In this document: positions 1 through 64,000 of the stretch, piece after piece
Layout of the letters: every line of letters begins with the position of its first letter
Position numbering within the stretch: position 1 is the first letter of the stretch
From: a virus
Lineage: Duplodnaviria; Caudoviricetes
Direction: 5' to 3' (one strand)
IMG/VR virus record: IMGVR_UViG_3300022876_000002
Length of the DNA stretch: 64,000 nt
Notes under the pieces: model-generated
The model's input: only the letters and a program-made list of their open reading frames with translations
Told to the model about the DNA's origin: nothing
Database searches by the model: none
Made by a program: the position numbers and the translations under genes

Positions 1-35
1 AGTCGTCGGTCCCTAGACGAATGTAAGGTAACCCT

Positions 36-1361
36 ATGACAGCTTTTGTCCCCTTCAGTTGGTTCGAGCCGCTATCGGAACACGGTATCGGTTGTATTGC
101 TGGGATGGAGGAACTCTTTAGTGATATTAACTACAAGAGTGACCAAGCCATCCTGGCGGTGTGTAACAAGTTTGGTGAGTACCTAGACATCACCCCACAA
201 TGGGCTATGTCACTGCGACGCTATGTTTATGGTTTCACCACCCGTACAGTGGGCATGGTCAACTATCTGGACTTCTTCGGTAGCCCTTACCTGGGACTCC
301 AGAAAATTACCTTTACCACTGGGGACCGTAACTTATGGTTCAGTGAGATCTTCGACGTCGACGAAGAAGAACTCAAAGAGAACCTGCACGAAGTCAAGTC
401 CATTCAGAAAGAGTGGAACGTAGTAGGGGATGTGTTCAACATGACCATCCCTTATCTGCTGTACCGCACGTACCACTCCAAGCTAGACCCCAAGACGAAA
501 CACCAAGCAATGGTGGATATCGTCTGCATGTATCACTACAAGTGCTTCACCAGCATCATCCACAACGACTACCCTTACCAAGCGCGTAAGGAAGTGGTCC
601 TGGAAACCTACAACCGCTTGTCGAAGAAATACGACATCAAGCAGTACGGTAGCTGGCGTGCACTGATTGAAGCCCGAGCGAACTTCATCCTGGATCCCAA
701 GACTGGTATCCACTTCGATGCGTTCACCAAAATGGACGACGATAAAAAGATCGTCTACATGGTCGGGGATATCCAGAACCGGTTCCGCCGGGTAATCAAC
801 GATATCAACAAGGTATTCCACGAAGTAAAGAACAAGACCAACATCGTCTCCATTGAAGGAGCAAAGGTAAACCTCCAGGACGAGATTACCATCAAGTCGG
901 TGTCCAAGGAAGTTACCCAGAACAACTTGTATATTGACCGGATCCTCACCGAGGAAACGTCGTTCTACAAGCCCGAGCTGGTTAACTATGCCTCCTCCGT
1001 TTTGGAGCACCCCAATACCGAGAAACTCGCTTACTTGGTACAGCAGTTACCTGGGGCCTACAAGAACCCCAAAGACAAACATGCTAAGGTGTTTGTCGAT
1101 GCCGTAATCGAACACATGTGGGAATACCTGCACTCGAACGGCATCAAGAAGACCAACGTGTCGGAAGTCCTTGTTAGACTGCGTGGTGCATATGGGGCAC
1201 CCAAGTCCAACAACAACACCGTTAAGGTGGTACGCCAGGAAGGGGAAGAAGTCGTCCGTAAACTGACGGGTATCAAAACCCCGATGGCGGTACAATCCTT
1301 GCGTGCTGGACTCAGTCTGTACATCGTTATCCGAATCCTTTCCAAAGACCTCTACGACTAA
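36..1361 (+). CDS. Hypothetical protein (441 aa), probably a conserved phiKZ-like gene next to the terminase block
   Basis: Long ORF with phage-typical C/T-ending codon usage; no motif recognised. Confidence 0.75.
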   Translation: MTAFVPFSWFEPLSEHGIGCIAGMEELFSDINYKSDQAILAVCNKFGEYLDITPQWAMSLRRYVYGFTTRTVGMVNYLDFFGSPYLGLQKITFTTGDRNLWFSEIFDVDEEELKENLHEVKSIQKEWNVVGDVFNMTIPYLLYRTYHSKLDPKTKHQAMVDIVCMYHYKCFTSIIHNDYPYQARKEVVLETYNRLSKKYDIKQYGSWRALIEARANFILDPKTGIHFDAFTKMDDDKKIVYMVGDIQNRFRRVINDINKVFHEVKNKTNIVSIEGAKVNLQDEITIKSVSKEVTQNNLYIDRILTEETSFYKPELVNYASSVLEHPNTEKLAYLVQQLPGAYKNPKDKHAKVFVDAVIEHMWEYLHSNGIKKTNVSEVLVRLRGAYGAPKSNNNTVKVVRQEGEEVVRKLTGIKTPMAVQSLRAGLSLYIVIRILSKDLYD

Positions 1362-1370
1362 GGTAAGACC

Positions 1371-1664
1371 ATGACCATCGCCAACGCTAAAATCGAACGC
1401 TACAACGAAACCCACATCCTGGGTGTAGCGGAGCTGACCCACTCGAAAGGCACCGAAGAAGTGCGCTTTGTAGCACCGAAGCCAGTGGAAGGTTTCGACC
1501 CGCACGGCAGCCCAGAGCTCGATGCCAGTGCGCGTTATTTCTCCAGCCCAATGATCGCGCATACCAACTTCGACGACCTGTCGAATAACGTAGTGCTCAC
1601 CCCAGCGTTCATCGGTCGCGACCTGGGCGCCATGCAAGCCCACCTGGTCAAGAACTTTAAGTAA
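1371..1664 (+). CDS. Hypothetical protein (97 aa)
   Basis: Starts 9 nt after the previous stop behind TAAGGT; strong codon bias; followed by a hairpin. Confidence 0.75.
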   Translation: MTIANAKIERYNETHILGVAELTHSKGTEEVRFVAPKPVEGFDPHGSPELDASARYFSSPMIAHTNFDDLSNNVVLTPAFIGRDLGAMQAHLVKNFK

Positions 1665-1671
1665 GCGGTCA

Positions 1672-1706
1672 TATACCCTCCTGGCCGTCAAGGCCAGGAG
1701 GGTATA
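1672..1706. terminator. 15-bp perfect hairpin between convergent genes (putative bidirectional terminator)
   Basis: tataccctcctggcc-gtcaa-ggccaggagggtata between stops at 1664 (+) and 1711 (-). Confidence 0.7.
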
Positions 1707-1710
1707 GCCC

Positions 1711-4700
1711 TTATGCTGCAAGTTTACGTTCAAGCATCCGTTTAGCGCGCTCGATCTTCGCCCCTTCAAGCAGGCTGTCGACAGTAAGCAGCTTCGCGGT
1801 TTCTGCTGGGAGCAACTTAGTTAACTTACGGATCTCTGCTTCCAGACGCAATGCCAAGATGTTGTCATTGGTTTTCAGCAGTTCTTCAGTAAGTCCGTTG
1901 ATTTTCAACCTGATGTTGTCAAAGAACGCGACGATACTCGGGTCCATCTTGGTCTCTTCTTTTTGCTTACCTACGTCCAGCAGGTTTTGCGTGTCAGTAA
2001 GAGCCAGTGCAGGCATGATCCCGTAGTACGGTTTGTTACCACCCAACTTGATGAACCAGTACGTTAGCAACCAAGCAATTACCAAGTCATCGTGTTGCTT
2101 AGAGTCGTGGTCAATGCGATCGCCCTTAGTCCGCAGGTTGATCAACTCATCAGCCAGTTTGTCGTAAGCAATACCATACCCCGTTACAGCAACCGCTTCC
2201 TGAATCAAACCATACAGCACCTTACGCGACGACGCCGAAGTGTTGAAGCCGAACAAGTGTTTGTATTTCAGGTAGAAGTTTTTGTCCCGGTACGAGAACT
2301 TGGTGTTCTGCACTGCTTCCAGTTCCTTGGAGTGCAATGCGGGTTCGTGGTAGACCTGGTTGAATATCCGCTGGAATGGATCCATCCCTTTGGACGGCAG
2401 CAGGATAAGCAAGCTGTCGATCATGTGGTGAGCATAGTTACGCTCGATCACCAGCACACTGTTCTGCAACACTTGCAGCATGTCCACGATAATCGCTGTA
2501 ACGTCGTCCAACATAGCCAGTGGGTAACGACCTACCCCAACGACCTTGCCGGTCTTCATCGAGCGGATAATCAACGTACAGGCGTCCTTGTTGATGGCCG
2601 ACGACGTATCCACCCCAATGATGAAGTGGTCGTTGTGTTCCTTCTTGGACATTTCCATCAACTGCTCTTGCGTAACAAAGAAGTCTACGAACAGACCACT
2701 GTCACGGTATTCCTTGCTCCAGAGTTTCTCCCGCTTAACGTTGTTGATGGCTTCACGAGTCAAGTCATCGAACAGCCGGTTCTCACCGTCCTCCACCCAC
2801 ATTAACAACAAGTCGATCTTGGCCTTAGCAAGGCTGAGGTTGAGCTCGTCGATTGTCCGTTTGACCCAGTCCTTGTTTTTACCCAACTGCATGTAGTTGT
2901 AAACCATGGACACCGACGGTGCGGTAGTCTTAGTTGGGCTAGCACGAATCAAGCGGTCTTTGAGGTGGGACTCGCTGTACGAATCAAAGAACTTCTCACG
3001 CCACTCGGTAGCAGACATTAACTTCTCGAACATGAATGCACCACTTGGATGCAGGGTTGTGTTCGGAGTAGTGATATATCCAATACCGTATGGCTGGCCG
3101 TTCTCCCGGCACAGTTCCATCTCAGTAAGTGCAGATGGCATCGCGCCGTTGATGATCGCCTCAATCCAGGAGATATACCCTGGCTCATCGAGGAACGTAG
3201 TGCCTACCGTTAAACCACGACCAACGTCCCCTGCGGCATCCTGGCCGATCTGTGGCACGTTAATCGTTAGTACGTTTACCTTGTCCTCACCAAACGCCCG
3301 GTAAGTTAAGTAGGTACCTGCGTCTTTGTCCTTGTACGTTGAGTTAACCAGATAGTTAGGAATACAACTCCGCATCCGTTTAACTGCGTCAATGAACTGC
3401 GCACGGTTATCCGACTTCAGCGTAATCACATGGGTCTTGTAGCCACGACCGTTGATATACGTTAACCAGAAGTTAATGACCTGGACCGACACCGTGTTGT
3501 GGGTGACAATAAAGTCATCGGTGATATACAGGTGCTGCTCGTTATCCACCTCAATACAAGTACACTCTTGATCACCACTAAATTCAATCTTGGTGATGAA
3601 AAGTTGGTTGGGTACGTTAGGTTCTTCAGCCTCGTTGAACTTGTAGTACTTGCAACCTTCTGGCAGTGTGATTACCACACCTTCATCAGTGGCAGTAGCA
3701 GTACCACCGAGCCCACGTGCCAGGTATTGGAGTTGATTTACGATTACCCGGTTAGAGGTCTTATACAGCAAACCCTTTGGGGTAGGGTGGGCTAGATCCA
3801 GAAACGCGTGTAACACGTCTCTGCGGTCCTCTATACAGCCTTCCAGGTAGTCCTGTGGCAGACCCTGAGCATGAGTGATGCTCAGGTCGTTATCATTGGA
3901 CATGCGCAGGTAGGCACTGTCACCTTGGATCACCAGTTTCAGGTGTTTAGGCAACTTGTTGCTCAGGTACCAAGTAGCTTTCTGACTGATCTTACCCAGA
4001 TGGATTAACTTACCATCGTTAGGTGCAGCAAACAGCAGACCCATCACATAAGGACGGATCATGCGTTTCTTTTTGGGCGGTCCTTCTTCAGGCTCGATCA
4101 GCGGTAGCTCAATCTTGATACCTTTATTGATACGTCGTTTAATCTGGGACGTGGTGTACTCATCCCAGATAGGGTCTACGTTGACCTTACGGTTATGGTC
4201 GCCAACCGACCACAGGTGTTCTGCCCCAGCTTCCGTGGTACGTCCATCCGAGCAGGTAACCAAGTAGGTACGTTTCTTACCTTGTGGGTGTACACCAATA
4301 ACCGTGGTCTCGTTACCATAGCGGTCAATGATCTCATCACCAACTCGCAGGTCGCCAATGTTAACCCAATGGTCTTGCGGACGACCGTAAGCATTTTCTT
4401 TACGCTTCTTACGGACTTTCTTGGTGTTCGGTTGGTACTTGCCCTGCTGACGGGGCATGATCATGTAGCTGGTAATGTGGTTCAGGTAGTTCCAGATAAA
4501 ACTGATGTTACCCCGGTTAGCCTGGAAATACCGATCCGCACGTACCTTACAGACTTCACGTAGGAAATACCAGAAGTTAGCCCGGCACTCCTCCATGATC
4601 CACTGACGTTGTTCGTTGGTGAGATCCTCAGCATAAGGGTCCACACCACGCAACATTGGGTTGTTCAATTGCAGACAGAAAAAATAGTTCTTGATACCTT

Positions 4701-4980
4701 GCCGTTTGAAAATCTCGGCAGTACGCAGGAAGCTATGGTTCTTAGTCTTGTTGTCAGGGATTGCGCCGTAACGAGGAAAGTCCTTGAGGAACCTCACCGT
4801 CTTAATACTGTGCAGACTGTCCTCGTTGAAATGAGCCATTAAGGTCTCATCATCAGTACGTGAGTGGCTGTCGATCCGTTTGGCCTGATCGTCGATCAGT
4901 TCCTTAGGTAATGTGTGAGCACCCAGGTATTCCTGCAGCTTCTTAGCTGACTCGAGGAGCTTGGAATAATCAGAAGACAC
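1711..4980 (-). CDS. terL: Terminase large subunit (phiKZ gp25-like), interrupted by an intein
   Basis: Walker A MPRQQGK//TVS (split by the intein), Walker B TTFLDEPG, RNase H-like nuclease motifs IIGVDTSS, VLVIERN, HDDLVIAWL; lies beside the tail gene block. Confidence 0.9.
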   Translation of the reverse strand: MSSDYSKLLESAKKLQEYLGAHTLPKELIDDQAKRIDSHSRTDDETLMAHFNEDSLHSIKTVRFLKDFPRYGAIPDNKTKNHSFLRTAEIFKRQGIKNYFFCLQLNNPMLRGVDPYAEDLTNEQRQWIMEECRANFWYFLREVCKVRADRYFQANRGNISFIWNYLNHITSYMIMPRQQGKYQPNTKKVRKKRKENAYGRPQDHWVNIGDLRVGDEIIDRYGNETTVIGVHPQGKKRTYLVTCSDGRTTEAGAEHLWSVGDHNRKVNVDPIWDEYTTSQIKRRINKGIKIELPLIEPEEGPPKKKRMIRPYVMGLLFAAPNDGKLIHLGKISQKATWYLSNKLPKHLKLVIQGDSAYLRMSNDNDLSITHAQGLPQDYLEGCIEDRRDVLHAFLDLAHPTPKGLLYKTSNRVIVNQLQYLARGLGGTATATDEGVVITLPEGCKYYKFNEAEEPNVPNQLFITKIEFSGDQECTCIEVDNEQHLYITDDFIVTHNTVSVQVINFWLTYINGRGYKTHVITLKSDNRAQFIDAVKRMRSCIPNYLVNSTYKDKDAGTYLTYRAFGEDKVNVLTINVPQIGQDAAGDVGRGLTVGTTFLDEPGYISWIEAIINGAMPSALTEMELCRENGQPYGIGYITTPNTTLHPSGAFMFEKLMSATEWREKFFDSYSESHLKDRLIRASPTKTTAPSVSMVYNYMQLGKNKDWVKRTIDELNLSLAKAKIDLLLMWVEDGENRLFDDLTREAINNVKREKLWSKEYRDSGLFVDFFVTQEQLMEMSKKEHNDHFIIGVDTSSAINKDACTLIIRSMKTGKVVGVGRYPLAMLDDVTAIIVDMLQVLQNSVLVIERNYAHHMIDSLLILLPSKGMDPFQRIFNQVYHEPALHSKELEAVQNTKFSYRDKNFYLKYKHLFGFNTSASSRKVLYGLIQEAVAVTGYGIAYDKLADELINLRTKGDRIDHDSKQHDDLVIAWLLTYWFIKLGGNKPYYGIMPALALTDTQNLLDVGKQKEETKMDPSIVAFFDNIRLKINGLTEELLKTNDNILALRLEAEIRKLTKLLPAETAKLLTVDSLLEGAKIERAKRMLERKLAA
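3496..4437 (-). mobile_element. Class-3-like intein (314 aa, residues 182-495) in the terminase Walker A, with a degenerate LAGLIDADG region
   Basis: Inserted between GK and T of the P-loop; Hint motifs IGDLRVGDEI, HPQG, EAGAEHLWSV, ECTCIEVD, IVTHN followed by Thr(+1); W-C-T triad present; first residue Tyr. Confidence 0.9.
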
Positions 4981-5008
4981 TATAAATCCCCCAAGCGGTT
5001 TAAAGGAG

Positions 5009-5038
5009 CTAACCTACCGGCTTACGCCGGTAGGTTAG
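5009..5038 (-). terminator. 13-bp hairpin after the gp26-like gene
   Basis: ctaacctaccggc-ttac-gccggtaggttag. Confidence 0.55.
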
Positions 5039-5052
5039 TAATCACGTAGTAT

Positions 5053-6780
5053 TTACGCAGTGACGCTGACACCAGTGTTCGCCAATTGGATTTCGTTACC
5101 AGCCGAATCCCGTTTGACCCACACCACGAACCAGGTCTTGCCGGTCTGCACAGAGATCGGCAGCGCCAAGTCCTTGTTCCAGTCAGACAGTGGGTACATC
5201 CACTTACGCCCGTCTTCGTGCATCAAGTAGAAGTGGGTAGGTGTAGGTGCCTTGTCTTCGTTGAACGAGTCGAAGCTTGGGTAGATACCCCAGTACAGCA
5301 GGTTCAGCCAAGCGGTCTGCGAGGTCATGGCGTTGGTCAAGCTAACTTTGGTGTTGGCACCATCGTTGACTTTGATTTTCAGTTCAGCACCCTGGTAGGT
5401 CGGTTTGTCGAAGACGAAGCTAACCTCGAACTTACGACCAGCCGTATTAAGATCACGCAACAAGGTGATCTCGGTATACTGAATGAACGTTACGGATTCG
5501 TAATCAATCGACACATCACGCAGGTTGATGTTGAAAATCATCGACTGTGCTACGCCGTAAGTAGACGGACGCCATGCCGGAGACTGACTGTTGATCTTGA
5601 CTTTCGCCGACACGTCAACAAAGGTCTTACGGTCCAGGTCATACAGGAAGTGCTGCAGACGGTAACCGTTGATCGTCGAATCCCACTGCGGGTAGGTGAA
5701 CAGACGTGGGCTGTACGCACCTTCCTTGGCTGCTGCTTCGAACGTGTAGATAGCCCGCTCGAATTCAGGGTTACCGGGACGGGCAACGTAGAACTGCTCG
5801 TTAGCCGCTAGCTTGTACACCAGTACCACTTGCGAGGTCTGACCTGGGTAGGTAGGACGGTGTTCCTGCAAGCCCTCGATAGAGAACTTGGTACCGTTAA
5901 CTGCCAACGGCCCAGAGCTGCTACCGTCGCTGTACAGCACTTCCGCACGCAACTCCAAGGACAGCAAGTTGACGTTGATAGGCACCATAACCTTATCAGG
6001 GTTGTTGGCGTTGCTGAACCATGGCGTAAGCAGACGAATCGAGTCGATGTACTTGATACCAACCCGGTGGTCTTTCATGTACGCGGAGTGCTGCACGCGC
6101 ACCAACTGCCCAGGTGGAATGAAGTTACCGTCGACGTCGTAGAACGCCAGGAAGCATTGCTTGCCGTTAGGCAGAGCTTCTTCGTTCTCCGTTACGCTGA
6201 ATGGACCAGTGGTTTTGATCTCCAGGTTAGTACGATCCACGATCTCTGCCAGTGGGGTAGGGATCTTGTTGGTCTGCATTACCAGACCTTGGTCGTACAC
6301 AGCCGAGATAATCTTGCCCTCGTTAGGAGCATTGCCCAAGTACAGCAAAGCGTAGTTCGCACCAGGACGCATGATGGTCGCATCTACACGCGCTACGTTA
6401 GGCCGTACACTGAAGTCTACAGCCAACAGGGCTTCACCAATCATTGGCCCACCACGGATACCAAAGATCCAGTCTTGTTCGACCGTAGCTTCCTCATCCG
6501 AGTTGATGGCGAACCAGGCTTCGAGTTCAGCTTTCAACGTACCTTCGTAGTCGACACGTTTTACCCGATACCAGGCTTTGTTGGGAACGTCCACTACCAA
6601 CTGGTTTTCCCGAGGTACTACATAACGCTCGAGTTCAGACAGTGGGTGGATGTCTGGATCGAACATGTCCTCGATATACAACACGAACATCAACGCGTTG
6701 CTGTTACGCGGATCGGCACTGGTGCCTGCAATCGCACCACTGACTACCGCATTGGGGGTGCTATCAAATAACCCTGCCAT
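5053..6780 (-). CDS. Virion structural protein (phiKZ gp26-like, probable tail/baseplate component)
   Basis: 575 aa, beta-rich; syntenic between terminase and sheath as in phiKZ-like phages. Confidence 0.6.
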   Translation of the reverse strand: MAGLFDSTPNAVVSGAIAGTSADPRNSNALMFVLYIEDMFDPDIHPLSELERYVVPRENQLVVDVPNKAWYRVKRVDYEGTLKAELEAWFAINSDEEATVEQDWIFGIRGGPMIGEALLAVDFSVRPNVARVDATIMRPGANYALLYLGNAPNEGKIISAVYDQGLVMQTNKIPTPLAEIVDRTNLEIKTTGPFSVTENEEALPNGKQCFLAFYDVDGNFIPPGQLVRVQHSAYMKDHRVGIKYIDSIRLLTPWFSNANNPDKVMVPINVNLLSLELRAEVLYSDGSSSGPLAVNGTKFSIEGLQEHRPTYPGQTSQVVLVYKLAANEQFYVARPGNPEFERAIYTFEAAAKEGAYSPRLFTYPQWDSTINGYRLQHFLYDLDRKTFVDVSAKVKINSQSPAWRPSTYGVAQSMIFNINLRDVSIDYESVTFIQYTEITLLRDLNTAGRKFEVSFVFDKPTYQGAELKIKVNDGANTKVSLTNAMTSQTAWLNLLYWGIYPSFDSFNEDKAPTPTHFYLMHEDGRKWMYPLSDWNKDLALPISVQTGKTWFVVWVKRDSAGNEIQLANTGVSVTA

Positions 6781-6794
6781 TTTTCACCTATGTC

Positions 6795-9470
6795 CTAGGG
6801 GCGCACACTGGAGTTAACCGTGTAGCTCCCTTCAATTTTGCACACGGAGTTTAAGAACAGTTCGTTTACCTTACGAATGAACACGAACTCTGTTGGGTTA
6901 ACCAGAGGAACAGTTGTATTCGCATACGGTTGGATCTCAAAATACCGACGATCGTAATCCAAGATAATTGGGTCGTAAGTCAACCACCACAAGTATGGTT
7001 GTACCAGATCCCGCACTTCCTGGTCACTGAACGTAGTCATCCCGTTAGTGAACTTAGGCACTGTCAGCAACCGGTTAAGGATAGCGTTGGTAACCACGTT
7101 CATGAACGGACTGTACAAGCGGTATTTGTCCTGGAGGTTAGGTACTACTGGAGCACCTACAGTACCCCCCGCCGGAGTGTCACCTTTCTCGTAGTGGATT
7201 TCTTCCGCCGCCGTCTTAGGCTTAGGCAACCACTTGGTCAGGTAATCACTTACCCGCTGGTCTACTTCACGACTAAGCTTACGCCGGGGATAAGACTTGT
7301 AGTCCTCCACCTTGCCGATTGGGCAATAGATGTGCTTGACACAGTAGGGGCGACCGTTAAGGATGGACCACTGGTCGTCAGGTACCAACCGCTCAGCGCG
7401 AGGGACCAAATCACTAAGGTATAACGCGCCATTAATAACCGTACGAGTAACTCGATCCCCACGCAGGTTGTAACGACTAAAGCGGCCAATAACCCCGCCG
7501 TCCACGAACCCAAGCTCGGTGTCAGCGTTAGGTCTAACCAGATTATCGTGGAAACCATGCGCTCGTACAGTGATCGTTTGCGGGCCATCAACAATGAACT
7601 CCTTGTTGTTGATGTAGCAGTACTGGTTGTTTCCCCACACCCAATCGACGTTCTCGATCAAAGGATGACCGTTTAACCAAAGATCCACTTCGGCAAAACT
7701 GTACGGGAAAATCTGACCACCACCAGTGTAGATCTCAGTAAGGGCGAATGCCAAGCTGTGATCGATGTGTTCCAGTTGGAACGTGTAAGCCAGGCACTTC
7801 TTGTTAGTGACCAGCACACCACGTTGGTTAACCCGGTCTAAGCCTACCCAGGAAACCATACCATTCTGGATTTTGTAAATCTTGGTATCGTCGGTAACAT
7901 CTTTCCAATCACCAGAAGGCTTACCGGTGATAATGTTCCAATTAACCACGTAGACCCGGAGATCATAGTTAGCATCAACCGCAGTGTCTACGTTAACGAT
8001 TTGTACGTCTACCGTACGCCCGGCTTCACCAAGGGTGAACTCTACCATTTTGCAGGCAGCGTTTTTAGGGCTGTAGAACTGGAGGTTCTGCTGATTGTAG
8101 AAAGCAATCAGTTTACCGTTTACGTCGTGTTCCCACGCAGTGAACCGTGCACGATAAGTGAAGGGTACTTCTACCCCGCGTTCACCTGGAGCATACGTAG
8201 CAGCCAACGGGGTCTCGCTAAGCACCCTGGTAGCGGCGTTGTAACCAATACCAGCAATGGCACTAGCTTTGCTGATGTTCCGCCACTGGCTACGGGTAAA
8301 GGACATGGTAGCCCCTTTCTCCAAACCATTGGCAGTCCACTCAGGCACGGTAGCCCGTGCACCAGTCATGGCACGCAAGATGTTCGCGTCACTGAACCGG
8401 TAAAGGTAACGGATGCGATGATGTTCGTGAGGCCATTGATAGATCCAGTCGGACTTCCGTACCAGTACGGTGATCTGGATGTTGCCTACTGTTGACAGAT
8501 CCGGATGGTACCCAGCAGCATTGTCAATGAATTCACCTGCAATAGCCACGTCACAGTGAGTCAACTGACGTACCGCACTGACGTCGTTACGGGGCAGCAA
8601 CAGACCTCGGTTGTTCTTACCAGTCAAGTAGTAGTCGTTATCGTCGAAATAACGAATAGTGAAATCACCCTTCACCTTTGGTGGGTGGATGATCACCTTG
8701 CGCTTCTGGTCCAGGTCGGAATAGAAGTTCTGCAAGCTACTGTACGAGTAGGTCTCTACCCGCAATACGGTTGGGTCGTGCCAGAACTCGACAATGTCCC
8801 CGATCTGCAATCCAGGGATAGCCGACAGGTTACCCTTGTAGAAAGCCCCGTTGTGGAACGCTCCAGTATAACCAGGTTTGGCTTTCCACTTGTTGTACAT
8901 GCTGACGAACGTGGCCAGTTCTTGCTGGTTGGCGTACGTCATCGACTCGTAAACAAATGGGTTGTGCGTGTCGTCCGAGTTCTCCCATTTTTCCACAGGG
9001 GAGCTAGGAGTGTAGCAACGGAACCACATGTCTGCTGCGTAAGGCATTGGGTATTGTTTGAATTTCTCAAACGCAAACAACACCAGCCCGTCGTAGGTGT
9101 GCATGATCCAAGCGTGGCTACGGCTGTACTGGAAACCCTTGGCGTTGTACAGGTCGATCTGTACCCCACGCTTACGACACAGCCGCCCGATGTTGATCCA
9201 GCGATCCAACGGGTTACGATTCAGCAGATTGTTGCGGAAGTTCCAATAACCAGGTACCAAACCAGCAGCACTGAAAATGTGGAACGTACGGTTTTGACGA
9301 GGCAGTGTACGCCACCGACCCATCAAGTTAAAGTTGTGGACCACACCGTCATTAGGAGTAGCCCGCACCAATTTGCATTGGTACTGGTTGTTCTCTTCCG
9401 GGTTACCCCAGATTTGTTGCTGGGCATGCAACACTAATGGAGTGTCGTCTGCGGGAGATCTATCGGCCAT
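6795..9470 (-). CDS. Virion structural protein (phiKZ gp27-like, probable baseplate component)
   Basis: 891 aa; size and position match the gp25-gp30 block. Confidence 0.6.
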   Translation of the reverse strand: MADRSPADDTPLVLHAQQQIWGNPEENNQYQCKLVRATPNDGVVHNFNLMGRWRTLPRQNRTFHIFSAAGLVPGYWNFRNNLLNRNPLDRWINIGRLCRKRGVQIDLYNAKGFQYSRSHAWIMHTYDGLVLFAFEKFKQYPMPYAADMWFRCYTPSSPVEKWENSDDTHNPFVYESMTYANQQELATFVSMYNKWKAKPGYTGAFHNGAFYKGNLSAIPGLQIGDIVEFWHDPTVLRVETYSYSSLQNFYSDLDQKRKVIIHPPKVKGDFTIRYFDDNDYYLTGKNNRGLLLPRNDVSAVRQLTHCDVAIAGEFIDNAAGYHPDLSTVGNIQITVLVRKSDWIYQWPHEHHRIRYLYRFSDANILRAMTGARATVPEWTANGLEKGATMSFTRSQWRNISKASAIAGIGYNAATRVLSETPLAATYAPGERGVEVPFTYRARFTAWEHDVNGKLIAFYNQQNLQFYSPKNAACKMVEFTLGEAGRTVDVQIVNVDTAVDANYDLRVYVVNWNIITGKPSGDWKDVTDDTKIYKIQNGMVSWVGLDRVNQRGVLVTNKKCLAYTFQLEHIDHSLAFALTEIYTGGGQIFPYSFAEVDLWLNGHPLIENVDWVWGNNQYCYINNKEFIVDGPQTITVRAHGFHDNLVRPNADTELGFVDGGVIGRFSRYNLRGDRVTRTVINGALYLSDLVPRAERLVPDDQWSILNGRPYCVKHIYCPIGKVEDYKSYPRRKLSREVDQRVSDYLTKWLPKPKTAAEEIHYEKGDTPAGGTVGAPVVPNLQDKYRLYSPFMNVVTNAILNRLLTVPKFTNGMTTFSDQEVRDLVQPYLWWLTYDPIILDYDRRYFEIQPYANTTVPLVNPTEFVFIRKVNELFLNSVCKIEGSYTVNSSVRP

Positions 9471-9473
9471 ATA

Positions 9474-10388
9474 TCACCCATGTAAGTCGTAAGCGTAATC
9501 CAGATTGAGTTTAAACGTAGCGAGCGTGTCTTTGTTGTACTTTGGATCCAGGTCCAGGCCCAACGGGGTTTTGTCGTATGCTTTAAAAGCAACGGCCCCA
9601 TAAACGAATGCAGTGAACAGGCAAGGTGCTTCAGTAGCAGCTCCTACTACGTGTTTACCCAACGCTGCAAACGTGTAAGTGGATACCAAGTGCAGGAAGT
9701 CACGGAACGTTACAGTTTTCAGTTTGTACAGTACCGGGTTTTCAATGATCGCCTCATGGAGTTCTACCAGGGTAGGTAAACGACCGACGTTCTCGATAAC
9801 ACCCAGTACAAAACCTTTGTCAGCCCCGAAGATAGACCGGGTAACGTTGATAGTCACCAATTCCAGATCGGAGTTAACAGGTTCTTCCAGACCGATGAAG
9901 TAATGCGCCAGCAGGATTTTCAGAGTCATGGCCTCGTTACTACCCATTGGGTTACGGCCAATCGAACTGGTTACCCCCAAGTTGCCCCGGTTGATAATCA
10001 GGTTACCCAATGCCCCAGCAAAAGCTTTAGTGGCCACGTTACGGGCTTGCTTCAGCGGAGTAAGGTTGTTCATTACTACGTCTTGCTGTAAGAAGGCAGC
10101 CAAACGCATGATCGTCAACTCATTTGGGTTGGTGACCACATTAGACTTTTCATGACGGTACGGACGCTCGTCATAAATGGTAATCATCTTGCGGTTGTAG
10201 GCTTGCAAGGTGATAGGGAAAGCGAAAATCTCGATTGGTAACTTTTTCTCGTGGGTGATTACAAACACCCCTTCCTTCTTGGTGGTCGTGAGACTTTGAT
10301 TGATATGCAAAGCCTGTATGGTGGCCTCCACCTTGTTCAGAACACGGAATGGTTTTCCGATAGTTGTGTTGTACGCGTCGATTTGCAT
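9474..10388 (-). CDS. Virion structural protein (phiKZ gp28-like)
   Basis: 304 aa; divergent from the sheath gene as in the conserved block. Confidence 0.55.
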   Translation of the reverse strand: MQIDAYNTTIGKPFRVLNKVEATIQALHINQSLTTTKKEGVFVITHEKKLPIEIFAFPITLQAYNRKMITIYDERPYRHEKSNVVTNPNELTIMRLAAFLQQDVVMNNLTPLKQARNVATKAFAGALGNLIINRGNLGVTSSIGRNPMGSNEAMTLKILLAHYFIGLEEPVNSDLELVTINVTRSIFGADKGFVLGVIENVGRLPTLVELHEAIIENPVLYKLKTVTFRDFLHLVSTYTFAALGKHVVGAATEAPCLFTAFVYGAVAFKAYDKTPLGLDLDPKYNKDTLATFKLNLDYAYDLHG

Positions 10389-10503
10389 CGGTAAACCTCA
10401 TCAAAATAATATGTTATGTGCAGTGTGGAAAGACACCACATAGTCCCATAAAGGCTTGCATACGATTGTTTTAGGACCCCCTTCTGAACGTTAAGAGGTT
10501 CAT

Positions 10504-12678
10504 ATGACTGCTTTGACTAGCATCATCCCGGGGAAGGTGATCAATAACGGGATCAATGACGTATCGATTCCGGAGTACACGCCTGCCCAATCCACTCGCC
10601 CGTTGCACCTGCCAGTCATCCATGGAGTTTTCCCGAAGGGGCAAATGGCTGACGTAAATGGTGTGGTCTGGGTGAACACCAGCCAAGTAGGCGCGGTATT
10701 CGGTCAAGAAATCTTTGATCCTACTTCGCCGTACTACAACCCGAACTCCCTGCTGCTGCAAGCACTCGCTGCTGGTGGCCAGGCTTCGGTCGGTATCCGC
10801 CGTCTGTCGGCCAACAACGTGATAGCTCGTACTGCTCTGTCGGCTTTCGTTAGCCGTAAGACCATCCCGGACTACCAGCGTGACATCAACGGCCGCTTCA
10901 AGCGCGATGCCAACGGCGACTTGATCCCCAACGGTTCGAAGACCTTCAACGGTCTGGTAATCGAGATCAAGCCCGACCCGGATGCTGCTACCAAGGGTGT
11001 TGGTGCACTGACCCGTCGTACTATTCCAGCAGTACCTGCTGCCGGTGGTAACCCAGCGGTTCCTGCTCAGGAAGTGTTCCCGCTGTTCGACGGTATCGGT
11101 GGCATCGGTGACGAGTACAACAAAGGTGGTATGAACTTTGGTGTCCGTCCTGATGGCTTCGCCTACGGTGACATCGCCAACTTCGTAAAAGAGACCGGCG
11201 TGTTCCCGTACACCCTGCGTCAGTTCACCGACACCACGGCTGGTAAGCGTGTAAACGCTAAGACCTCCAAAGGTCGTGAGAACGTCGAAGCGACCCTGTT
11301 CGAGTGCGTGTACCAAAAGACTCGTTACAGCCTGCGTCGTGCCTTCGGCGAGTTCACCGGTACCGACGTCAACCGTAAAGTGGTTCCTGCTCCTGCCCCG
11401 TACTCCGGTGTGCACGTGTACCAGGATTCCATCACCGCGCTGTGCCAAGCGATGTACGCCATCGAACAGCCGAACAACACCGGCCTGGTTGAAGTCAAGA
11501 ACCAGCCGTACCGCCAGATGAACCCGTTCACCTGTGTGGACCACAATGGTGCTCCTTACTACGCGATCGCTACCGTTGACACCGTCAGCTGGGACATGAC
11601 CGCGGCAGTCAAGATCACCGGTGGTGTTTCGCCGTTCCTGGACAACGCAGGTAAACTGCCGTCCTACATCACTCCGGCTCCGCTGGACGATCCGTTCAAC
11701 GTATTGGCGAACACCAAGTCGCCGATCAACCGTAACGATGCGTGGTCGATCAACAACCACCTGATCGCAACGGACATGGAGCAGTATGTAGACTCGATCG
11801 AACAGTCGAACTACACGCGTAACCGTCAGTCCTTCTTCTACGACGTCGGCTACAAGCAAGACGTCAAAGACCAGGCCATCCGCCTGCTGGGCAGCCGTAA
11901 GGACATCATGGTAATCCCGTGCGCTACCGTATGGGCTCCAGGTAAGGCCACCGACATGGGTCAGCTGTACGCCCGTGCTGGTCAGCTGAACTCGGCTGTG
12001 CGCATGTTCCCTGAGTCCGAGTACTGGGGCACTCCGACCACCCGGTCGTCGATCAACCTGATCGAAGCGTTTATCATCGACGAAGTCACCGCAGACCTGT
12101 TCTCCGGTAACATCGACCTGGCATTCGCCTACGCCCAGTTCGCTGGTAACGCTCAGGGGATCATTTTCCCTGCGTTCTCGCCATCGCACGCGGACAACCG
12201 TATTCTGCGCACCATGCACACCCCGAACATCGAGTTCGAAGGTGACGTACAGTCGGCAGAGAACTTCAACCGTGGCTGCATCACCCTGCGTCCGTACGAC
12301 GCCGGTGATCGTCTGTTCCGCCCGGCCCTGGTAACCGTCAACCCCAACGTTGACTCGGTCCTCAAAGACCAGGTTACTGCGTTCCTCTGCGTGTGCATCG
12401 AGAAAATCTGTCAGGACATGTGGAACGTCGTCTGCGGCGACACCAACCTGACTGCGGCAAACTACGTGGCTGTGTTCAAGGACAAAGCCGAACGTAAGTG
12501 CCGTGACTCGCTGGGTTCGCTGGCGCGTAACATCACTGTTACCCCTTCCTACTCGGAAGGCACCGTCGGTAGCCGTGCTGTAATGAACACCCGTGTTGAT
12601 GCTTACTTCAACAAGGGCAAATATCAAATGACCATGGATCTCTTCGCCCACAACGAAGAAGATCTGGCCAACGCCTAA
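10504..12678 (+). CDS. Tail sheath protein (phiKZ gp29-like)
   Basis: 724 aa, very strong codon bias, upstream of a tube-sized gene; N-terminal PLHLPVIHGVFPKG typical of this family as recalled; RBS AAGAGG. Confidence 0.8.
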   Translation: MTALTSIIPGKVINNGINDVSIPEYTPAQSTRPLHLPVIHGVFPKGQMADVNGVVWVNTSQVGAVFGQEIFDPTSPYYNPNSLLLQALAAGGQASVGIRRLSANNVIARTALSAFVSRKTIPDYQRDINGRFKRDANGDLIPNGSKTFNGLVIEIKPDPDAATKGVGALTRRTIPAVPAAGGNPAVPAQEVFPLFDGIGGIGDEYNKGGMNFGVRPDGFAYGDIANFVKETGVFPYTLRQFTDTTAGKRVNAKTSKGRENVEATLFECVYQKTRYSLRRAFGEFTGTDVNRKVVPAPAPYSGVHVYQDSITALCQAMYAIEQPNNTGLVEVKNQPYRQMNPFTCVDHNGAPYYAIATVDTVSWDMTAAVKITGGVSPFLDNAGKLPSYITPAPLDDPFNVLANTKSPINRNDAWSINNHLIATDMEQYVDSIEQSNYTRNRQSFFYDVGYKQDVKDQAIRLLGSRKDIMVIPCATVWAPGKATDMGQLYARAGQLNSAVRMFPESEYWGTPTTRSSINLIEAFIIDEVTADLFSGNIDLAFAYAQFAGNAQGIIFPAFSPSHADNRILRTMHTPNIEFEGDVQSAENFNRGCITLRPYDAGDRLFRPALVTVNPNVDSVLKDQVTAFLCVCIEKICQDMWNVVCGDTNLTAANYVAVFKDKAERKCRDSLGSLARNITVTPSYSEGTVGSRAVMNTRVDAYFNKGKYQMTMDLFAHNEEDLANA

Positions 12679-12693
12679 AGGAGGGTGTAGACC

Positions 12694-13593
12694 ATGGCAT
12701 CGGATACTAACCTGCCGCACCGGACGCCCGAGACGCTGCTTAACGTCAGCGACCCGTTTGTCCAGGCACTCGATATCGGTAACCGTCCGGTCATCAACCC
12801 AGCGCAAGGTGGGCAGTATGGCTGGGCTGGTAACATCTTCGAGTACGTTTCCACTCAACCACACGTTTCGCAACAGGCGTTCTGCATCGTGTTGTCGACT
12901 CCAGCCGGGTTCTCCCGGCTGCCAGCCGGTGACCAACTGCACTCCCTGTGCAAATCGTTCTTCGAGAACCGTACGCGGATCTTCGACGGTCTGTCCGACC
13001 AGACGCAAATTCAGTTCGCTGATATGCGCTGGACCGGTCACCGTATGGCGATCGCTGTTGGTGCTCAGCGTACCCTGGGTGCTGTGACCCACACCGGTTA
13101 CGACGTCGAAGGTGAACCATTCACCAAGATGTTCAAGGTATGGCAACAGTGGCTGGTAATGGACGCTGAAGTCCTCAACGCCAAGATGGTCATCCTGGAC
13201 GATCCGGGTGACATGCTGCTGGACGAAACCGGTTACTCGGCTATCTACTTCGAGCCGACTCGTAACTTCCGGGACATCGCCCACGCCGCGCTCCTGGTGG
13301 GTGGTCAGCCTACCCAAAACGTGCAGATCACTCTCCGTCGCAACAAGGACGAAGAGAACCAGATCCGCGATATCGCAATGGAGATGACTGGCGTCATCGA
13401 ATTCGACACCTACGCGGTGAAAGAGATCGCTCGCCAGATGCTCCAGCTGATGCCTCTGTACAACCCGGATGCTGTTACTGCTCCGGTCGGCTTCAGCCAG
13501 CGTACCGCGATCCTGGAGAACCTGCCGTCTGGCACCATCGAGCGCATGGTTGAGCAATCGACCCGCATCGATCAGCCAGCCTACCTGGGTTAA
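12694..13593 (+). CDS. Tail tube protein (phiKZ gp30-like)
   Basis: 299 aa directly after the sheath, RBS AAGGAGG, strong codon bias. Confidence 0.78.
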   Translation: MASDTNLPHRTPETLLNVSDPFVQALDIGNRPVINPAQGGQYGWAGNIFEYVSTQPHVSQQAFCIVLSTPAGFSRLPAGDQLHSLCKSFFENRTRIFDGLSDQTQIQFADMRWTGHRMAIAVGAQRTLGAVTHTGYDVEGEPFTKMFKVWQQWLVMDAEVLNAKMVILDDPGDMLLDETGYSAIYFEPTRNFRDIAHAALLVGGQPTQNVQITLRRNKDEENQIRDIAMEMTGVIEFDTYAVKEIARQMLQLMPLYNPDAVTAPVGFSQRTAILENLPSGTIERMVEQSTRIDQPAYLG

Positions 13594-13612
13594 GCGGTAA
13601 AGTTGTGGTTAT

Positions 13613-13648
13613 ACCCCTACCCTAGCCCTTACAGGCTAGGGTAGGGGT
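13613..13648. terminator. 15-bp hairpin between convergent genes
   Basis: acccctaccctagcc-cttaca-ggctagggtaggggt. Confidence 0.7.
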
Positions 13649-13658
13649 TATGACTGCG

Positions 13659-14087
13659 TTATAGGAAAGGCTTGTGTTGGCTGTTGTCATAGGTATAAAT
13701 GTTCCCATTCATACTGATTAGTGCATCATTCTTCAGATTGATGACCTCGTTAAAGATCAACAAGTCCTTAGAGTGCGATCCTTTCCTGCTCAAGCTTACC
13801 GCTGCAGAACTGATGAAGCCACACATCTCCTTTAACGTTAATGACACCGGGAACCTACACTCCCATCCCCTTACACCTTGGGACAGTTGTGGGATCTCAG
13901 CTGTGTCATCGCGTATTAAGTCGATACGTCCACCGTAAATACCTAACTTGTACTCAAACGCCAACCCTGTGGGGGTTTTTACTACTGAGTATTTGAATCC
14001 TTTCAGCTCCAGGTAACGACTCCATACGCAGAACAAAGCCAGTAACGTTACAACGCACGCAATGAAATTCAGAGCTACGTCTAACAT
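13659..14087 (-). CDS. Hypothetical protein with an N-terminal transmembrane segment
   Basis: VALNFIACVVTLLALFCVW hydrophobic stretch; visibly AT-rich codon usage. Confidence 0.65.
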   Translation of the reverse strand: MLDVALNFIACVVTLLALFCVWSRYLELKGFKYSVVKTPTGLAFEYKLGIYGGRIDLIRDDTAEIPQLSQGVRGWECRFPVSLTLKEMCGFISSAAVSLSRKGSHSKDLLIFNEVINLKNDALISMNGNIYTYDNSQHKPFL

Positions 14088-14091
14088 AAGG

Positions 14092-14838
14092 TCACCTGCT
14101 AAATATTCTGTGTTGATTTTGACTAATAACCGATTTGATAATCGTTTTATTAGACGCCTGTTGTTTGAACAATAAGATGTAATCTTGGAAATAGGCTCTA
14201 GAGGCGTTGGTTAGCTGAGTCCAGATAGAACCATTGTGTCCGTACAGTTCGTTGAACCCTGCTGCTAACGACTCGTGCCAAGAGTCTATTTGACAAATCC
14301 CATCGTCGTCATTGTCCCCACACTTGTTTTCCCTGACGTACGAGATCACCGCAGCATCGATGTCATTGAACCGCACATTGGTGAGGATACTGACTTCCGA
14401 TACCATGATTACAAAAGCACCGTCTACGCTGCGTCTGAACCGTTGTCGGTTATAACGCAGGCAGTTACAGATACTTTTGATCTCGTTGTCGTCAAAGTAC
14501 GTGCTAGCTACTTTGTTAATGAAAGCAATAGCAAATGCCACAGCTCCTTCCTGGGGATCGGTTCCTACGAAGCCACGACCGGTTTCCATGAGCATAACAC
14601 TGGCCAACAGAATGCCCTGACTATCGACATTCAATTGTTGTGCCTCTGCAACCTCCTTAGCCGTCACTAGAGCATGTTGTAGCCATGCAGTGTCATAACC
14701 CCTAGGGTTACCTTTAATGTGCTTGTAAACGCCGATAACGAAGTCCAGTGGCAATACGTCAGCTACCGAATCCAAGATACTCCTAAAAGTAGCTAAGTCC
14801 TTGCGGTCTTGGATGGTAAACCGTGTCGTCATAAACAA
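14092..14838 (-). CDS. HD-domain-like protein with degenerate metal ligands
   Basis: GYDTAWLQHALVTAKEVAE...ILLASVMLMETGR aligns by eye with HD-family aHdwxHxxRV...llAALLHDIG; HD replaced by ME. Confidence 0.5.
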   Translation of the reverse strand: MFMTTRFTIQDRKDLATFRSILDSVADVLPLDFVIGVYKHIKGNPRGYDTAWLQHALVTAKEVAEAQQLNVDSQGILLASVMLMETGRGFVGTDPQEGAVAFAIAFINKVASTYFDDNEIKSICNCLRYNRQRFRRSVDGAFVIMVSEVSILTNVRFNDIDAAVISYVRENKCGDNDDDGICQIDSWHESLAAGFNELYGHNGSIWTQLTNASRAYFQDYILLFKQQASNKTIIKSVISQNQHRIFSR

Positions 14839-14889
14839 TACCTCTTAAATTAGTGTAACTCCCCAAAAAATTGAAAAGATGGGGTTGGG

Positions 14890-14917
14890 TACCACTACCC
14901 CCGAAGGAGTAGTGGTA
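14890..14917 (-). terminator. Hairpin downstream of the coiled-coil gene
   Basis: taccactac...gtagtggta stem. Confidence 0.45.
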
Positions 14918-14922
14918 TTTGG

Positions 14923-16260
14923 TTAGAGATAGAAGTTGTTTTCTACTACTTCAGCAGGGTGTTTGCCTACGAAGCTGGTAGCCAGGTCCGAGAGCATCAG
15001 GCAAGAGAAATTCAGACTACGCATGATTGCAGCACCATCCCAATCGATTACTACAACCGGCGCGCTTTCGGTTTTAACCAACCAGCGAACACGTTCGGAC
15101 AGTACCGTGCGGAAAGCATTGCGCTTGTACAGGTCCTCCACTTCATTTGGAATACCAGCGTTGTTGTAAGCCCAGGATACCCATTCCTCGCTTATGGTGA
15201 ACAGACCACGATCGACCCAGGTTTGATCCTTGGCAAAGATGGAAGGTTCTTCACTCGGTGCCTTGACATCACCCGGTGTAGGAGTCGTTTGATCACCACA
15301 ATGATCGCCCACTACGGCCAAATCTTCCATGCCGTTATATTGTGACAGAACGTCTTTATAACCAGCCCCAGATTTAGGTTTTGGGAACAGTTCCACAGTA
15401 CCTACACTGAAGATTGGCGAAACAAGGCTCTCGGCGAAGAACGTATCCCAGGCCACCATGGTGGTGATTTCTTTACGCTCCTCGGTTTGGAAGTTCCTGG
15501 TGTACAGAGCACATACCGATGCCAGCAGAACGCGTTCGTACTTACGACGATGTTCTATCGTGTCCAGACGCAGCTCCAGATCGACCACGACTTTGGTGTG
15601 CCAGTCTGGGTTAACCTGGTAGAACCCATCGTCACCGGCGATCGTAACTTGCGGCAGGAACTTTTCAGCCACACGGTAAAGCTCGTCAGGCTTCATGATG
15701 TGAGCTTTGAACAACCGCTCCAGACATTCGCAGTAGTTGATCTGGAGGGAGTCGAGTCGGGACTGGGTTTCTTTGTGCTTTGCAATCTCGTGGTCGAGTT
15801 CCTCGGCCAGCTCCATCCCGGTGTTCTGAGCTTTCTTAACGTGCTCTTCAGCCAACAAGAGTTTGCTTTGAAGGTCAGACACTGTATTTGCATTATCACG
15901 CATCGCGCGGTGTTGTGCATTACAGTTCTCGGTTACTTCATCGCGGAGGGCGTTGTACTGACCCTCACGTTCTTCGATCAACCGTCGCAACTCAGCGATC
16001 TCGCGTGGGTGATCTTCTTTCAGCTTGAGGATGATACCGTCCAGGACCTTATGGTCGTCAAAGATATCGTCCAACAGCTTGCAGGCATCAGCGAGCAACT
16101 TGTTGGCACGACCAACTGCTCGCGCTCCCACAGGTTTGGCAGACTCTTTGGAAGTACGCATAGCGTTAACTGCTTCTTGCAGCGAACGCTTCACACGGAA
16201 AATACGATCTTCCACCGGAATCACTTTAGCGTTAGCCGGCTTCACATTGGTATCGGTCAT
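14923..16260 (-). CDS. Hypothetical coiled-coil protein (445 aa)
   Basis: Heptad-like E/K/L-rich N-terminal half; RBS GGAG upstream. Confidence 0.75.
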   Translation of the reverse strand: MTDTNVKPANAKVIPVEDRIFRVKRSLQEAVNAMRTSKESAKPVGARAVGRANKLLADACKLLDDIFDDHKVLDGIILKLKEDHPREIAELRRLIEEREGQYNALRDEVTENCNAQHRAMRDNANTVSDLQSKLLLAEEHVKKAQNTGMELAEELDHEIAKHKETQSRLDSLQINYCECLERLFKAHIMKPDELYRVAEKFLPQVTIAGDDGFYQVNPDWHTKVVVDLELRLDTIEHRRKYERVLLASVCALYTRNFQTEERKEITTMVAWDTFFAESLVSPIFSVGTVELFPKPKSGAGYKDVLSQYNGMEDLAVVGDHCGDQTTPTPGDVKAPSEEPSIFAKDQTWVDRGLFTISEEWVSWAYNNAGIPNEVEDLYKRNAFRTVLSERVRWLVKTESAPVVVIDWDGAAIMRSLNFSCLMLSDLATSFVGKHPAEVVENNFYL

Positions 16261-16305
16261 TACAAAACTCCAGATTAATAAAAGGTATTACAGCGGTGGT
16301 GTAAA

Positions 16306-16746
16306 TCAGTTGTCGTCGACCCAGGCCATGTTGGCGGTCAGCTGATCACTGAAATTGAATTGCTTGATGTCACGGCAAGCGTCTTCCAGGATAACCTGGT
16401 TGTCCCGGTCAACACTCAGAGTAACCAGGGTGTGGTCGCCGTAATCGGTGACAGTGAACTTGCCCTGCTCGTCACCCTGGATGAAATACATGATGGTGTC
16501 TTTGACTTTCTGCGGAGAGTTGTACTCCGAGTTCCAGAACATGTCATTGGTCTTTTTGACCACCGAGTATTTCGGGGTGTCCAGATCCGTGCCGTAATTA
16601 ACGACCAGACCGTCGTCAGACTTGTTGAAGATTACCTCGAGCTGTTTACCCTGCTGGGTGTCGCAGCTCACAATGACTTCAGGAGAGGCAACCGCGTTAA
16701 CAGCTACCAGACCGAACAGTACACCAGCGATGATAGATTTACGCAT
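16306..16746 (-). CDS. Secreted/periplasmic protein with a Sec signal peptide
   Basis: MRK + hydrophobic core + AVA|S cleavage site; only two Cys (28 and 124); RBS AGGAG; early promoter just upstream. Confidence 0.75.
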   Translation of the reverse strand: MRKSIIAGVLFGLVAVNAVASPEVIVSCDTQQGKQLEVIFNKSDDGLVVNYGTDLDTPKYSVVKKTNDMFWNSEYNSPQKVKDTIMYFIQGDEQGKFTVTDYGDHTLVTLSVDRDNQVILEDACRDIKQFNFSDQLTANMAWVDDN

Positions 16747-16791
16747 GATAAAACTCCTAGAACAATTGATTGATTGACCTTCATCATGGTA

Positions 16792-16799
16792 GTAATATA
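16792..16799 (-). promoter_or_regulatory. phiKZ-type early promoter motif TATATTAC
   Basis: gtaatata on + = TATATTAC on -, intergenic, 46 nt upstream of the 16746 start. Confidence 0.7.
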
Positions 16800-16827
16800 G
16801 ATGTAACTGCTGCTAGGAATTAACTGC

Positions 16828-16867
16828 TACTATACCAGGTAGGGCTTGCGCCCTACCTGGTATAGTA
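16828..16867 (-). terminator. 18-bp perfect hairpin ending the tmk-containing unit
   Basis: tactataccaggtagggc-ttgc-gccctacctggtatagta. Confidence 0.7.
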
Positions 16868-16873
16868 AACAGA

Positions 16874-17131
16874 TTACAACTTCCAGCCAGCTGGTTCTGG
16901 TTCGTCCGGGAGATCTGGAGCAGGAGGCACTGGATTACGGATATCCTCCTCAATCAGCTCCAGTAGATCGGACAGATTGGAGCGGACGTAACCTTCGCCC
17001 CAGTTAGTAGACCACTCAGCCCGTCCGGCAATGTAACAGATGTCGAAATCGACTTTCCGTTCATTGGCAGCTTTAACAGCGGCAGCCACTCGCTCTTCTA
17101 ACGATTTAGGCTGGTTAGTTGTAACACCCAT
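16874..17131 (-). CDS. Small hypothetical protein, paralogous to 58045..58239
   Basis: Ungapped 14/38 identity to the 58045..58239 product. Confidence 0.7.
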   Translation of the reverse strand: MGVTTNQPKSLEERVAAAVKAANERKVDFDICYIAGRAEWSTNWGEGYVRSNLSDLLELIEEDIRNPVPPAPDLPDEPEPAGWKL

Positions 17132-17139
17132 TTAGCACC

Positions 17140-17889
17140 TCATTTATCGAAAATCCCGTTATTAGGTACTTTCCCAGGAACAATCTTGGACAACACACTA
17201 TCCCCACGCAAGCTTGGTGGAATCTTGATGCTCGGAGCATGTGCTTTCTGCTTATTACGATCCCCTTTGATTTTCATCAACAGAGACTCTACCTGCCAGA
17301 ATACGTTGTCAGCACTTTGCTCGGCATCTACCAGATGATAAATACCCGGATCTTGTTTTGCTACGGATTCAAAGTAGTTCTGGATACGGTTATTCCGCTC
17401 CATGGTCCAGTTATCAAACTGGTCACTACCTTTTTCGGTAACAGAGATCCGCGCAGCAAAGGTCTCGGGATCACCGCCCATGATGATGGTCATGTCAGGG
17501 ACCAGACCAATTGCATCATGGTGTAGTTTGTCTAGCGTGTATAACGGCAGTCCACGACCAATACCTTGGAAAGCAAAGGTACTGAGCATATAACGGTCAC
17601 ACAGTACTACGTCGCCACGTTCCAGTGCTGGTTTGATAACGGTCTCTACATGCTGAGCACGAGCTGCTTTAAATAGCAGGGCCTCCGCCATAGGGGTTAA
17701 CGGCTCTGCATCAGGGATGCCCTCACGACACAGCTTACGCAAGAAGTTAGCCGCCGGAGTACCACCTGGCTCAAAGGTACGGACACAAGGAATACGCTCC
17801 TCAGTGAACCATGCCTGGATGCGATCGCATAAGGTGGTTTTACCGCTCCCACCCAAACCTTCCGTTACCAATAAAAATCCTTTAGACAT
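17140..17889 (-). CDS. tmk: Thymidylate (dTMP) kinase
   Basis: P-loop EGLGGSGKTT, RTFEPGG, EALLFKAARAQH, LCDRY. Confidence 0.92.
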   Translation of the reverse strand: MSKGFLLVTEGLGGSGKTTLCDRIQAWFTEERIPCVRTFEPGGTPAANFLRKLCREGIPDAEPLTPMAEALLFKAARAQHVETVIKPALERGDVVLCDRYMLSTFAFQGIGRGLPLYTLDKLHHDAIGLVPDMTIIMGGDPETFAARISVTEKGSDQFDNWTMERNNRIQNYFESVAKQDPGIYHLVDAEQSADNVFWQVESLLMKIKGDRNKQKAHAPSIKIPPSLRGDSVLSKIVPGKVPNNGIFDK

Positions 17890-17942
17890 CGTAAACCCAC
17901 CTTACACCTGTTTATGGTGTAAGATGGGTTGGTCAGTTTTAA

Positions 17943-18863
17943 TTACGATTGCTTATAGACCACCCCACGGAGGTAACGTTCCAGTTCGTCGTGGTCATCA
18001 GTAACCAGAGCAGCAGACCACGGTTCCAGAGGGATGTTGATCAAGTGACCTACTCGCTTTTGCAGTGGCTCCAGAGCAAAACCATATTCAATACTGGTGA
18101 GCTTAGGATCTTCTTCTAATACTTCAGCGCGAGCGCGTTGGAGGTAACCGAGATTCTGCAAGTCACTCAGAGAAACCCAACCCATCATGGAGTACTTGTC
18201 ATCAAGGAATTCCATGACCGTTGTCACGGGTACAGGTACCGCGTAAATAGCAGCTACATGCGGCGCGCCGTTGTAACCTGGCTTGCGTTTACCATCCCGC
18301 AGGAAATGCATCGGCGGAGTAAAGTTCTTATGGAATGCCTCGTTGTCGTAATCAATGGCCATGAGTGTAGTTTCGACCTTGGCTTGGTACTGACGCTTAG
18401 CTGCATGCATCAGGGTTTCAGTACCCCAGATCTGACCAGACTGTTTACGATAGTACTCATCCACTTGAACAGGGTAACCACAGACGTCGTTTTGCAGTAC
18501 ATCACCGCTGATACCGATGGACAGTACCTCGTAAGTTTTGCCTTCGTTATCAGTCTTGGTTTGTTTGTATACTGCTACTGAAGGCATGTAATCACGCTCG
18601 TCTGCATCCAGTTGGTAACGCCCTTGCCTGTCCAAAGGAGGCATTTGTTTAACGGTAATACCGTAAGTTACCAGCGGTGCGATAGTGGTGAACTTATCCA
18701 GGTAGCCACGTGCAACACCGCACATACCGACGTCAAGCAGTTGATGATGGAGACCACCACCATAGCGCATACCAAAGGTAGGAGCACCGAACATATCAAC
18801 GACACACTCTTCGAACAGGCCGAATACCAGCTCGCTATCTCTATCATTGAAAACAGGTTTCAT
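17943..18863 (-). CDS. Nudix-fold-like protein, Nudix box degenerate
   Basis: LSIGISGDV resembles the SIGxGGHI Nudix subfamily motif; LMHAAKRQYQAK sits where AAxRELxEE is expected; adjacent to tmk. Confidence 0.45.
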   Translation of the reverse strand: MKPVFNDRDSELVFGLFEECVVDMFGAPTFGMRYGGGLHHQLLDVGMCGVARGYLDKFTTIAPLVTYGITVKQMPPLDRQGRYQLDADERDYMPSVAVYKQTKTDNEGKTYEVLSIGISGDVLQNDVCGYPVQVDEYYRKQSGQIWGTETLMHAAKRQYQAKVETTLMAIDYDNEAFHKNFTPPMHFLRDGKRKPGYNGAPHVAAIYAVPVPVTTVMEFLDDKYSMMGWVSLSDLQNLGYLQRARAEVLEEDPKLTSIEYGFALEPLQKRVGHLINIPLEPWSAALVTDDHDELERYLRGVVYKQS

Positions 18864-18865
18864 AA

Positions 18866-19066
18866 CTAATGCTCCAAAAGTTTATAAATAGAAGTTACAA
18901 AGAAGAAGGAATTAATAGCAAAATGCATATAAGCAGTAATGGCGAACTGACAAAGCCAATCATGATAATGGAGTTTAGTATAACTCCAAGTTAGCATACG
19001 GTGTCTGTACAAGCAGTTTAACGTAAGCATAACTGTTGCTACAGTAAGAACTATTTCCCAGAACAT
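18866..19066 (-). CDS. Small membrane protein (66 aa; start MFWEIV preferred)
   Basis: Two hydrophobic segments; ATG at 19066 preceded by AAGGTG. Confidence 0.55.
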   Translation of the reverse strand: MFWEIVLTVATVMLTLNCLYRHRMLTWSYTKLHYHDWLCQFAITAYMHFAINSFFFVTSIYKLLEH

Positions 19067-19443
19067 TCTGACACCTTGTCGCTGACAATCAACGACCACG
19101 GAGACATAGGGCGTAAGCTGTAGAACCCAGCTACATTTACTGTCTTATCCAAGTGGTATTTGGTGGTATGCGAGTAGATCATCAGATCCACTTGCTTGGT
19201 TTCATCTTCGAGCAGCTCTTGCACACCATTATGCTCAAAGTAAATACGCATTATAGTGACGAACGTCTCTACGTCATCACCAGGGATATAGAAGTTGTTA
19301 TCAGCACGCGCTACGTCTACTACACCACGCAAGTGGTACCAGAAGGTGCTAGTGGTATAGCCCTTAACGATTTCACGGAAAGCTTCAGACAGTGGAACTT
19401 TGATCCCACCAGGAACTTTCTCAAACTTAATGTTGTTAGCCAT
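19051..19443 (-). CDS. Hypothetical protein (130 aa)
   Basis: ORF in the co-oriented run, RBS-like AGGG upstream. Confidence 0.65.
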   Translation of the reverse strand: MANNIKFEKVPGGIKVPLSEAFREIVKGYTTSTFWYHLRGVVDVARADNNFYIPGDDVETFVTIMRIYFEHNGVQELLEDETKQVDLMIYSHTTKYHLDKTVNVAGFYSLRPMSPWSLIVSDKVSECSGK

Positions 19444-19477
19444 TGCCGTACCCTAAAAATGAAAATGCGGAATAGAC

Positions 19478-19507
19478 CCTGCTCCTAGGTGTTACCCCAG
19501 GAGCAGG
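19478..19507 (-). terminator. Hairpin after 19521..19964
   Basis: cctgctcct...aggagcagg stem followed on - by a T-rich tract. Confidence 0.5.
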
Positions 19508-19520
19508 ACTCAACTACTGC

Positions 19521-19964
19521 TTAGCTGAACAGCTTGGTTGCCATGTCAACGTTGACCTGGTCTTGCTCAGCCATCCAGGCGGCGTGGTCGCCGGAGTGCT
19601 GATAGGTGGTCTGGGTGGTGCTGTGACCGTAGATGTAGACGTCGTCGGCAATCTGGTTGCGCAGGTGGTGCTGGGAGTTGATGATCACACCGCCCAGTTC
19701 CAGAGTACCGTCGACAGTGGAGATCTTGTTGTTTTCTTCGTACTGCTTACGAGCGATCTGAGCTACCGCTTCGCGGACCTGGCCGGAAGTGTCATTGAGG
19801 AAGTTAACGTGAGTCTGCAGCGACTCGACGGTAACGTTCTCCGGGAACTCGACCTTGGATGCATCAAACGTTACGTGGTTGGAGCCTTTGTTGTAATCAT
19901 GGTGCTCCACCAGCGAGGCCACACCGTTACCCATCAGTTTGGCGTATTCGTTATTCAGCGACAT
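19521..19964 (-). CDS. Hypothetical protein (147 aa), probably highly expressed
   Basis: Strong C-ending codon bias; own promoter-like motif upstream. Confidence 0.75.
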   Translation of the reverse strand: MSLNNEYAKLMGNGVASLVEHHDYNKGSNHVTFDASKVEFPENVTVESLQTHVNFLNDTSGQVREAVAQIARKQYEENNKISTVDGTLELGGVIINSQHHLRNQIADDVYIYGHSTTQTTYQHSGDHAAWMAEQDQVNVDMATKLFS

Positions 19965-20060
19965 AAGAGACTCACTTATACAAAATAGGGTTTAGTAAAC
20001 TACCAAAGGAAGAGGAGTGCGTACACGTCCCCTCAGGCATTTGCCTGTTTGGTCATCCTA

Positions 20061-20068
20061 GTGATATA
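20061..20068 (-). promoter_or_regulatory. Early-promoter variant TATATCAC
   Basis: gtgatata on +, in the same flanking context (gtgatatagg) as the TATATTAC copies; upstream of 19964. Confidence 0.5.
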
Positions 20069-20088
20069 GGCTTGAAATATTCTTACTG

Positions 20089-20817
20089 TTAGATGTAGTA
20101 AGTCAGCAAGCGCAGCGGATCGAAGATGTGGATGTGGTCATCGTCGGCCGGGGTGTCGAAGTGTTGCTGTGCTTCTACCAGGCGTTGTTCGAAGAACGCC
20201 GGGGTGAAACCTTGTACATCCAGCAATGCATGGAAACAACCGATTTGTTGCGCGTAGCGCTCGATCAGTTCTTCCGCGGACTCACCCAGGTCGAAACGGC
20301 TACCCAGGTAAATCACCAACATTTCGGCGATTTTCTCGTTGTCGGTGGACACCGCCATGTCAACCAGGGCGTCGTCGAAACCGATCAGACGAGTAGCGAT
20401 CACCTTGAACAGTTCTTCATGGGTCTCGAAGGTATGAGCAGCAGTGATGTTGCTGATAGCCTTGTTGGTGAAGTTTTCACCGCTAATGGTGTTCTTGGTC
20501 CAGGCAGTAGTACGCACACCACGCGACTGCATGTAGGTTTTGATGATGTAAGCGATGTAGGTATAGACCGCATCGGTCTTGACCGTGCTTACCGCCACAC
20601 CCTTGATCAGGTGCTCACCGGTTTCAACGTTAGTGAAGCGCGCCCAGCGTTCCTTCGAGGTCTGCAACAGTGTGCGCAGAACCTGGATACCACCAACGAC
20701 ATCCCGCAATGCCAAGGCTACGGAAACTTGGTCCAACTTGGCATTCAGCAGGTTGTCTTTAGCGAATTGTTCGTCCATCTGTACTACTCCAATTTCGTTG
20801 AGTATTGTTGGGCCCAT
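20089..20817 (-). CDS. Hypothetical protein (242 aa) downstream of the head protease
   Basis: ORF with phage-typical codon bias. Confidence 0.7.
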   Translation of the reverse strand: MGPTILNEIGVVQMDEQFAKDNLLNAKLDQVSVALALRDVVGGIQVLRTLLQTSKERWARFTNVETGEHLIKGVAVSTVKTDAVYTYIAYIIKTYMQSRGVRTTAWTKNTISGENFTNKAISNITAAHTFETHEELFKVIATRLIGFDDALVDMAVSTDNEKIAEMLVIYLGSRFDLGESAEELIERYAQQIGCFHALLDVQGFTPAFFEQRLVEAQQHFDTPADDDHIHIFDPLRLLTYYI

Positions 20818-20860
20818 TCACCGGGTAATACATTGTAGGCCCAGCTAAAAAATAAATATA

Positions 20861-20890
20861 CCTAAGGTGGAGGCGAACCCCCACCTTAGG
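20861..20890 (-). terminator. Intrinsic terminator after the protease gene
   Basis: cctaaggtgg...ccaccttagg 10-bp stem followed on - by tatatttatttttt. Confidence 0.7.
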
Positions 20891-20896
20891 CTACAA

Positions 20897-21745
20897 TCAG
20901 AACACGTTCAGCGAGCTGGTTACACGCAGTTGTACTTTGTCGGTGTGACGATAAGTCTTTTTGATCTGTTCGATCATGTGGACCAGACCATCGTGCGACT
21001 CAGTACCAGCGAAACGCACCTGGAAGGCTTCCTTACGCATTTCACGGTCGCATACGTAGATAACCTCATCTACGGTAGCGGACATCTCAGCAGGCCCTTG
21101 GCGGAGCTGCTGTGCCATGTAATCTTCCAGACCAGCAGTACGGTGCTTACAGGCCATCAACATGCCTTGTTCCATAACCAGATCGTAGCCAGTGAAGTAA
21201 TCCACCTCACGGACACGGTCACCGAGCTTCTGAGGCTTGGTAACAGTACGAATGGAGAAAGCAGTGTTCATGTCAGGGTCGGCAAGCGATTCCTTCAGAA
21301 CATAGCTCAGAGGCCCCCACGGGCGTACTTCGATCTTGTTGTAGATAGGACCGGTTTCACCTTGGTCCATGATCCAGTGGATCTTGCGGATCGAACCACA
21401 CACGTTCGCTTCCACGATAGTGCGCAGGCGATGGATCCATTGGAACACGTCGGTGATTGGGGTCTGCACGATGCGACCGTCACGCCATTCCCAGTAGTAC
21501 TGAGGCGGGTGGCCGAGTTCACACCACAACTGCTTCTCCGAGATCCGACGGTTGAGATCGGACTCAGGACGCATGCACTCACGCAGGTATTCGTTGAAGC
21601 GGTATTTGATACCACTCCGGTTCTCGATGTTGAAGCCCCCGGCGTTTACCAAGTAGTAATCACCACCTGGCTCCATCGGTTGCAACATACCGCGTTTACC
21701 CGTACCTTCTAATACCGTGCTGCCAAAACTGATAATTTGACTCAT
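20897..21745 (-). CDS. Prohead maturation protease (phiKZ gp175-like)
   Basis: Catalytic His motif ELGHP (H79) and Ser motif AFSIR (S164); candidate self-cleavage site AGLE at 204-207. Confidence 0.88.
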   Translation of the reverse strand: MSQIISFGSTVLEGTGKRGMLQPMEPGGDYYLVNAGGFNIENRSGIKYRFNEYLRECMRPESDLNRRISEKQLWCELGHPPQYYWEWRDGRIVQTPITDVFQWIHRLRTIVEANVCGSIRKIHWIMDQGETGPIYNKIEVRPWGPLSYVLKESLADPDMNTAFSIRTVTKPQKLGDRVREVDYFTGYDLVMEQGMLMACKHRTAGLEDYMAQQLRQGPAEMSATVDEVIYVCDREMRKEAFQVRFAGTESHDGLVHMIEQIKKTYRHTDKVQLRVTSSLNVF

Positions 21746-22485
21746 GTCGGAATACCTCGCATAATCCGTTCGTAATCTGTAACCTTGGTATCCGGGTTGA
21801 CAATAGCCGCAACGGTGTTGTCTTGCAGATAACCACTGGATATCTTAGCGAAGGTACCGTCGATCAACATGCTGCCGTTGTTGAGCCCAACAATCAGTGG
21901 TGGACGACCCTCCGCAATAGCCTTACTGTAGCGATAAGGCTGGTCAGGGTTATCCGGGTCACGGAACATAATGGATGTGAGGACACGTGGGACCTGGAAA
22001 GTGCTGCCCACGTCTACACCGCATTCAGCTTTGGCGTTGTCAAACAAGCCTTCGACTTCACGGTGCGACATGTACCAGGTGATCTTAGCGTAGTAGTAGA
22101 ACTCGAGCATGTAGAAATACGGTTTGTTCGAATCCTGAATCACCTCCAAGGACTCAATAACCGTATCCCCTTTCTCAAACTCCAATACCAGATAAGGTAC
22201 ACCCTTGATGTTGACCTCACGAATGTTCAGCGGTAGTAGGGTAATGTCCATCAACGCTACCAGAGGAGCATAACACTCATCCGGAATCACCAAACCTAAT
22301 ACAGCAGCTGTAGTAACTTTGTCACTAACAGTAGCCATCCCGTTATCCACAAACCGCCTTGGGATATAAACTTCCAAGTAACGGTTTGCGATAACGGAAC
22401 CATCAGGTAATTCAGTGAGTGCTTTAGCTTGAAAGCTAGCGCTGGGTTCCCTACGGAGCCCTTCTATACTCATGCTACCAGACAC
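21742..22485 (-). CDS. phiKZ gp176-like head protein; probable virion RNAP beta-prime middle fragment
   Basis: Size and position between the protease and the gp177-like gene; function assigned from remembered SPN3US gp244/phiKZ gp176 work, not from a motif. Confidence 0.5.
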   Translation of the reverse strand: MSGSMSIEGLRREPSASFQAKALTELPDGSVIANRYLEVYIPRRFVDNGMATVSDKVTTAAVLGLVIPDECYAPLVALMDITLLPLNIREVNIKGVPYLVLEFEKGDTVIESLEVIQDSNKPYFYMLEFYYYAKITWYMSHREVEGLFDNAKAECGVDVGSTFQVPRVLTSIMFRDPDNPDQPYRYSKAIAEGRPPLIVGLNNGSMLIDGTFAKISSGYLQDNTVAAIVNPDTKVTDYERIMRGIPT

Positions 22486-24008
22486 TTACCAACGATAGTC
22501 TGTACGACCGCTACAGTCAGACGCTCGCGTTGTTGTTCCGGAGTGGCATCGGCTGCACACTCTTGGTAAGTACGGCTGAGGATCTCAGCGGCCAGGTCAC
22601 ACTTGAGCAGAGCCAGGAACTTTGGCACGATCTGCGACGCCATGACATGAGTAGTCAGGGAACCGCCGGTGTCGTCCAGCACACCACCGCTAAAGTTGTA
22701 ACCGCTACCCAGCACACCGCGGAAGCACAGCTCCAGCTCTTTCTGGAAGTGGTTACGCACCCAGGTACCCAGCAACTCTTGGGACTGACCACGTACTTCA
22801 GCCAGACGTTCGCTCAGGTTCTCGTTGGTTACGATGAACTCACTGATAGCCGCCAGACCGGTAGTGATGAACCGATCTTTGGCGTGAACAGTCAGTTTCT
22901 CGTGAACGTGGTTGTAGTACACCTGCGAAGCCGACATGTACTTGGCTGGATTAGCCAGAATGTCTAAGACAGGCTTTGGATTGCCCAGCAGACGTTCCCA
23001 GTACCAACCCAACAGGCATTCGGTCAGCGAACCACCGGACTCACCCTGGGAGATTTGTTCCAGGGCCTTATCGGTGTAGAACACCATGGCATCTGCTTCA
23101 ACGAAGCGAGCACCAGCTTGTTCAGCGCCCTTACCATCAGCCAGACGGACTGGACCGTTGTCGGACACCGACAGACCATTGGCGCGGTAGCCTTGCACTA
23201 CCTTACGCAGGTTGACCATATGACAGGTCAGCGCGTTCCACAGAGTAACCACGTACGCGCGGTAGTCTTCGATGGAACCAGCTTTCAGCCAAGGCACCAG
23301 GTCATCCGAAGTGTACATCTTGGTGAGTACGACGTACATTTTCAGGATGCGCTCGGAATCCAGCTGCTTAACACGGCTGAAGTCGAAGTTACCGTTGGCC
23401 GATTTAACGAACAGGTCGTTGAGGGTGGCGATGTCACCCAGGGCACCAGCAGCCCAAGCAGGCGAAGTGTCACGCTCGCGCATGACTTCTACTACGTCAG
23501 CGTGGTTCGAGTTGACGAACGCCAGTACTTGGTCGTTGGTAGGCCATTCGAAGTCCAGACGTTTCAGCATGTCCAGACCAACGTTGGTGTAGGTGAACGA
23601 CTCGTCAGCTACCTTGGTTGGGTAGTTAGGCGAATCGAAGAACGGATCGTCCAACCAAACGAAGGTGTGCTTGAAATACTGCTGAGCAATGCTGCGCAGA
23701 GATTCCTTGCTGTAGCAGATATCTGCTTTCTGGCCGATAGCCAGCGCTAGTGGTTTGCCATAGGCACTGATGTTGTCCAGTGCGCCACGGATGATCTCAC
23801 CCAGGCGATTACCAGCAGCTTCCATGATGGTGGTGTGCTCCGATTCCGAAGAACCAGTTACATCCACGATCTCCTTACGGAATTGCTCACCGTAAGGTTC
23901 CAGGCCGTGGCTCACACCATTCAGACCTTCAAGGATCTGTGTAGGGCGGAAAGTAGGGTTACCTACGGCGATCAGCTCGGCCAGACCGATACTCGATTGA
24001 CGGATCAT
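22470..24008 (-). CDS. Head protein (phiKZ gp177-like)
   Basis: 512 aa, synteny, strong codon bias, candidate GLE cleavage motif near the N-terminus. Confidence 0.55.
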   Translation of the reverse strand: MIRQSSIGLAELIAVGNPTFRPTQILEGLNGVSHGLEPYGEQFRKEIVDVTGSSESEHTTIMEAAGNRLGEIIRGALDNISAYGKPLALAIGQKADICYSKESLRSIAQQYFKHTFVWLDDPFFDSPNYPTKVADESFTYTNVGLDMLKRLDFEWPTNDQVLAFVNSNHADVVEVMRERDTSPAWAAGALGDIATLNDLFVKSANGNFDFSRVKQLDSERILKMYVVLTKMYTSDDLVPWLKAGSIEDYRAYVVTLWNALTCHMVNLRKVVQGYRANGLSVSDNGPVRLADGKGAEQAGARFVEADAMVFYTDKALEQISQGESGGSLTECLLGWYWERLLGNPKPVLDILANPAKYMSASQVYYNHVHEKLTVHAKDRFITTGLAAISEFIVTNENLSERLAEVRGQSQELLGTWVRNHFQKELELCFRGVLGSGYNFSGGVLDDTGGSLTTHVMASQIVPKFLALLKCDLAAEILSRTYQECAADATPEQQRERLTVAVVQTIVGKCLVA

Positions 24009-24179
24009 TTAGTTGCCCTCCTTACCTGCAGCAACAATAGCCTTGCTGATCTGCTCGTCCAGAATGGACTCTTCCAGCGGGGCCAGGTAGACCAGGCCGA
24101 TAGCCGCCAGAGTGTGTTTTACCAGCTCGATGGTGTTAGCACCGGTGATAATGTCATCAACCATTTTTTCTTTAGACAC
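24009..24179 (-). CDS. Small protein missed by the ORF track (56 aa, MSKEKMVDDIITGANTIELVKHTLAAIGLVYLAPLEESILDEQISKAIVAAGKEGN)
   Basis: GTG behind GGGAG, fills the gap exactly, TAA abuts the next ATG, strong codon bias. Confidence 0.7.
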   Translation of the reverse strand: MSKEKMVDDIITGANTIELVKHTLAAIGLVYLAPLEESILDEQISKAIVAAGKEGN

Positions 24180-24195
24180 TTTACGACTCCCGGTA

Positions 24196-25104
24196 TCAGT
24201 AAAGCTGGTTAGACGTAACGCGGTTTGCAGGGAGCATCCCGTCGTAGTACGTAGTGTACAGACGAGTGTTGATCTCGCCTACAGTGATCATGCCATCGTT
24301 GTTGAAATCGAAGCCTCTGTTCTGCACATAGGACTTGATCTCAAGCGGAGTAGAACCGTCCTTACGGAACAGGACTTCATCCGGCTTCTTACCAACGGCA
24401 GCTGGATAGAAGATGGTCAGGTAGAAATCCTCGAGACGAGTGTACTTCTTACCACGACGCATCCACATTTCGAAATACTTGAACACCCATTCCAGCTGTT
24501 CGAGTTGCGACAGCTTGATCAGGTCTTCTACCGTAGTACCCAGGTCTTTTGCGGCATCTTTACCGAACTGGATCAGACCGAAGTAGTAGGCGCCAGCCTT
24601 GTTACGAATGGTAGGACTGAACGTACCCGCCGACTCGAAGTGCATACAAGCCATAAGGGCCGATGGGGCTTCTGGCCACAGGTTGTGCTTACGACACCAG
24701 GCAGTAACCTTCTTGAGGAACTCTGCACCCACCAGCTTGGACCAACCCAAGTCGTAGTAAGCTACCTTGTTGTAGGCTTTGTAGTTGTTCACTACTTTCA
24801 AGAACCCACCCCAAGTACCAGAGCCCATCAGACCATCTGGCGCACCATCGTAAACCTTCAACAGGTTCAGGTTGGTCTGGATGATCTTGAGCGCTGCCTC
24901 TTCAGTCATTACTGGTGTAGGCAGTGGCAACGTAGTGTTGAACGTCCGGCTACCGTTCATGCGGTAATCGTAGTCCTTTAACAAGGTGGATACTGCTGCA
25001 GCCGATCCCTTGCCCCATTTACCGTCGATATCACCAAGATAAAGGCCGCACTCTTTCGAGGCGACCTGGATATCCCGGATTGCATTAAGCAACCGATAGT
25101 TCAT
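24196..25104 (-). CDS. Modular endolysin, EL188-like (N-terminal peptidoglycan-binding repeats, C-terminal lysozyme-like/transglycosylase domain)
   Basis: GLYLGDIDGKWG and DGAPDGLMG PG-binding motifs; LMACMHFES catalytic Glu; YFGLIQF; EF-hand-like DFNNDGMITVGEI. Confidence 0.88.
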   Translation of the reverse strand: MNYRLLNAIRDIQVASKECGLYLGDIDGKWGKGSAAAVSTLLKDYDYRMNGSRTFNTTLPLPTPVMTEEAALKIIQTNLNLLKVYDGAPDGLMGSGTWGGFLKVVNNYKAYNKVAYYDLGWSKLVGAEFLKKVTAWCRKHNLWPEAPSALMACMHFESAGTFSPTIRNKAGAYYFGLIQFGKDAAKDLGTTVEDLIKLSQLEQLEWVFKYFEMWMRRGKKYTRLEDFYLTIFYPAAVGKKPDEVLFRKDGSTPLEIKSYVQNRGFDFNNDGMITVGEINTRLYTTYYDGMLPANRVTSNQLY

Positions 25105-28100
25105 CTATTTACCCCTGTAGACTTTAATGGCCAATTTACTGAACCCACACATCAGTTCGTTACTGGCGGCTTCGTCACGCAGACTACACACCATCCGGTT
25201 AAGCATACCCTTGAAACTAGTCTTAACGTCAACCTTACGACCATCAGCAGTGTAGATGGGTTTAGGCATGACGTAACCAGTAGTGGCCTTCATCTGGTTA
25301 CCGAGTACGAATTTGTCCGCAGTAGTACTGACGTCCAACGACTCGATCATTACAGTGACCAGAACCATTCCTGGCGGGATTACTGGTTTAGCAACGTTCA
25401 GGTTACTGTTGACACCGCCAGTTACTGGCTGCTTGCCTTCAGTCTCCATGAAGCGCTTACGTTTACGGTCACCCTCTTTAACCAGCTTCTTAACAGTCTC
25501 GGACATCTCTTCTTGAGGAGAGTTGTACTTAACGTCGATATGAATAATTTTGCCGTGGTACTTACTGCGGATCTGACGAATACCCAAACGGTTAAGCTCG
25601 CTTAAGTTGTCATCACCCGCCCCGTCACTGAGGACGTGGCTGTCTTCGATTTCGCATAAAATCGTGTCATAATCGACCTCATCACCCACCTTAGCACGCA
25701 TCACAAGCGACTGGTTAGCCATCATTGTGAACCGAGCAGGGTTAAGGTAAGGAGTAACCGACTCTTCTACGAGATCACGCGACACAGCGATGGAGTCTTC
25801 GAAGGTGTCCTGGTCTTCGAGCATCGCAATACGAACCATCTGGGCAGTTTTCAGTACCGCTTGCCCAGGGTTGAATGGATCGCGAGCAAACCATTCCTCG
25901 TCCCAACCGATTACGTCACCCTTACGGAATGTGTCACCTACCTTGAGGTCGGTAGCACGAGTGTGACGGTGGTATTCACCACTAGCCTCACCAATCACCA
26001 GACCCAGTGGGTAAGTGTCCGTGGTACCGTCCTTGTAGGTAACCAACAGTCGGTCTTCCTCGACCGCGGTAACCTTACCCTCCTGTTGGGCTACCTTACT
26101 GTACAGTTCCGAAGTACGGTGGGGAACAATCGAGTCGTAACCAGTCCGAGTAATACCCCAAGTGTAGTTCCGCGCACTAACAGCCTGAGACCACTGTGTA
26201 GATACGAAGATCTGACGCTTGGCATCGTCCTTGGTGATAGATGGCGACAAGTTACCAGTAACCGACAGCAAACCAGTGTAGCTAGCAGAACTGTGCAGAT
26301 CCATGTTGCCACGGTAGTCCGCAATCAGAGGGTCACTAGTAGTGTAGGTAGTGAAACCTACTTTACCACTATCCTTGTTCGCCTCAGAGATCCTGCCTTT
26401 ATAACTAGGCAACTGCACACGAGCACTTTGGGTAACCGTGATCTCACTACGACCACCAGTACCACCGAACGTCAACTCTTCCTGGTCTTTCAACTGGTGG
26501 ACCGGACCTACTTCTTCCACCAAGTTAACCGACGTGTCCGTGAGGATACGCATAGTTACTGCGTCAGGGTTGATTTCCAGTTTGTGCTTACGGTCAGTAC
26601 CTTTGTTGTTGTACTTACGAATGGCGTCACACAGCTCGCTGTAAATGTGACCAGCGAAACGCTCGTAGCCAACGAACCGTTGTTCTTCGACTTCAACCGG
26701 GTTACGGGTCTGATCGGTCTCCAACAGGCTAACCGCATCCAGCAGCAAGTAGTGGAAGGAATCCGCGTACTTCATCTTGCGGAGTTCAGCCTTGGTTACT
26801 GGGTCAATGAACAGGTCGTACAGACACTTCATTTCACGGAAATGACGAGTCTTAACTTTAGCATCGGCAATCAACGGACCCCAGATCCCTGGGTTGTTCA
26901 GATCGCTCTTACTGAAGTTACTGATATTGCCCAAACCAGACAGACCACCAAACACCATCGACACGTGTTTGTCACGACGGTTGAACACCAGGTACTCGTC
27001 GTTGAAGGCGATAGCGAACTCGTCTTCAGCCAACTTAACACGGGTACCGCTAGGCACCGACCGGGTAACAGCTTTGGTAACACGCAGCAGCTCGTCAATA
27101 CCGAAGTAGTAGCAGAGCAGCACGCCGATAGGGAACAAATACCCACCAACACTGATAGAGCAATACTCGATAGGTGCTTTAGCCACCGAGATCCCCATCA
27201 GGCCCTCAATGGTACCTTGTTCTACACCATCCAGGTAAACGTTGCCGAAGCTATCCAGCGTCAGTGGTTTACCATTTTGCACACCCACCAAGAACGAGTC
27301 CTTCTTATCGTACTTGGCAAAATCTGGATGCTCTTTTACCAAGTTGTGGAACCGGAAGTCAAAAGTAAACTTCTCAGTTTTGATCCACTGGAACTTAGTG
27401 GCCAACGCACTGTAGATACGCGGTGCATGCAACGACTGGTCAAACTTACTACCACGGTTGAAGGTAAGGGTTTTCTCCCCACCTTTACGGATCACCTGTT
27501 TAGACAACCATACTGACAGGTTCTTGGCCATCTCCTGGCTGCGGGTTACCATCAAGCGGTTAGGGTAGTAACTACTCAGTGCTACGGTGTCTCGATCGAT
27601 CTTGCGGATCGGGAGTTCACGACGTTGCAGCTGCATGTGGTTCTTAACCCCGTCTACCACAAACGTACCGTCAGGCTGAACCTTAGGGAAACGAATTGCG
27701 TGGGTAGACTGATCACCGTTAACGTGGTGCACCTGAATCGACATTACGTCGTAACTACCTTCAACGCTGTTGATCTCTTCCAGCTTGAAGTTGTTCAGGG
27801 CAAAGCCAGCGTTCTGGATACCCAAGGTCATACCGACTACGTCTTTATAAAGGAAACGTTTTACGTAACCCTTTTTCAACACATTGGCCTTGGACTCCAA
27901 CATCGACTCATCCAAAATCGAAATGAAGTTAGCTTCGATCTTAGCGTCGTTCTTTAACTCTTTCAGTTCCTCTGGGGAGATCTTGATGAAATCCTCCAGG
28001 GTCTGACCGTTCTCCATGCGAATGGTTTTGTACTGCTCACCTTTCTTCATGAAGAACTTTTGTTCGGCAACACTAAGGTTACCGTTACGTGCCCGTTCTT

Positions 28101-29472
28101 CCAGCGCCAGTGCGATACCAGCAGTAGGTGTGTCGAACGGGTCACGCTTGACGTTGATTACCTGCTCGACTTGTTCTTGCTCGAGCAGGGTATCGTCTAC
28201 TGCGGAGTTCCAGTCTTGATCATCCTGAACAGGATTTCCGCTTCCCGCGCCTCCGGCGTCGTTATTACCAGATGCCACATCTCGGTCAGCGTCTTTGAGG
28301 ACATCCAAGAGACCACCGCTAGGACCAGGATTACCCACAGCGCCATTGTCCTTACCAACTTTTTCTTGGACACTGTGTGCTGGTGTTCGTCCTTGCTCCT
28401 CTTCAGATCCAACCGTTCCTGCATCCAGATTGGAATTATTTTCTTCTTCCTCTCCATTTGGATTATCCTTCTCTTGTTCGCTGATCCCTCCGCGCGAGAG
28501 GTTAAGCAAGGCTAGGTAAAAGCGCTTCGCAGCGTTTAGTCGTTTTGGGCTACCAGTTCTGTGACTGGTTTGCTTTGATTTGTCTACCTTGGCCAGGTAG
28601 TTTTTATCGTTCTCCTGATCCAGCCAACCTTTAATGGTAGCCAGATTGATAATCAAGCAACGACTATCGAAAACAAAGATGATGTGCAGGTTTTGCAGCG
28701 CCTGCTCTTGCAACTTGTTGAACAGAGAATACTGGTAGTCACCGAATACAAATGCCATGAAGTCGATCAACCAATAGCTAGACTCAGCCTTGGTTAAACG
28801 TACAGACTGGTTATTCGGTACTGGTTTGTTATTAACCAGGTCGTACTGGTGGATAAAGTGATCGTAGTCAATCAACAACTCGTTGAAACCAGGGAAGTTG
28901 ATTGGCAGATCAATACGGATAAACTGTTGACGCTGGTGTACACCAGGGCGGTCCACTTCCTCGTTAATGCCTTTAATAAGCGCATTAAAGTGGTTGTAGT
29001 ACCGTTCGTAGTTTACGAAGATCCCTGGGCGTTGGATAAACATCCGATCCAACAGACCATAACTCTTTACGATCAGGTTTTGTTCCCGATTGTAAACAGA
29101 CTTGATCTCTTTGGTCCAGTTGTAGTTGTAGTGGGTAGCGCGATACGCCTGGATAGCTTTACGCACTTCCAGTGGCACGTTACGCCCACCACCCAGTACA
29201 GGCTCGTAGTGACTGACAAAATCAAGGAACACGTTACCGACGAAGTTACTTACAAAAGCTTCGCTACGGCTAGGACCGATCTCCAGTACTTCCTTAGGGA
29301 AATAATGGTACAGCGACATACGCGGTAAGGTGATCTCACTGATCGGCAGGAAAGCAGGGTTAACCAGTTCTTGCCGTTTACGCATTACGAACCAACGATG
29401 GAACTGCGGATACATCGCAGCCATCGCTTCGGTTCCAGCAACCGCCGCTAACGGGTCGTTAACTTGCGTCAT
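25105..29472 (-). CDS. Virion RNA polymerase beta subunit, N-terminal part (phiKZ gp178-like)
   Basis: 1455 aa; beta-like motifs NKDSGKVG, FEDSI, ADKFVLGNQMK, KGMLNRM. Confidence 0.85.
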   Translation of the reverse strand: MTQVNDPLAAVAGTEAMAAMYPQFHRWFVMRKRQELVNPAFLPISEITLPRMSLYHYFPKEVLEIGPSRSEAFVSNFVGNVFLDFVSHYEPVLGGGRNVPLEVRKAIQAYRATHYNYNWTKEIKSVYNREQNLIVKSYGLLDRMFIQRPGIFVNYERYYNHFNALIKGINEEVDRPGVHQRQQFIRIDLPINFPGFNELLIDYDHFIHQYDLVNNKPVPNNQSVRLTKAESSYWLIDFMAFVFGDYQYSLFNKLQEQALQNLHIIFVFDSRCLIINLATIKGWLDQENDKNYLAKVDKSKQTSHRTGSPKRLNAAKRFYLALLNLSRGGISEQEKDNPNGEEEENNSNLDAGTVGSEEEQGRTPAHSVQEKVGKDNGAVGNPGPSGGLLDVLKDADRDVASGNNDAGGAGSGNPVQDDQDWNSAVDDTLLEQEQVEQVINVKRDPFDTPTAGIALALEERARNGNLSVAEQKFFMKKGEQYKTIRMENGQTLEDFIKISPEELKELKNDAKIEANFISILDESMLESKANVLKKGYVKRFLYKDVVGMTLGIQNAGFALNNFKLEEINSVEGSYDVMSIQVHHVNGDQSTHAIRFPKVQPDGTFVVDGVKNHMQLQRRELPIRKIDRDTVALSSYYPNRLMVTRSQEMAKNLSVWLSKQVIRKGGEKTLTFNRGSKFDQSLHAPRIYSALATKFQWIKTEKFTFDFRFHNLVKEHPDFAKYDKKDSFLVGVQNGKPLTLDSFGNVYLDGVEQGTIEGLMGISVAKAPIEYCSISVGGYLFPIGVLLCYYFGIDELLRVTKAVTRSVPSGTRVKLAEDEFAIAFNDEYLVFNRRDKHVSMVFGGLSGLGNISNFSKSDLNNPGIWGPLIADAKVKTRHFREMKCLYDLFIDPVTKAELRKMKYADSFHYLLLDAVSLLETDQTRNPVEVEEQRFVGYERFAGHIYSELCDAIRKYNNKGTDRKHKLEINPDAVTMRILTDTSVNLVEEVGPVHQLKDQEELTFGGTGGRSEITVTQSARVQLPSYKGRISEANKDSGKVGFTTYTTSDPLIADYRGNMDLHSSASYTGLLSVTGNLSPSITKDDAKRQIFVSTQWSQAVSARNYTWGITRTGYDSIVPHRTSELYSKVAQQEGKVTAVEEDRLLVTYKDGTTDTYPLGLVIGEASGEYHRHTRATDLKVGDTFRKGDVIGWDEEWFARDPFNPGQAVLKTAQMVRIAMLEDQDTFEDSIAVSRDLVEESVTPYLNPARFTMMANQSLVMRAKVGDEVDYDTILCEIEDSHVLSDGAGDDNLSELNRLGIRQIRSKYHGKIIHIDVKYNSPQEEMSETVKKLVKEGDRKRKRFMETEGKQPVTGGVNSNLNVAKPVIPPGMVLVTVMIESLDVSTTADKFVLGNQMKATTGYVMPKPIYTADGRKVDVKTSFKGMLNRMVCSLRDEAASNELMCGFSKLAIKVYRGK

Positions 29473-31091
29473 TTACGATTCCTCATGCCGCTGGTGGCGG
29501 CTTTCAAAACAAACATTAACGGCTCGTTGACCGGGTCATACAGGAAGTTACCACTACCACTGATGTAGTATTCCCGCTTACCGAACAAGTCTACTACTTG
29601 AGCCTTGGTGTCTTCACCGCAAAGACTGTTAGAGTTCAAGGCGTCACCATCGTGGTCAGAACCCAGTGCCTGCTCACGAGTAGGGTCTACCGACATAGCG
29701 TCAAAGTAGTCTACGCGTTCACCCTTAATAGGGTACTTAGGCAGTTCACCGATTACTGTGCCGTCTGGCTCGATTAGTGTACGCTTCTTGCTACCAACCG
29801 TAGTCAGCAGGTTTACCTTGGCTGGGAAAATGGAACCCAGACCAGTAACCGGATAACGTGTCTGTTGAGACATCTGTCGACGGATAGCTTCTTGGCAGGA
29901 CAGGTAGTAAAGTTCCATGTACGTCATCGGTGTTACCAACTTACGATCCTTACCTTCAGGCAGGTCGTTGATATCACCCAGCACACAGACTTCTTTGCCA
30001 TCGTCGTAAACCAGTGCCAAATAGTGGCCACTGATAATGATGGGCTTATTACGCAGGTTAACGTTAGAGAAACCGTTAAACAGTTTGCTGATACCAGTCG
30101 CTGTAGTCCATTTGTCTACCGTTGCCGGTTGGACCTCAGTGTACTCGTATTCCAGGGTTTTGGTATTTACCAACTTAGCCTGGTCGCTACCTGGGGTAAA
30201 CACACCTTCCAGGTACTTGGTGGTCATGGCATGGATACAAACATACTGGTAGTTCAGCAATGCTTGCATCAGGCCCATGTCTACACTGTTCGGATCTACA
30301 CCGTCGTCCTCAAATAGGTTACTACGGGAAACCTTACGTGCAGTAATAACGTTACGAGTACCAGCCACTACACCGCGGGTAGACATACGACGTTGCAGGA
30401 TACCACCCTTACCGCCCATCAGACCAAAGATGTACTGGTCGATGTCGTTAAAGGACGATTGCAGCCCCCAACGTACAGTGTCGTATAGCGGGTTCTCAGC
30501 GTCACCAGCAGTACCAATGGATACTACACGGGTACGGAACATCAACTTACGGTAGTACTCAGTGAACTCTGGTTCACTTGGCGCACCGTTAGGCATGAAC
30601 TGGATATCGCGTAAGCCAGCAGGGATTACCAAGACTTTGGTACCCAGTGCCGTGTTACGGAACATGTTGATAAACTTAACACGTTGCTTACGTTTGTACG
30701 AGTCGGTTACCGTTACCACCAAATCGTAGAAATGCTTGACGAAAAAACTGTAACCAGTCTGTCCGTCGATGATGTTGGATTTTATGAAATCCTTGGCTCG
30801 GTCGTCCCAGACGGCATATTCCGAGCCTTTCAAAATCCCGATGTACAGAGATTTTATTTGACCAAGCGCTTTTAAGTAGCTCGGGTTAAAAATAGGAAGC
30901 TTGACGTCAATGTAAGCTTCAGTTTTATCACGCTCTTTAGACCCCATTTTGCCAAAGATTTCTAAAGAGTACAGACCCTCGTCGTTGAGGTTCTGAGTCA
31001 TACCTTCGAAAGCATCGGTAGACGCCACAGGTTTGAAGATACCGGGGACGATCTCCCTGGTATCTAACAAGGTTATATTACTGGGTTTCAT
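29469..31091 (-). CDS. Virion RNA polymerase beta-prime subunit, N-terminal part with the catalytic motif (phiKZ gp180-like)
   Basis: GLYSLEIFG, VIPAGLRD, QTRYPV and DHDGD (variant of DFDGD). Confidence 0.88.
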   Translation of the reverse strand: MKPSNITLLDTREIVPGIFKPVASTDAFEGMTQNLNDEGLYSLEIFGKMGSKERDKTEAYIDVKLPIFNPSYLKALGQIKSLYIGILKGSEYAVWDDRAKDFIKSNIIDGQTGYSFFVKHFYDLVVTVTDSYKRKQRVKFINMFRNTALGTKVLVIPAGLRDIQFMPNGAPSEPEFTEYYRKLMFRTRVVSIGTAGDAENPLYDTVRWGLQSSFNDIDQYIFGLMGGKGGILQRRMSTRGVVAGTRNVITARKVSRSNLFEDDGVDPNSVDMGLMQALLNYQYVCIHAMTTKYLEGVFTPGSDQAKLVNTKTLEYEYTEVQPATVDKWTTATGISKLFNGFSNVNLRNKPIIISGHYLALVYDDGKEVCVLGDINDLPEGKDRKLVTPMTYMELYYLSCQEAIRRQMSQQTRYPVTGLGSIFPAKVNLLTTVGSKKRTLIEPDGTVIGELPKYPIKGERVDYFDAMSVDPTREQALGSDHDGDALNSNSLCGEDTKAQVVDLFGKREYYISGSGNFLYDPVNEPLMFVLKAATSGMRNRK

Positions 31092-31112
31092 ATAGTGACC
31101 CTTGGGGTAGAT

Positions 31113-34100
31113 ATGTCAGATTATGATGATTTCGAGAGTTACGATAACGACTGGGGGGATGATCCGTTCGAAGGTGACATGGACTTCGATTCGGACTTCG
31201 ATAACCCAGGCGGTAAGAAAGGGTTCCTACGAAGCGCTGTAAGCGGCTTTTTAGACGGTATCGTCGAGCGCACGATCGGCAGTACCGATGCAAAGATCAA
31301 CACGCTACAGAAGGTTCTGCCAGCCACCTGGAATCCTACCTTCCGTAACCTGCGTGATCTGAACCAACGTCGTCGCGACGTAATGGAACAGATTAAAAAT
31401 GGTACCTTTACCACTGTGCAGGATTTGCAGTATTTAGCAGACCGTGCGGCTAAAGCTGTTGGTAATAAGCTTCCTAATAAAATCTCCGAGACCCTTACTG
31501 ATTTCAGTAAAAGGGACTTCTCGGACTGGGAAAAAACCGATTACGACCGCGATGACACCGATAAGGCAGAAGGTGTATCGGACGAGGAAGTTAAAGCGTT
31601 AATCAGCAACGAAGACGCTAACGCTATCCTTACCCGAGAAACCTCCAAGTCGATCGGTAGACAAACCATCGGGATGATGGCTGAGATCGGTGGTCGGTCT
31701 ATCGCTAACATCCAAGGTCTTAACCAGACCGGTATGCGCACCAACCAGTTACTGGAACACTTGCTGGACTTCCAGCGTCGTGTAACCCAACGTAACGACC
31801 AGTTGATGATCAGCATCACTGCACGGCAATACCTTACTAGCTCCAAGTACTACAAGTTCATGGAAGTTAGTAACCACCGCATCGTCACCGAGTTGAAACA
31901 GATCGGTGAGTACGTCAAGATGTCGGACTACGAGAAAACCTCGAACATGCAAGCTCTGAAAAAGAGTGTGCGTGAGTCTGTATTCGACAAAGCCAAGGGT
32001 CGTTTCGGTGGTATTGCTGATTTCTTGACTGAGCGTGTAGGTAAGGATGCTCTGGACGACAACATGTCCAACGTGTCGGACATCACCAGTAGCCTGCGTA
32101 TGGTTGCTGAGATGACCGAAGGGATGCCCCTTAACGTAGGTTCCATGCTCGGTAACGCGGCAGCCGGTATCTTCCTTAATAAGCTTCCCAAGATGATCGA
32201 GTCTGGGATGGCCCAAGGTTACATTGCTAAGTTTAAGAAGCAATTCCCTAAACTTAGCAAATGGGCTGACGACGCTTACATCCGTCTTGGCGACCTCGGT
32301 AACGTAGCCACTTACGTTACTGGTAATGGCGAGGAGTTGGCTAATACCCTGCACCGTCATTACAAGCACGGTCAGTCTGAACTGGACGATATGACCTACG
32401 ATGACTACGTAGATCAGTTGCCGAAAGACAAACCACCAATGCCTAAAGCAGTCTGGGTTGCCATGAAAATGGCACGCGGAATGTACAACAAGGGCGCTGG
32501 CGCAATCATGGATGACATGTGGGAGTCTAGCTATACCACATACAACCTGAAAAACCGCACCCTGGCAGATGGTGAAGAAAACGCTCTGTGGACCCGTCGT
32601 TCCGACCGTACGTTGAACGAAGAGATCCCACGCTGGTTCAGCATGATCCACTTGTCCTTGGAGCAAATCCGGACTGGTAGTGACGACGTCAAGCGTTTGG
32701 CTTACGACTACGTTAAAGACGACTTCATTACCGACAAGCAGAAAGTAGCCACGGTTACCAATGCTGTGTTTGATCGTAGCCAGTTCTCCTCGCAAGCTAC
32801 TTCGGCCCTTAACCTGGCTGAGTCGCTTGACAAAGAGGGTGGTGGCACAATGTCGGCTAAGGCCAAGCAAGACCTGGCTTACCAGTTGACCCGTGACGTA
32901 GACCGTAAGCAAGGCTTCAACCCGTACAACTTCCTGGCGTTAGAGGAAGAGGACGGGTTCTCCAAGAAGTCCGCTAAACAAATCCGTGAATCCATCATGG
33001 CGGCGTTTGGGATTACCCAAAACCACATCGATGAGTTCCATGCTGGTGACGACGCTACGCGCACACGCATGCTGACGTACATGCCTACTGAGAAAGGTCG
33101 TAGACTGCTCCCAGGTATGGCTGACGCAGCACGGTCGCTCGACACCTTCATGCCGGACATTACGGCTAACCTGGAAACTTACCGCAACAGTGGTTTCTGG
33201 AATGCGATGAAGGAAGCAGGGATTATCACCAAGTCCGAGTGGGGTGGTGGTGACGAAGTCTCTGAGAAAAAGTTCTGGGAAGTCTACAAGCAATATTTGG
33301 CTGACCCAGAAATGAAGTCGTCAGTCCCTGTGCCTGAGACACAAGGACCGATTCCTACTCGCTCGTTTGGCACGTTTACACCTAACCCTATCAACCCGCT
33401 GGCGCAAGCCACTGTACCTAAGTTCACTTTCGGTGCGGCTGCTGGCGTCGCGCCTACTGCCACGACTGTTCCAGTCAAGGTAGAAGGGTTCGACGAACTG
33501 GTTAAAACGCTGGATGGTCTCAAGAACTTTGCTCAGTCCATGGGTGGGTTCGGCGATGCCATGAAAGCAGTTAGCGGGATTGACTTCCAGCCACTTAACA
33601 CCAAAATGGATTTGTTGGTTAAGAACACTGGCGACCTGCTGCAATTGGCTCAGACCCGTAACGAGACTCTCACCAAGATTTATGAGAATCAACCGGTACG
33701 TAAGAAACCCAAGGACAAGCAGGAAGAAGATGACATGCGGTCTGGTACACAACGTATCATGGATCGCATCAAAGAGTTCTCGTTCCAAGACTTCTACAAC
33801 AAGGCAGTTGACACGGTACTCAAGAACGAGCCACTGATCCTGGGTGGTTTGTTAGGTGGTCTCGCTGGGTATGCGTTGCATAACCCTAAAGCTGCTGCGT
33901 TGATTGCAGGTGGTGCTGTAGCCGCTACTGCTTACGGCAAAATCCGTGGGATGGCTAAAGCCAAAACACCAGAGGACAATGAAGACCTCTATGAGGAAGG
34001 TTCTGACGAGCCATTACTCAGTGCGAAGAAGTTGCGTGACGGCGACTACTATGACCTGTCCAAGAAAGTGATCATCCAGTCGTGGAAGGATATCACGGGG

Positions 34101-37100
34101 AGCATCAAGGACATTAAAGACGGGACCATCATTGGTGCTCGTAAGTTAGCCGGTAAACTGTTTACTGCTGAGAACAAGGAAGTATTCCTTAGCGGGTTGA
34201 ACAAGGTGCGTGAATGGATTAGCAAAGCATTCCGTTGGGTAGATCCATGGGGTCGTGCGGTAGCTGCCAAGAACGCAGTAACCAAGCGCTTCTTCCAGAT
34301 GGACGTATATAAGGAAGGAGCCAAAGCACCTACCCTGTTGGGCAAGTCGTTTGATGGTGGTGCGTATTACAAGGTTGGTCCAGACGGCAAAGCAGTAATG
34401 CTCACTGGATGGAATGAAATCGACGGACCAGTATACGACCGTGAAGGTAATATGCTGATCTCCCAGGAAGACTACGACCGCGGTTTGGTTACGTCGATGG
34501 GTGTGTCGGTTAACAAGCTTGGTAAGCTGTCGAAGAAGTTTGGTAGTTGGGGTCTGGAGATCCTTAAAGGAGCTAAAGACCGTGCGATGCAATACGGTGG
34601 GGCTGCTGTAGATAAGTCGAAAGAAGTATTTAAAGCAGACTACACTCCGATTATCAACTCGATTGACCGTATCTACGACTTGCTGTTGCAACACTGGGGT
34701 TACGCCCCGGCTGCAATGGTCAACGCACTGACTGGCACGGATGGTGTTGAGAAGCCTCTCGAGGCAGAGGGTGATCCTGAGACCCAACCAGCACCAGCTA
34801 CCGGTAAGAAAGGTAAAAAGAAAAAGGCACCGAAAACCAAGGAAGACTCGGAGCCAGATTTCAACAAAGGCATTGACCCTGACACCCCTGGTCCATCCAA
34901 GGAAGAGGTTGCTAAGCGAGAAGAGCGTGCTGCAAACCCACCCGAGATGCGTAAGCATAACTTTGCTGAAGCCATCAAAGAGAAAATTGCAGCGGCTTAT
35001 GGTGATCGTCCAGCGGCAGGTGACCCTGCTCCAGAACCTAAACCTGGCGAACCTAAAGAACGACTCAACTCTCTTAAAGACCAAGAAGAGCAAAAGGAAA
35101 AGAAAAAGGCCGGTATGGTTCAGGATGCGATCATCCGCATCGGTGAGTCCTTCGGTTTTGGTGAGAAGAAACCTGACACCAAACGTGCTGGTCTGTTTGG
35201 TTTGTTAGGTACCATGTTTGGTGGCGCGTTAAGTGTCTTGGGTGGGATCTCCACCTTTATCACCAAGACGTTGTTCTCTCCAATCAGGATGATGGGGACG
35301 TTCGCTACACTCGGTATCAAGTTACTCCCTGTGATGGCCACTGGCGTTACGGCTATTGCTAAAGGGTTGTTCACGTTGCTCAAGACTAAGTCTTTGACTG
35401 ACGCGGGCACCAGTGTGCTTGACACCATTATGGACAACAAGGGCGAACATCCTGAAGTCCGTAAGAAACGTAAGGAGATGCGCAAAGAGCACCGTAGTAA
35501 ACCTAGTACCAAACTCAAGAAAGCGGGCCTGGTTGGTGGTGTAGCCCTTGCGGGTGGCATGGCCGTGGACAGCATGATTGACAGCGGTATCGTGGAAGAA
35601 GACGGTCTGGTAGCTAACGTAGCCAATGTATTGGAAACCGGCGCACAGGTTTACGCTGGTTATCAATTGGCATCTGGTTTGGCAGGTTTGGCTGGTCTTA
35701 GTCTGCCGACTATGTTGGGTACTGCTGCTAGCGCTGCCGGTACTGGCTTTATGGTTGCTGCTGGTGGTGCCTTAACGGCCGCTGGTGCAATTATTACCAG
35801 TCCTGTAGTACTTGGTGCGGCTGCAATTGGTTTGGTTGGCTATGGTGCTTACAAGCTCTTCCAGAAGGGTAAGGGTACCCAGCTTAAACTACGCTTGACC
35901 CAGTATGGTGTTTCTGATGTAGAGTCTGATCTCGCTGAGACTATCGTTAAAGCAGAACAGATGTTAGAGAAATACGTTGTAATTGGTAACGGTAGAGCGT
36001 CGCTGTCTAAGGAAGCACCTATCGAAGAAGTGTTCCGTATGTTTGTGCCTGATGCGGCTGATAAAGGCGGCAAGGCTAAACTGGCGGAAGTATTCACTTG
36101 GTTCAATGGTCGTTTCAAACCTGTGTTCTTGACCTACATGGCTTGCTTGGATGCTGCTAAGTTTAAAGGTCTCCAGGAATACGACGAGTCGACTAAGCAA
36201 GAAGTCTACATGGTAGCGAAACAAGCACACACAGCCCTCGGTGGTGTGATGCCGTTCCCTTACACTGTAGTTGCCAAAATCGATAAGTCTGTTCCTATCC
36301 TCGGTGAGAAACAGACTACCATCCGAGTTGCCAATTACCTTACGACCCTCAAGACGTATCTGGATCGTAAGACGAGTAAGGAAGACCTGCAGCCTGTTGC
36401 GTTGCCCGCTGGTGTGAAAGCTCTGGAAGCAGAGAAGAAACACTTGGAGGAGCAACTTAACGAGGACGGTGGTAGTGTCGCTGGTCCTATCCGTAGTAAG
36501 GCGAAAGCTCGTATTGCGGATATCGACAAGCAACTGTCTGATCTGAACAGTAGCTTCAAGCTGGGCAAACAAGTTCAGGCAGTGTACATCAAAGACCTGC
36601 TCCCAGACGCTAAAGCAATGGATTTGCTTACTGCAATTCGTCTGGCGTGCTATGGTAATGATCAAGACATTCACTGGCGTATTGAGGCTGTACTGCGGTT
36701 AGAACGTTACTGTGAATCCCTCTTCGTATCCGACGGGAAAGAAGTTGTATTCCGTGGGGACATTGGGGAACTGTTTGATATCTTCCGTACGTCGTTCCGC
36801 CTGAAACGCGACGAAGGTGAGAACTGGGCTAAGTGGTTCCGTGACCGCTTTGCTCCGGTAATGCGCAATTACGTGCAATTGGTTAACAACTATCGCAAGG
36901 GCAACCCTGGGGTGGTTTGGAAATCGCTGTCGGTTACTGCACGTTACGAAATCGCTAAGGCATTGGTTGACACTCAGGTGCACATCACGAGTGCATTGGT
37001 AGTACCGATCTGGCGTGTACGGTCCTCACCGTTCTTGGATAGTCGTTCTGACGATCGTCCGGACAAAGTAGACCGCATGCTTAAACTGTTGGCTGATGCT

Positions 37101-39254
37101 AGCACACAGGCTAAGGTACTGGACCCCGAGAAAGAGGCTGGTAAAACCAATACTCAGACTTGGGCTAATGCAATCAGTCCACACAAAGTAGGTGGTGGGT
37201 TTACCCCACATGCTGCCAACGTCCAGCAGCCCGACCAGTACAAGAACAAGCGTGACGTCGTTATGGGTGGACAGTTCGGCACCAACGTGTCTAGCGGCGC
37301 TGGTACTGGTAACATCTACAGCATCAATGGTAACTACGGCACCCCTGAGAACAAGTATGGGTATAAAGCCCTAACTGGTGAATCCGACACTAGCCACCTG
37401 GACATGTCCGGTGTACAGAAGGATACCAGTGCTAAGGACTCTGGGGTTAAGGTACCCCGTAAGCTGGCAGAGCAGTTAGTAATCCGCGAGATGCTTAAGC
37501 AGGGCTTCACTGACCCGCGAGCTATTGCAGAGATGCTGGCACTTACCAACTACGAGACCGGTGGCTATAACAAGACCGTAGAGAACCTTAAGTACTCCGA
37601 CCCATCCAGACTGATGCGGACGTTCAAGGAAGTTACTTCCCTGGCCCAAGCACAGCAACTGGTACAGATGGGTGAGGTAGCAATCGGTAACGTGGTTTAC
37701 GGCGGTGGTAAAGGCAAGTCCCTTGGTAACACCGAACAAGGGGATGGCTACAAATACCGTGGTCGTGGCTTCGTACAACTGACAGGTAAGAGTAATTACG
37801 CTAAGACCGGACAGGCTTTAGGTATTGACTTGGTTGGGAAACCAGAGTTGCTGTCTGAAGACCCTAACGTCATGGCGGCCGTTGCGGTAGACTTCTACAA
37901 GAACTCCAAGCTCTTGCAGTCGATTACCCAAGACGGTAACTTCGGGCGTGCTGCACGGGGGCTCAATGGCGGTAATGCATTGCCCGGTATGCCTGAGCGT
38001 CACAAACTCTACCTGAGCTACTTGGATCAGTTGAGTAAAGGCGAGTTAAAAGCTGACGAAGAAGCCGCAGCTAGTGCATCTGCCGATGTGGTGGGTAGTG
38101 CATCTGCACCGACTGCTCCTCCTGACAGTGGAGCAATGATTGGTGGTGCTGGTGGTACTCCTCCACTGGGTGCTAGCGGTAGCGGTGGTCAGTTGGATCC
38201 AAGCGGAGGAGCTGCATACGGTACGCCAGGTACTGATCCAAACACAGGGCAACCTGGTACTTGGTCTCAGTCTGGTCCTAATGTACCGATGGGTCCTGGT
38301 GTGCAGACTGGCTCTGGCGCACTTGGTGGTGGTTACACTGCTTCGACTTACGGTGCTGGTCCTTCTGTTGACGTAGATGGGCTTAAGGTTAAATCCGCTG
38401 AAACAACTGCTGGTGGTGGGCATCATCCTGCTATCAAACGGTTGGGCCAGTTGATTATGACCAACGTCCAAAACTTCAACAGAATCACTGCGTTGAACGA
38501 CGCATGGCACAAGCACAATAAGCCAAACTCCAAGCACACCCAAGGTCTGGCGATTGACTTCACCCTGACTAACGGTGCAGCTGGTAGTGATGCCGCAGTG
38601 GCTGTTGTTAAAGGCTTGCTGCAACAAGCTGGTTTGACTCCTAACGAGTTCCTGGTACTCAACGAGTACAAGCGGATGTCGCGTGGGGCAACTGGTAATC
38701 ACGTCCATGCTGGCTTCCAATCCGTAGCTGCTGCGGACAAGTTCATGAAGGCAAGTGGCGGTAACGCTACTAACGGACAAGACACTACCGCTGGTGGTGG
38801 ACCTGTACAGCCGGTTGAACAAGAAGTTACATCGCCTCCGCAACAAGGAGTAGAGGCCCAGGCACCTCGTGGTATGGAAGACCCAGCTGCTAGCCCTAGT
38901 GGCCCTGCGGTACCGGGTAAGCCAAACATCCCTGGTCCCAAGCCTCCACAATCCGGTGGTAACACTGCACCGCAAGGTGGCGGTAATCCATTCGGGACGT
39001 CTCCTGGCGCTCCTTACCAGCAACCTAATAACGGTTCTTACCAACCGCCCGCACCGCCTGCTACAAGACAGCCTCAGGCTGCTCCTGCACCAGCCCCTGT
39101 AGACAACGGTAACGTAGAACAGTTGTTAGGAGCATTGGTTGCAGCGGTTAACCAACAGGGCGGATCCCAGTCCCAACTGTTGGCACAGATCGCTAAACTG
39201 ATCGCTGAAGGTAACAAAGGAGCTAAAGATCCATCTCAACGCGTTAAGGTTTGA
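31113..39254 (+). CDS. Tail-associated lysin / tape-measure-like protein (phiKZ gp181 position) with C-terminal GH19 and M15-peptidase domains
   Basis: About 2.7 kaa; hydrophobic Gly/Ala-rich segments; NYETGGY and YRGRGFVQLTGKSNY (GH19); SKHTQGLAIDF and NHVH (M15). ATG at 31113 preferred over GTG at 31095. Confidence 0.82.
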   Translation: MSDYDDFESYDNDWGDDPFEGDMDFDSDFDNPGGKKGFLRSAVSGFLDGIVERTIGSTDAKINTLQKVLPATWNPTFRNLRDLNQRRRDVMEQIKNGTFTTVQDLQYLADRAAKAVGNKLPNKISETLTDFSKRDFSDWEKTDYDRDDTDKAEGVSDEEVKALISNEDANAILTRETSKSIGRQTIGMMAEIGGRSIANIQGLNQTGMRTNQLLEHLLDFQRRVTQRNDQLMISITARQYLTSSKYYKFMEVSNHRIVTELKQIGEYVKMSDYEKTSNMQALKKSVRESVFDKAKGRFGGIADFLTERVGKDALDDNMSNVSDITSSLRMVAEMTEGMPLNVGSMLGNAAAGIFLNKLPKMIESGMAQGYIAKFKKQFPKLSKWADDAYIRLGDLGNVATYVTGNGEELANTLHRHYKHGQSELDDMTYDDYVDQLPKDKPPMPKAVWVAMKMARGMYNKGAGAIMDDMWESSYTTYNLKNRTLADGEENALWTRRSDRTLNEEIPRWFSMIHLSLEQIRTGSDDVKRLAYDYVKDDFITDKQKVATVTNAVFDRSQFSSQATSALNLAESLDKEGGGTMSAKAKQDLAYQLTRDVDRKQGFNPYNFLALEEEDGFSKKSAKQIRESIMAAFGITQNHIDEFHAGDDATRTRMLTYMPTEKGRRLLPGMADAARSLDTFMPDITANLETYRNSGFWNAMKEAGIITKSEWGGGDEVSEKKFWEVYKQYLADPEMKSSVPVPETQGPIPTRSFGTFTPNPINPLAQATVPKFTFGAAAGVAPTATTVPVKVEGFDELVKTLDGLKNFAQSMGGFGDAMKAVSGIDFQPLNTKMDLLVKNTGDLLQLAQTRNETLTKIYENQPVRKKPKDKQEEDDMRSGTQRIMDRIKEFSFQDFYNKAVDTVLKNEPLILGGLLGGLAGYALHNPKAAALIAGGAVAATAYGKIRGMAKAKTPEDNEDLYEEGSDEPLLSAKKLRDGDYYDLSKKVIIQSWKDITGSIKDIKDGTIIGARKLAGKLFTAENKEVFLSGLNKVREWISKAFRWVDPWGRAVAAKNAVTKRFFQMDVYKEGAKAPTLLGKSFDGGAYYKVGPDGKAVMLTGWNEIDGPVYDREGNMLISQEDYDRGLVTSMGVSVNKLGKLSKKFGSWGLEILKGAKDRAMQYGGAAVDKSKEVFKADYTPIINSIDRIYDLLLQHWGYAPAAMVNALTGTDGVEKPLEAEGDPETQPAPATGKKGKKKKAPKTKEDSEPDFNKGIDPDTPGPSKEEVAKREERAANPPEMRKHNFAEAIKEKIAAAYGDRPAAGDPAPEPKPGEPKERLNSLKDQEEQKEKKKAGMVQDAIIRIGESFGFGEKKPDTKRAGLFGLLGTMFGGALSVLGGISTFITKTLFSPIRMMGTFATLGIKLLPVMATGVTAIAKGLFTLLKTKSLTDAGTSVLDTIMDNKGEHPEVRKKRKEMRKEHRSKPSTKLKKAGLVGGVALAGGMAVDSMIDSGIVEEDGLVANVANVLETGAQVYAGYQLASGLAGLAGLSLPTMLGTAASAAGTGFMVAAGGALTAAGAIITSPVVLGAAAIGLVGYGAYKLFQKGKGTQLKLRLTQYGVSDVESDLAETIVKAEQMLEKYVVIGNGRASLSKEAPIEEVFRMFVPDAADKGGKAKLAEVFTWFNGRFKPVFLTYMACLDAAKFKGLQEYDESTKQEVYMVAKQAHTALGGVMPFPYTVVAKIDKSVPILGEKQTTIRVANYLTTLKTYLDRKTSKEDLQPVALPAGVKALEAEKKHLEEQLNEDGGSVAGPIRSKAKARIADIDKQLSDLNSSFKLGKQVQAVYIKDLLPDAKAMDLLTAIRLACYGNDQDIHWRIEAVLRLERYCESLFVSDGKEVVFRGDIGELFDIFRTSFRLKRDEGENWAKWFRDRFAPVMRNYVQLVNNYRKGNPGVVWKSLSVTARYEIAKALVDTQVHITSALVVPIWRVRSSPFLDSRSDDRPDKVDRMLKLLADASTQAKVLDPEKEAGKTNTQTWANAISPHKVGGGFTPHAANVQQPDQYKNKRDVVMGGQFGTNVSSGAGTGNIYSINGNYGTPENKYGYKALTGESDTSHLDMSGVQKDTSAKDSGVKVPRKLAEQLVIREMLKQGFTDPRAIAEMLALTNYETGGYNKTVENLKYSDPSRLMRTFKEVTSLAQAQQLVQMGEVAIGNVVYGGGKGKSLGNTEQGDGYKYRGRGFVQLTGKSNYAKTGQALGIDLVGKPELLSEDPNVMAAVAVDFYKNSKLLQSITQDGNFGRAARGLNGGNALPGMPERHKLYLSYLDQLSKGELKADEEAAASASADVVGSASAPTAPPDSGAMIGGAGGTPPLGASGSGGQLDPSGGAAYGTPGTDPNTGQPGTWSQSGPNVPMGPGVQTGSGALGGGYTASTYGAGPSVDVDGLKVKSAETTAGGGHHPAIKRLGQLIMTNVQNFNRITALNDAWHKHNKPNSKHTQGLAIDFTLTNGAAGSDAAVAVVKGLLQQAGLTPNEFLVLNEYKRMSRGATGNHVHAGFQSVAAADKFMKASGGNATNGQDTTAGGGPVQPVEQEVTSPPQQGVEAQAPRGMEDPAASPSGPAVPGKPNIPGPKPPQSGGNTAPQGGGNPFGTSPGAPYQQPNNGSYQPPAPPATRQPQAAPAPAPVDNGNVEQLLGALVAAVNQQGGSQSQLLAQIAKLIAEGNKGAKDPSQRVKV

Positions 39255-39267
39255 CCATTTTAGGAGA

Positions 39268-39306
39268 GGGGGCAGGGGCTTCGGCCTCTGTCCTCATCCT
39301 ATTTTT
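39268..39306 (+). terminator. Intrinsic terminator with a cUUCGg loop
   Basis: 12-bp stem with G-U pairs around ttcg, then a T-tract. Confidence 0.7.
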
Positions 39307-39320
39307 ACAGGTATTTACTG

Positions 39321-41483
39321 ATGGCCACGACGACTACTACCAGAGACAGGGACATCATTAGTAAGTCCTTTCGTCTCTTAACACGCGGCGTACAACCAAC
39401 CGAAGTATTGGACCGGATGGATTGGGACAAGTACTTTAACGTATTCAGCAGCGCTACGGGTGACAATCGATACGTTAACCCTGTGGCGCAATCTAGCCCT
39501 TATACCGACCCACGTTACGGTCGCTTCATGCAAACCCGTGAAGGCGGTATGGGTTCTGTGTATAAAGAGTCCATTGAAGACAACGTAACCCTTTTAACCA
39601 TTGTGCCTAGCGTACCGCAGTTTGCTGGTTTGCTCCAGTTCATTGCGAACATGTTCCGTCCTAGTGCTGCGATCATTGCTAACAAAGGTCGTGCACCAGG
39701 CTTGGCGTTTTACATGGCCCAAGCAGTTACGTCCATCGTGTTTATTCCCATGCAGTTGATTTCTGCTGGGGTACAGTTCCTCAACTTCTTTATGGATAAC
39801 CCGGTAAACAGCTTCTGGTCTTGTAAGCCAGCAGTTGGTGCATTTACCATGGCGTCCACAGGGGTACTGAACGACCTGATGTATCGCTTGGGTTATATCG
39901 ACCCACTGCTGCCTAAACGTGTTCAGGAACAGAATGACCCGCTGTACGGTCTGAAACCTGACTACGATAATACCAAAGCTATTGCTGACCTGCGTCTGCT
40001 GATTCCTGACTCCGTCAACGATGACGGGACAGTGGACTTGATGCGTCTGGTAATGAAAGGTACTCGTAAACACCGTGTCATGCTCCGTGAGCTGGCTAAG
40101 TTGGATAACGAGACCATCCTTACTGTGGATCAGAAAGTTGCCCGTAGTCGACAAGTCCTGGAAGAAGTTGAATTCGATGCGGCTACCTGGGACGGTTCGC
40201 CTAGCCAGGATTACGTGCAACAGGAAATGAGCACGGTAGGTCGTTATCGTGAAGGTGAGGAGAACTATGTAGAGCAAGACTCCGCATGGTACAAACAGAA
40301 AGCCTATGAATCTACCAATAACCCAGAATACGGTGTAACTGGTGTCGGTAGCGTGGCTAGCAAAGATGGTCGGTCGTTAGACACCATCATGGGCGAACTT
40401 GCTACATCGAGTACTAGTGGTAGTTTCGGCACTGGTAACCCTAACGAACCAGCGGGGCGTCCTAAACCTGCTACACAACCCAACGTAGGCGCTACTGGCC
40501 AACCACAGGTGTTTTATGAAGACAACCCTGATGATAGATCATGGGCAGGCGACATATTTGATTTGGCTCGTACTGCTGCCTATGGCGGCATGGACGGGAT
40601 CACTTGGCGAGTCGATGGTAGCGCTGGGCCTACAACCGATTCATTCTCCAACTCTAAGGCTCAGTCTCCACTGGCAAGCAAGTTCAACTCCGTCGTAAAA
40701 GCGGCGAACGACTTCCGTTTTGACATTGCTGGTGGTGCCACAGGCGTTGATATCATCGACGGTGTGGTCAGCATGATTAAAGAGTCTGCTATCGGTGCGC
40801 TGTCCGGTAGTGTGATCGGTAACATCCCCTTAGCGCTGACCAACAACTCGTATATCAAGATTGCCGACCACTGGGACGGTTCCACTACCAACCTGCACAA
40901 AGAGTCTTACTCGATTTTCTTCAACTGTAACTACGCTCACCCGTATGAACAGATCATGAAAATCTGGGTACCGTTTGCTCTGTTCCTGCCGTTGGTGGCT
41001 CCGTTCACTACTGGTGGTGGTTCGTATACCTCGCCGTTCATGTGTAAAGCTTTCTGCCAAGGTCGTTCGATCATTCGTACCGGCATGGTAGAGAACGCTA
41101 CCTTTACTTGGGGTGCTGGTGAACGTGGTTGGACTCGTGATCGTAAGCCACTGAACTTACGTATCGATTTCAGCATCGTAGATCTGGACAACATTATCTC
41201 GGTTCCAATCGATCGTTCGATTAGCCTGCTGGAAGTACCAAACCTCAACGGTATTGCCAACAAGCTGTTCAACGACGACACCGGGTATAACAACTTCCTT
41301 GGTCGTGTTACTGGCGTTACGTTCCTGGACACCTTCCTTAAATACTCGCGTATGAACCGTGGTCTTACTGGCATGGCATTGGATGTGGAAACTAGCATCC
41401 GTGCAGACAACATTGCTAGCAAGATCTCCGACTCTATCGCTGGTAGCTTCGCAACACTCTTTGCTCGCCCTATGCAGCGTTGA
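39321..41483 (+). CDS. Tail/baseplate protein (phiKZ gp182-like)
   Basis: 720 aa directly after the lysin/tape-measure gene; assignment by synteny. Confidence 0.55.
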   Translation: MATTTTTRDRDIISKSFRLLTRGVQPTEVLDRMDWDKYFNVFSSATGDNRYVNPVAQSSPYTDPRYGRFMQTREGGMGSVYKESIEDNVTLLTIVPSVPQFAGLLQFIANMFRPSAAIIANKGRAPGLAFYMAQAVTSIVFIPMQLISAGVQFLNFFMDNPVNSFWSCKPAVGAFTMASTGVLNDLMYRLGYIDPLLPKRVQEQNDPLYGLKPDYDNTKAIADLRLLIPDSVNDDGTVDLMRLVMKGTRKHRVMLRELAKLDNETILTVDQKVARSRQVLEEVEFDAATWDGSPSQDYVQQEMSTVGRYREGEENYVEQDSAWYKQKAYESTNNPEYGVTGVGSVASKDGRSLDTIMGELATSSTSGSFGTGNPNEPAGRPKPATQPNVGATGQPQVFYEDNPDDRSWAGDIFDLARTAAYGGMDGITWRVDGSAGPTTDSFSNSKAQSPLASKFNSVVKAANDFRFDIAGGATGVDIIDGVVSMIKESAIGALSGSVIGNIPLALTNNSYIKIADHWDGSTTNLHKESYSIFFNCNYAHPYEQIMKIWVPFALFLPLVAPFTTGGGSYTSPFMCKAFCQGRSIIRTGMVENATFTWGAGERGWTRDRKPLNLRIDFSIVDLDNIISVPIDRSISLLEVPNLNGIANKLFNDDTGYNNFLGRVTGVTFLDTFLKYSRMNRGLTGMALDVETSIRADNIASKISDSIAGSFATLFARPMQR

Positions 41484-41489
41484 CATACA

Positions 41490-41522
41490 CCCTACCCCTA
41501 GCCTTAACGGCTAGGGGTAGGG
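41490..41522. terminator. 14-bp hairpin between convergent genes
   Basis: ccctacccctagcc-ttaac-ggctaggggtaggg. Confidence 0.7.
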
Positions 41523-41533
41523 GTATAGGGTTA

Positions 41534-42655
41534 TTAACGAGGGAACTCTGCAGCACCACGGAACTGGGTCCGTAGTTCCACCAAACAACTTACTTCTTGG
41601 AACTTACCAGCGGTAGCCAGTAGAGGGATAATCGGTTGGTAACCACTAAGCAAGGTAACCATGTCCTTACTTACCCGCGTCATGATAGCGAGGTTCTGCG
41701 CCATACCAAACTCGGTGTAAGTCAGCCACCATTGTTGCCCGATGATTTTCTCCAGCACTGCTAACATCTTTTCCAGCAATGCAGGGTAATCTTCAGGGAA
41801 CACGTCGTCGTCGAACTTGAAGTTACTGAACAAAGTAGAAACCAAGTTAGGGTACTTCGACATCAGGATCTTGCTGTTAGCACCCGTGCCACCATCGTCT
41901 TCATCCAGTAACTTGAGGACTTCGGTCATCGACTCGATATCCCCGTTGATGATCATGTACTGGAAAGCTTCCAGTGTGGCATCCCGGCGAGCGAAGCCAA
42001 AACCATTCGGATAACTGTTCCAGATAGACCGGTAACTACCCGACATACCAAACATGGCAGTGTTGTAGTACAGACTGTTATAAACCGAAGCAGTCACGCT
42101 ACGGTCTACGAATTCGTCAATACCAGTTAACTTACCAAGCATGCGCATGGTCTCAGCGCCCATCTTGCCGCGCCAGTTCTTGGTAACCCGAAAGGTTTCC
42201 CCGTCACTGGTAATGAGACCACCAATGTTCAGCCCAGTGATGCGTTTGAACTCCTGGCTGATATCACCAGCAATCTTGCGCATTGCGCCTTCTGGGCTAT
42301 TGACTGGATAACCCATACGACGACTAGCAGCCGCGAGGATACCATTCTCGTCAAACACCACACCGTCACGACCAACCTTAACTGCTTTGGTTAAGTCCTT
42401 GGTGTTGAGCAAACCACCAGACAACATACCGACAATACCATCCAGTACGTCTACCACACTGTCACGGTATTCGGTGATCGTCCCTTTAAGCCCGGTGTCA
42501 CGTGCAGTCTTGGTAGCGATACCAGTCTGCATGCGGTTTTGTGTAACGTTGTAAGGGGTTAAGTTGTCACCCTTAACCCGCTGCATCGACGTATTGGTGT
42601 TTTTCTTAAACGCCGTTAAGTCCGGTGCTAAGTTAATACCACTAAAAGCATCCAT
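41534..42655 (-). CDS. Hypothetical protein (373 aa), likely virion-associated
   Basis: Long ORF with RBS GGGAG; sits in the structural region. Confidence 0.7.
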   Translation of the reverse strand: MDAFSGINLAPDLTAFKKNTNTSMQRVKGDNLTPYNVTQNRMQTGIATKTARDTGLKGTITEYRDSVVDVLDGIVGMLSGGLLNTKDLTKAVKVGRDGVVFDENGILAAASRRMGYPVNSPEGAMRKIAGDISQEFKRITGLNIGGLITSDGETFRVTKNWRGKMGAETMRMLGKLTGIDEFVDRSVTASVYNSLYYNTAMFGMSGSYRSIWNSYPNGFGFARRDATLEAFQYMIINGDIESMTEVLKLLDEDDGGTGANSKILMSKYPNLVSTLFSNFKFDDDVFPEDYPALLEKMLAVLEKIIGQQWWLTYTEFGMAQNLAIMTRVSKDMVTLLSGYQPIIPLLATAGKFQEVSCLVELRTQFRGAAEFPR

Positions 42656-42729
42656 TAATAAACTCCCGAAAACAAAAAATAAAAGAAGGTAAGGAGATTA
42701 AGGGACTTGGTCCCCTAACCTCCCCTCCA

Positions 42730-43182
42730 TCATTTCTTTTGTTTCTCTGCGTCTTTGGCTAGCTTCTCGTTGATCTGTTCTTTCCGATCACGACTAACCA
42801 TTCTGATCTTGTCTGAAACCCTTATGATGTTTCCGTGTATATCCTTAGCGGTAACTTCGATCTCACACTCTTCAATTTCCAGAATCGACAAACCCTCCAA
42901 GAACTTACCAAAGCTCAAGTTGGGTTTGTGGAAATAAGTATCCCGAATATTGCCAGTACGAGTCTGCCTCTCGTCCTTGGCTTTTTCGGGATCTGGATTC
43001 GTTACGATCCAATCCAAGTAACGACCCAAATAGTTGGACCACTTAAATGGATTCATTTCAAGCTTGTTAAGGATCCGCCTATACAACCTGGCCGGTGGAT
43101 CCTCTAGCTTTTCGTCTGGAACAAACTTCTTTGATATGCGATCAAGTCGGTTAGCTGGAATGTCATCTTTCTGCTTTGTCAT
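42730..43182 (-). CDS. Hypothetical protein (150 aa)
   Basis: RBS GAGGAGG; overlaps the upstream gene end. Confidence 0.7.
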   Translation of the reverse strand: MTKQKDDIPANRLDRISKKFVPDEKLEDPPARLYRRILNKLEMNPFKWSNYLGRYLDWIVTNPDPEKAKDERQTRTGNIRDTYFHKPNLSFGKFLEGLSILEIEECEIEVTAKDIHGNIIRVSDKIRMVSRDRKEQINEKLAKDAEKQKK

Positions 43183-43777
43183 TTAACCTCCTCAACTGGG
43201 AGTCTATCGCTACTTGCACGATAGTAATAAAGTCATCAAGTACTAAACGGAAGTAACTCGAGTTAAAGAACTCCAACGTTGGACCAGTGATCACTGTACG
43301 GTGTTCTTTAAACGTGTCGCCTTCCTGCTCGTTTATCGGGTTTTCTAAACAGTATAATTGCAACAACTGCAAGAACCCCCAAATGAAATGCATTGCGGAA
43401 TCAGAGTTACTATACCAAGCCAGGAAGTCGGTCTCTTTACTGGAGACATGGAATTCCTTAAAGAACGGATCAAACTTAAAGTGATGCTTTTCTTCTAGTG
43501 CGTAAACGAACGCCAGGGCGTCTCTCGCGGTCTTTGTATGGGCAGTAATACCTAAGGTCATAAACCAGTCGAAGTCTTCACAGATCGCAATTGGCGCACC
43601 GACCAGGCAATCGTATAGACCATGGATCATCTGGTCAAATTTAACTGTGGGTTTGTTAACCCGCTTTTCAAAGTTGGCTAGATACTCCATCAACGAATTG
43701 TAGTAATCGATCTGCACACGTTTGCCGACAAACGGCAGGTTACCAAGCATTTTGAATTTGAGCAGCGCTAAGTTCAT
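43163..43777 (-). CDS. Hypothetical protein (204 aa)
   Basis: RBS AAAGGA; early promoter motif 29 nt upstream. Confidence 0.7.
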   Translation of the reverse strand: MNLALLKFKMLGNLPFVGKRVQIDYYNSLMEYLANFEKRVNKPTVKFDQMIHGLYDCLVGAPIAICEDFDWFMTLGITAHTKTARDALAFVYALEEKHHFKFDPFFKEFHVSSKETDFLAWYSNSDSAMHFIWGFLQLLQLYCLENPINEQEGDTFKEHRTVITGPTLEFFNSSYFRLVLDDFITIVQVAIDSQLRRLNDKAER

Positions 43778-43805
43778 AACGAATCCTTTGTACCTTACTA
43801 GCCTG

Positions 43806-43813
43806 GTAATATA
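43806..43813 (-). promoter_or_regulatory. phiKZ-type early promoter motif TATATTAC
   Basis: ggtaatatagg on +, in a 49-nt divergent intergenic gap. Confidence 0.7.
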
Positions 43814-43826
43814 GGTTTAAAAAATT

Positions 43827-44354
43827 ATGGAAAGTCCATTTGTCTTAGAGTCCGATGAATCGGCGACCCCATTCGTCGACAAGAAACGTAAAATAGATGA
43901 CGAGAACCTTAACGAGGTTTTGGCTCTATTACAACAAACTTTAACCCCTACCGAAGAAGACCAAGAACAAGTCAGCTTCGTTACGGCACTGCAAAAGAAT
44001 CGCCAGTTCTTGCTCCAGTACGCTATGAAAGCCTACATGGAAAAACCAGGTAGCGCTAGTCTGCTGGAAGGTGTTACGTCGTTGCTTGCTCATATGGAGA
44101 AAGCAATCCGTGATGACCGTAAGGAGCGGATGAAGAAACAAGAGAACCAAGACAACAAGCTGTCGTTCAATCAGATGCTTGAAGCTATGTCGATGATTAA
44201 GACTGGGGCTATCCAGATCCCAGTATTCGACGTAAGTAGCTTTATGCTGGACCCTAGCGTGTCGCTGACTGATGGGTTGGATGTCAAGCCCATCAATGAA
44301 GCCGAGCTGGTACAGGGTAACCAGATTATCAGTATCGACGGCACACCCGTTTAA
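43827..44354 (+). CDS. Hypothetical protein (175 aa)
   Basis: Helical, charged ORF; ends at a palindromic terminator. Confidence 0.7.
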   Translation: MESPFVLESDESATPFVDKKRKIDDENLNEVLALLQQTLTPTEEDQEQVSFVTALQKNRQFLLQYAMKAYMEKPGSASLLEGVTSLLAHMEKAIRDDRKERMKKQENQDNKLSFNQMLEAMSMIKTGAIQIPVFDVSSFMLDPSVSLTDGLDVKPINEAELVQGNQIISIDGTPV

Positions 44355-44367
44355 AATAGACTATAAG

Positions 44368-44395
44368 CCCTACTGCACCCTAGGGTGCAGTAGGG
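44368..44395. terminator. 28-nt perfect palindrome between convergent genes
   Basis: ccctactgcaccctagggtgcagtaggg. Confidence 0.65.
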
Positions 44396-44414
44396 TATAG
44401 GAATTATTCCGCCT

Positions 44415-45152
44415 TTACTCATAGTCGTAGAGACTATGTTCAATAGGCAGTAACTTGATAGCAGGAGCCATCATCAACAGGCTAGCCATCATCCAGTCCT
44501 TGTGCGGACCAGCAAAGGTCTCGTTAGGACGTACCAATACATCAGGAATAACGAAGTTGGTTTCAGGGATTGGATTCCCCATGAACGTTTCAGACAGTGC
44601 AGTAAACGACTCATCCAACAACAGGTTGTAGCGGAACACGTAGTTGTACTGGCCATAGAACTTGGCATCGTGTGCACTAGGATCGGAATAGATCGCTTGT
44701 ACCTTAACCAGGCCCTTCAGACCATAACGAATACACTCGACTAGTTCGGCAGTTTGCTCTGCATCGAACTGGTACGGGAAAGTGTTTACATACAGACGGA
44801 CTTCCTTGATGTCCATCGGCTTGTCAGTCAGACCTTCGATGTCAATGATCCGAGCAATCATGGTCTTGATCAACTTGGTGGGGTAGTACATCCCAGTACC
44901 CCAATGCTCCAAGCTACGTTGTGCGAAAATAGCCTTAAAGCGTTCTTCGTCGATACCGATGTGTGTATAGTTGTAAGTATCGAACTTACGATCGCGGTAG
45001 TTACGCTCGATGTACAGAGCCCACAACCGATCCCCTTCTGCTTTACGCTGATCAGGATCGGTGATGTGGTCGGTCATCAAGCACTGTAACAGCCCACGAC
45101 GGTAATCAAAGAACGCTTCTGCGTCAGCATAGACGTCTAATACACGATTCAT
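44415..45152 (-). CDS. Hypothetical protein (245 aa), possibly HAD-like fold
   Basis: N-terminal VYADAEAFFDYR weakly resembles a HAD motif I (DxD here DxE). Confidence 0.65.
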   Translation of the reverse strand: MNRVLDVYADAEAFFDYRRGLLQCLMTDHITDPDQRKAEGDRLWALYIERNYRDRKFDTYNYTHIGIDEERFKAIFAQRSLEHWGTGMYYPTKLIKTMIARIIDIEGLTDKPMDIKEVRLYVNTFPYQFDAEQTAELVECIRYGLKGLVKVQAIYSDPSAHDAKFYGQYNYVFRYNLLLDESFTALSETFMGNPIPETNFVIPDVLVRPNETFAGPHKDWMMASLLMMAPAIKLLPIEHSLYDYE

Positions 45153-45160
45153 TTAAACAC

Positions 45161-45685
45161 CTATTGCTGGGCTGGTTGTGACTCAGGACGAATGGAAGCA
45201 CCGTAAACACGGATAGCCAATAACAACGCGTAATCAAACGGTGTCTTACTGGTTTTAGCGTTACTGTTGCTGACCCAGTTCTCGCTTTTACGTAGCTTGG
45301 CCGGGATCAGGTTTTCACCGCCAGGAGAACCAGCCATGATCTGCGACGCCATGTCACAAAACGCAATCATGGTAGAGTCAGCTTCGGTGTTCAACTCGGT
45401 CCACACAACCATTTGGAAAGCACGCCAGTGGTCGCCCACCTTGTTGGATCCTGCGCCTTCGGTACAGTGCTTACAGAACACGTCATAAGCTTTATCAAAG
45501 CTGACGAGTGGTGCCAGGAATATCTGCCGCAGTGAGTCCATGAAACTAACTACGGAAGGGTCGCCCTGGTCCTTGGACCACTCGAAAAACAAACCAGTTA
45601 CCAGGTTACGCAGGAATGGTAGCCCTGTCAGGTTCTCTTCTAAGATCACCGGTGCAGGAGCTGGTGGTGGAGCTTGCTCAGCCAT
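45161..45685 (-). CDS. Hypothetical protein (174 aa)
   Basis: ORF in the co-oriented run, 3 nt from the upstream stop. Confidence 0.7.
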   Translation of the reverse strand: MAEQAPPPAPAPVILEENLTGLPFLRNLVTGLFFEWSKDQGDPSVVSFMDSLRQIFLAPLVSFDKAYDVFCKHCTEGAGSNKVGDHWRAFQMVVWTELNTEADSTMIAFCDMASQIMAGSPGGENLIPAKLRKSENWVSNSNAKTSKTPFDYALLLAIRVYGASIRPESQPAQQ

Positions 45686-45688
45686 AAG

Positions 45689-46372
45689 TTACCCAAGCCT
45701 TTTGTTAAAGTTAGAGTCCAAGTGCCGCCCACGGAAAAGATGGTAGACCGAAGACAATACCTTGGCGATTGTGCCACGCTGCAAGCTAGCGTTGGTGTTG
45801 GTCTTACCAGTGGTCAACAGTTCGTTCTTGTAATGCTTCAACGCATCCAAGTCACCGCCCTTAACGTTGTACAGTTCGTTAGCCATGATATCCAACCCCA
45901 AGTTACGGAGTACGGTAATCTCTGGCTGACTGATACCAGTAGAACGGGAATCACCCATTACCTGACCGGTGAGGTCGTCGATGCTGTAATCGTTCGCGGC
46001 AGCACCAAACTTGGTAACCTGCATCTGACGTTGCTTACGGAAACGTACCAGACCAGTAATAGCCGTGTGTGGAGTCATCGACTTGATGCCGGTGTCTGCG
46101 TCGTAAACGATCAACTGCTGTTCGATAATCACACCGTATTGCTTGGACAACCGCAAGATACGTTCGTATTCGATCATTTCTTTACGGTTCCAGTTAGAAA
46201 CCCAGATGCTCAGAGGCATGCCCTGTTCCATCTTTACTACAAGGGCTTCTAACTGTTCGTTGTTGAGGGCTTTAAACAAGCGCTCGTAAATAACCTTGTT
46301 ACCGCCACCCTTGGTTACTTCGCCCATGAAGTCTAGCACGTAGGCTTCAAAGGCCTTGCGGTTACTGGCCAT
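45689..46372 (-). CDS. Virion RNA polymerase beta subunit, C-terminal fragment (phiKZ gp149-like)
   Basis: DDLTGQVMGDSRSTGISQPE corresponds to the beta C-terminal TxQPxxG...GEME region; 227 aa. Confidence 0.75.
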   Translation of the reverse strand: MASNRKAFEAYVLDFMGEVTKGGGNKVIYERLFKALNNEQLEALVVKMEQGMPLSIWVSNWNRKEMIEYERILRLSKQYGVIIEQQLIVYDADTGIKSMTPHTAITGLVRFRKQRQMQVTKFGAAANDYSIDDLTGQVMGDSRSTGISQPEITVLRNLGLDIMANELYNVKGGDLDALKHYKNELLTTGKTNTNASLQRGTIAKVLSSVYHLFRGRHLDSNFNKRLG

Positions 46373-46743
46373 TATTGCTTTCTCCGGTAACCGTAGGTAG
46401 TGATGGTTTTGTGTGCGTTACCCATTGCTTCTTTGGCAACGTTGATATACGGATCGCTTACGGTGTTGGTCAGTACCAGGAGCTCGTCGAACAGACCGGA
46501 AATGTTTTCCAGGTTTTGACCGAACACAGTTTTGTTCTTGTCATCCACTGGCAGAGCACTAACGGTTTCATCCAACGCACTGATACCGTACTTACCGCTT
46601 ACAGTCATCAGCGTATAAGCGGACTGTCGATCGGACAACACCTTGTGCAGGCGAACGATATAGTCGTCCACGTTTTCGCACAGACTACAGAAGTTGCTAT
46701 CAGCAACCACCAGGATTACGTTACTACTTTGGACAGGTGTCAT
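46372..46743 (-). CDS. Hypothetical protein (123 aa)
   Basis: TAATG coupling to the downstream RNAP gene. Confidence 0.7.
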   Translation of the reverse strand: MTPVQSSNVILVVADSNFCSLCENVDDYIVRLHKVLSDRQSAYTLMTVSGKYGISALDETVSALPVDDKNKTVFGQNLENISGLFDELLVLTNTVSDPYINVAKEAMGNAHKTITTYGYRRKQ

Positions 46744-46820
46744 CCTAAACCCCCAAACAAAAATAAAAGTATAGTAGGGACCCGGTAAATAAACACGGAT
46801 CCCCCTATAAAAGGTCCGCC

Positions 46821-48299
46821 TTACTTGATCCAGTAAGGCTTACGCTCACCGATTGCAATTTTCAGCAGCTCCATAGTGGACAAGGAGTGCTTCTTAATAC
46901 GTGGGTTGGTGTGCCAGTAATCTACGGTGTTTTCCAGGATGTCATTCCAGTCGTAGCCTTGCTCTTTGATTTTTTCGTAGAGCTCTTTAGGCGTGATCCG
47001 GTATTTCTTATCCAGGTCCAACCAGATCTGTTGCATGTGTGCCATCTGGTAGCAGATGGTCAGTGCACGATACAACTTGGCGTCAGACAAGGTCTTATCC
47101 CAAATAGTAGTACGACCTACTTTAAGTTCAGGATACAGTACGTTCCAGTGGCTGATTGCACTACCCTCAAAACCCCACATCTTCGAGGTCTTGCAGGCGT
47201 GGTACATAGTCAGACCAATTTGTACTCCGAGGCTTTGAGAGCCAATAAAGAAAAAGTCGCCACCAGAAAGGCCACTCTTATTGCGGAATACGTTAAATGG
47301 GTAATAAAGAAGATCGGGGTTTTCTTTTGCATTTGGGTCAAGTTGTACGTCGGGTCCGAATGGATTAGGGTACATCCACTCCTGGTTGTTTTTCATTGCA
47401 CTACCGCTAACGATACGAATACCGGTTTGCGGAATACGCAGCATCGAGCGCGGTGCTTTCAGTTTCTTGCCAGGCGAGATGAATACAGTTTCTTTCTCTT
47501 GTGGCCGACCACTCATGTTGATCACGTCGGTGATCTGAGCAGTCCACCATTGCAGCATACCGATTTCGCCACCGAGGTTGTCTGCGTCTTCATACACGAT
47601 CCGACGCATGTTACCGATCTGCATGTCACGGGTACGCTTCTCGCCACCTTCGTCCACGTCACCTTCTTGGAAGTGAGCCGACACTTTGTGGAAAGGCATC
47701 TCCGAGATCGAGTCGACGAACGACATGATCGGTGTGATGTGTTGCAGTGGCTTACCGTCGTTACCCAGGTAAGGCAGGTCCATGTAGATACCTGGCTTCT
47801 TAGCCTTGATATCTGCCTTAACCATGGCATTCAGGTCTTTGAACAGATGGTGTACCCAGGTACCGTCAACACCAGCAATGGTGCCCATCAGTGCAGGGTT
47901 CTTGAACGGGTTGGCGTTGGTGTCGTTCTTGTTGAAATAGAAGAAGCGTTTGTTGAACACTTCTGCCATGAACTCACCAGGCACCCCACTGTGTCGGTCG
48001 TAAGCTTTCGCAATACGAGTCATCTGCAGAGTAGCCTCGATATCCACCACGAATGCAACCGAAGTAGGGATACGCCACAGTACCGCTACAATGTCTTCAA
48101 TGGTGCTACCGGTTTTCTGCGTGTTGCTACCACCAGTCTTTGCGTTGTTGTGTACAGCCCCGCCGTTGAGGAAGGTAATCCCGTCTTTACCAACAACGTA
48201 TTCCCCGTTGATCATGTCGGATACAGGGTTTACGTTAAACGCCGGAATAATAGAATCCGACGACTCAACTTCCTCAATAAAGCTAAAAGGGGTGGTCAT
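46821..48299 (-). CDS. UvsX/RecA-like ATPase (phiKZ gp152-like); true start MTTPF at 48299 (492 aa)
   Basis: P-loop variant GGSNTQKT, FVVDIEA, Walker B SFVDSISE, VFRNK; the ORF-track extension to 48719 overlaps a real + gene. Confidence 0.75.
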   Translation of the reverse strand: MTTPFSFIEEVESSDSIIPAFNVNPVSDMINGEYVVGKDGITFLNGGAVHNNAKTGGSNTQKTGSTIEDIVAVLWRIPTSVAFVVDIEATLQMTRIAKAYDRHSGVPGEFMAEVFNKRFFYFNKNDTNANPFKNPALMGTIAGVDGTWVHHLFKDLNAMVKADIKAKKPGIYMDLPYLGNDGKPLQHITPIMSFVDSISEMPFHKVSAHFQEGDVDEGGEKRTRDMQIGNMRRIVYEDADNLGGEIGMLQWWTAQITDVINMSGRPQEKETVFISPGKKLKAPRSMLRIPQTGIRIVSGSAMKNNQEWMYPNPFGPDVQLDPNAKENPDLLYYPFNVFRNKSGLSGGDFFFIGSQSLGVQIGLTMYHACKTSKMWGFEGSAISHWNVLYPELKVGRTTIWDKTLSDAKLYRALTICYQMAHMQQIWLDLDKKYRITPKELYEKIKEQGYDWNDILENTVDYWHTNPRIKKHSLSTMELLKIAIGERKPYWIK

Positions 48300-48380
48300 A
48301 CTACGATCATCCTGTATTTTATGAAAATTCCACAGAAGGGCAATTTGCCCTACCCGACATATACCTATTAAGAGGTAGTT

Positions 48381-49247
48381 ATGAAACAATCCGCCATGGG
48401 TAAGGCTAATCCCATCGTTACTGACTTCACCGCAGCCGAACGAGCCGAACTGATCGTTGCAGTAAAGTATCCAAATCAAGTAGCATTGGCTGGCTTTGAA
48501 GCCCTCGGTATTGGTGAACGCTTCGGTCTGTTTTTCAAAGAGGTCTCGACTGCCATCGACAAACGTATGGCGGTGCTGGCTAAAAGCATCCACACGGTTG
48601 ATTTCGCACCAACCCAGAAACACCTGGAACGTAACGAAATCCTCTTCGTTAAAAACACCCACATCGAGCTCCTGGCCCCGATCAACTACCACCCGGGCCT
48701 GGGCAACATGATGGCTCACACCAAGGCTGTTGTCGATGGTGTGTATATCATCAGTAGCCTCAAAACAGAAGCATCGAGACTATATGATTGGTTAAAACAG
48801 ATCCTCACCAAAGGCCGTATGGACACTGATTTCAAGTGGACAATTGGTGAGTTTGGTATGGCTGTAAACCGGTCGGAAGAGTTCATCAAGAACCTGCCAG
48901 AGACCGGTCGTAACCTCAATTACAACATGGGTCAGCTCTACGTCAGCTACGACGAAATCTGGAGCTGCATGAACACGTACAACCAGTCTGTGCGTACCAT
49001 GGGTGCTCGTGACGCTGAGATCACCGCTAAGGTCCTCAGCGACGTTTACGACTTGGGTCGTATCCTGGTGCAGAAAATCCATGCCAACGACATCATGTTT
49101 GATCAGAAGGCTGTAGACGACATCGAAGCTATCGTCAACAAGTTTGCTGAGCTTACTAACGTAGCTGGCGTGATGATGGTCCTGCTCAACGAACTGACTG
49201 CTGTGTTCAACTCGCAGCTGAAAACGTTGCAAGGACTTAAGTACTAA
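48381..49247 (+). CDS. Head protein (phiKZ gp153-like)
   Basis: 288 aa, RBS AAGAGGT, AGFE candidate cleavage site; synteny. Confidence 0.55.
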   Translation: MKQSAMGKANPIVTDFTAAERAELIVAVKYPNQVALAGFEALGIGERFGLFFKEVSTAIDKRMAVLAKSIHTVDFAPTQKHLERNEILFVKNTHIELLAPINYHPGLGNMMAHTKAVVDGVYIISSLKTEASRLYDWLKQILTKGRMDTDFKWTIGEFGMAVNRSEEFIKNLPETGRNLNYNMGQLYVSYDEIWSCMNTYNQSVRTMGARDAEITAKVLSDVYDLGRILVQKIHANDIMFDQKAVDDIEAIVNKFAELTNVAGVMMVLLNELTAVFNSQLKTLQGLKY

Positions 49248-49253
49248 GCAACT

Positions 49254-49298
49254 ATAACCCCCTACCCCAGTCCACTAAGGGCCGGGGTAGGGGGTTAT
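49254..49298. terminator. 15-bp hairpin between convergent genes
   Basis: ataaccccctacccc...ggggtagggggttat. Confidence 0.7.
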
Positions 49299-49300
49299 GC

Positions 49301-50812
49301 TTATTTCTTTTGACCCAACTCAGCCAGGTTCAATACTCGCAGGTTAGCTACTGCTGACGTATGGATGTAAATCCAATCAGTAGTCTCTACCAACGTGCAG
49401 TAACGCAGACCTTTGCTGTTACGCGTGTCTACTGCTACCCAAACCTTTACCTCGGGGTCTTCCACTGAGTTGAAGGCATTGCGCTCAGGGATGTCATAAC
49501 CAACATTAATAGTCAATGGTACAGGCTTAACCGCGTTAGGGTGTTCTACCGGTACTTTAAACACTGACTTGAGTTGATTAAAGTCAGAATGCAACTTGAC
49601 CTTAACGTCACCCTTCTTGTTGGCTTCCTTGGTATAGATCAAATCCGTGATCTCGTAGAACTTCAAGTAACCAAAGACATTGGACTCATCTTTAGCCTTG
49701 TACGAGTTAAGGATCACATCGAGCTCTGCCAAAGCGTCACGAATACGGTAAGACATCAACACCGGACTGATCAGTTCAATCAATACCGGCTTACCGTTGC
49801 CCTTAGTAACAGGCGACACCAAGTTGTTGCCCTCACGGATAGCAGGATGTGTGTCAACCATCCGCGCTACTTCTTTACTGGTCAGGTGGTTAAGATCACC
49901 AGCTACCAGGTAACCGTCAGGGTTGTCGATCTTGCGTCTGGTAAACTCATAGAGCTTGTCCAGCAGCGCAATCGGCTCCTTGGTGAACAATGCCGAATAA
50001 GTAACGTCGGGAGTCTGCTTACCATAGTAGTTCTTGTCTGGCTCTACCTTACCAAACCCGTACTTACGGTACCCGTGTTGCTTATCGTAAAACTCCTCAG
50101 CACTCACGCTACCGAAATACCAACGGCTAGCCGAGACGATCTTGTTGAAGTCCGATTCAGGGTTCTCGTAGACCTTGCGCGGGATTACATGCAAGTCGGT
50201 AGTGTTAGGTTCACCAAACAAACTGATGACCTCGGCGATCTCCAAACACTTGTGTGCTTGTTTATTACCAGTACCACCTTCCGCACTACCACTAAAGTCA
50301 AAGATAATCCTGCTGTCGGTCTCCTTGAACTTACCAATCGTAACCAAAAGCTCTTGCAGTACGTCTACATCCTTCTGCGTGAGCTCCATACGGTTGATTC
50401 GGTAACCAACCTGTACTTTGTCATCCTTTAGCTTCCAAACCTCTTGTAGCTCCTTGTGGGGCGTAATAATGCAAAGGTTCTTATAAGGGGACTCTGGTTC
50501 CAGGTACAGTGCGACCACGGCCTCAAATGCACGCAGTACCGCCGTGAACACTGAGCGTGTGTTAGCTACTGTCAGACTAAGGATGTCGTCTACCACTACT
50601 ACGGTGTTAGCGCGCTGGTTGTTACCAGTGTAGTACCCACTTGTAGTAGCGACGTCTTTAGCCAGCTTTTTCTTGCCTTCGTTGGCGATGGTATAACTGT
50701 AACCATGTGCCCCAGCATAATTCAGGTGTTTCCTGCCTCGTTGCAAGGACCGAGCAGTCATGTAGACTACTAGGTTCTTACTGCCTTTGAGGTCTTCGGG
50801 CTTATCTGCCAT
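49301..50812 (-). CDS. RNase H-fold protein (phiKZ gp155-like), catalytic residues apparently lost
   Basis: VVYMTARS...GAHGYSY...NTRSVFTAV...IITPH...GNKQAH track the RNase HI motifs with the acidic residues replaced. Confidence 0.6.
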   Translation of the reverse strand: MADKPEDLKGSKNLVVYMTARSLQRGRKHLNYAGAHGYSYTIANEGKKKLAKDVATTSGYYTGNNQRANTVVVVDDILSLTVANTRSVFTAVLRAFEAVVALYLEPESPYKNLCIITPHKELQEVWKLKDDKVQVGYRINRMELTQKDVDVLQELLVTIGKFKETDSRIIFDFSGSAEGGTGNKQAHKCLEIAEVISLFGEPNTTDLHVIPRKVYENPESDFNKIVSASRWYFGSVSAEEFYDKQHGYRKYGFGKVEPDKNYYGKQTPDVTYSALFTKEPIALLDKLYEFTRRKIDNPDGYLVAGDLNHLTSKEVARMVDTHPAIREGNNLVSPVTKGNGKPVLIELISPVLMSYRIRDALAELDVILNSYKAKDESNVFGYLKFYEITDLIYTKEANKKGDVKVKLHSDFNQLKSVFKVPVEHPNAVKPVPLTINVGYDIPERNAFNSVEDPEVKVWVAVDTRNSKGLRYCTLVETTDWIYIHTSAVANLRVLNLAELGQKK

Positions 50813-50860
50813 TGCCGGTGCTCTTCTTAAGTAACCTACCCATTAAGATAACGGGTAGGG

Positions 50861-51331
50861 TTAAAGTTTATTTGGATAGCTGGCACTACACATACGCATA
50901 AAGAACTGGTTGTTCTCCCGCAACAACTTAGATTCCTGTAACGTACGATTTAGTGTAACCTGGATCCAGTAGTTCTCGTGGGTAAGTGCTACGTTGGATT
51001 CCAGCAGCTTGGTGTTCTCATTACGTAACTTATTATTGGAGTCGTTGATGCTAGCGGACAGTTTGCTTATTTCCTCCGCTGCGCCAGCCATAGATTGAGG
51101 CTTAAGCAACACACCCAATTTAGCAGATACGGACTTGTAATCTGCCAATTGCGTACGCATATTTAAGTTCTCAGCCAGTAGGCTAATCACAGCAAAAACC
51201 AACACGCTAATCAGGAAAACCGTAGACTTCAAAACAGAGGTGAGTTTCGCTTCAGACGATTCACCTTTAGACATCCGTAGGAGGAATTCTATGAATCTGT
51301 CAACTAGCTCTTTTAAGAGCGTGAACAACAT
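50861..51331 (-). CDS. Single-pass membrane protein with a coiled coil
   Basis: TVFLISVLVFAVISLLA then heptads; single C-terminal Cys. Confidence 0.65.
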   Translation of the reverse strand: MLFTLLKELVDRFIEFLLRMSKGESSEAKLTSVLKSTVFLISVLVFAVISLLAENLNMRTQLADYKSVSAKLGVLLKPQSMAGAAEEISKLSASINDSNNKLRNENTKLLESNVALTHENYWIQVTLNRTLQESKLLRENNQFFMRMCSASYPNKL

Positions 51332-51358
51332 ATATGACCCTTATTTACTGAGGTGTAA

Positions 51359-52705
51359 GTGATGGCTGCTAAGAATTATTTGTCTTTCGCTGCGATAGCG
51401 GAATTCGCTAACAACGGGGTCAAAGCTGTATCACCTATTGGTGAGATCTCCAACAAATCGAAGACCTACTCCAAAGACCAGGGTATTTTCACCCTGACTG
51501 ATCAAGCTTCTGCCACTGTATTGCATAATTTCATTAGCCTGGATGGTACTACTGAGATCAGTATGCCAGTTACCATTGCTAATAAGCAACTTGAGATTAG
51601 CAACTGGTTAGTCGATCAAACCAAACTTGGTAATATCACTGACTCCCGCCCCAACACGCTTGCACTCTTAAAGGCGCAATTCAGTTCCGGTATCGAGATC
51701 CTCGATGTCGGTGAGATGGTTACCAACAACCGTTACTACCTCCCCAGTTTCGTAACGGGTAACCATATCGTTGGTTCAGAGAAACAAACGTTTTATCTGT
51801 GGTTCGCTGACGAGTATTTCAAGCGTCAGTACCCACGCGTGGTCTTCGGTGTAGTACATCCATTAGCTCTGGCCTCCATGGACGATCTGATGCCGATGAA
51901 CTACGAGCAGATGGCTGCCCGTCTGGCTCTTGAGACCCCAGACGTAATCGACAAGCGTTTGCATGCCCTCACTGACAACGCCGCATGGCCTGTTACTGAC
52001 GGTACTACGATGTCGTTCCAGATCATGGACCTGATCAACACACCTAAGTCGGTAACCGGCTGGTGGCGCTATATCTGGTGGGGTAACGGTGTCGATGCCG
52101 AAGACCTGCTGTTCGACCAGATGCGTAACGAGATCCTGGCCAACACCAAGTACACGTTGCAGCAATGGGAAGAGAAAATCCCAGATCTGTTCAACCCGAT
52201 CGAGTTCTACGTTATCCCTAACTGGAACCGTTACGGCCTGACAAACAAAACCAACGGTGCGCGTGAGTACAGCCCAATCATCGATGAAGAAACCCGGCTG
52301 CTCCTCGTTAATAAATATCTGACGCCTAATATGACGTCGGCCCATGTCATAAAATCCACCCAGCACGTGCCTTTCCTGTACAAGAGTCTGGCTTGTGCGT
52401 TCGTGGCTAAGGTCAACAACAGCGACGCTACCAAGAAGATTCTCCAGCTTTATCCTGACTACGCTCTGCGTGTTTCGACTGACTCTGATTTCGATCAGAT
52501 GAACCCGGAGACCATGGAGTTCATTCGTCAGATGGAGAACCTGCTGGCTGCTGCTGAAGTAATGACCGACGTTAGCCTGCCTTTGCCTGGCACTACTCGG
52601 GTTATTCGCTTTGGCAAGATGTATGCTTCCAAACGTGTTGGTCGTGCGCGTTACTTGGTGCTTACCAAGTGGCAAATGATCCAGGATAAGGTGACAGGTA
52701 TCTGA
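51359..52705 (+). CDS. Virion protein (phiKZ gp157-like)
   Basis: 448 aa, RBS GAGGT; assignment by synteny. Confidence 0.55.
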   Translation: MMAAKNYLSFAAIAEFANNGVKAVSPIGEISNKSKTYSKDQGIFTLTDQASATVLHNFISLDGTTEISMPVTIANKQLEISNWLVDQTKLGNITDSRPNTLALLKAQFSSGIEILDVGEMVTNNRYYLPSFVTGNHIVGSEKQTFYLWFADEYFKRQYPRVVFGVVHPLALASMDDLMPMNYEQMAARLALETPDVIDKRLHALTDNAAWPVTDGTTMSFQIMDLINTPKSVTGWWRYIWWGNGVDAEDLLFDQMRNEILANTKYTLQQWEEKIPDLFNPIEFYVIPNWNRYGLTNKTNGAREYSPIIDEETRLLLVNKYLTPNMTSAHVIKSTQHVPFLYKSLACAFVAKVNNSDATKKILQLYPDYALRVSTDSDFDQMNPETMEFIRQMENLLAAAEVMTDVSLPLPGTTRVIRFGKMYASKRVGRARYLVLTKWQMIQDKVTGI

Positions 52706-52706
52706 T

Positions 52707-53342
52707 ATGGCATCTAACACTATTATCCCGTCGATTGACGCACGTGGGCGCTTTGAAGCAGAAGCGCCTTTCGACCTGGTGGTTAAGCCGGAGGTTTACT
52801 ACACTGTAGAGGCCATCCGCAACATCCACGAAATGGAAGCACTTAAACTCGATCTGTTCGAGCTCGTGTTTAAGCCAGCTGGGTTCACTGCAGATACCTT
52901 CCCTGCTGCTCTGGAACGTGCACGTAAAGACGGTGCTAAGGTCCTCAGTCTGTTAGACCGGGCCGACGTAGCTACTTACGTGCTCACCAACTACCTCAAG
53001 AGCTGGCCTCTGGTAGACGGTGTTAGTTACGAGCACATGGTGATTATCGCTGACATGGGTCCTGTGCCTCCAGGCATGGCCGATATCTTGGCCAAAGAAA
53101 TTGCCCATATCAAGGATCACATTGAAGCCAACGTAGGGATCACTACCACTGTTACTATTGGTACGATCCCTACTATTGGTTATGTCAGTAAGGAACAAGC
53201 CGATGCGTACGAGAACGTGCGTAAGAGCAAGATCACTGACAGTGGTAATGATGTAGCACGTATTCGCGAACTCGAAGCACAAGCTATCCGGGACCACGCG
53301 TATATCCAACAATTAGAAGCCGCTCTGGCTGCCCGCCCTTAA
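52707..53342 (+). CDS. Virion protein (phiKZ gp158-like)
   Basis: 211 aa, coupled to the upstream gene; assignment by synteny. Confidence 0.55.
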   Translation: MASNTIIPSIDARGRFEAEAPFDLVVKPEVYYTVEAIRNIHEMEALKLDLFELVFKPAGFTADTFPAALERARKDGAKVLSLLDRADVATYVLTNYLKSWPLVDGVSYEHMVIIADMGPVPPGMADILAKEIAHIKDHIEANVGITTTVTIGTIPTIGYVSKEQADAYENVRKSKITDSGNDVARIRELEAQAIRDHAYIQQLEAALAARP

Positions 53343-53357
53343 ACCCAGGACACTACC

Positions 53358-54533
53358 ATGGAACCAAACTTCAACGAGCTCAACAATACCGACCATGAAG
53401 ACGCCCCGCACTTGTTCGAGACGTTGTCGCCAGAGTATACGGATATCCCAGACCCAGAGCACTTCGACACCATCTGTGAAGGCGCCCTGGACACCGTTAA
53501 GGGCATGGAGTCCATGTCCACCACCTACACCAAGGCTCAGTCCTATCTGTTCGCCTGCATGTCCGCAGCAGACCATATCGACTACAAGCAACAACGTGCT
53601 GGTATGGAAGGCGGGTTCTTCTCCGCCATTGGTGATGGCCTGGGCGCTGCATGGGACTTCATCAAGAAAATGTTCACTGCTGTGTGGCGCGCGTTCTTCG
53701 GCGGTGGGGATAACACCGTAGAAAGCAAGGTCGAAAAAGCCGAGAAGAAAGTCAAAAAGGACAAGGAGGACGTACAAGAAGACGTCAAGCCTGGTAAGTC
53801 CGAGGAAGTTGTTGAGAAACAACGTAAGAAGGCTAAGGATAAAGCTAACAAGGTTAAGAAAGACCCGAAAGCTTCTTCCAGTGACAAAGCCATTGCCGAC
53901 CAGATGATCAAGAAGATCGACGAAGGTAATGTCAAGTCTACTAAGCAGAAAGAAGACGATCTTAAAGTAATTAAGGAAAACTACTTCAAGATCAGCAAGG
54001 ATACTCGCGAGACCATCATCAAGAACGTTGGTGAAGCAGAGTCCCTGCGTCGTAAGTACAAAGAGTACGTCGAGAAAGACCGTTCCAGCGAAGTTACTTC
54101 TGATCGTTGGAAGAAATGCTACGCAACGTTCAAGTCTAGCGTATTTGGTAAACTGTTGGATCACCCGATTAACCAAATCGTTAAGGTCGACGCTATCAAG
54201 AACCTTGGTCAGGGCGTGGATGTATTCAGCCAACTGGAACAAGTGCTCTCTGGCCACCGTGGTGTAGCTGAGACTATCAGCAATCAGAAAGCTACTGTTG
54301 AGTCGGAGATCAAGGAACTGGAAGAAGCCATTCGTAAGAAAGGCAAGGGTTCTAACAGTGGTGAAGTCCATGGTGAGAAATACAACACCAAAGACCAAGT
54401 CCGTGAGCGCCTGGCTTCGGCTAAAGTGGTACTGGGTATCATCAACGCCACTGCTGGCTACCAGACTAAAGCCGTGCAATCGGTAGAACGTCTGAGCGCT
54501 AACGTGAAAGAGCACTTCTGCCCGTTCATGTAA
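53358..54533 (+). CDS. Head/ejection protein of the phiKZ gp93/gp162/gp163-type paralog family
   Basis: Acidic propeptide, AGME cleavage motif, then amphipathic GFFSAIGDGLGAAWDFIKKMF and a Lys/Glu-rich helical body. Confidence 0.65.
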   Translation: MEPNFNELNNTDHEDAPHLFETLSPEYTDIPDPEHFDTICEGALDTVKGMESMSTTYTKAQSYLFACMSAADHIDYKQQRAGMEGGFFSAIGDGLGAAWDFIKKMFTAVWRAFFGGGDNTVESKVEKAEKKVKKDKEDVQEDVKPGKSEEVVEKQRKKAKDKANKVKKDPKASSSDKAIADQMIKKIDEGNVKSTKQKEDDLKVIKENYFKISKDTRETIIKNVGEAESLRRKYKEYVEKDRSSEVTSDRWKKCYATFKSSVFGKLLDHPINQIVKVDAIKNLGQGVDVFSQLEQVLSGHRGVAETISNQKATVESEIKELEEAIRKKGKGSNSGEVHGEKYNTKDQVRERLASAKVVLGIINATAGYQTKAVQSVERLSANVKEHFCPFM

Positions 54534-54543
54534 TAACGCAAAC

Positions 54544-54587
54544 ATAACCCCTACCCCAGCCTGGTAAGGGCTTGGGGTAGGGGTTAT
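54544..54587. terminator. 15-bp hairpin between convergent genes
   Basis: ataacccctacccca...tggggtaggggttat. Confidence 0.7.
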
Positions 54588-54593
54588 AACTGG

Positions 54594-56237
54594 TTACGCG
54601 TCGGATTCATCCTTACCAGCCGGTTCATCATCCACTACCGGAGTAGGGATATCACTTACCTTGATCTGACGGATGCTACCGATTGGGATACCGTCTTTGA
54701 GGTCGGCTACCACACGGTTGGCATACGGACGCAGGTATGGAGACTTGATACCGAACATGTAAGCGTAGATGATCTCTACCATACGGTCGGTGTGTACGTC
54801 GAATACCTTCTTACGGAAGTTCAGTTCATCCTTGACCAGAGGGATGGCTGGAGAACCATCTTCAGGGTACTCGTATACACGCCAGCTGTTGAGGTCGAGA
54901 CCGATGTTACCACCATGCTCGTGCAAGGCCGTCATAACGTCGTTAGCGACCTTTTCCACGTAACCCTGTACATCGCGTGGGCTGATCTGGTAAAGCTCCT
55001 TCATGAAGTGGCTAGAGGCCAACAGACGGGTCTTAACAACCTTGTCGAATGCTTCCTCGGCATAAGCACAGTTTGGCAGCGCTTTGAGGGACTCTTCGAT
55101 CAGTTGGTCAACCCACTGGCTAACCTTGGTCAGCTTACGGACAGCAACCAGTACATCGTTACCCAGGTGCGACCACTCAGCCAGATCGATTGGACGGTCA
55201 CCCAGGCTGTACTCACCGTTGTCAGGCAGACGACCAGGTACACGATCCAGACCGATAACCAAACGGGTAAGTGTGTCGTTACCTTTGAACACCAGCATCA
55301 GAGCATGGTCGCGTACGGTAACGTGTGGGGCAATACGCTCAGCTTGCTTGGTAGCAATGGCGATGAAGCGATCGAAACGACCATTGAAGGCAGCGATTAC
55401 GTCGTCAGTACGTTTGAAGTCACCATTGAGCATGTCATCCCACTTGTGGGTTGGCTCGATTGGACGAAGCCAGCTCAGAGGCCACTCACGAGAAAGCTGA
55501 GTGATCATTTTCTTGTTACCGCGAGCGATCATGCCTGGAGAGTTGTTATCCTCACGGCACCAGTCACCAGCAGTGCGTTGACGAACTGGATTGGTAAGAC
55601 CGTCGTACCACATGCTGATAAAGAAGTCGAAACTGTCAGCGCGCAATACGTAAGTCATCGGGCTGATGTGATCACGCTCGAAACGGATGTAGGTAACTTC
55701 GGTGTCACCTTGGAAACCGTTGTAGGTCATCACACAACCCATTGCCGGCACACCTGGATTGACCGAGGTGAAGAAGTTATGCAGGGCAATGGAGACCTTG
55801 GTGTAGTCGTGCTGCTTCTCGCCGTGGATGTTTCGTTGCTCGGGGAAGTCTTCTGGGCCGTTGTCCCGTGTCAGATTAACCTTAAAACTAATGTCGGGAG
55901 CGAACGGGTAGTAGTGGTTGAAACTACCAAAGTCCATGTTGCTCACGAAGTACGGGTCAACATACTCGTATACATTACCCGCCCATTCGGATGCAGGTTT
56001 ACCAAGCACATCGTCAAGTTTGGATACCCCCACTTCCTGAACTGGTTCTGGACCTTGTTCGGTAAACAGTAAAGTGTCACCCGGTTCTACAGCACCAGAA
56101 TGATCAGTAGTTCCGACATAGCTAGGAATCCCGCCGTAGCCTTCATTAATGATCGGCCGGGTGTTCACATCCAAGGCTTGTACAAACGGATCGTCCTTGG
56201 ACAACAGGACATCGTTACGGCCAGTGGTATCACTCAT
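54594..56237 (-). CDS. Hypothetical protein (547 aa) whose N-terminus resembles the tail tube N-terminus; start MSDTT
   Basis: ATG at 56237 behind AAGGA, overlapping the upstream stop; DPFVQALD..RP.IN and WAGN..EYV are shared with the tube. Confidence 0.75.
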   Translation of the reverse strand: MSDTTGRNDVLLSKDDPFVQALDVNTRPIINEGYGGIPSYVGTTDHSGAVEPGDTLLFTEQGPEPVQEVGVSKLDDVLGKPASEWAGNVYEYVDPYFVSNMDFGSFNHYYPFAPDISFKVNLTRDNGPEDFPEQRNIHGEKQHDYTKVSIALHNFFTSVNPGVPAMGCVMTYNGFQGDTEVTYIRFERDHISPMTYVLRADSFDFFISMWYDGLTNPVRQRTAGDWCREDNNSPGMIARGNKKMITQLSREWPLSWLRPIEPTHKWDDMLNGDFKRTDDVIAAFNGRFDRFIAIATKQAERIAPHVTVRDHALMLVFKGNDTLTRLVIGLDRVPGRLPDNGEYSLGDRPIDLAEWSHLGNDVLVAVRKLTKVSQWVDQLIEESLKALPNCAYAEEAFDKVVKTRLLASSHFMKELYQISPRDVQGYVEKVANDVMTALHEHGGNIGLDLNSWRVYEYPEDGSPAIPLVKDELNFRKKVFDVHTDRMVEIIYAYMFGIKSPYLRPYANRVVADLKDGIPIGSIRQIKVSDIPTPVVDDEPAGKDESDA

Positions 56238-56604
56238 CGTCTTTTTCCTTAGCAACGGTAAACGGGGTTGGGTACAAAGTATATTTTACATCAGGTTCTT
56301 TATGCAGCGGGCGAATAACGATGTTCTTGCTATCGTCTCGATTGGCAATAACAGCCAAAGCCATTTCAGCCGGATCCCATTCATTCAGTGCGGCGATATC
56401 TTCTTGACTAATCCAGTACTCAAAGAAACCACGGTGCTCGGTATGTACGGTAAACATCATGCCTCGGAGTGGTGTCCCTAACACACTATGTACCGCCATC
56501 TTGGCGGACATGGTTTTAGTCGCACCAATACCTTGACTAAATAAAGCATGCCCAAACAGAATACGGAAGTTATCCATTTCCAACTGATCAGGATATACCA
56601 TCAA
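56230..56604 (-). CDS. Hypothetical protein (124 aa)
   Basis: RBS GAGGT; coupled to the downstream gene. Confidence 0.7.
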   Translation of the reverse strand: MMVYPDQLEMDNFRILFGHALFSQGIGATKTMSAKMAVHSVLGTPLRGMMFTVHTEHRGFFEYWISQEDIAALNEWDPAEMALAVIANRDDSKNIVIRPLHKEPDVKYTLYPTPFTVAKEKDDE

Positions 56605-56625
56605 TACAACCTCTAAAAAGGACTT

Positions 56626-57462
56626 GTGGTTATTATGGACTCTAAACTATACAATATGTCTACGATTAATAAATACACTGCACGCCCAGGTCTGGCAATG
56701 CCGCTTCACACCAGAGTAAAAATCCCTGGTGGTTGGACCACTTTAGGTTTACTGAAACTCAATGACTTGGTAGTTACTCCGGATGGCAACTACGTACCCG
56801 TTACTGGTATTTACCCCCAGGGGGTCACCGATAACTACAAGTTCCTGTTCGAAGACGGCAGGGAAGCCGAGTCTCATCCACTACACCAGTGGGCGGTTTA
56901 CGAAGACAACCAGCTTACCCCCATGGTCACTACCACCTTGGATATCTTGAACCACTTTAGTGACTTCGAGTACAGTATTCCTCTGGTAGGTCGCCTTGGT
57001 GTACAGCAAGCTTGCTTGAGTGACCAAGAGCTAATAGATATAGCTCACCAGTTATTAACTGGCATAATCACGTTCCCCAAAGTGGAAGAGCTGCATTACG
57101 AAGACCGGTTAACGATCGCCCTAACAATGATCGAATACCAGGATGCCACCCACACTGACAATGGCGTCTTGATCTCCACTACGTCAGACACAGCCGCATA
57201 CACCCTGAGAGACCTGATCTGGTCATTAGGTGGGATTGTGTATATGGAAGCACAGGACCCATATATCCTGCGTGTGCTGCAACGAGATATCCGTAACCCA
57301 GAGAACCTGGTTAGTGATACCATACATCAGCGCACCAAGTCACTGAAACTGACAGGCATTACCAGAGACGACCCGGTAGAAACTGTGTGCATTAGCATCG
57401 GTGACGACCAAAAGCTTTATGTGATTGGTAGTTACCTAGTCACGCATAACGGCGAATGCTAA
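56626..57462 (+). CDS. Free-standing intein-like (Hint + degenerate LAGLIDADG) protein
   Basis: AMPLHTRV..GWTTLG.LK.ND.V.TPDG...YPQG...FEDG...HQWAV...TVCISI...LVTHN; domain 56695-57450 (252 aa); only 23 aa before and GEC-stop after. Confidence 0.85.
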   Translation: MVIMDSKLYNMSTINKYTARPGLAMPLHTRVKIPGGWTTLGLLKLNDLVVTPDGNYVPVTGIYPQGVTDNYKFLFEDGREAESHPLHQWAVYEDNQLTPMVTTTLDILNHFSDFEYSIPLVGRLGVQQACLSDQELIDIAHQLLTGIITFPKVEELHYEDRLTIALTMIEYQDATHTDNGVLISTTSDTAAYTLRDLIWSLGGIVYMEAQDPYILRVLQRDIRNPENLVSDTIHQRTKSLKLTGITRDDPVETVCISIGDDQKLYVIGSYLVTHNGEC

Positions 57463-57483
57463 ACAAAAATAAACCATTAGTAG

Positions 57484-57515
57484 CTTACCCTCTAGCCCTA
57501 GGGCTAGAGGGTAAG
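57484..57515. terminator. 32-nt perfect palindrome between convergent genes
   Basis: cttaccctctagccctagggctagagggtaag. Confidence 0.7.
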
Positions 57516-57517
57516 TA

Positions 57518-57676
57518 TTACGGGTATTTCTCAAAAGCACGTACCAAGTTTTCGAGGATCATGATTTGGTTATCTACCAAGTACACTAACTCGTCTTCCG
57601 GATGCAATTGCTCTTTCTGTCTAACAGCGCCCTCCAGTAATTGGAGAGCTTCCTGCTTCGTCATTTTAACGCGCAT
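57518..57676 (-). CDS. Small protein missed by the ORF track (52 aa, MRVKMTKQEALQLLEGAVRQKEQLHPEDELVYLVDNQIMILENLVRAFEKYP)
   Basis: RBS GGGAGAG; stop abuts the palindrome. Confidence 0.65.
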   Translation of the reverse strand: MRVKMTKQEALQLLEGAVRQKEQLHPEDELVYLVDNQIMILENLVRAFEKYP

Positions 57677-57694
57677 GGCGCTCTCCCATCCTGG

Positions 57695-58045
57695 TTAGGG
57701 TGATGGCTCGTTGGTAAGGTCTACAGACACACAACCAGTTGTATTGATTGTTAACCCGCCGTCTTGGGAAGTCAGTGCATTTGCAGTGCGACTCAACACG
57801 ACGTGCTTAGAAACAAATCTGTAAGCACCTTTAATCGACGGACTAAGCTGCATAGCCTCTTCAGTCAATTCCTGGTAACGTTTGTACATTGCCAGACCAA
57901 TAGCCCGTTCGTTGGAACCGACAGCAGCATTAAGATGAAGATCACGGTAATCCAGGTATTCTTCCATTTTGGCGTCAGCTTGCTTAAGCAGATCGGTGAT
58001 CTTCTTCCGCAAAGCCTTATCGGCAAAATCAACTACAACACCCAT
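57695..58045 (-). CDS. Small protein, motif-array member (MGVVVDF...)
   Basis: TAATG overlap with the upstream stop fixes the start at 58045. Confidence 0.75.
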   Translation of the reverse strand: MGVVVDFADKALRKKITDLLKQADAKMEEYLDYRDLHLNAAVGSNERAIGLAMYKRYQELTEEAMQLSPSIKGAYRFVSKHVVLSRTANALTSQDGGLTINTTGCVSVDLTNEPSP

Positions 58046-58239
58046 TACAACTGCCAATGCGCTTCCAGCGCTTCGATCAACTCTTCAAAACCATCGCACG
58101 GATCAGTGAGCTGCTCTTCGCCATCCCAGGCAACCCACTTGTCAGGGATCGGATCGTAACCCATATCGAGGGAAACGTGGTTCTCACGAGAGTATTGTTG
58201 GATTGCGGCAAAACGATCTTCCAAGGATTTCTTAACCAT
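58045..58239 (-). CDS. Small protein (64 aa), paralog of 16874..17131; lacks the array motif
   Basis: TAATG coupling at both ends. Confidence 0.75.
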   Translation of the reverse strand: MVKKSLEDRFAAIQQYSRENHVSLDMGYDPIPDKWVAWDGEEQLTDPCDGFEELIEALEAHWQL

Positions 58240-58562
58240 TACTCGTTCTCCAGTTCAGCCAAGTAGGAATGGATGGCGGTATTATTGGGAGTCTTTTTGA
58301 TACCATCCCAATCTACCTTTTTGGTAACAGGTTGCGTAGGGTTACCGTGGTAGTCCAACTGGGCTTCTACCAAGTAACGGGCAAACGACGTACTAACTTC
58401 GTTCTTACGTTGCTGAGCATAAGCCAGCCCGTACTTGGCGCAGTTGTCGTTGTAGAAGTCACCACCTTCCTGGAAGCGGCGGTACCACGAGGACTTCTCG
58501 TCAAACAACTCACGCTTACGCGCCAGCGCTTCCTGTTGTTTCTGTTCTTTACTTTTACGCAT
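58239..58562 (-). CDS. Small protein (107 aa); lacks the array motif
   Basis: TAATG coupling at both ends. Confidence 0.75.
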   Translation of the reverse strand: MRKSKEQKQQEALARKRELFDEKSSWYRRFQEGGDFYNDNCAKYGLAYAQQRKNEVSTSFARYLVEAQLDYHGNPTQPVTKKVDWDGIKKTPNNTAIHSYLAELENE

Positions 58563-58756
58563 TATTTACGCCCCATAGCTTCGAGAGCCAAAGCAAAACG
58601 TTCATTACTAAGACGACCGTACTCATCATGCAAACGCTGACGTTCAACCGGATCTTTCTCTTGACGGTACTTAGCCAAGAGCTCAGCCTGCTGGTTCTCC
58701 AGCTTACGCATTTCAGCACGGAAATTGTCGCCGGTAAATTGCAGGACCTTACCCAT
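58562..58756 (-). CDS. Small helical protein, motif-array member (MGKVLQF...)
   Basis: TGATG and TAATG coupling. Confidence 0.75.
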   Translation of the reverse strand: MGKVLQFTGDNFRAEMRKLENQQAELLAKYRQEKDPVERQRLHDEYGRLSNERFALALEAMGRK

Positions 58757-59094
58757 CAGGTAATAACCTTTTCCTTGATGTGCTGAATAACCTCAGCCAG
58801 GCTGTTGTGTTGAGTAATTACCCGATCACCAAGGAAAGCATTTTTGCGCCCCATCATGCATTGCCAAGTAACGTCACACTTGCTGAACACGCGAATGGTA
58901 ACCCCATGGGATTCCATAACCTGGCAGTTAGGGCGTACTTGATGATCTACCTGCACGCCAACCCCGTGCTTAAAGCACTCGATTATCAGATCATTGAGTT
59001 CCGGGTCGTGCTTTTTCAGCTCTTCCAAAACTTTCTGATGCGCTTCAATCCAACGCTCTACGTAGCTGATGTGGTTACGGATTTCAGGACCCAT
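58756..59094 (-). CDS. Small protein (112 aa); lacks the array motif
   Basis: TAATG and TGATG coupling. Confidence 0.72.
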   Translation of the reverse strand: MGPEIRNHISYVERWIEAHQKVLEELKKHDPELNDLIIECFKHGVGVQVDHQVRPNCQVMESHGVTIRVFSKCDVTWQCMMGRKNAFLGDRVITQHNSLAEVIQHIKEKVIT

Positions 59095-59303
59095 TACTTA
59101 ATCCCCAATTGACTTTTGATTTCACCGATCTCGATTTTGATTTGGCCGCCACGAATAGCCGCCTGCTCACGCGTGTGCACATCAGGCGACGTACGCAGGA
59201 TACGATCCCAGTAAGCAACCGTACGCTCGAGTTCTTCAATACGGCTAAGCGCTACTACATTACGCTTCCTACGAAAAGCATCCATCTGGACAACTTGGCC
59301 CAT
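59094..59303 (-). CDS. Small helical protein, motif-array member (MGQVVQMDAFRRKR...), 69 aa
   Basis: ATG at 59303 behind GAGGT, 7 nt after the upstream stop. Confidence 0.75.
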   Translation of the reverse strand: MGQVVQMDAFRRKRNVVALSRIEELERTVAYWDRILRTSPDVHTREQAAIRGGQIKIEIGEIKSQLGIK

Positions 59304-59310
59304 ACACACC

Positions 59311-59613
59311 TCAAATGTTGGTATAAGGGATCTCGTTGTCGTAATCCCGTTTGAACTTTGCACCCAAGTCTTCGAAAGCTTGGAGCATCCCTTCGTTTTC
59401 TTCTACAGCAGTACTGACAATAGACTGGAACTCATCGGAGATAACCGCGTCCCCTTGCATAGAGCGCCAGCAACCCAAAGCATACTTGACTGAAATTATC
59501 CGGGTCTCTACCAGATCCGGTAAAAGGAATCCTGGTAGCCCGCCGTACTCTGCCAAGATACGGTTGATTTCACGCCTGGCCTTCGCCGTGTAAATACTCA
59601 GTACGTTACCCAT
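59311..59613 (-). CDS. Small protein, motif-array member (MGNVLSI...)
   Basis: 8-nt overlap with the upstream gene end. Confidence 0.72.
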   Translation of the reverse strand: MGNVLSIYTAKARREINRILAEYGGLPGFLLPDLVETRIISVKYALGCWRSMQGDAVISDEFQSIVSTAVEENEGMLQAFEDLGAKFKRDYDNEIPYTNI

Positions 59614-59860
59614 GACGGTTCATCCACGGACAAGTAGGAGAGATAAATGCTTTAGGGAACTTAGTCCAGAAAGCATCACGAATTTGATTAGCCTTGTTTA
59701 CACAAACAGTACCTTGTTTATGCAACTCAGCTGCGAGCTCAGGGTCCGATGTCATAGTCGACTGGACGTAATACGAATTACCAGAAATAGTTAGCGCCAT
59801 CACTTGGCTAACCATACGGGCACGTTCAAGAGACTCGTTAATATCAATTACCGGGTACAT
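59606..59860 (-). CDS. Small protein, motif-array member (MYPVIDI...), 84 aa
   Basis: ATG at 59860 behind AAGGAG; the ORF-track extension runs through a terminator. Confidence 0.72.
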   Translation of the reverse strand: MYPVIDINESLERARMVSQVMALTISGNSYYVQSTMTSDPELAAELHKQGTVCVNKANQIRDAFWTKFPKAFISPTCPWMNRHG

Positions 59861-59883
59861 ACTGCTACTCCTTAGCTGTATAC

Positions 59884-59909
59884 AAAAAATTGAGGACCCG
59901 AAGGTCCCC
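59884..59909 (-). terminator. Intrinsic terminator inside the small-gene array
   Basis: On -: ggggacc-ttcg-ggtcctc-aatttttt. Confidence 0.7.
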
Positions 59910-59916
59910 AAGCTTA

Positions 59917-60240
59917 CTACAGACCGCGCCTGGCTTTCACATCATCGTGATGAGCCATTAACTCGCGGAACTCCTCGCGCAAGGCATCGTTAATAGCCCT
60001 ACCCTCAGCAACCACCTTTTGAGCTTCTTCTTGAGCTTCGGCGTACTGAGGGGACAAAGCACCAAATGCTTTCAAAGCCGCACAAGACTTCTTAGCAGCT
60101 TCGATTTGGCGTTCAAGGATCTCGTTACGCACCCTTGTGGACTTTTCACGGTAGGCTCGTTGTGCATCCCTTACCGTGATCATTTCGTTCTTGGCACTGT
60201 GTAGCGAAAGATCAGTACCGATGTTAACTACTTTACCCAT
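59917..60240 (-). CDS. Small coiled-coil protein, motif-array member (MGKVVNI...)
   Basis: RBS GAGGT. Confidence 0.75.
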   Translation of the reverse strand: MGKVVNIGTDLSLHSAKNEMITVRDAQRAYREKSTRVRNEILERQIEAAKKSCAALKAFGALSPQYAEAQEEAQKVVAEGRAINDALREEFRELMAHHDDVKARRGL

Positions 60241-60254
60241 TACGATTACCTCGA

Positions 60255-60515
60255 TTACATAGCAGCCAGTTGTTGACGGAGTTCAGCCAGTTTACGACGT
60301 TCGTCATTGGCCATGGACAGCGCAATGAACTTATCGTCCGCACGGGTAAACTCTTTGCTGAGATCCATGAAAGTCTGGATCTGATGCTCAACCCTTTCGA
60401 TATCGCAGTTCAGTTCATACACTGCGATAACCCGATCACGGCGTGCTACGCGTGCGGCTTCTTTAGCCATAGCCATTGCATTTACACGATCAGCAAAATT
60501 GATTACGTTGGTCAT
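60255..60515 (-). CDS. Small coiled-coil protein, motif-array member (MTNVINF...)
   Basis: RBS GAGGGTAAGG; first gene after the early promoter. Confidence 0.75.
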   Translation of the reverse strand: MTNVINFADRVNAMAMAKEAARVARRDRVIAVYELNCDIERVEHQIQTFMDLSKEFTRADDKFIALSMANDERRKLAELRQQLAAM

Positions 60516-60570
60516 TACCTTACCCTCAAGTGATTAGTAGATCAAATGATCTACTGCTACATTCATCCAG

Positions 60571-60578
60571 GTAATATA
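60571..60578 (-). promoter_or_regulatory. phiKZ-type early promoter motif TATATTAC driving the array
   Basis: ggtaatatagg on +, intergenic, 56 nt upstream of 60515. Confidence 0.7.
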
Positions 60579-60598
60579 GGTCCAAGACTTTCCAGAAA

Positions 60599-60859
60599 TT
60601 AACCGGTCGTAATTCTGGCCATTACGATTAACGGTTGTTTGTATTGACTGTTGTACAACGCTATAGCTTTTTTGATGTTACTCATTATCTTGCTAGCCTC
60701 CTGTATTAAGAAAGTGCGTTTACCTGGACGCCACCAAGGGCAATCAGCTGCTTCCTTAGCTAATCTAAGGTATTCAAACTGTGCCTCAGCAATATCCTTT
60801 AATAGCACTGTACGGTGTTCTAACGTATACCTGTTCCTGAGTGATACAACTGAGCTCAC
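60599..60859 (-). CDS. Small protein, motif-array member (MSSVVSL...)
   Basis: GTG start behind GGTAGGGGG; AT-rich codon usage. Confidence 0.68.
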   Translation of the reverse strand: MSSVVSLRNRYTLEHRTVLLKDIAEAQFEYLRLAKEAADCPWWRPGKRTFLIQEASKIMSNIKKAIALYNSQYKQPLIVMARITTG

Positions 60860-61010
60860 TATAAAACCCCCTACCCCGACAAAATTAGTCTAAAGAATTA
60901 TAACACGGTTTTTAAATATTACTTTTATTTTTTAACCCTAATAACCAATTCTATTTTTAAGCAATGTTATGCCCAAACCCTTAAGGCGACCAGCAATCAG
61001 GAAAACCACT

Positions 61011-61577
61011 ATGGCCATCCCCAACCAACAATTGGTGCTGGATAAATTTATCGAAGTAAACGTCGAACGCTACGCCGATAAACCAGCACTCGTGCAAATG
61101 TTTCAGACACTTACCCTCGGTGATATTGTTATCACTAACGGTAAGCGTGTCACAGGACCACAGGGGCAAGTTGCTGTTTCGTATGACATCGAAAAGGCCG
61201 GTGTATTCACCAGTAAGAACCAAATGTTCTACGCTGCTGATGTCGCCATCCATGATGTCATGCAATGGACAGCAAATACCCCTGTCGCGGTAGACGATCT
61301 CCCGAAACAAACGGAAGGTTTATACCTCGACACGGAAGGTAAAGCACACATCGTAGTAATGAAGGGCAAGAAAGAGGCAGAACACGTCCTAGACGTATTC
61401 ATGGCCGGTGCTCTTTATGAAATTGGTAATGACGACACCGAAGTAAGCCCAGAGACCTTTGCTGTAACGGTTGACGGCCTTAATATCATTGGTGCTATCG
61501 AGACCACTGAAAGTCTCTATGACGATATCCCTCGTTACAACGGCCAGTTCCGCTACGACGGTACCATCCGCTACTAA
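61011..61577 (+). CDS. Probable tail-fibre-associated protein (start MAIPN)
   Basis: RBS AGGA; C-terminal RYNGQFRYDGTIRY resembles the Y(N/D)G repeats ending genes that precede fibres in temperate myophage modules. Confidence 0.6.
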   Translation: MAIPNQQLVLDKFIEVNVERYADKPALVQMFQTLTLGDIVITNGKRVTGPQGQVAVSYDIEKAGVFTSKNQMFYAADVAIHDVMQWTANTPVAVDDLPKQTEGLYLDTEGKAHIVVMKGKKEAEHVLDVFMAGALYEIGNDDTEVSPETFAVTVDGLNIIGAIETTESLYDDIPRYNGQFRYDGTIRY

Positions 61578-61593
61578 TCCAAGGAGACCTTAA

Positions 61594-64000
61594 ATGGCCT
61601 TTAATGACGAAAACGTAGTCCCAGGCGACCTGCCGGCTATCGTCGAAGAAGCAAAATGGGAAGAGCACTTACCCGCCATTATCACCGACGTTATCGTCCG
61701 TGGTGGCGACGACGGTAAGGGCGCTTCCAACTTCCACGCTCGTGCACTCGATGCTCGTACCCGTTGGCTGAAAGAGCAACTGGAAGCACTGTCGCTCAAT
61801 GGTCTGGTCCTGAAAGGTTACCTGCCTGACGAAGACACCCTGCTGGCCATTCCTACTGAAGATCTGCAGATTGGTACCTGCTACTTCGTAGACTTCGCTC
61901 TGCGTGCGTGGAACGGTACTGAGTGGGCTTCCTCGGGTTCCCTGCGCGGTGAGCGCGGCCTGAACCTCTTGGGTGTATGGCCTAATGGCGTGCCGCTGCC
62001 AGAAGTAGAAGATAACTTCGTAGGCGACGCCTACATTTGGAATAACGACCTGTGGATCCTGGTCCCACAACCTAACCGTTGGGAAGGCCTGGGTATCCGT
62101 GGTCCAGAAGGTGCTTCGGCATACGAAGTCTGGTTGACTGTCCCCGGCAACGAGGGCAAGACCCAGGCTCAATACCTGAAGTCCCTGGAAGGTAAAGACG
62201 CCTACCAAGTAGCCGTGCGTAACGGCTTTGTTGGTACCGAGACCGAATGGTTGGCCAGCATTCGTGCTAAGTCCAACTACGAGATCTGGCTGCAACAAGG
62301 TAACGTAGGCACTGAGTCGGACTTCTTGGCTACCCTGAAATCTACCGAGCCGGGCCCTAAGGGCGACAGCATCAAAGGTGACAAAGGTGACCCAGGTGAA
62401 GACGGTCGCAGCGTAGCTGTTAAAGGCACTGTTGCTACCGAAGCTGAACTGGCCGGCATCGCAGATCCTGTTGACCAGGACGCTTACGTTGCCCAAGACA
62501 CCAACCACCTGTGGATGTTCATCCAACCAGGCCCGGGCTGGACTGACCTTGGTAAGTTCAACGGTAAGGATGGCATCGTTGGTAAAGACGGTCGTAACCT
62601 GATCCTCACCGGTGCGGTTGACACCTTTGCTGATCTCCCAGGTGATCCAGAAGACCAAGACATCTACTCGGTACGTGATACCAACACTATCTACGGCTTT
62701 ATTGTAGACAAGTGGGAAGAACTGGGTAGCTTCAAAGGGACCGACGGCACCAATGGCACTAATGGTACCAACGGCACTAACGGTATCAACATCGTTCTGA
62801 CCGGTACCGTGGCTACCATGGAAGAACTGCCAGAAGTGGCAGACGACCAGGAAGTTTACTCGGTAACCACCACCAACAGTCTGTACGGTCGCATCAAAGG
62901 TGTCTGGTCTTTCCTGGGCAAGTTCCAGGGTGAGAAAGGTGAACCAGGTGAGTCCATCAAGGGCGACAAAGGTGATCCAGGTGAAGACGCCAAGTACGTC
63001 ACCCTGAAAGGTACTGTTGAAACCCTGGCTGATCTGGCACTGATTGCCGATCCACAGGATCAACAGTCCTACGCCGTACGCGAAGAGAACGCCATCTACA
63101 CCCGTATCAACGGTGCGTGGGAAAAGATCGGTAAGTTCAAGGGCGAAGACGGTATCGTAGGTAAAGATGGTACCAACATTATCCTCAAGGATGTGGTGGC
63201 TACCTTCGAAGACCTGCCTGGTAACCCTGTAGACCAGGACGTCTATGGTGTCCGTGACGAGAACGCGGTGTATGCCTTCGTCAAGGGCGCATGGGCCAAC
63301 ATGGGTGTCTTCAAAGGTGCCGATGGTGAGAACGGCACCGATGGTACCGATGGTAAAGACGGCAAGTCCGTTGAGATCATTGAAGTACTCACTCCAGAGA
63401 ACCCAACCCCTCCGGTAGCTGATGAATCCAACCGTGGTAAGTCCTATGTGGACCAAGACGGTCAAATGTGGATCAACGTCAACGACGAGTGGAAGAAAGC
63501 TGGTGCGCTGTCCGTTGGTGAAAAGGGTGCTATGGGCCCTGCCCTGAAACCACGTGGTACTGTTGCTACGGTAGCAGACCTGCCTCCACTTGGAGAAGTG
63601 GAAGAAGGTGACATGTGGTTTACTGCTGACACCAAACTGGCTTACGTCAAGGTGGATGACCAGTGGTCTGATCCGATCGACATGATTGGTGAAGAAGGTC
63701 CGGAAGGTAAACAAGGTACCCCTGGTGCCCTGATGCCTATCCTGGGTCTCTACAACACCATGGGTGAACTGACTGCTGCACACCCAACCGGTGTTCGTGG
63801 TGACGCTTACCTGATCGTTACTGCCGAAGGCCGTGACCTGGTTATCTGGAACGTTGACACCAACTCCTGGCAGAACACTGGTCCGGCCGGTCTGCGTGGT
63901 GAGAAAGGTGACACCGGTGAAGGTCTTCCAGGTAAGCAAGGTGATAAGGGTGAGAAAGGTAGTCAGTGGCTGATTCTCCCAGAGGGCCAGGACGAACCAT
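61594..64000 (+). CDS. Collagen-like tail fibre protein, 5' part (open at the window end; absent from the ORF track)
   Basis: RBS AAGGAG, ATG at 61594, reads open to 64000 in my manual translation; N-terminal KWEEHLP...GG.DG...N...LDARTRWLK attachment motif; GXY repeats alternating with ~45-aa beta modules. Confidence 0.85.
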   Translation, partial: MAFNDENVVPGDLPAIVEEAKWEEHLPAIITDVIVRGGDDGKGASNFHARALDARTRWLKEQLEALSLNGLVLKGYLPDEDTLLAIPTEDLQIGTCYFVDFALRAWNGTEWASSGSLRGERGLNLLGVWPNGVPLPEVEDNFVGDAYIWNNDLWILVPQPNRWEGLGIRGPEGASAYEVWLTVPGNEGKTQAQYLKSLEGKDAYQVAVRNGFVGTETEWLASIRAKSNYEIWLQQGNVGTESDFLATLKSTEPGPKGDSIKGDKGDPGEDGRSVAVKGTVATEAELAGIADPVDQDAYVAQDTNHLWMFIQPGPGWTDLGKFNGKDGIVGKDGRNLILTGAVDTFADLPGDPEDQDIYSVRDTNTIYGFIVDKWEELGSFKGTDGTNGTNGTNGTNGINIVLTGTVATMEELPEVADDQEVYSVTTTNSLYGRIKGVWSFLGKFQGEKGEPGESIKGDKGDPGEDAKYVTLKGTVETLADLALIADPQDQQSYAVREENAIYTRINGAWEKIGKFKGEDGIVGKDGTNIILKDVVATFEDLPGNPVDQDVYGVRDENAVYAFVKGAWANMGVFKGADGENGTDGTDGKDGKSVEIIEVLTPENPTPPVADESNRGKSYVDQDGQMWINVNDEWKKAGALSVGEKGAMGPALKPRGTVATVADLPPLGEVEEGDMWFTADTKLAYVKVDDQWSDPIDMIGEEGPEGKQGTPGALMPILGLYNTMGELTAAHPTGVRGDAYLIVTAEGRDLVIWNVDTNSWQNTGPAGLRGEKGDTGEGLPGKQGDKGEKGSQWLILPEGQDEP
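62350..63370 (+). repeat. Five tandem ~45-aa modules separated by collagen GXY linkers, including (GTN)x4 at 62746-62784
   Basis: Consensus G.V.T..(E/D)L.....DQ..Y.V...N..Y......W..(L/I/M)G.F.G; SIKGDKGDPGED occurs twice. Confidence 0.8.

What the first reader, a model, noticed from the sequence alone, without database searches (positions are those of the whole stretch)
54594..56237. Tail-tube N-terminal mimic fused to an unrelated 500-aa body
Seen: the tube (12694) begins MASDT...LLNVSDPFVQALDIGNRPVIN...WAGNIFEYV. This gene begins MSDT...LLSKDDPFVQALDVNTRPIIN-(53 aa)-WAGNVYEYV. That is 12/16 and 7/9 identities in two blocks (56145-56192 and 55959-55985), with a 45-aa insertion between them. 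Shared residues often use different synonymous codons (5 of 8 in DPFVQALD), which argues for protein-level selection rather than a recent DNA duplication. Beyond about residue 100 I see no similarity to the tube. The gene is 43 kb from the tail operon, in an accessory island. Inference: the N-terminal arm of tube subunits typically contacts neighbouring subunits or rings. This protein could therefore cap, terminate or decorate the tube, chaperone it, or act as a dominant-negative poison of tail assembly in co-infecting related phages (interference competition).
Basis: partly seen in the sequence, partly recalled or inferred. Interest (0 to 1): 0.8.

Follow-up and report, generated by a model that had tools for sequence, protein, structure and literature searches.

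The report
Tail-tube arm copied onto unrelated protein
A soil jumbo phage carries a conserved protein of unknown function whose floppy front end copies the short "arm" that its tail-tube subunits use to grip each other, which suggests (but does not prove) that the protein docks on tail-tube subunits.

Summary
Window 54594-56237(-) encodes a 547-aa protein. Residues 9-36 and 85-93 match residues 13-40 and 44-52 of the phage's own tail tube (12694-13593). BLASTP gives E 6e-8. The tube is the only reciprocal hit among 198 open frames of the window.

The match covers only the tube's N-terminal arm. In solved phiKZ, Goslar and phiKp24 tubes this arm reaches onto the neighbouring subunit of the same ring.

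The rest of the protein is not a tube. It belongs to a small jumbo-phage family (Pseudomonas phage EL gp167, phrog_23926; 57 representatives in 1.84 billion proteins). Its alpha/beta body is modelled confidently and matches no known fold.

The family's N-terminal extension is disordered, hypervariable and built from short motifs. Tube-arm motifs occur in 12 of 58 members, in three separate clades of the body tree.

The gene is not in an accessory island: its neighbours are conserved across EL-like phages.

Function is untested, and the one complex prediction gave no verdict. My best reading, at about 0.4, is a docking peptide for the arm-acceptor surface of tube subunits that are not yet in closed rings. 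The "poison for related phages" idea is unlikely, because the arm is nearly invariant across the clade. The scan has no earlier record of this protein.

The parts
54594..56237 (-). Whole gene, 547 aa (P0001). It is a member of the EL gp167 / RisingSun gp212 family (phrog_23926).
   Evidence: PHROG match E 1.3e-37 to residues 263-524. tblastn to EL-like and RisingSun phages. Foldseek to EL Q2Z0R4 at E 1e-19.
55953..56237 (-). N-terminal extension, residues 1-95. It is acidic (pI 4.05), predicted disordered, and carries the tube-arm motifs.
   Evidence: AF2 pLDDT below 50 for residues 1-12 and 22-95, with a short helix at 17-22. Composition.
56130..56213 (-). Block A, residues 9-36 (DVLLSKDDPFVQALDVNTRPIINEGYGG), matching tube residues 13-40.
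   Evidence: 16/28 identical, and 10 of those 16 use different codons. 29.6 bits against the tube-arm HMM, where the best of 580 shuffled controls scored 4.4.
55959..55985 (-). Block B, residues 85-93 (WAGNVYEYV), matching tube residues 44-52.
   Evidence: 7/9 identical. Conserved as (Y)GW(A/T)GNV..Y in the nearest orthologues.
54648..55952 (-). Folded alpha/beta body, residues 96-530, of unknown fold and function.
   Evidence: AF2 pLDDT mostly 80-94. Only phage homologues appear in BFVD, and nothing significant in PDB, AFDB, the VIA wide search or the Atlas.
54597..54647 (-). Acidic, disordered C-terminal tail, residues 531-547, with an EPAGKD motif conserved in close orthologues.
12694..13593 (+). 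Tail tube gene (P0002, 299 aa), the source or model of the copied arm.
   Evidence: PF23806 at E 7e-98. Homologous to the solved Goslar and phiKZ gp30 tubes. It follows the sheath gene at 10504-12678.
12694..12867 (+). Tube N-terminal arm, residues 1-58.
   Evidence: AF2 monomer model has pLDDT below 50 for residues 1-15 and 30-55, a short helix at 21-25, and a confident core from about residue 60. In solved homologues the N-terminal domain extends onto the neighbouring subunit of the same ring (PMC13250141, PMC13742148, PMC9700779).
56230..56604 (-). Upstream 124-aa ORF with no family match. Its stop overlaps the target's ATG by 8 nt. A Shine-Dalgarno AAGGA lies at 56246-56250.
   Evidence: A 122-aa equivalent is present in the P0007 contig.

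Best explanation
The gene encodes a jumbo-phage-specific protein of the EL gp167 family. It has a conserved alpha/beta body of unknown fold, preceded by a disordered, acidic, fast-evolving N-terminal extension built from short linear motifs. In this lineage the extension carries a copy of the tail tube's N-terminal arm, from the start methionine to about tube residue 52, split by a 45-aa insertion. This much is shown. The next steps are inferred. In assembled tubes of related phages the arm lies on the central domain of the neighbouring subunit in the same ring. The copied arm therefore most likely docks this protein onto that arm-acceptor surface. That surface is free only on tube subunits (or tube-fold paralogues such as the tube initiator) that are not yet in a closed ring. 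The protein would then be tethered to unassembled tube protein. Its likely effect is to hold back or gate ring formation away from the baseplate, or to bring the unknown body activity to the site of tail assembly. Related lineages carry different motifs in the same extension, so the arm looks like an exchangeable targeting peptide and not the core function of the family.
For: The similarity is significant, reciprocal and unique within the window, and within a near relative's 99-kb contig. It is confined to the tube segment that is disordered in the monomer model and that contacts the neighbouring subunit in solved homologues (PMC13250141, PMC13742148, PMC9700779). The same short PFVQA(L) helix is predicted in both proteins. 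Within the aligned blocks, 7 of the 9 nearly invariant tube positions are identical and one more is a conservative change. The motifs persist in orthologues while the spacer varies freely. DDPFVQAL is identical in P0012, which is 49% identical overall, and 4 of the 11 residues identical to the window over the 21-aa block use different codons. P0008 has the RPVINE..GG motif twice in tandem. Arm motifs occur in three separate clades of the body tree: 12 of 58 members, needing at least 6 gains or losses. One of these, P0108, has an uninterrupted copy of blocks A and B. In the complete genome G010, the only non-tube hit to tube residues 1-58 is this family's gene. The N or D at RPVI[N/D] matches the cognate tube in all three known pairs.
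Against: There is no direct evidence of binding. Most family members, including EL gp167 and RisingSun gp212, lack the arm, so it is dispensable for whatever the family does. Block A has decayed in P0005 and is partly deleted in P0006-P0009. The nearly invariant PHR motif of the tube arm is not copied. In a closed ring every acceptor site is occupied, so the target must be a transient species. There is no evidence that the protein is in the virion: RisingSun gp212 was only marginally detected in a crude lysate, with no peptide at 95% confidence (PMC6034870).
Confidence: 0.4

Rival explanations
1. Shared third partner. The tube arm and its copy are both recognised by another factor, such as the phage-encoded chaperonin found in EL-like phages, a tail-assembly factor or a modifying enzyme. 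On this reading the copy is an address label for that factor and not for the tube.
For: The motif behaves as a portable short linear motif inside a disordered region. A relative in this tube clade (Klebsiella phage N1M2, whose tube is 44% identical to the window's tube) is annotated with a putative GroEL. In monomeric tube the arm is free and so could be read by a factor.
Against: No such factor is known. The only documented partner of the arm in solved homologues is the neighbouring tube subunit (PMC13250141, PMC13742148).
Confidence: 0.2
2. Functionless relic. The 5' end of the tube gene was joined to this gene once or a few times by illegitimate recombination, and the copy is now decaying without a role.
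For: The similarity starts at the methionine (MSDT against MASDT), as expected for a copied 5' end. Block A is eroded or deleted in several close orthologues. Most family members lack it.
Against: Both blocks are kept in members whose bodies have diverged to 49% identity, while the spacer is unalignable. One sub-motif is duplicated in tandem. Arm motifs appear in three separate clades, and in the genomes searched they appear in this family only.
Confidence: 0.15
3. Dominant-negative poison of the tails of co-infecting related phages.
For: An arm mimic could in principle block ring closure of tube subunits.
Against: The tube arm is nearly invariant across about 78 tube representatives of the clade, so the mimic could not spare its own tube. 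The gene sits in a conserved core gene order and not in a variable island.
Confidence: 0.05
4. Decoy for a host defence sensor that recognises free tail-tube protein. The copied arm would soak up the sensor.
For: Only indirect support: the motif is exposed in a disordered region, and its come-and-go distribution across lineages resembles counter-defence genes. From my own knowledge, not checked here: the defence protein DSR2 is reported to be triggered by a phage tail tube protein.
Against: No defence link was found. The body is conserved and syntenic, unlike typical anti-defence genes.
Confidence: 0.05
5. The whole protein is a diverged tube paralogue, such as a tube initiator or terminator.
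For: hhalign extends a weak alignment past block B.
Against: That alignment has a probability of 2.6%. There is no Pfam tube hit. The AF2 body is rich in long helices and matches no tube in PDB or BFVD.
Confidence: 0.02

Closest known systems
Pseudomonas phage EL gp167 (Q2Z0R4) and Erwinia phage RisingSun gp212; phrog_23926, function unknown
   Same: Homologous body: 29% identity over residues 247-526, Foldseek E 1e-19. Same genomic position between the large helicase and the DUF7194 / virion-protein / RNase H block.
   Different: These two proteins are 388-400 aa and have no tube-arm motif.
Tail tube proteins of phiKZ-like jumbo phages (Pfam PF23806 Phage_TTP_14; solved structures phiKZ gp30 9XPF and Goslar gp217 11EC)
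   Same: The N-terminal arm sequence, from the methionine to about residue 52, including the short PFVQA helix and the GWAGN..EY segment.
   Different: It lacks the tube core and the C-terminal extension. The arm is split by 45 extra residues, and the PHR motif is missing.
N-terminal extension and donor-strand exchange in chaperone-usher pili (analogy from my own knowledge, not tested here)
   Same: A short N-terminal peptide of one subunit fills a site on the next subunit. A non-polymerising protein can occupy the same site and so control polymerisation.
   Different: Different folds and no homology. In pili the chaperone's own strand is not a copy of the subunit's peptide, whereas here the peptide itself is copied.
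T4 capsid-targeting sequence on internal proteins (analogy from my own knowledge)
   Same: Unrelated proteins share a short N-terminal peptide that directs them to one assembly.
   Different: That signal targets the head core and is cleaved off. Here the peptide copies an assembly interface of a major tail protein, and no cleavage is known.
Tube-domain fusions such as Hcp-effector proteins of type VI secretion (from my own knowledge)
   Same: Tube-derived sequence joined to an unrelated domain.
   Different: Those carry a complete tube domain that builds into the tube. This protein carries only the arm peptide.

Membership tests
Tail tube protein, Pfam PF23806 (Phage_TTP_14) | Profile match above the gathering score | tested here: not met
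   P0001 has no Pfam family at E up to 1, whereas the true tube scores 328 bits. A full-length tube HMM gives 21 bits, all from the arm.
Tail tube protein, Pfam PF23806 (Phage_TTP_14) | Two-layer beta-sheet core with a long C-terminal extension | tested here: not met
   The AF2 body (residues 100-530, pLDDT 80-94) is alpha/beta with four long helices. hhalign of family against tube gives probability 2.6%. No tube chain appears among the PDB or BFVD hits.
Tail tube protein, Pfam PF23806 (Phage_TTP_14) | N-terminal arm that reaches the neighbouring subunit | tested here: inconclusive
   The arm sequence is present. Whether it binds a tube subunit is unknown.
EL gp167-like family (phrog_23926) | Profile match to the family | tested here: met
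   phrog_23926 at E 1.3e-37. The family profile finds 57 representatives, and P0001's orthologues head the list.
EL gp167-like family (phrog_23926) | Shared predicted fold | tested here: met
   Foldseek against BFVD finds EL Q2Z0R4 at E 1e-19 and the RisingSun protein at 1e-18.
EL gp167-like family (phrog_23926) | Conserved genomic position | tested here: met
   The order helicase, this gene, (391-aa gene), DUF7194, 447-aa virion protein, 156-aa gene, RNase is seen in the window, EL, RisingSun and three metagenome contigs.
Virion structural protein | Detected in purified particles | not testable with these tools
   The only datum is a marginal detection of RisingSun gp212 in a crude lysate, with no peptide at 95% confidence (PMC6034870).

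The most novel reading that the evidence does not exclude
The phage uses a copy of its own tube subunit's inter-subunit arm as a gatekeeper. By occupying the arm-acceptor site of free tube subunits, the protein stops rings from nucleating away from the baseplate, much as pilus chaperones hold subunits before donor-strand exchange. That would be a previously undescribed control step in contractile-tail assembly. The three clades that carry the arm would then show repeated evolution of self-mimicry of an assembly interface.
Probability: 0.15. Interest if true: 0.8.

Novelty: new variant of a known kind. Interest (0 to 1): 0.5.

Why it matters
How very long contractile tails avoid polymerising in the wrong place is poorly understood for jumbo phages. 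No assembly factor acting on the phiKZ-type tube turned up in the papers I read. A protein that carries an exact-register copy of the tube's ring-forming arm is a concrete, testable candidate for such a factor, or at least for a tube-directed tether. It also gives a first functional handle on a conserved family of unknown fold. More generally, it shows a phage copying one of its own assembly-interface peptides onto another protein. This appears in three lineages, which argues that the motif is used and is not an accident.

Tried and rejected
- **Complex prediction.** Two tube copies plus residues 1-100 gave no verdict: score 0.02 against a mark of 0.32, and the tube itself was poorly folded. 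This is neither support nor evidence against binding.
- **Fold searches of the AF2 model.** PDB (Foldseek), AFDB clusters, the VIA wide search and the ESM Atlas gave no convincing match. The top PDB rows were kinase-like folds at probability 0.11 or less and TM about 0.1, and the VIA hits were generic helical hairpins with Z below 7. The Atlas feature search gave nothing. No solved relative was found by sequence.
- **Family profile against other phages.** It did not detect a homologue in phiKZ, Goslar or N1M2, so nothing can be transferred from their virion atlases.
- **Pairing more orthologues with their own tubes.** This failed. The ENA and Logan contigs are not held for whole-record search, contig lengths did not pair the protein clusters, and P0108 lies on a 13-kb contig.
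- **Are other motifs of the extension also copies?** I tested whether other motifs in relatives' N-extensions copy other proteins of their own genomes. Nothing was found in G010 or G013.
- **N-extension-only search of 5.8 billion proteins.** It returned only two orthologues.
- **Codon comparison of window against G001.** The two sequences are too close in residues 1-70 to measure selection.
- **Sigma-70 promoter and terminator scan.** Counts were at background.
- **The 'full tube paralogue' and 'accessory island' readings.** Both were rejected on the evidence given above.

Full report
**1. The observation**

The minus-strand ORF at 54594-56237 is intact and begins MSDT. An AAGGA Shine-Dalgarno lies at 56246-56250. 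The ATG overlaps the stop of an upstream 124-aa ORF by 8 nt. All orthologues start MSD/MSE, so the ATG at 56237 is the start, and the upstream TTG at 56255 is not.

The gene at 12694-13593 follows a 724-aa sheath gene. It is a phiKZ-type tail tube: Pfam PF23806 at E 7e-98, with homology to the solved Goslar and phiKZ gp30 tubes.

BLASTP of the two proteins aligns residues 9-46 with tube residues 13-57, 21/45 identical, E 6e-8.
- 12/16 identities at 56145-56192;
- 7/9 identities at 55959-55985;
- 5 of 8 synonymous differences in DPFVQALD;
- a 45-aa insertion between the blocks.

Nucleotide identity over block A is 48/84, so this is not a recent DNA duplication.

The match is far beyond chance:
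- The alignment score of 94 compares with 25.8 +/- 4.7 for 2000 shuffles.
- A tube HMM searched against all 198 window frames of 80 aa or more finds only the tube and this gene, at E 1e-6.
- The reverse phmmer search finds only the tube, at E 6.5e-8.

**2. What part of the tube is copied**

The similarity runs from the initiator methionine (MSDT against MASDT) to about tube residue 52. In an AF2 model of the tube monomer, residues 1-15 and 30-55 have pLDDT below 50. There is a short helix at 21-25 (PFVQA), and the confident core starts near residue 60. The target's model has the same short helix at 17-22.

Published cryo-EM structures of homologous tubes describe an N-terminal domain that extends to the neighbouring subunit of the same ring and packs on its central domain:
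- phiKZ, PMC13250141;
- Goslar, PMC13742148;
- phiKp24, PMC9700779.

Across 78 tube representatives the arm is highly conserved: PHR..TLL..SDPFVQALD..NRPVIN...GG.YGWAGN.FEY. Within the two aligned blocks there are 9 nearly invariant tube positions. The target keeps 7 of them and has one conservative change. It lacks the PHR motif.

**3. What the rest of the protein is**

Residues 263-524 match phrog_23926 (function unknown) at E 1.3e-37. tblastn finds EL-like Pseudomonas phages and the Erwinia phages RisingSun and Joad, covering residues 247-526 at about 29% identity. The named homologues are EL gp167 (388 aa) and RisingSun gp212 (400 aa).

An AF2 model built on a 27-sequence alignment gives:
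- a disordered N-terminal extension (pLDDT below 50 for residues 1-12 and 22-95);
- a confident alpha/beta body (residues 100-530, pLDDT mostly 80-94);
- a disordered acidic tail.

Fold searches return only phage homologues: EL, RisingSun, Klebsiella phage Miami and Erwinia phage Special G. Nothing convincing appears in PDB, AFDB, the VIA wide search or the Atlas. Profile-profile comparison of the family with the tube family gives probability 2.6%. The protein is therefore not a diverged tube paralogue.

The family is small. A profile search finds 57 representatives among 1.84 billion proteins.

**4. Genomic context**

The same gene order appears in the window, EL, RisingSun and three metagenome contigs:
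1. large helicase;
2. a 122-124-aa gene (present in some);
3. this gene;
4. a 391-aa gene of phrog_21850 (present in some);
5. DUF7194;
6. a 447-aa virion structural protein;
7. a 156-aa gene;
8. RNase H-like gene.

The gene thus sits in a conserved position and not in an accessory island. In phiKZ the DUF7194 block lies among head structural genes, but this family was not detectable there.

**5. The N-terminal extension across the family**

The extension ranges from 0 to about 240 aa and is hypervariable. In one clade it is visibly modular: the same short motifs appear in a different order in close relatives.

A tube-arm HMM, calibrated on 580 shuffled extensions whose best score was 4.4 bits, detects arm motifs in three groups:
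- the window, G001, P0005-P0010, P0012 and the fragment P0124;
- G010 and P0095 (ITERPVIDPTKGGQIGYIAPTYE);
- P0108, with an uninterrupted copy, LPASDQFVQALALGERPVIDETVQVSNPGYAWNPDY, directly before the body.

On a maximum-likelihood tree of the body, the 12 arm-bearing members among the 58 sequences in the tree fall in three well-separated clades. At least six gains or losses are needed to explain this.

I searched five complete related genomes in six frames with tube residues 1-58. The only non-tube hit was this family's gene in G010, at E 0.006.

Further details within the window's clade:
- Block B is kept in the nine arm-bearing members, but is lost or degenerate in P0011 and P0013.
- Block A is complete in four members and partial (RPVINE..GG) in three or four.
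- P0008 has the RPVINE..GG motif twice in tandem.
- P0012 is only 49% identical overall, yet keeps DDPFVQAL and KYGWAGNV. Over the 21-aa block A stretch, 4 of its 11 residues identical to the window use different codons.
- The N or D in RPVI[N/D] agrees with the cognate tube in the three pairs available: N in the window and G001, D in G010.

Other extension motifs are not detectable copies of other proteins of their own genomes.

**6. Interpretation**

What is shown: an exact-order copy of the tube's ring-forming arm sits in a disordered extension of an unrelated, conserved protein. The motifs are retained while the spacer varies. The association recurs in three clades of one family and, in the genomes searched, in no other gene.

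What is inferred: the copy binds what the native arm binds, namely the central domain of a tube subunit or of a tube-fold paralogue. In a closed ring all such sites are filled, so the target would be unassembled or incomplete rings. That fits a tether, or a gate on ring nucleation.

Most relatives lack the arm and carry other motifs. The arm therefore looks like an exchangeable targeting peptide, and the body's function remains unknown. I put this reading at about 0.4.

The rival explanations are:
- a shared third partner (0.2);
- a functionless recombination relic (0.15);
- a poison of related phages (0.05). This is disfavoured because the arm is nearly invariant in the clade, so the phage's own tube could not be spared;
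- a decoy for a host defence sensor (0.05);
- a full tube paralogue (0.02).

The single complex prediction returned no verdict and counts neither way.

**7. Novelty**

The body family is known only as a hypothetical protein. In the papers I could search and read, and in the scan's own records, I found no description of a tube-arm copy on a non-tube protein.

Conceptually it is a variant of known ideas: short address peptides on phage proteins, and donor-strand-type control of polymerising subunits. I therefore rate it a new variant of a known kind.

Noticed in passing
window 56626-57462 (+): A 278-aa ORF whose residues 7-107 match short internal segments of terminase, primase and helicase-loader PHROGs. 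That pattern is expected for a free-standing intein/Hint-like element. It has no Pfam hit.
   Followed up: partly
loci L010-L015 (IMG/VR relatives G005-G010), N-terminal 240 aa of the family gene: The disordered extension is built from short conserved modules: GIPV.LTDW.NHMD, GYVAPTYENGVANGFVGTEEEW..APKEGYIE.M and VETHTPES..ELLKEMTTPKEG. They appear in different orders and numbers in close relatives, as if short motifs were being shuffled.
   Followed up: partly
window 54597-54647 (-), residues 531-547: An acidic C-terminal tail with an EPAGKD motif conserved in close orthologues (P0005-P0008; P0010 has EPASKD). It may be a second docking motif.
   Followed up: no
window 56230-56604 (-): A 124-aa ORF with no Pfam or PHROG match. 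It is translationally coupled to the target through an 8-nt overlap (ATGAGTGA). It is present in the P0007 contig but absent in the P0012 and P0108 contigs.
   Followed up: partly
window 53358-54533 (+): A 391-aa gene of phrog_21850 with a very Lys/Glu-rich middle, lying between DUF7194 and the target. It is absent in EL and RisingSun and present twice in the P0012 contig, so it is a variable insert in an otherwise conserved block.
   Followed up: no
protein P0008 (metagenome orthologue), residues 21-48: Tandem duplication of the tube-like PVINE.YGG / LINEEAGGG motif.
   Followed up: no
family N-extensions (P0006, P0007, P0010, P0013, P0016, G009, G012): A second recurrent short motif, [IV]P.[HLV]W (for example INIPEHW and VNIPALWEG). 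It is widespread in the family's extension. The members with a complete DPFVQAL block (P0001, P0005, G001, P0012) lack it.
   Followed up: partly

What the first reader, a model, noticed from the sequence alone, without database searches (positions are those of the whole stretch)
57695..60859. Early-gene array: 8 otherwise unrelated small proteins share one N-terminal motif, M-x-x-V-[VIL]-x-[FILM]
Seen: of 12 consecutive minus-strand small genes (57518-60859), eight begin MSSVVSL, MTNVINF, MGKVVNI, MYPVIDI, MGNVLSI, MGQVVQM, MGKVLQF and MGVVVDF. Val is always at position 4, hydrophobics are at 5 and 7, and a small polar or acidic residue is at 6. Three of these starts were hidden inside longer ORF-track calls; they are fixed independently by RBS placement or TAATG coupling. 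The Val codons vary (GTA/GTT/GTC), and the bodies (mostly predicted helical hairpins/coiled coils of 64-116 aa) show no similarity by eye, so the constraint acts on the peptide. A phiKZ-type early promoter (TATATTAC, 60571) sits at the head of the run. Established (from memory): the alphaproteobacterial SspB tail (about KIVSLDQFRKK) docks on the ClpX N-domain, and VVQMDAFRRK and VVSL resemble it closely. Inference: this may be a modular host-takeover toolkit with a shared docking peptide for one hub and variable bodies that each capture a different target. Candidates are phage-encoded ClpXP adaptors or decoys, a shared beta-strand hetero-assembly tag, or a sorting/degradation signal. I know of no description of such an array.
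Basis: partly seen in the sequence, partly recalled or inferred. Interest (0 to 1): 0.92.

Follow-up and report, generated by a model that had tools for sequence, protein, structure and literature searches.

The report
Phage proteins mimicking SspB's ClpX tail
Eight small early genes of a soil jumbo phage start with the same short peptide, and in the best-conserved one this peptide closely copies the tail by which the alphaproteobacterial adaptor SspB docks on the ClpX protease, so the phage may plug into or block its host's protein-degradation machine.

Summary
Eight of 12 consecutive minus-strand small genes start M-x-x-V-[VIL]-x-[FILM] (chance about 2e-17), and gene calls in related phages confirm the starts.

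The eight are not equivalent. One gene, g06 (59094-59303), belongs to a conserved family of EL-like jumbo phages (34 clusters; includes EL gp160). Its signature is MG-x-V-[VI]-x-[MFLI]-x-x-[WFY]-[RK]-x-x-[RK], then a variable 0-32 aa linker predicted to be disordered, then a helical hairpin.

Alphaproteobacterial SspB proteins end in VVSLDAFRKK, and g06 has VVQMDAFRRK. A scoring matrix built only from the phage proteins ranks SspB tails first among 1.05 million peptide windows. Next come the N-termini of DUF4169, a small protein often encoded directly after sspB.

A co-fold of g06 with the Caulobacter ClpX N-domain scored 0.60 against 0.02 for the best control. The tool rates this as weak support.

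The other seven genes share only the four-residue core or indel variants of the motif. Their bodies show no detectable similarity. EL and a complete 238-kb relative each carry a single copy.

Best reading (about 0.45): a ClpX N-domain docking peptide. Whether it acts as decoy, adaptor or timer is open. The host is unknown and nothing has been tested experimentally.

The parts
60599..60859 (-). g01, 86 aa, GTG start, MSSVVSLRNRY; 4-residue core VVSL only
   Evidence: orthologues start MSAQILPL / MSGQIVPL with register +1; does not score on the motif matrices
60571..60587 (-). early-promoter-like site TCTTGGACCTATATTAC, between g01 and g02
   Evidence: 3 sites in the window against 0.12 expected; resembles the annotated EL promoters ATTTTAAACCTACATTATT
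60255..60515 (-). g02, 86 aa, MTNVINFADRV; core plus weak extended match
   Evidence: orthologues MTKVINL / MSNVISF; 9.1 bits on the g06-family matrix
59917..60240 (-). g03, 107 aa, MGKVVNIGTDL; core only; no orthologue in the related arrays examined
59606..59860 (-). g04, 84 aa, MYPVIDINESL; start lies inside a longer TTG ORF; AAGGAG Shine-Dalgarno upstream
   Evidence: orthologues MFPVSDV / MQRVVNV, decaying to MDSVKVEE and MIDINVAR in deeper relatives
59311..59613 (-). g05, 100 aa, MGNVLSIYTAKARR; by eye its family looks like a 2-residue-deletion variant (VLDFWRAKAKR in L037)
59094..59303 (-). g06, 69 aa, MGQVVQMDAFRRKRN; member of the conserved EL gp160-like family; full mimic of the alphaproteobacterial SspB tail VVSLDAFRKK; helical hairpin body
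58756..59094 (-). g07, 112 aa, no motif (MGPEIRNH)
58562..58756 (-). g08, 64 aa, MGKVLQFTGDNFRAEM; by eye, both halves of the motif separated by a 2-residue insertion; sits at the position held in relatives by the 82-aa family (MGKVVNLDDYRND), a BLAST-linked paralogue of g06
58239..58562 (-). g09, 107 aa, no motif; matches phrog_38094 (unknown function)
58045..58239 (-). g10, 64 aa, no motif
57695..58045 (-). g11, 116 aa, MGVVVDFADKALRKK; by eye, both halves of the motif separated by a 2-residue insertion; its body is swapped for an unrelated cassette in a strain 98% identical in nucleotides
57518..57676 (-). g12, 52 aa, no motif; last gene of the run
57484..57515 (-). perfect 15-bp inverted repeat followed by a T-rich run: terminator-like end of the array
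   Evidence: read directly from the sequence

Best explanation
The shared N-terminus is a short linear docking peptide that mimics the 'XB' tail of the adaptor SspB, which tethers SspB to the N-terminal zinc-binding domain of ClpX.

The founding and best-conserved carrier is g06. It belongs to an early-gene family of EL-like jumbo phages (EL gp160-like). The family is built like SspB turned round: a terminal peptide, a flexible linker of variable length, then a small folded domain (a helical hairpin, with an added beta-hairpin in some members).

In this phage lineage the gene row has expanded. Seven further small helical proteins carry the core of the peptide, or variants of it with insertions or deletions.

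Shown here: the motif, its conservation, its architecture, and its similarity to the SspB tail and the DUF4169 N-terminus.

Inferred: that it binds host ClpX. Binding would have one of three consequences. I rank them in this order:
1. Decoy: competitive occupation of the N-domain, which would block SspB and other N-domain-dependent delivery.
2. Adaptor: delivery to ClpXP of whatever each body binds.
3. Timer: tether-assisted self-degradation that limits these early proteins to a short window.
For: Family and motif conservation. An exhaustive profile search finds 34 representative clusters, and those looked up lie on metagenomic contigs of up to 219-239 kb. Every one starts with the motif: M1 36/36, G2 32/36, V4 34/36, V/I5 35/36, M/F/L/I7 36/36, W/F/Y10 35/36, R/K11 33/36, R/K14 30/36. 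The rest of the protein is only 20-40% identical.

Architecture. Between the peptide and helix 1 lies an insert of 0-32 aa. In an AlphaFold2 model of a long-linker member, residues 1-36 have no regular structure (pLDDT 51-64) while the folded domain has pLDDT of 92 or more. The g06 model is a helical hairpin with mean pLDDT 89; its first 10 residues average 71.

The SspB tail. A genome scan for V-V-x-L-D-x-F-R-K-K returns almost only Alphaproteobacteria. 118 of 119 matches lie within 5 aa of a stop codon. Three examples were scanned and are PF04386 SspB (E 1e-43 to 1e-48). The commonest tail is VVSLDAFRKK, against g06 VVQMDAFRRK.

Matrix scan. A matrix built only from residues 4-14 of the phage family ranks SspB tails first among 1.05 million windows in those loci. 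They score 18-25 bits, which is within the family's own range of 13-36 bits.

DUF4169. The next-best hits in that scan are the N-termini of DUF4169 proteins, for example MGNVINLNRFRKR. The DUF4169 gene starts 12-138 nt after sspB on the same strand in 21 of 38 loci. This is a bacterial precedent for the N-terminal orientation of the motif. HHalign aligns the phage family to DUF4169 over the N-terminal 17 columns only.

Co-fold of Caulobacter ClpX residues 1-62 (two copies) plus Zn with g06:
- The score was 0.60, and the best of 3 controls scored 0.02.
- The tool's mark was reached by 58 of 80 solved complexes and by 2 of 110 mismatched pairs. A score of 0.60 or under was seen in only 7 of those 80 solved complexes and in both mismatches that passed. 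The tool's verdict is therefore weak support.
- The three runs agree in at least 84% of contacts, and the partner's pLDDT is at least 85.
- My own alignment and a riding zinc were used, so the calibration holds only roughly.

Known biology. [quoted passage not shown]

No phage-encoded partner of this kind. There is no ClpX zinc finger or ClpP in EL, in the complete relative G003, or in the 99-kb contig. A ClpX partner would therefore be the host's.
Against: - No binding was measured. The co-fold pass is in the band that the tool itself calls weak, and no interface was returned.
- Only g06 (16 bits) and the 82-aa family of related phages (6.9 bits) score positively on the SspB-tail matrix. g01, g03, g05 and g08 share only the V-phi-x-phi core (phi = hydrophobic residue). 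g02, g11 and g04 score 5-9 bits on the family matrix. The 'indel variant' readings of g05, g08 and g11 are by eye.
- The host is unknown (soil or rhizosphere metagenomes). EL infects Pseudomonas, whose SspB tail is, from memory, of the LRVVK type. The EL gp160 motif (MSNVIDMFSWRDSK) does not score on the alpha-type tail matrix.
- That the alphaproteobacterial tail binds ClpX rests on analogy with E. coli and on my memory of Chien et al. 2007. I could not read that paper.
- The SspB tail is C-terminal and the phage peptide is N-terminal.
- AlphaFold2 models residues 2-10 of g06 as the start of helix 1 rather than as a free peptide.
- The SspB comparison began from a remembered resemblance, so there is some multiple-testing slack.
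Confidence: 0.45

Rival explanations
1. The peptide docks on a hub other than ClpX. Candidates are another host protein with a peptide-binding groove (HslU, the sliding clamp, or FtsZ-tail binders such as FtsA, ZipA or MinC), or a conserved phage protein of EL-like phages (the HslV-like peptidase, the chaperonin, or a shell or import factor). On this reading the likeness to the SspB tail is convergent or coincidental.
For: The peptide-linker-domain architecture argues for docking in general, not for ClpX in particular. EL-like phages all carry HslV-like peptidase genes. The family is confined to this phage clade, as a phage-encoded partner would be. From memory, M-D-A-F-R-R-K also resembles the FtsZ C-terminal peptide I-P-A-F-L-R-K, and Q-M-D-A-F resembles the clamp-binding pentapeptide.
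Against: The phage-derived matrix singles out SspB tails and the sspB-linked DUF4169 above a million other windows. The ClpX N-domain co-fold beats its controls by 0.58. Position 6 is not a conserved Gln, and the Pro of the FtsZ peptide is absent. The chimallin tails of EL show no such motif.
Confidence: 0.2
2. The eight genes are fast-diverging tandem paralogues. On this reading the shared N-terminus is simply the best-preserved remnant of common ancestry and has a structural role, such as the first turns of helix 1 or a homo- or hetero-oligomer contact. It is not a docking signal.
For: g06 and the 82-aa family are linked by BLAST and by HHalign over columns 1-29. All members are small helical proteins in one co-directional gene row, and a second pair of paralogues occurs in the same arrays (g07 and a 174-aa protein, HHalign probability 51-55%). 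AlphaFold2 continues helix 1 into residues 2-10 of g06. EL and G003 have a single copy, so the array is a recent expansion.
Against: With the first 11 residues removed, no body similarity is detectable, although the profiles are shallow. In family members with linkers of up to 32 aa the peptide is separated from the fold and modelled as disordered, which a helix cap cannot explain. The peptide is far better conserved than the body across 34 clusters.
Confidence: 0.2
3. The peptide is an N-terminal degron read directly by the pore of an AAA+ protease (ClpX, ClpA, HslU or Lon). It would give these early proteins a short life without any N-domain tethering.
For: The motif keeps an exact or near-exact distance from Met1 in most members. 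From memory, Flynn et al. 2003 describe a ClpX N-terminal signal class of Met-basic-hydrophobic-hydrophobic-hydrophobic, which resembles M-G-K-V-V. The genes lie behind early-promoter-like sites.
Against: The best sequence match is to a tethering tail, not to a pore degron. The register shifts by one residue in three families. This rival was not tested here.
Confidence: 0.08
4. The constraint acts on translation. Codons 2-7 would be selected for efficient initiation or early elongation in tightly coupled small genes, and the peptide itself would have no function.
For: The starts are coupled (TAATG, ATGA) and the 5' codons are A/T-rich, for example GTA at codon 4 in 5 of 8 genes.
Against: Third positions vary while the amino-acid class is kept. 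The same peptide is conserved across 34 deeply diverged clusters with different codons. It also recurs at a protein C-terminus in bacteria, where initiation cannot be the cause.
Confidence: 0.04

Closest known systems
SspB 'XB' tail (ClpX N-domain tethering peptide), alphaproteobacterial type ...VVSLDAFRKK-COOH
   Same: A short terminal peptive joined by a disordered linker to a small folded domain. The pattern is V-V-x-hydrophobic-x-x-aromatic-basic-basic-basic, and g06 is identical at 7 of 10 positions.
   Different: The phage peptide is at the N-terminus, not the C-terminus. The body is a helical hairpin with no SspB domain: Pfam gives no hit, and PF04386 is absent from the complete relative G003. 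The phage family prefers Met at position 7 and Trp at position 10. Binding to ClpX has not been shown.
DUF4169 (PF13770), a small alphaproteobacterial protein often encoded directly after sspB
   Same: The N-terminal orientation of the same peptide (M-x-x-[VI]-[VI]-N-L-x-x-[FA]-R-K), in a protein of about 60-70 aa with a basic region after the motif. HHalign aligns the first 17 columns.
   Different: The bodies do not align. The DUF4169 model finds nothing in EL, G003 or the 99-kb contig. The function of DUF4169 is itself unknown: only one paper in the library mentions it.
SPO1 Gp53, a phage-encoded adaptor-like protein of Bacillus ClpCP (PMC6873191)
   Same: An early phage protein proposed to plug into a host AAA+ protease in the manner of an adaptor.
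   Different: It targets a different protease (ClpC), involves no shared sequence motif, is a single protein rather than an array, and has experimental support.
UmuD tethering of UmuD' to ClpX, and phage protease inhibitors (T4 PinA for Lon, lambda CIII for FtsH); all from memory
   Same: Short peptide signals that tether a partner to ClpX, and small phage proteins that interfere with host ATP-dependent proteases.
   Different: No sequence relationship was tested here. None of these forms a multi-gene array sharing one terminal peptide.

Membership tests
XB-type ClpX N-domain tethering peptides (functional class) | A short conserved peptide at a protein terminus | tested here: met
   Residues 1-14 are the best-conserved block of the g06 family across 36 sequences. 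Eight window genes carry its core at residues 4-7.
XB-type ClpX N-domain tethering peptides (functional class) | The peptide is separated from the folded domain by a flexible, length-variable linker | tested here: met
   Insert lengths range from 0 to 32 aa. Residues 1-36 of P0020 are unstructured (pLDDT 51-64) next to a domain with pLDDT of 92 or more. In g06 itself the linker length is zero.
XB-type ClpX N-domain tethering peptides (functional class) | The sequence matches the XB consensus of a bacterial clade | tested here: met
   Met for g06 and for the 82-aa family of related phages against the alphaproteobacterial tail. Not met beyond the 4-residue core for g01, g03, g05 and g08.
XB-type ClpX N-domain tethering peptides (functional class) | Binds the ClpX N-terminal zinc-binding domain | tested here: inconclusive
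   Co-fold score 0.60 against a best control of 0.02. The mark was reached by 58 of 80 solved complexes and 2 of 110 mismatched pairs, but a score of 0.60 or under was seen in only 7 of the 80 and in both mismatches that passed, so the verdict is weak support. There is no biochemistry.
XB-type ClpX N-domain tethering peptides (functional class) | Removing the peptide abolishes delivery to, or competition at, ClpXP | not testable with these tools
   Needs degradation assays.
SspB (PF04386) | An SspB substrate-binding domain | tested here: not met
   No Pfam hit for any of ten array proteins scanned. PF04386 is absent from G003.
DUF4169 (PF13770) | A match to the whole-domain model above its cut-off | tested here: not met
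   No match at E up to 10 in G002, G003 or EL. Only the N-terminal 17 columns align by HHalign.
One paralogous gene family covering all eight genes | Detectable homology outside the shared peptide | tested here: not met
   blastp and HHalign with 11 residues trimmed find nothing among the motif families. Only g06 and the 82-aa family are linked. The profiles are shallow (Neff about 2), so remote paralogy is not excluded.
EL gp160-like early protein family (defined here) | The N-terminal signature plus a helix-turn-helix body with invariant R-E-(Q)-A-[AV]-I | tested here: met
   g06 only. Synteny next to the gp158-like gene and behind an early promoter in EL.

The most novel reading that the evidence does not exclude
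The array is a library of phage-encoded ClpXP adaptors. One conserved docking peptide would recruit host ClpX, and each variable helical body would capture a different host or defence protein for destruction. This would be a bacterial counterpart of the way eukaryotic viruses hijack ubiquitin ligases. The uncharacterised DUF4169 protein would be the cell's own example of an N-terminally tethered ClpX partner.
Probability: 0.15. Interest if true: 0.92.

Novelty: new variant of a known kind. Interest (0 to 1): 0.76.

Why it matters
Tethering peptides for the ClpX N-domain are well known from SspB. I found no report, in the literature searches run here, of a phage protein family that carries such a peptide, let alone at the N-terminus or multiplied along an early-gene row.

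If the docking is real, nucleus-forming jumbo phages of the EL group manipulate a central host protease in the first minutes of infection, by blocking it, redirecting it, or using it as a timer. The eight bodies would then be ready-made probes for what the phage needs removed or protected.

It would also assign a first testable function to two unannotated families: EL gp160-like proteins and bacterial DUF4169.

The prediction is cheap to test with peptides and standard ClpXP assays.

Tried and rejected
Searches that gave nothing useful:
- Pfam and PHROGs on ten array proteins: no significant family except phrog_38094 for the motif-less g09. PHROGs on 36 family members: nothing.
- Nucleotide searches of the 3.6-kb region against isolate phages, near and distant modes: no match.
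- tblastn of two family members against isolate phages: nothing relevant.
- PDB sequence search with g06 and with its first 22 residues: nothing.
- ESM Atlas feature search: best score 0.84, no lead.
- Foldseek of both models against PDB and the AlphaFold DB clusters: only generic helical hairpins, none with E of 0.001 or better.

Ideas tested and dropped:
- Genome-wide enrichment of the 7-mer in Chimalliviridae. EL and the complete relative G003 each have exactly one real gene with it.
- Mimicry of the chimallin tails. The N- and C-termini of EL ChmA lack the motif.
- A phage-encoded ClpX or ClpP partner: absent.

Ideas considered by eye only and not adopted:
- Ribbon-helix-helix or Phd/YefM-type N-terminal strands. 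The hydrophobic spacing differs and the models are all-helical.
- Signal peptides. This explains only the 126-aa secreted proteins found in related arrays.

Not achieved:
- I could not retrieve the Caulobacter SspB structure paper or a review covering it, so the ClpX binding of the alphaproteobacterial tail is cited from memory.
- The host could not be identified. The sequencing runs are soil and rhizosphere metagenomes and metatranscriptomes.

Full report
**What is there**

Window 57518-60859 holds twelve co-directional minus-strand genes of 52-116 aa. The run ends in a perfect 15-bp hairpin followed by a T-rich stretch (57484-57515).

Three of the starts lie inside longer mechanical ORFs. 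Each is backed by a Shine-Dalgarno sequence or by stop/start overlap. In addition, independent gene calls in related phages place the orthologue starts at the same residue.

A scan of every possible start codon in the whole window finds 17 matches to the motif, eight of them in this stretch. With the window's own amino-acid composition, the chance of 8 or more out of 12 is 2.4e-17. Third codon positions vary while the residue class is kept, so selection acts on the peptide.

The promoter-like site TATATTAC (60571-60587) is one of three such sites in the window, against 0.12 expected. It resembles the annotated EL promoters. It lies between the first and second gene, not at the head of the run.

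**What kind of phage**

The flanking 202-aa gene is 34% identical to Pseudomonas phage EL gp158. EL encodes a nuclear shell protein and PhuZ, so this phage is a distant EL-like member of the nucleus-forming jumbo phages.

The window is 98% identical in nucleotides to a 99-kb IMG/VR contig. The region is also held in many soil and rhizosphere metagenomes and metatranscriptomes. The host is unknown.

**The eight genes are not equivalent**

In EL itself, and in a complete 238-kb relative (G003), only one real gene carries the motif:
- EL gp160 starts MSNVIDMFSWRDSK and is the second gene behind an annotated early promoter.
- Its counterpart in G003 starts MGEVVQMQGWRDRK.

Both are orthologues of g06 (59094-59303, MGQVVQMDAFRRKRN).

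An exhaustive profile search with the g06 family found 34 representative clusters. All are metagenomic, and those looked up lie on contigs of up to 219-239 kb. Every member starts with the same signature: M1 36/36, G2 32/36, V4 34/36, V/I5 35/36, M/F/L/I7 36/36, W/F/Y10 35/36, R/K11 33/36, R/K14 30/36.

After the signature comes an insert of 0-32 residues. Then follows a helix-turn-helix body with invariant R-E-(Q)-A-[AV]-I, and some members add a C-terminal beta-hairpin.

AlphaFold2 gives g06 as a confident helical hairpin (mean pLDDT 89; first ten residues 71). In a long-linker member, residues 1-36 are unstructured (pLDDT 51-64) ahead of a well-defined domain (pLDDT 92 or more). A conserved terminal peptide on a linker of variable length next to a small fold is the anatomy of a docking motif.

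**The other seven genes**

blastp and profile-profile comparison find no similarity between the bodies once the first 11 residues are removed, although the profiles are shallow.

In phages whose g06 orthologue is about 65-70% identical, the core is kept with conservative changes (MTKVINL, MGKVLDI, MQRVVNV). Sometimes the register shifts by one residue (MSAQILPL, MGVITVDF). In deeper relatives the g01, g02 and g04 families lose the motif (MEKVTAIG, MCKVTGIN, MDSVKVEE).

Relatives carry an 82-aa family at the position of g08. It starts MGKVVNLDDYRND and is linked to g06 by BLAST and by HHalign (probability 80%, columns 1-29). Other lineages add members of their own: MGEVVSLKDYRLQK, MGEVIQFPFNER and MNNVIQLFPAPKP.

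By eye, g08 and g11 look like the full motif with a two-residue insertion (VLQF-TG-DNFR and VVDF-AD-KALRKK). The g05 family looks like a two-residue deletion (VLDFWRAKAKR). On position-specific scoring matrices, only g06 and the 82-aa family clearly match. g02, g11 and g04 match weakly.

The picture is one conserved family whose N-terminal module has spread, or been retained, along a lineage-specific expansion of small helical proteins.

**Testing the ClpX lead**

Of 119 matches, 118 lie within five residues of a stop codon, and the commonest form is VVSLDAFRKK. Three examples scanned against Pfam are SspB, with E from 1e-43 to 1e-48. g06 reads VVQMDAFRRK, which is 7 of 10 identical with the other three positions conservative.

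As a less biased test, I built a matrix from residues 4-14 of the 36 phage proteins alone. I scored all 1.05 million windows of the open frames in those bacterial loci. SspB tails are the top hits, at 18-25 bits, which is inside the phage family's own range.

The best hits that are not SspB tails were unexpected. They are the N-termini of a protein of about 62 aa, for example MGNVINLNRFRKR and MSADVVNLRQFRKQK, which Pfam identifies as DUF4169. Its gene begins 12-138 nt after sspB on the same strand in 21 of 38 loci. Bacteria therefore already use this peptide at an N-terminus, in a gene tied to sspB. HHalign aligns the phage family and DUF4169 over the first 17 columns only. Neither SspB nor DUF4169 as a whole domain is present in the phages.

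**Co-fold**

I co-folded two copies of Caulobacter ClpX residues 1-62, with zinc, against g06. The result:
- The score was 0.60 (runs 0.57, 0.60, 0.62), and the best of three controls scored 0.02.
- The tool's mark was reached by 58 of 80 solved complexes and by 2 of 110 mismatched pairs. A score of 0.60 or under was seen in only 7 of those 80 and in both mismatches that passed. The verdict is therefore weak support.
- The runs agree in at least 84% of contacts, and the partner's pLDDT is at least 85.
- My own alignment and a riding zinc depart from the calibration, and no interface was returned.

[quoted passage not shown] For the alphaproteobacterial tail I rely on analogy and on my memory of Chien et al. 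2007. The phages encode no ClpX zinc finger or ClpP of their own.

**Reading**

The best-supported explanation is that the peptide docks these early proteins on the N-domain of host ClpX. It is strongest for g06 and uncertain for the rest.

What follows from docking is inference. A small, abundant early protein with this tail would compete with SspB and with other N-domain-dependent clients (decoy). If the hairpins bind targets, they would deliver those targets to ClpXP (adaptor). Alternatively, the tail may shorten the proteins' own lives (timer).

I put about 0.45 on ClpX docking overall. I give about 0.2 each to docking on another hub and to a purely ancestral or structural remnant of paralogy. 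An N-terminal pore degron and translational selection get small shares.

The main weaknesses are these:
- There is no experiment.
- The host is unknown.
- EL's Pseudomonas host is expected to have the LRVVK-type SspB tail.
- The orientation is reversed relative to SspB (N-terminal rather than C-terminal).
- Four of the eight genes show only a four-residue core.

**Comparison with what is known, and novelty**

The closest known entity is the SspB XB tail. The closest phage precedent is SPO1 Gp53, an adaptor-like protein for ClpCP (PMC6873191). My literature searches found no description of this phage family, of an N-terminal XB-like peptide in phages, or of any function for DUF4169.

I class the finding as a new variant of a known kind. 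The earlier scan note on the same stretch (e1-5367661) makes the same proposal. It is the same DNA read again, not independent evidence.

Noticed in passing
L115:3219-3413 (-), L055:2358-2546 (-), L054:6092-6277 (+), and 35 further alphaproteobacterial loci: DUF4169 (PF13770), a protein of about 62 aa with unknown function, starts with the same peptide that ends SspB ([VI][VI]NL[RK]x[FA]RK). Its gene begins 12-138 nt after sspB on the same strand in 21 of 38 loci. This suggests it is a second ClpX-tethered partner in the sspB operon. Only one paper in the library mentions the family.
   Followed up: partly
window 57696-58040 against IMG/VR contig G002 73285-73602: In a strain 98% identical in nucleotides, the body of g11 is replaced by an unrelated 318-nt cassette (MGMVKAVLNG...). 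The breakpoint lies just after codons 2-3, so gene bodies are exchanged behind a retained start region.
   Followed up: partly
G002 13681-14202 (contig coordinates, outside the window); EL gp015; G003 about 108611-109792 and 230915-231166: EL-like phages carry one to three HslV-like peptidase genes but no ClpP and no ClpX zinc finger. This may be a phage protease that needs a host or phage ATPase partner.
   Followed up: partly
L032:6568-6948, L035:1598-1978, L039:7516-7896 (plus two neighbouring paralogues in L039): Related arrays contain 126-aa proteins with cleavable-looking signal peptides (MIKVIGIAALILSSFAVQA...). These fit the 7-residue motif only because they are signal peptides. They are secreted small proteins sitting among cytoplasmic early genes.
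   Followed up: no
window 56626-57462 (+): A 278-aa ORF matches only the N-terminal parts of terminase, primase and helicase-loader PHROG families. This pattern is typical of an intein or Hint domain, and an earlier scan note also calls it intein-like.
   Followed up: no
window 43806-43822 (-), 20061-20077 (-), 60571-60587 (-): There are three copies of the promoter-like word TTTTAAACCTATATTAC with up to 3 mismatches, against 0.12 expected. It matches the annotated EL early promoters ATTTTAAACCTACATTATT. A weaker look-alike lies upstream of g01, at about 60885-60905.
   Followed up: partly
L033:6463-6987 and window 58756-59094: A 174-aa protein in related arrays is a probable paralogue of the motif-less g07 (HHalign probability 51-55% over 37 columns). 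Duplication therefore also acts on genes in this array that lack the motif.
   Followed up: no
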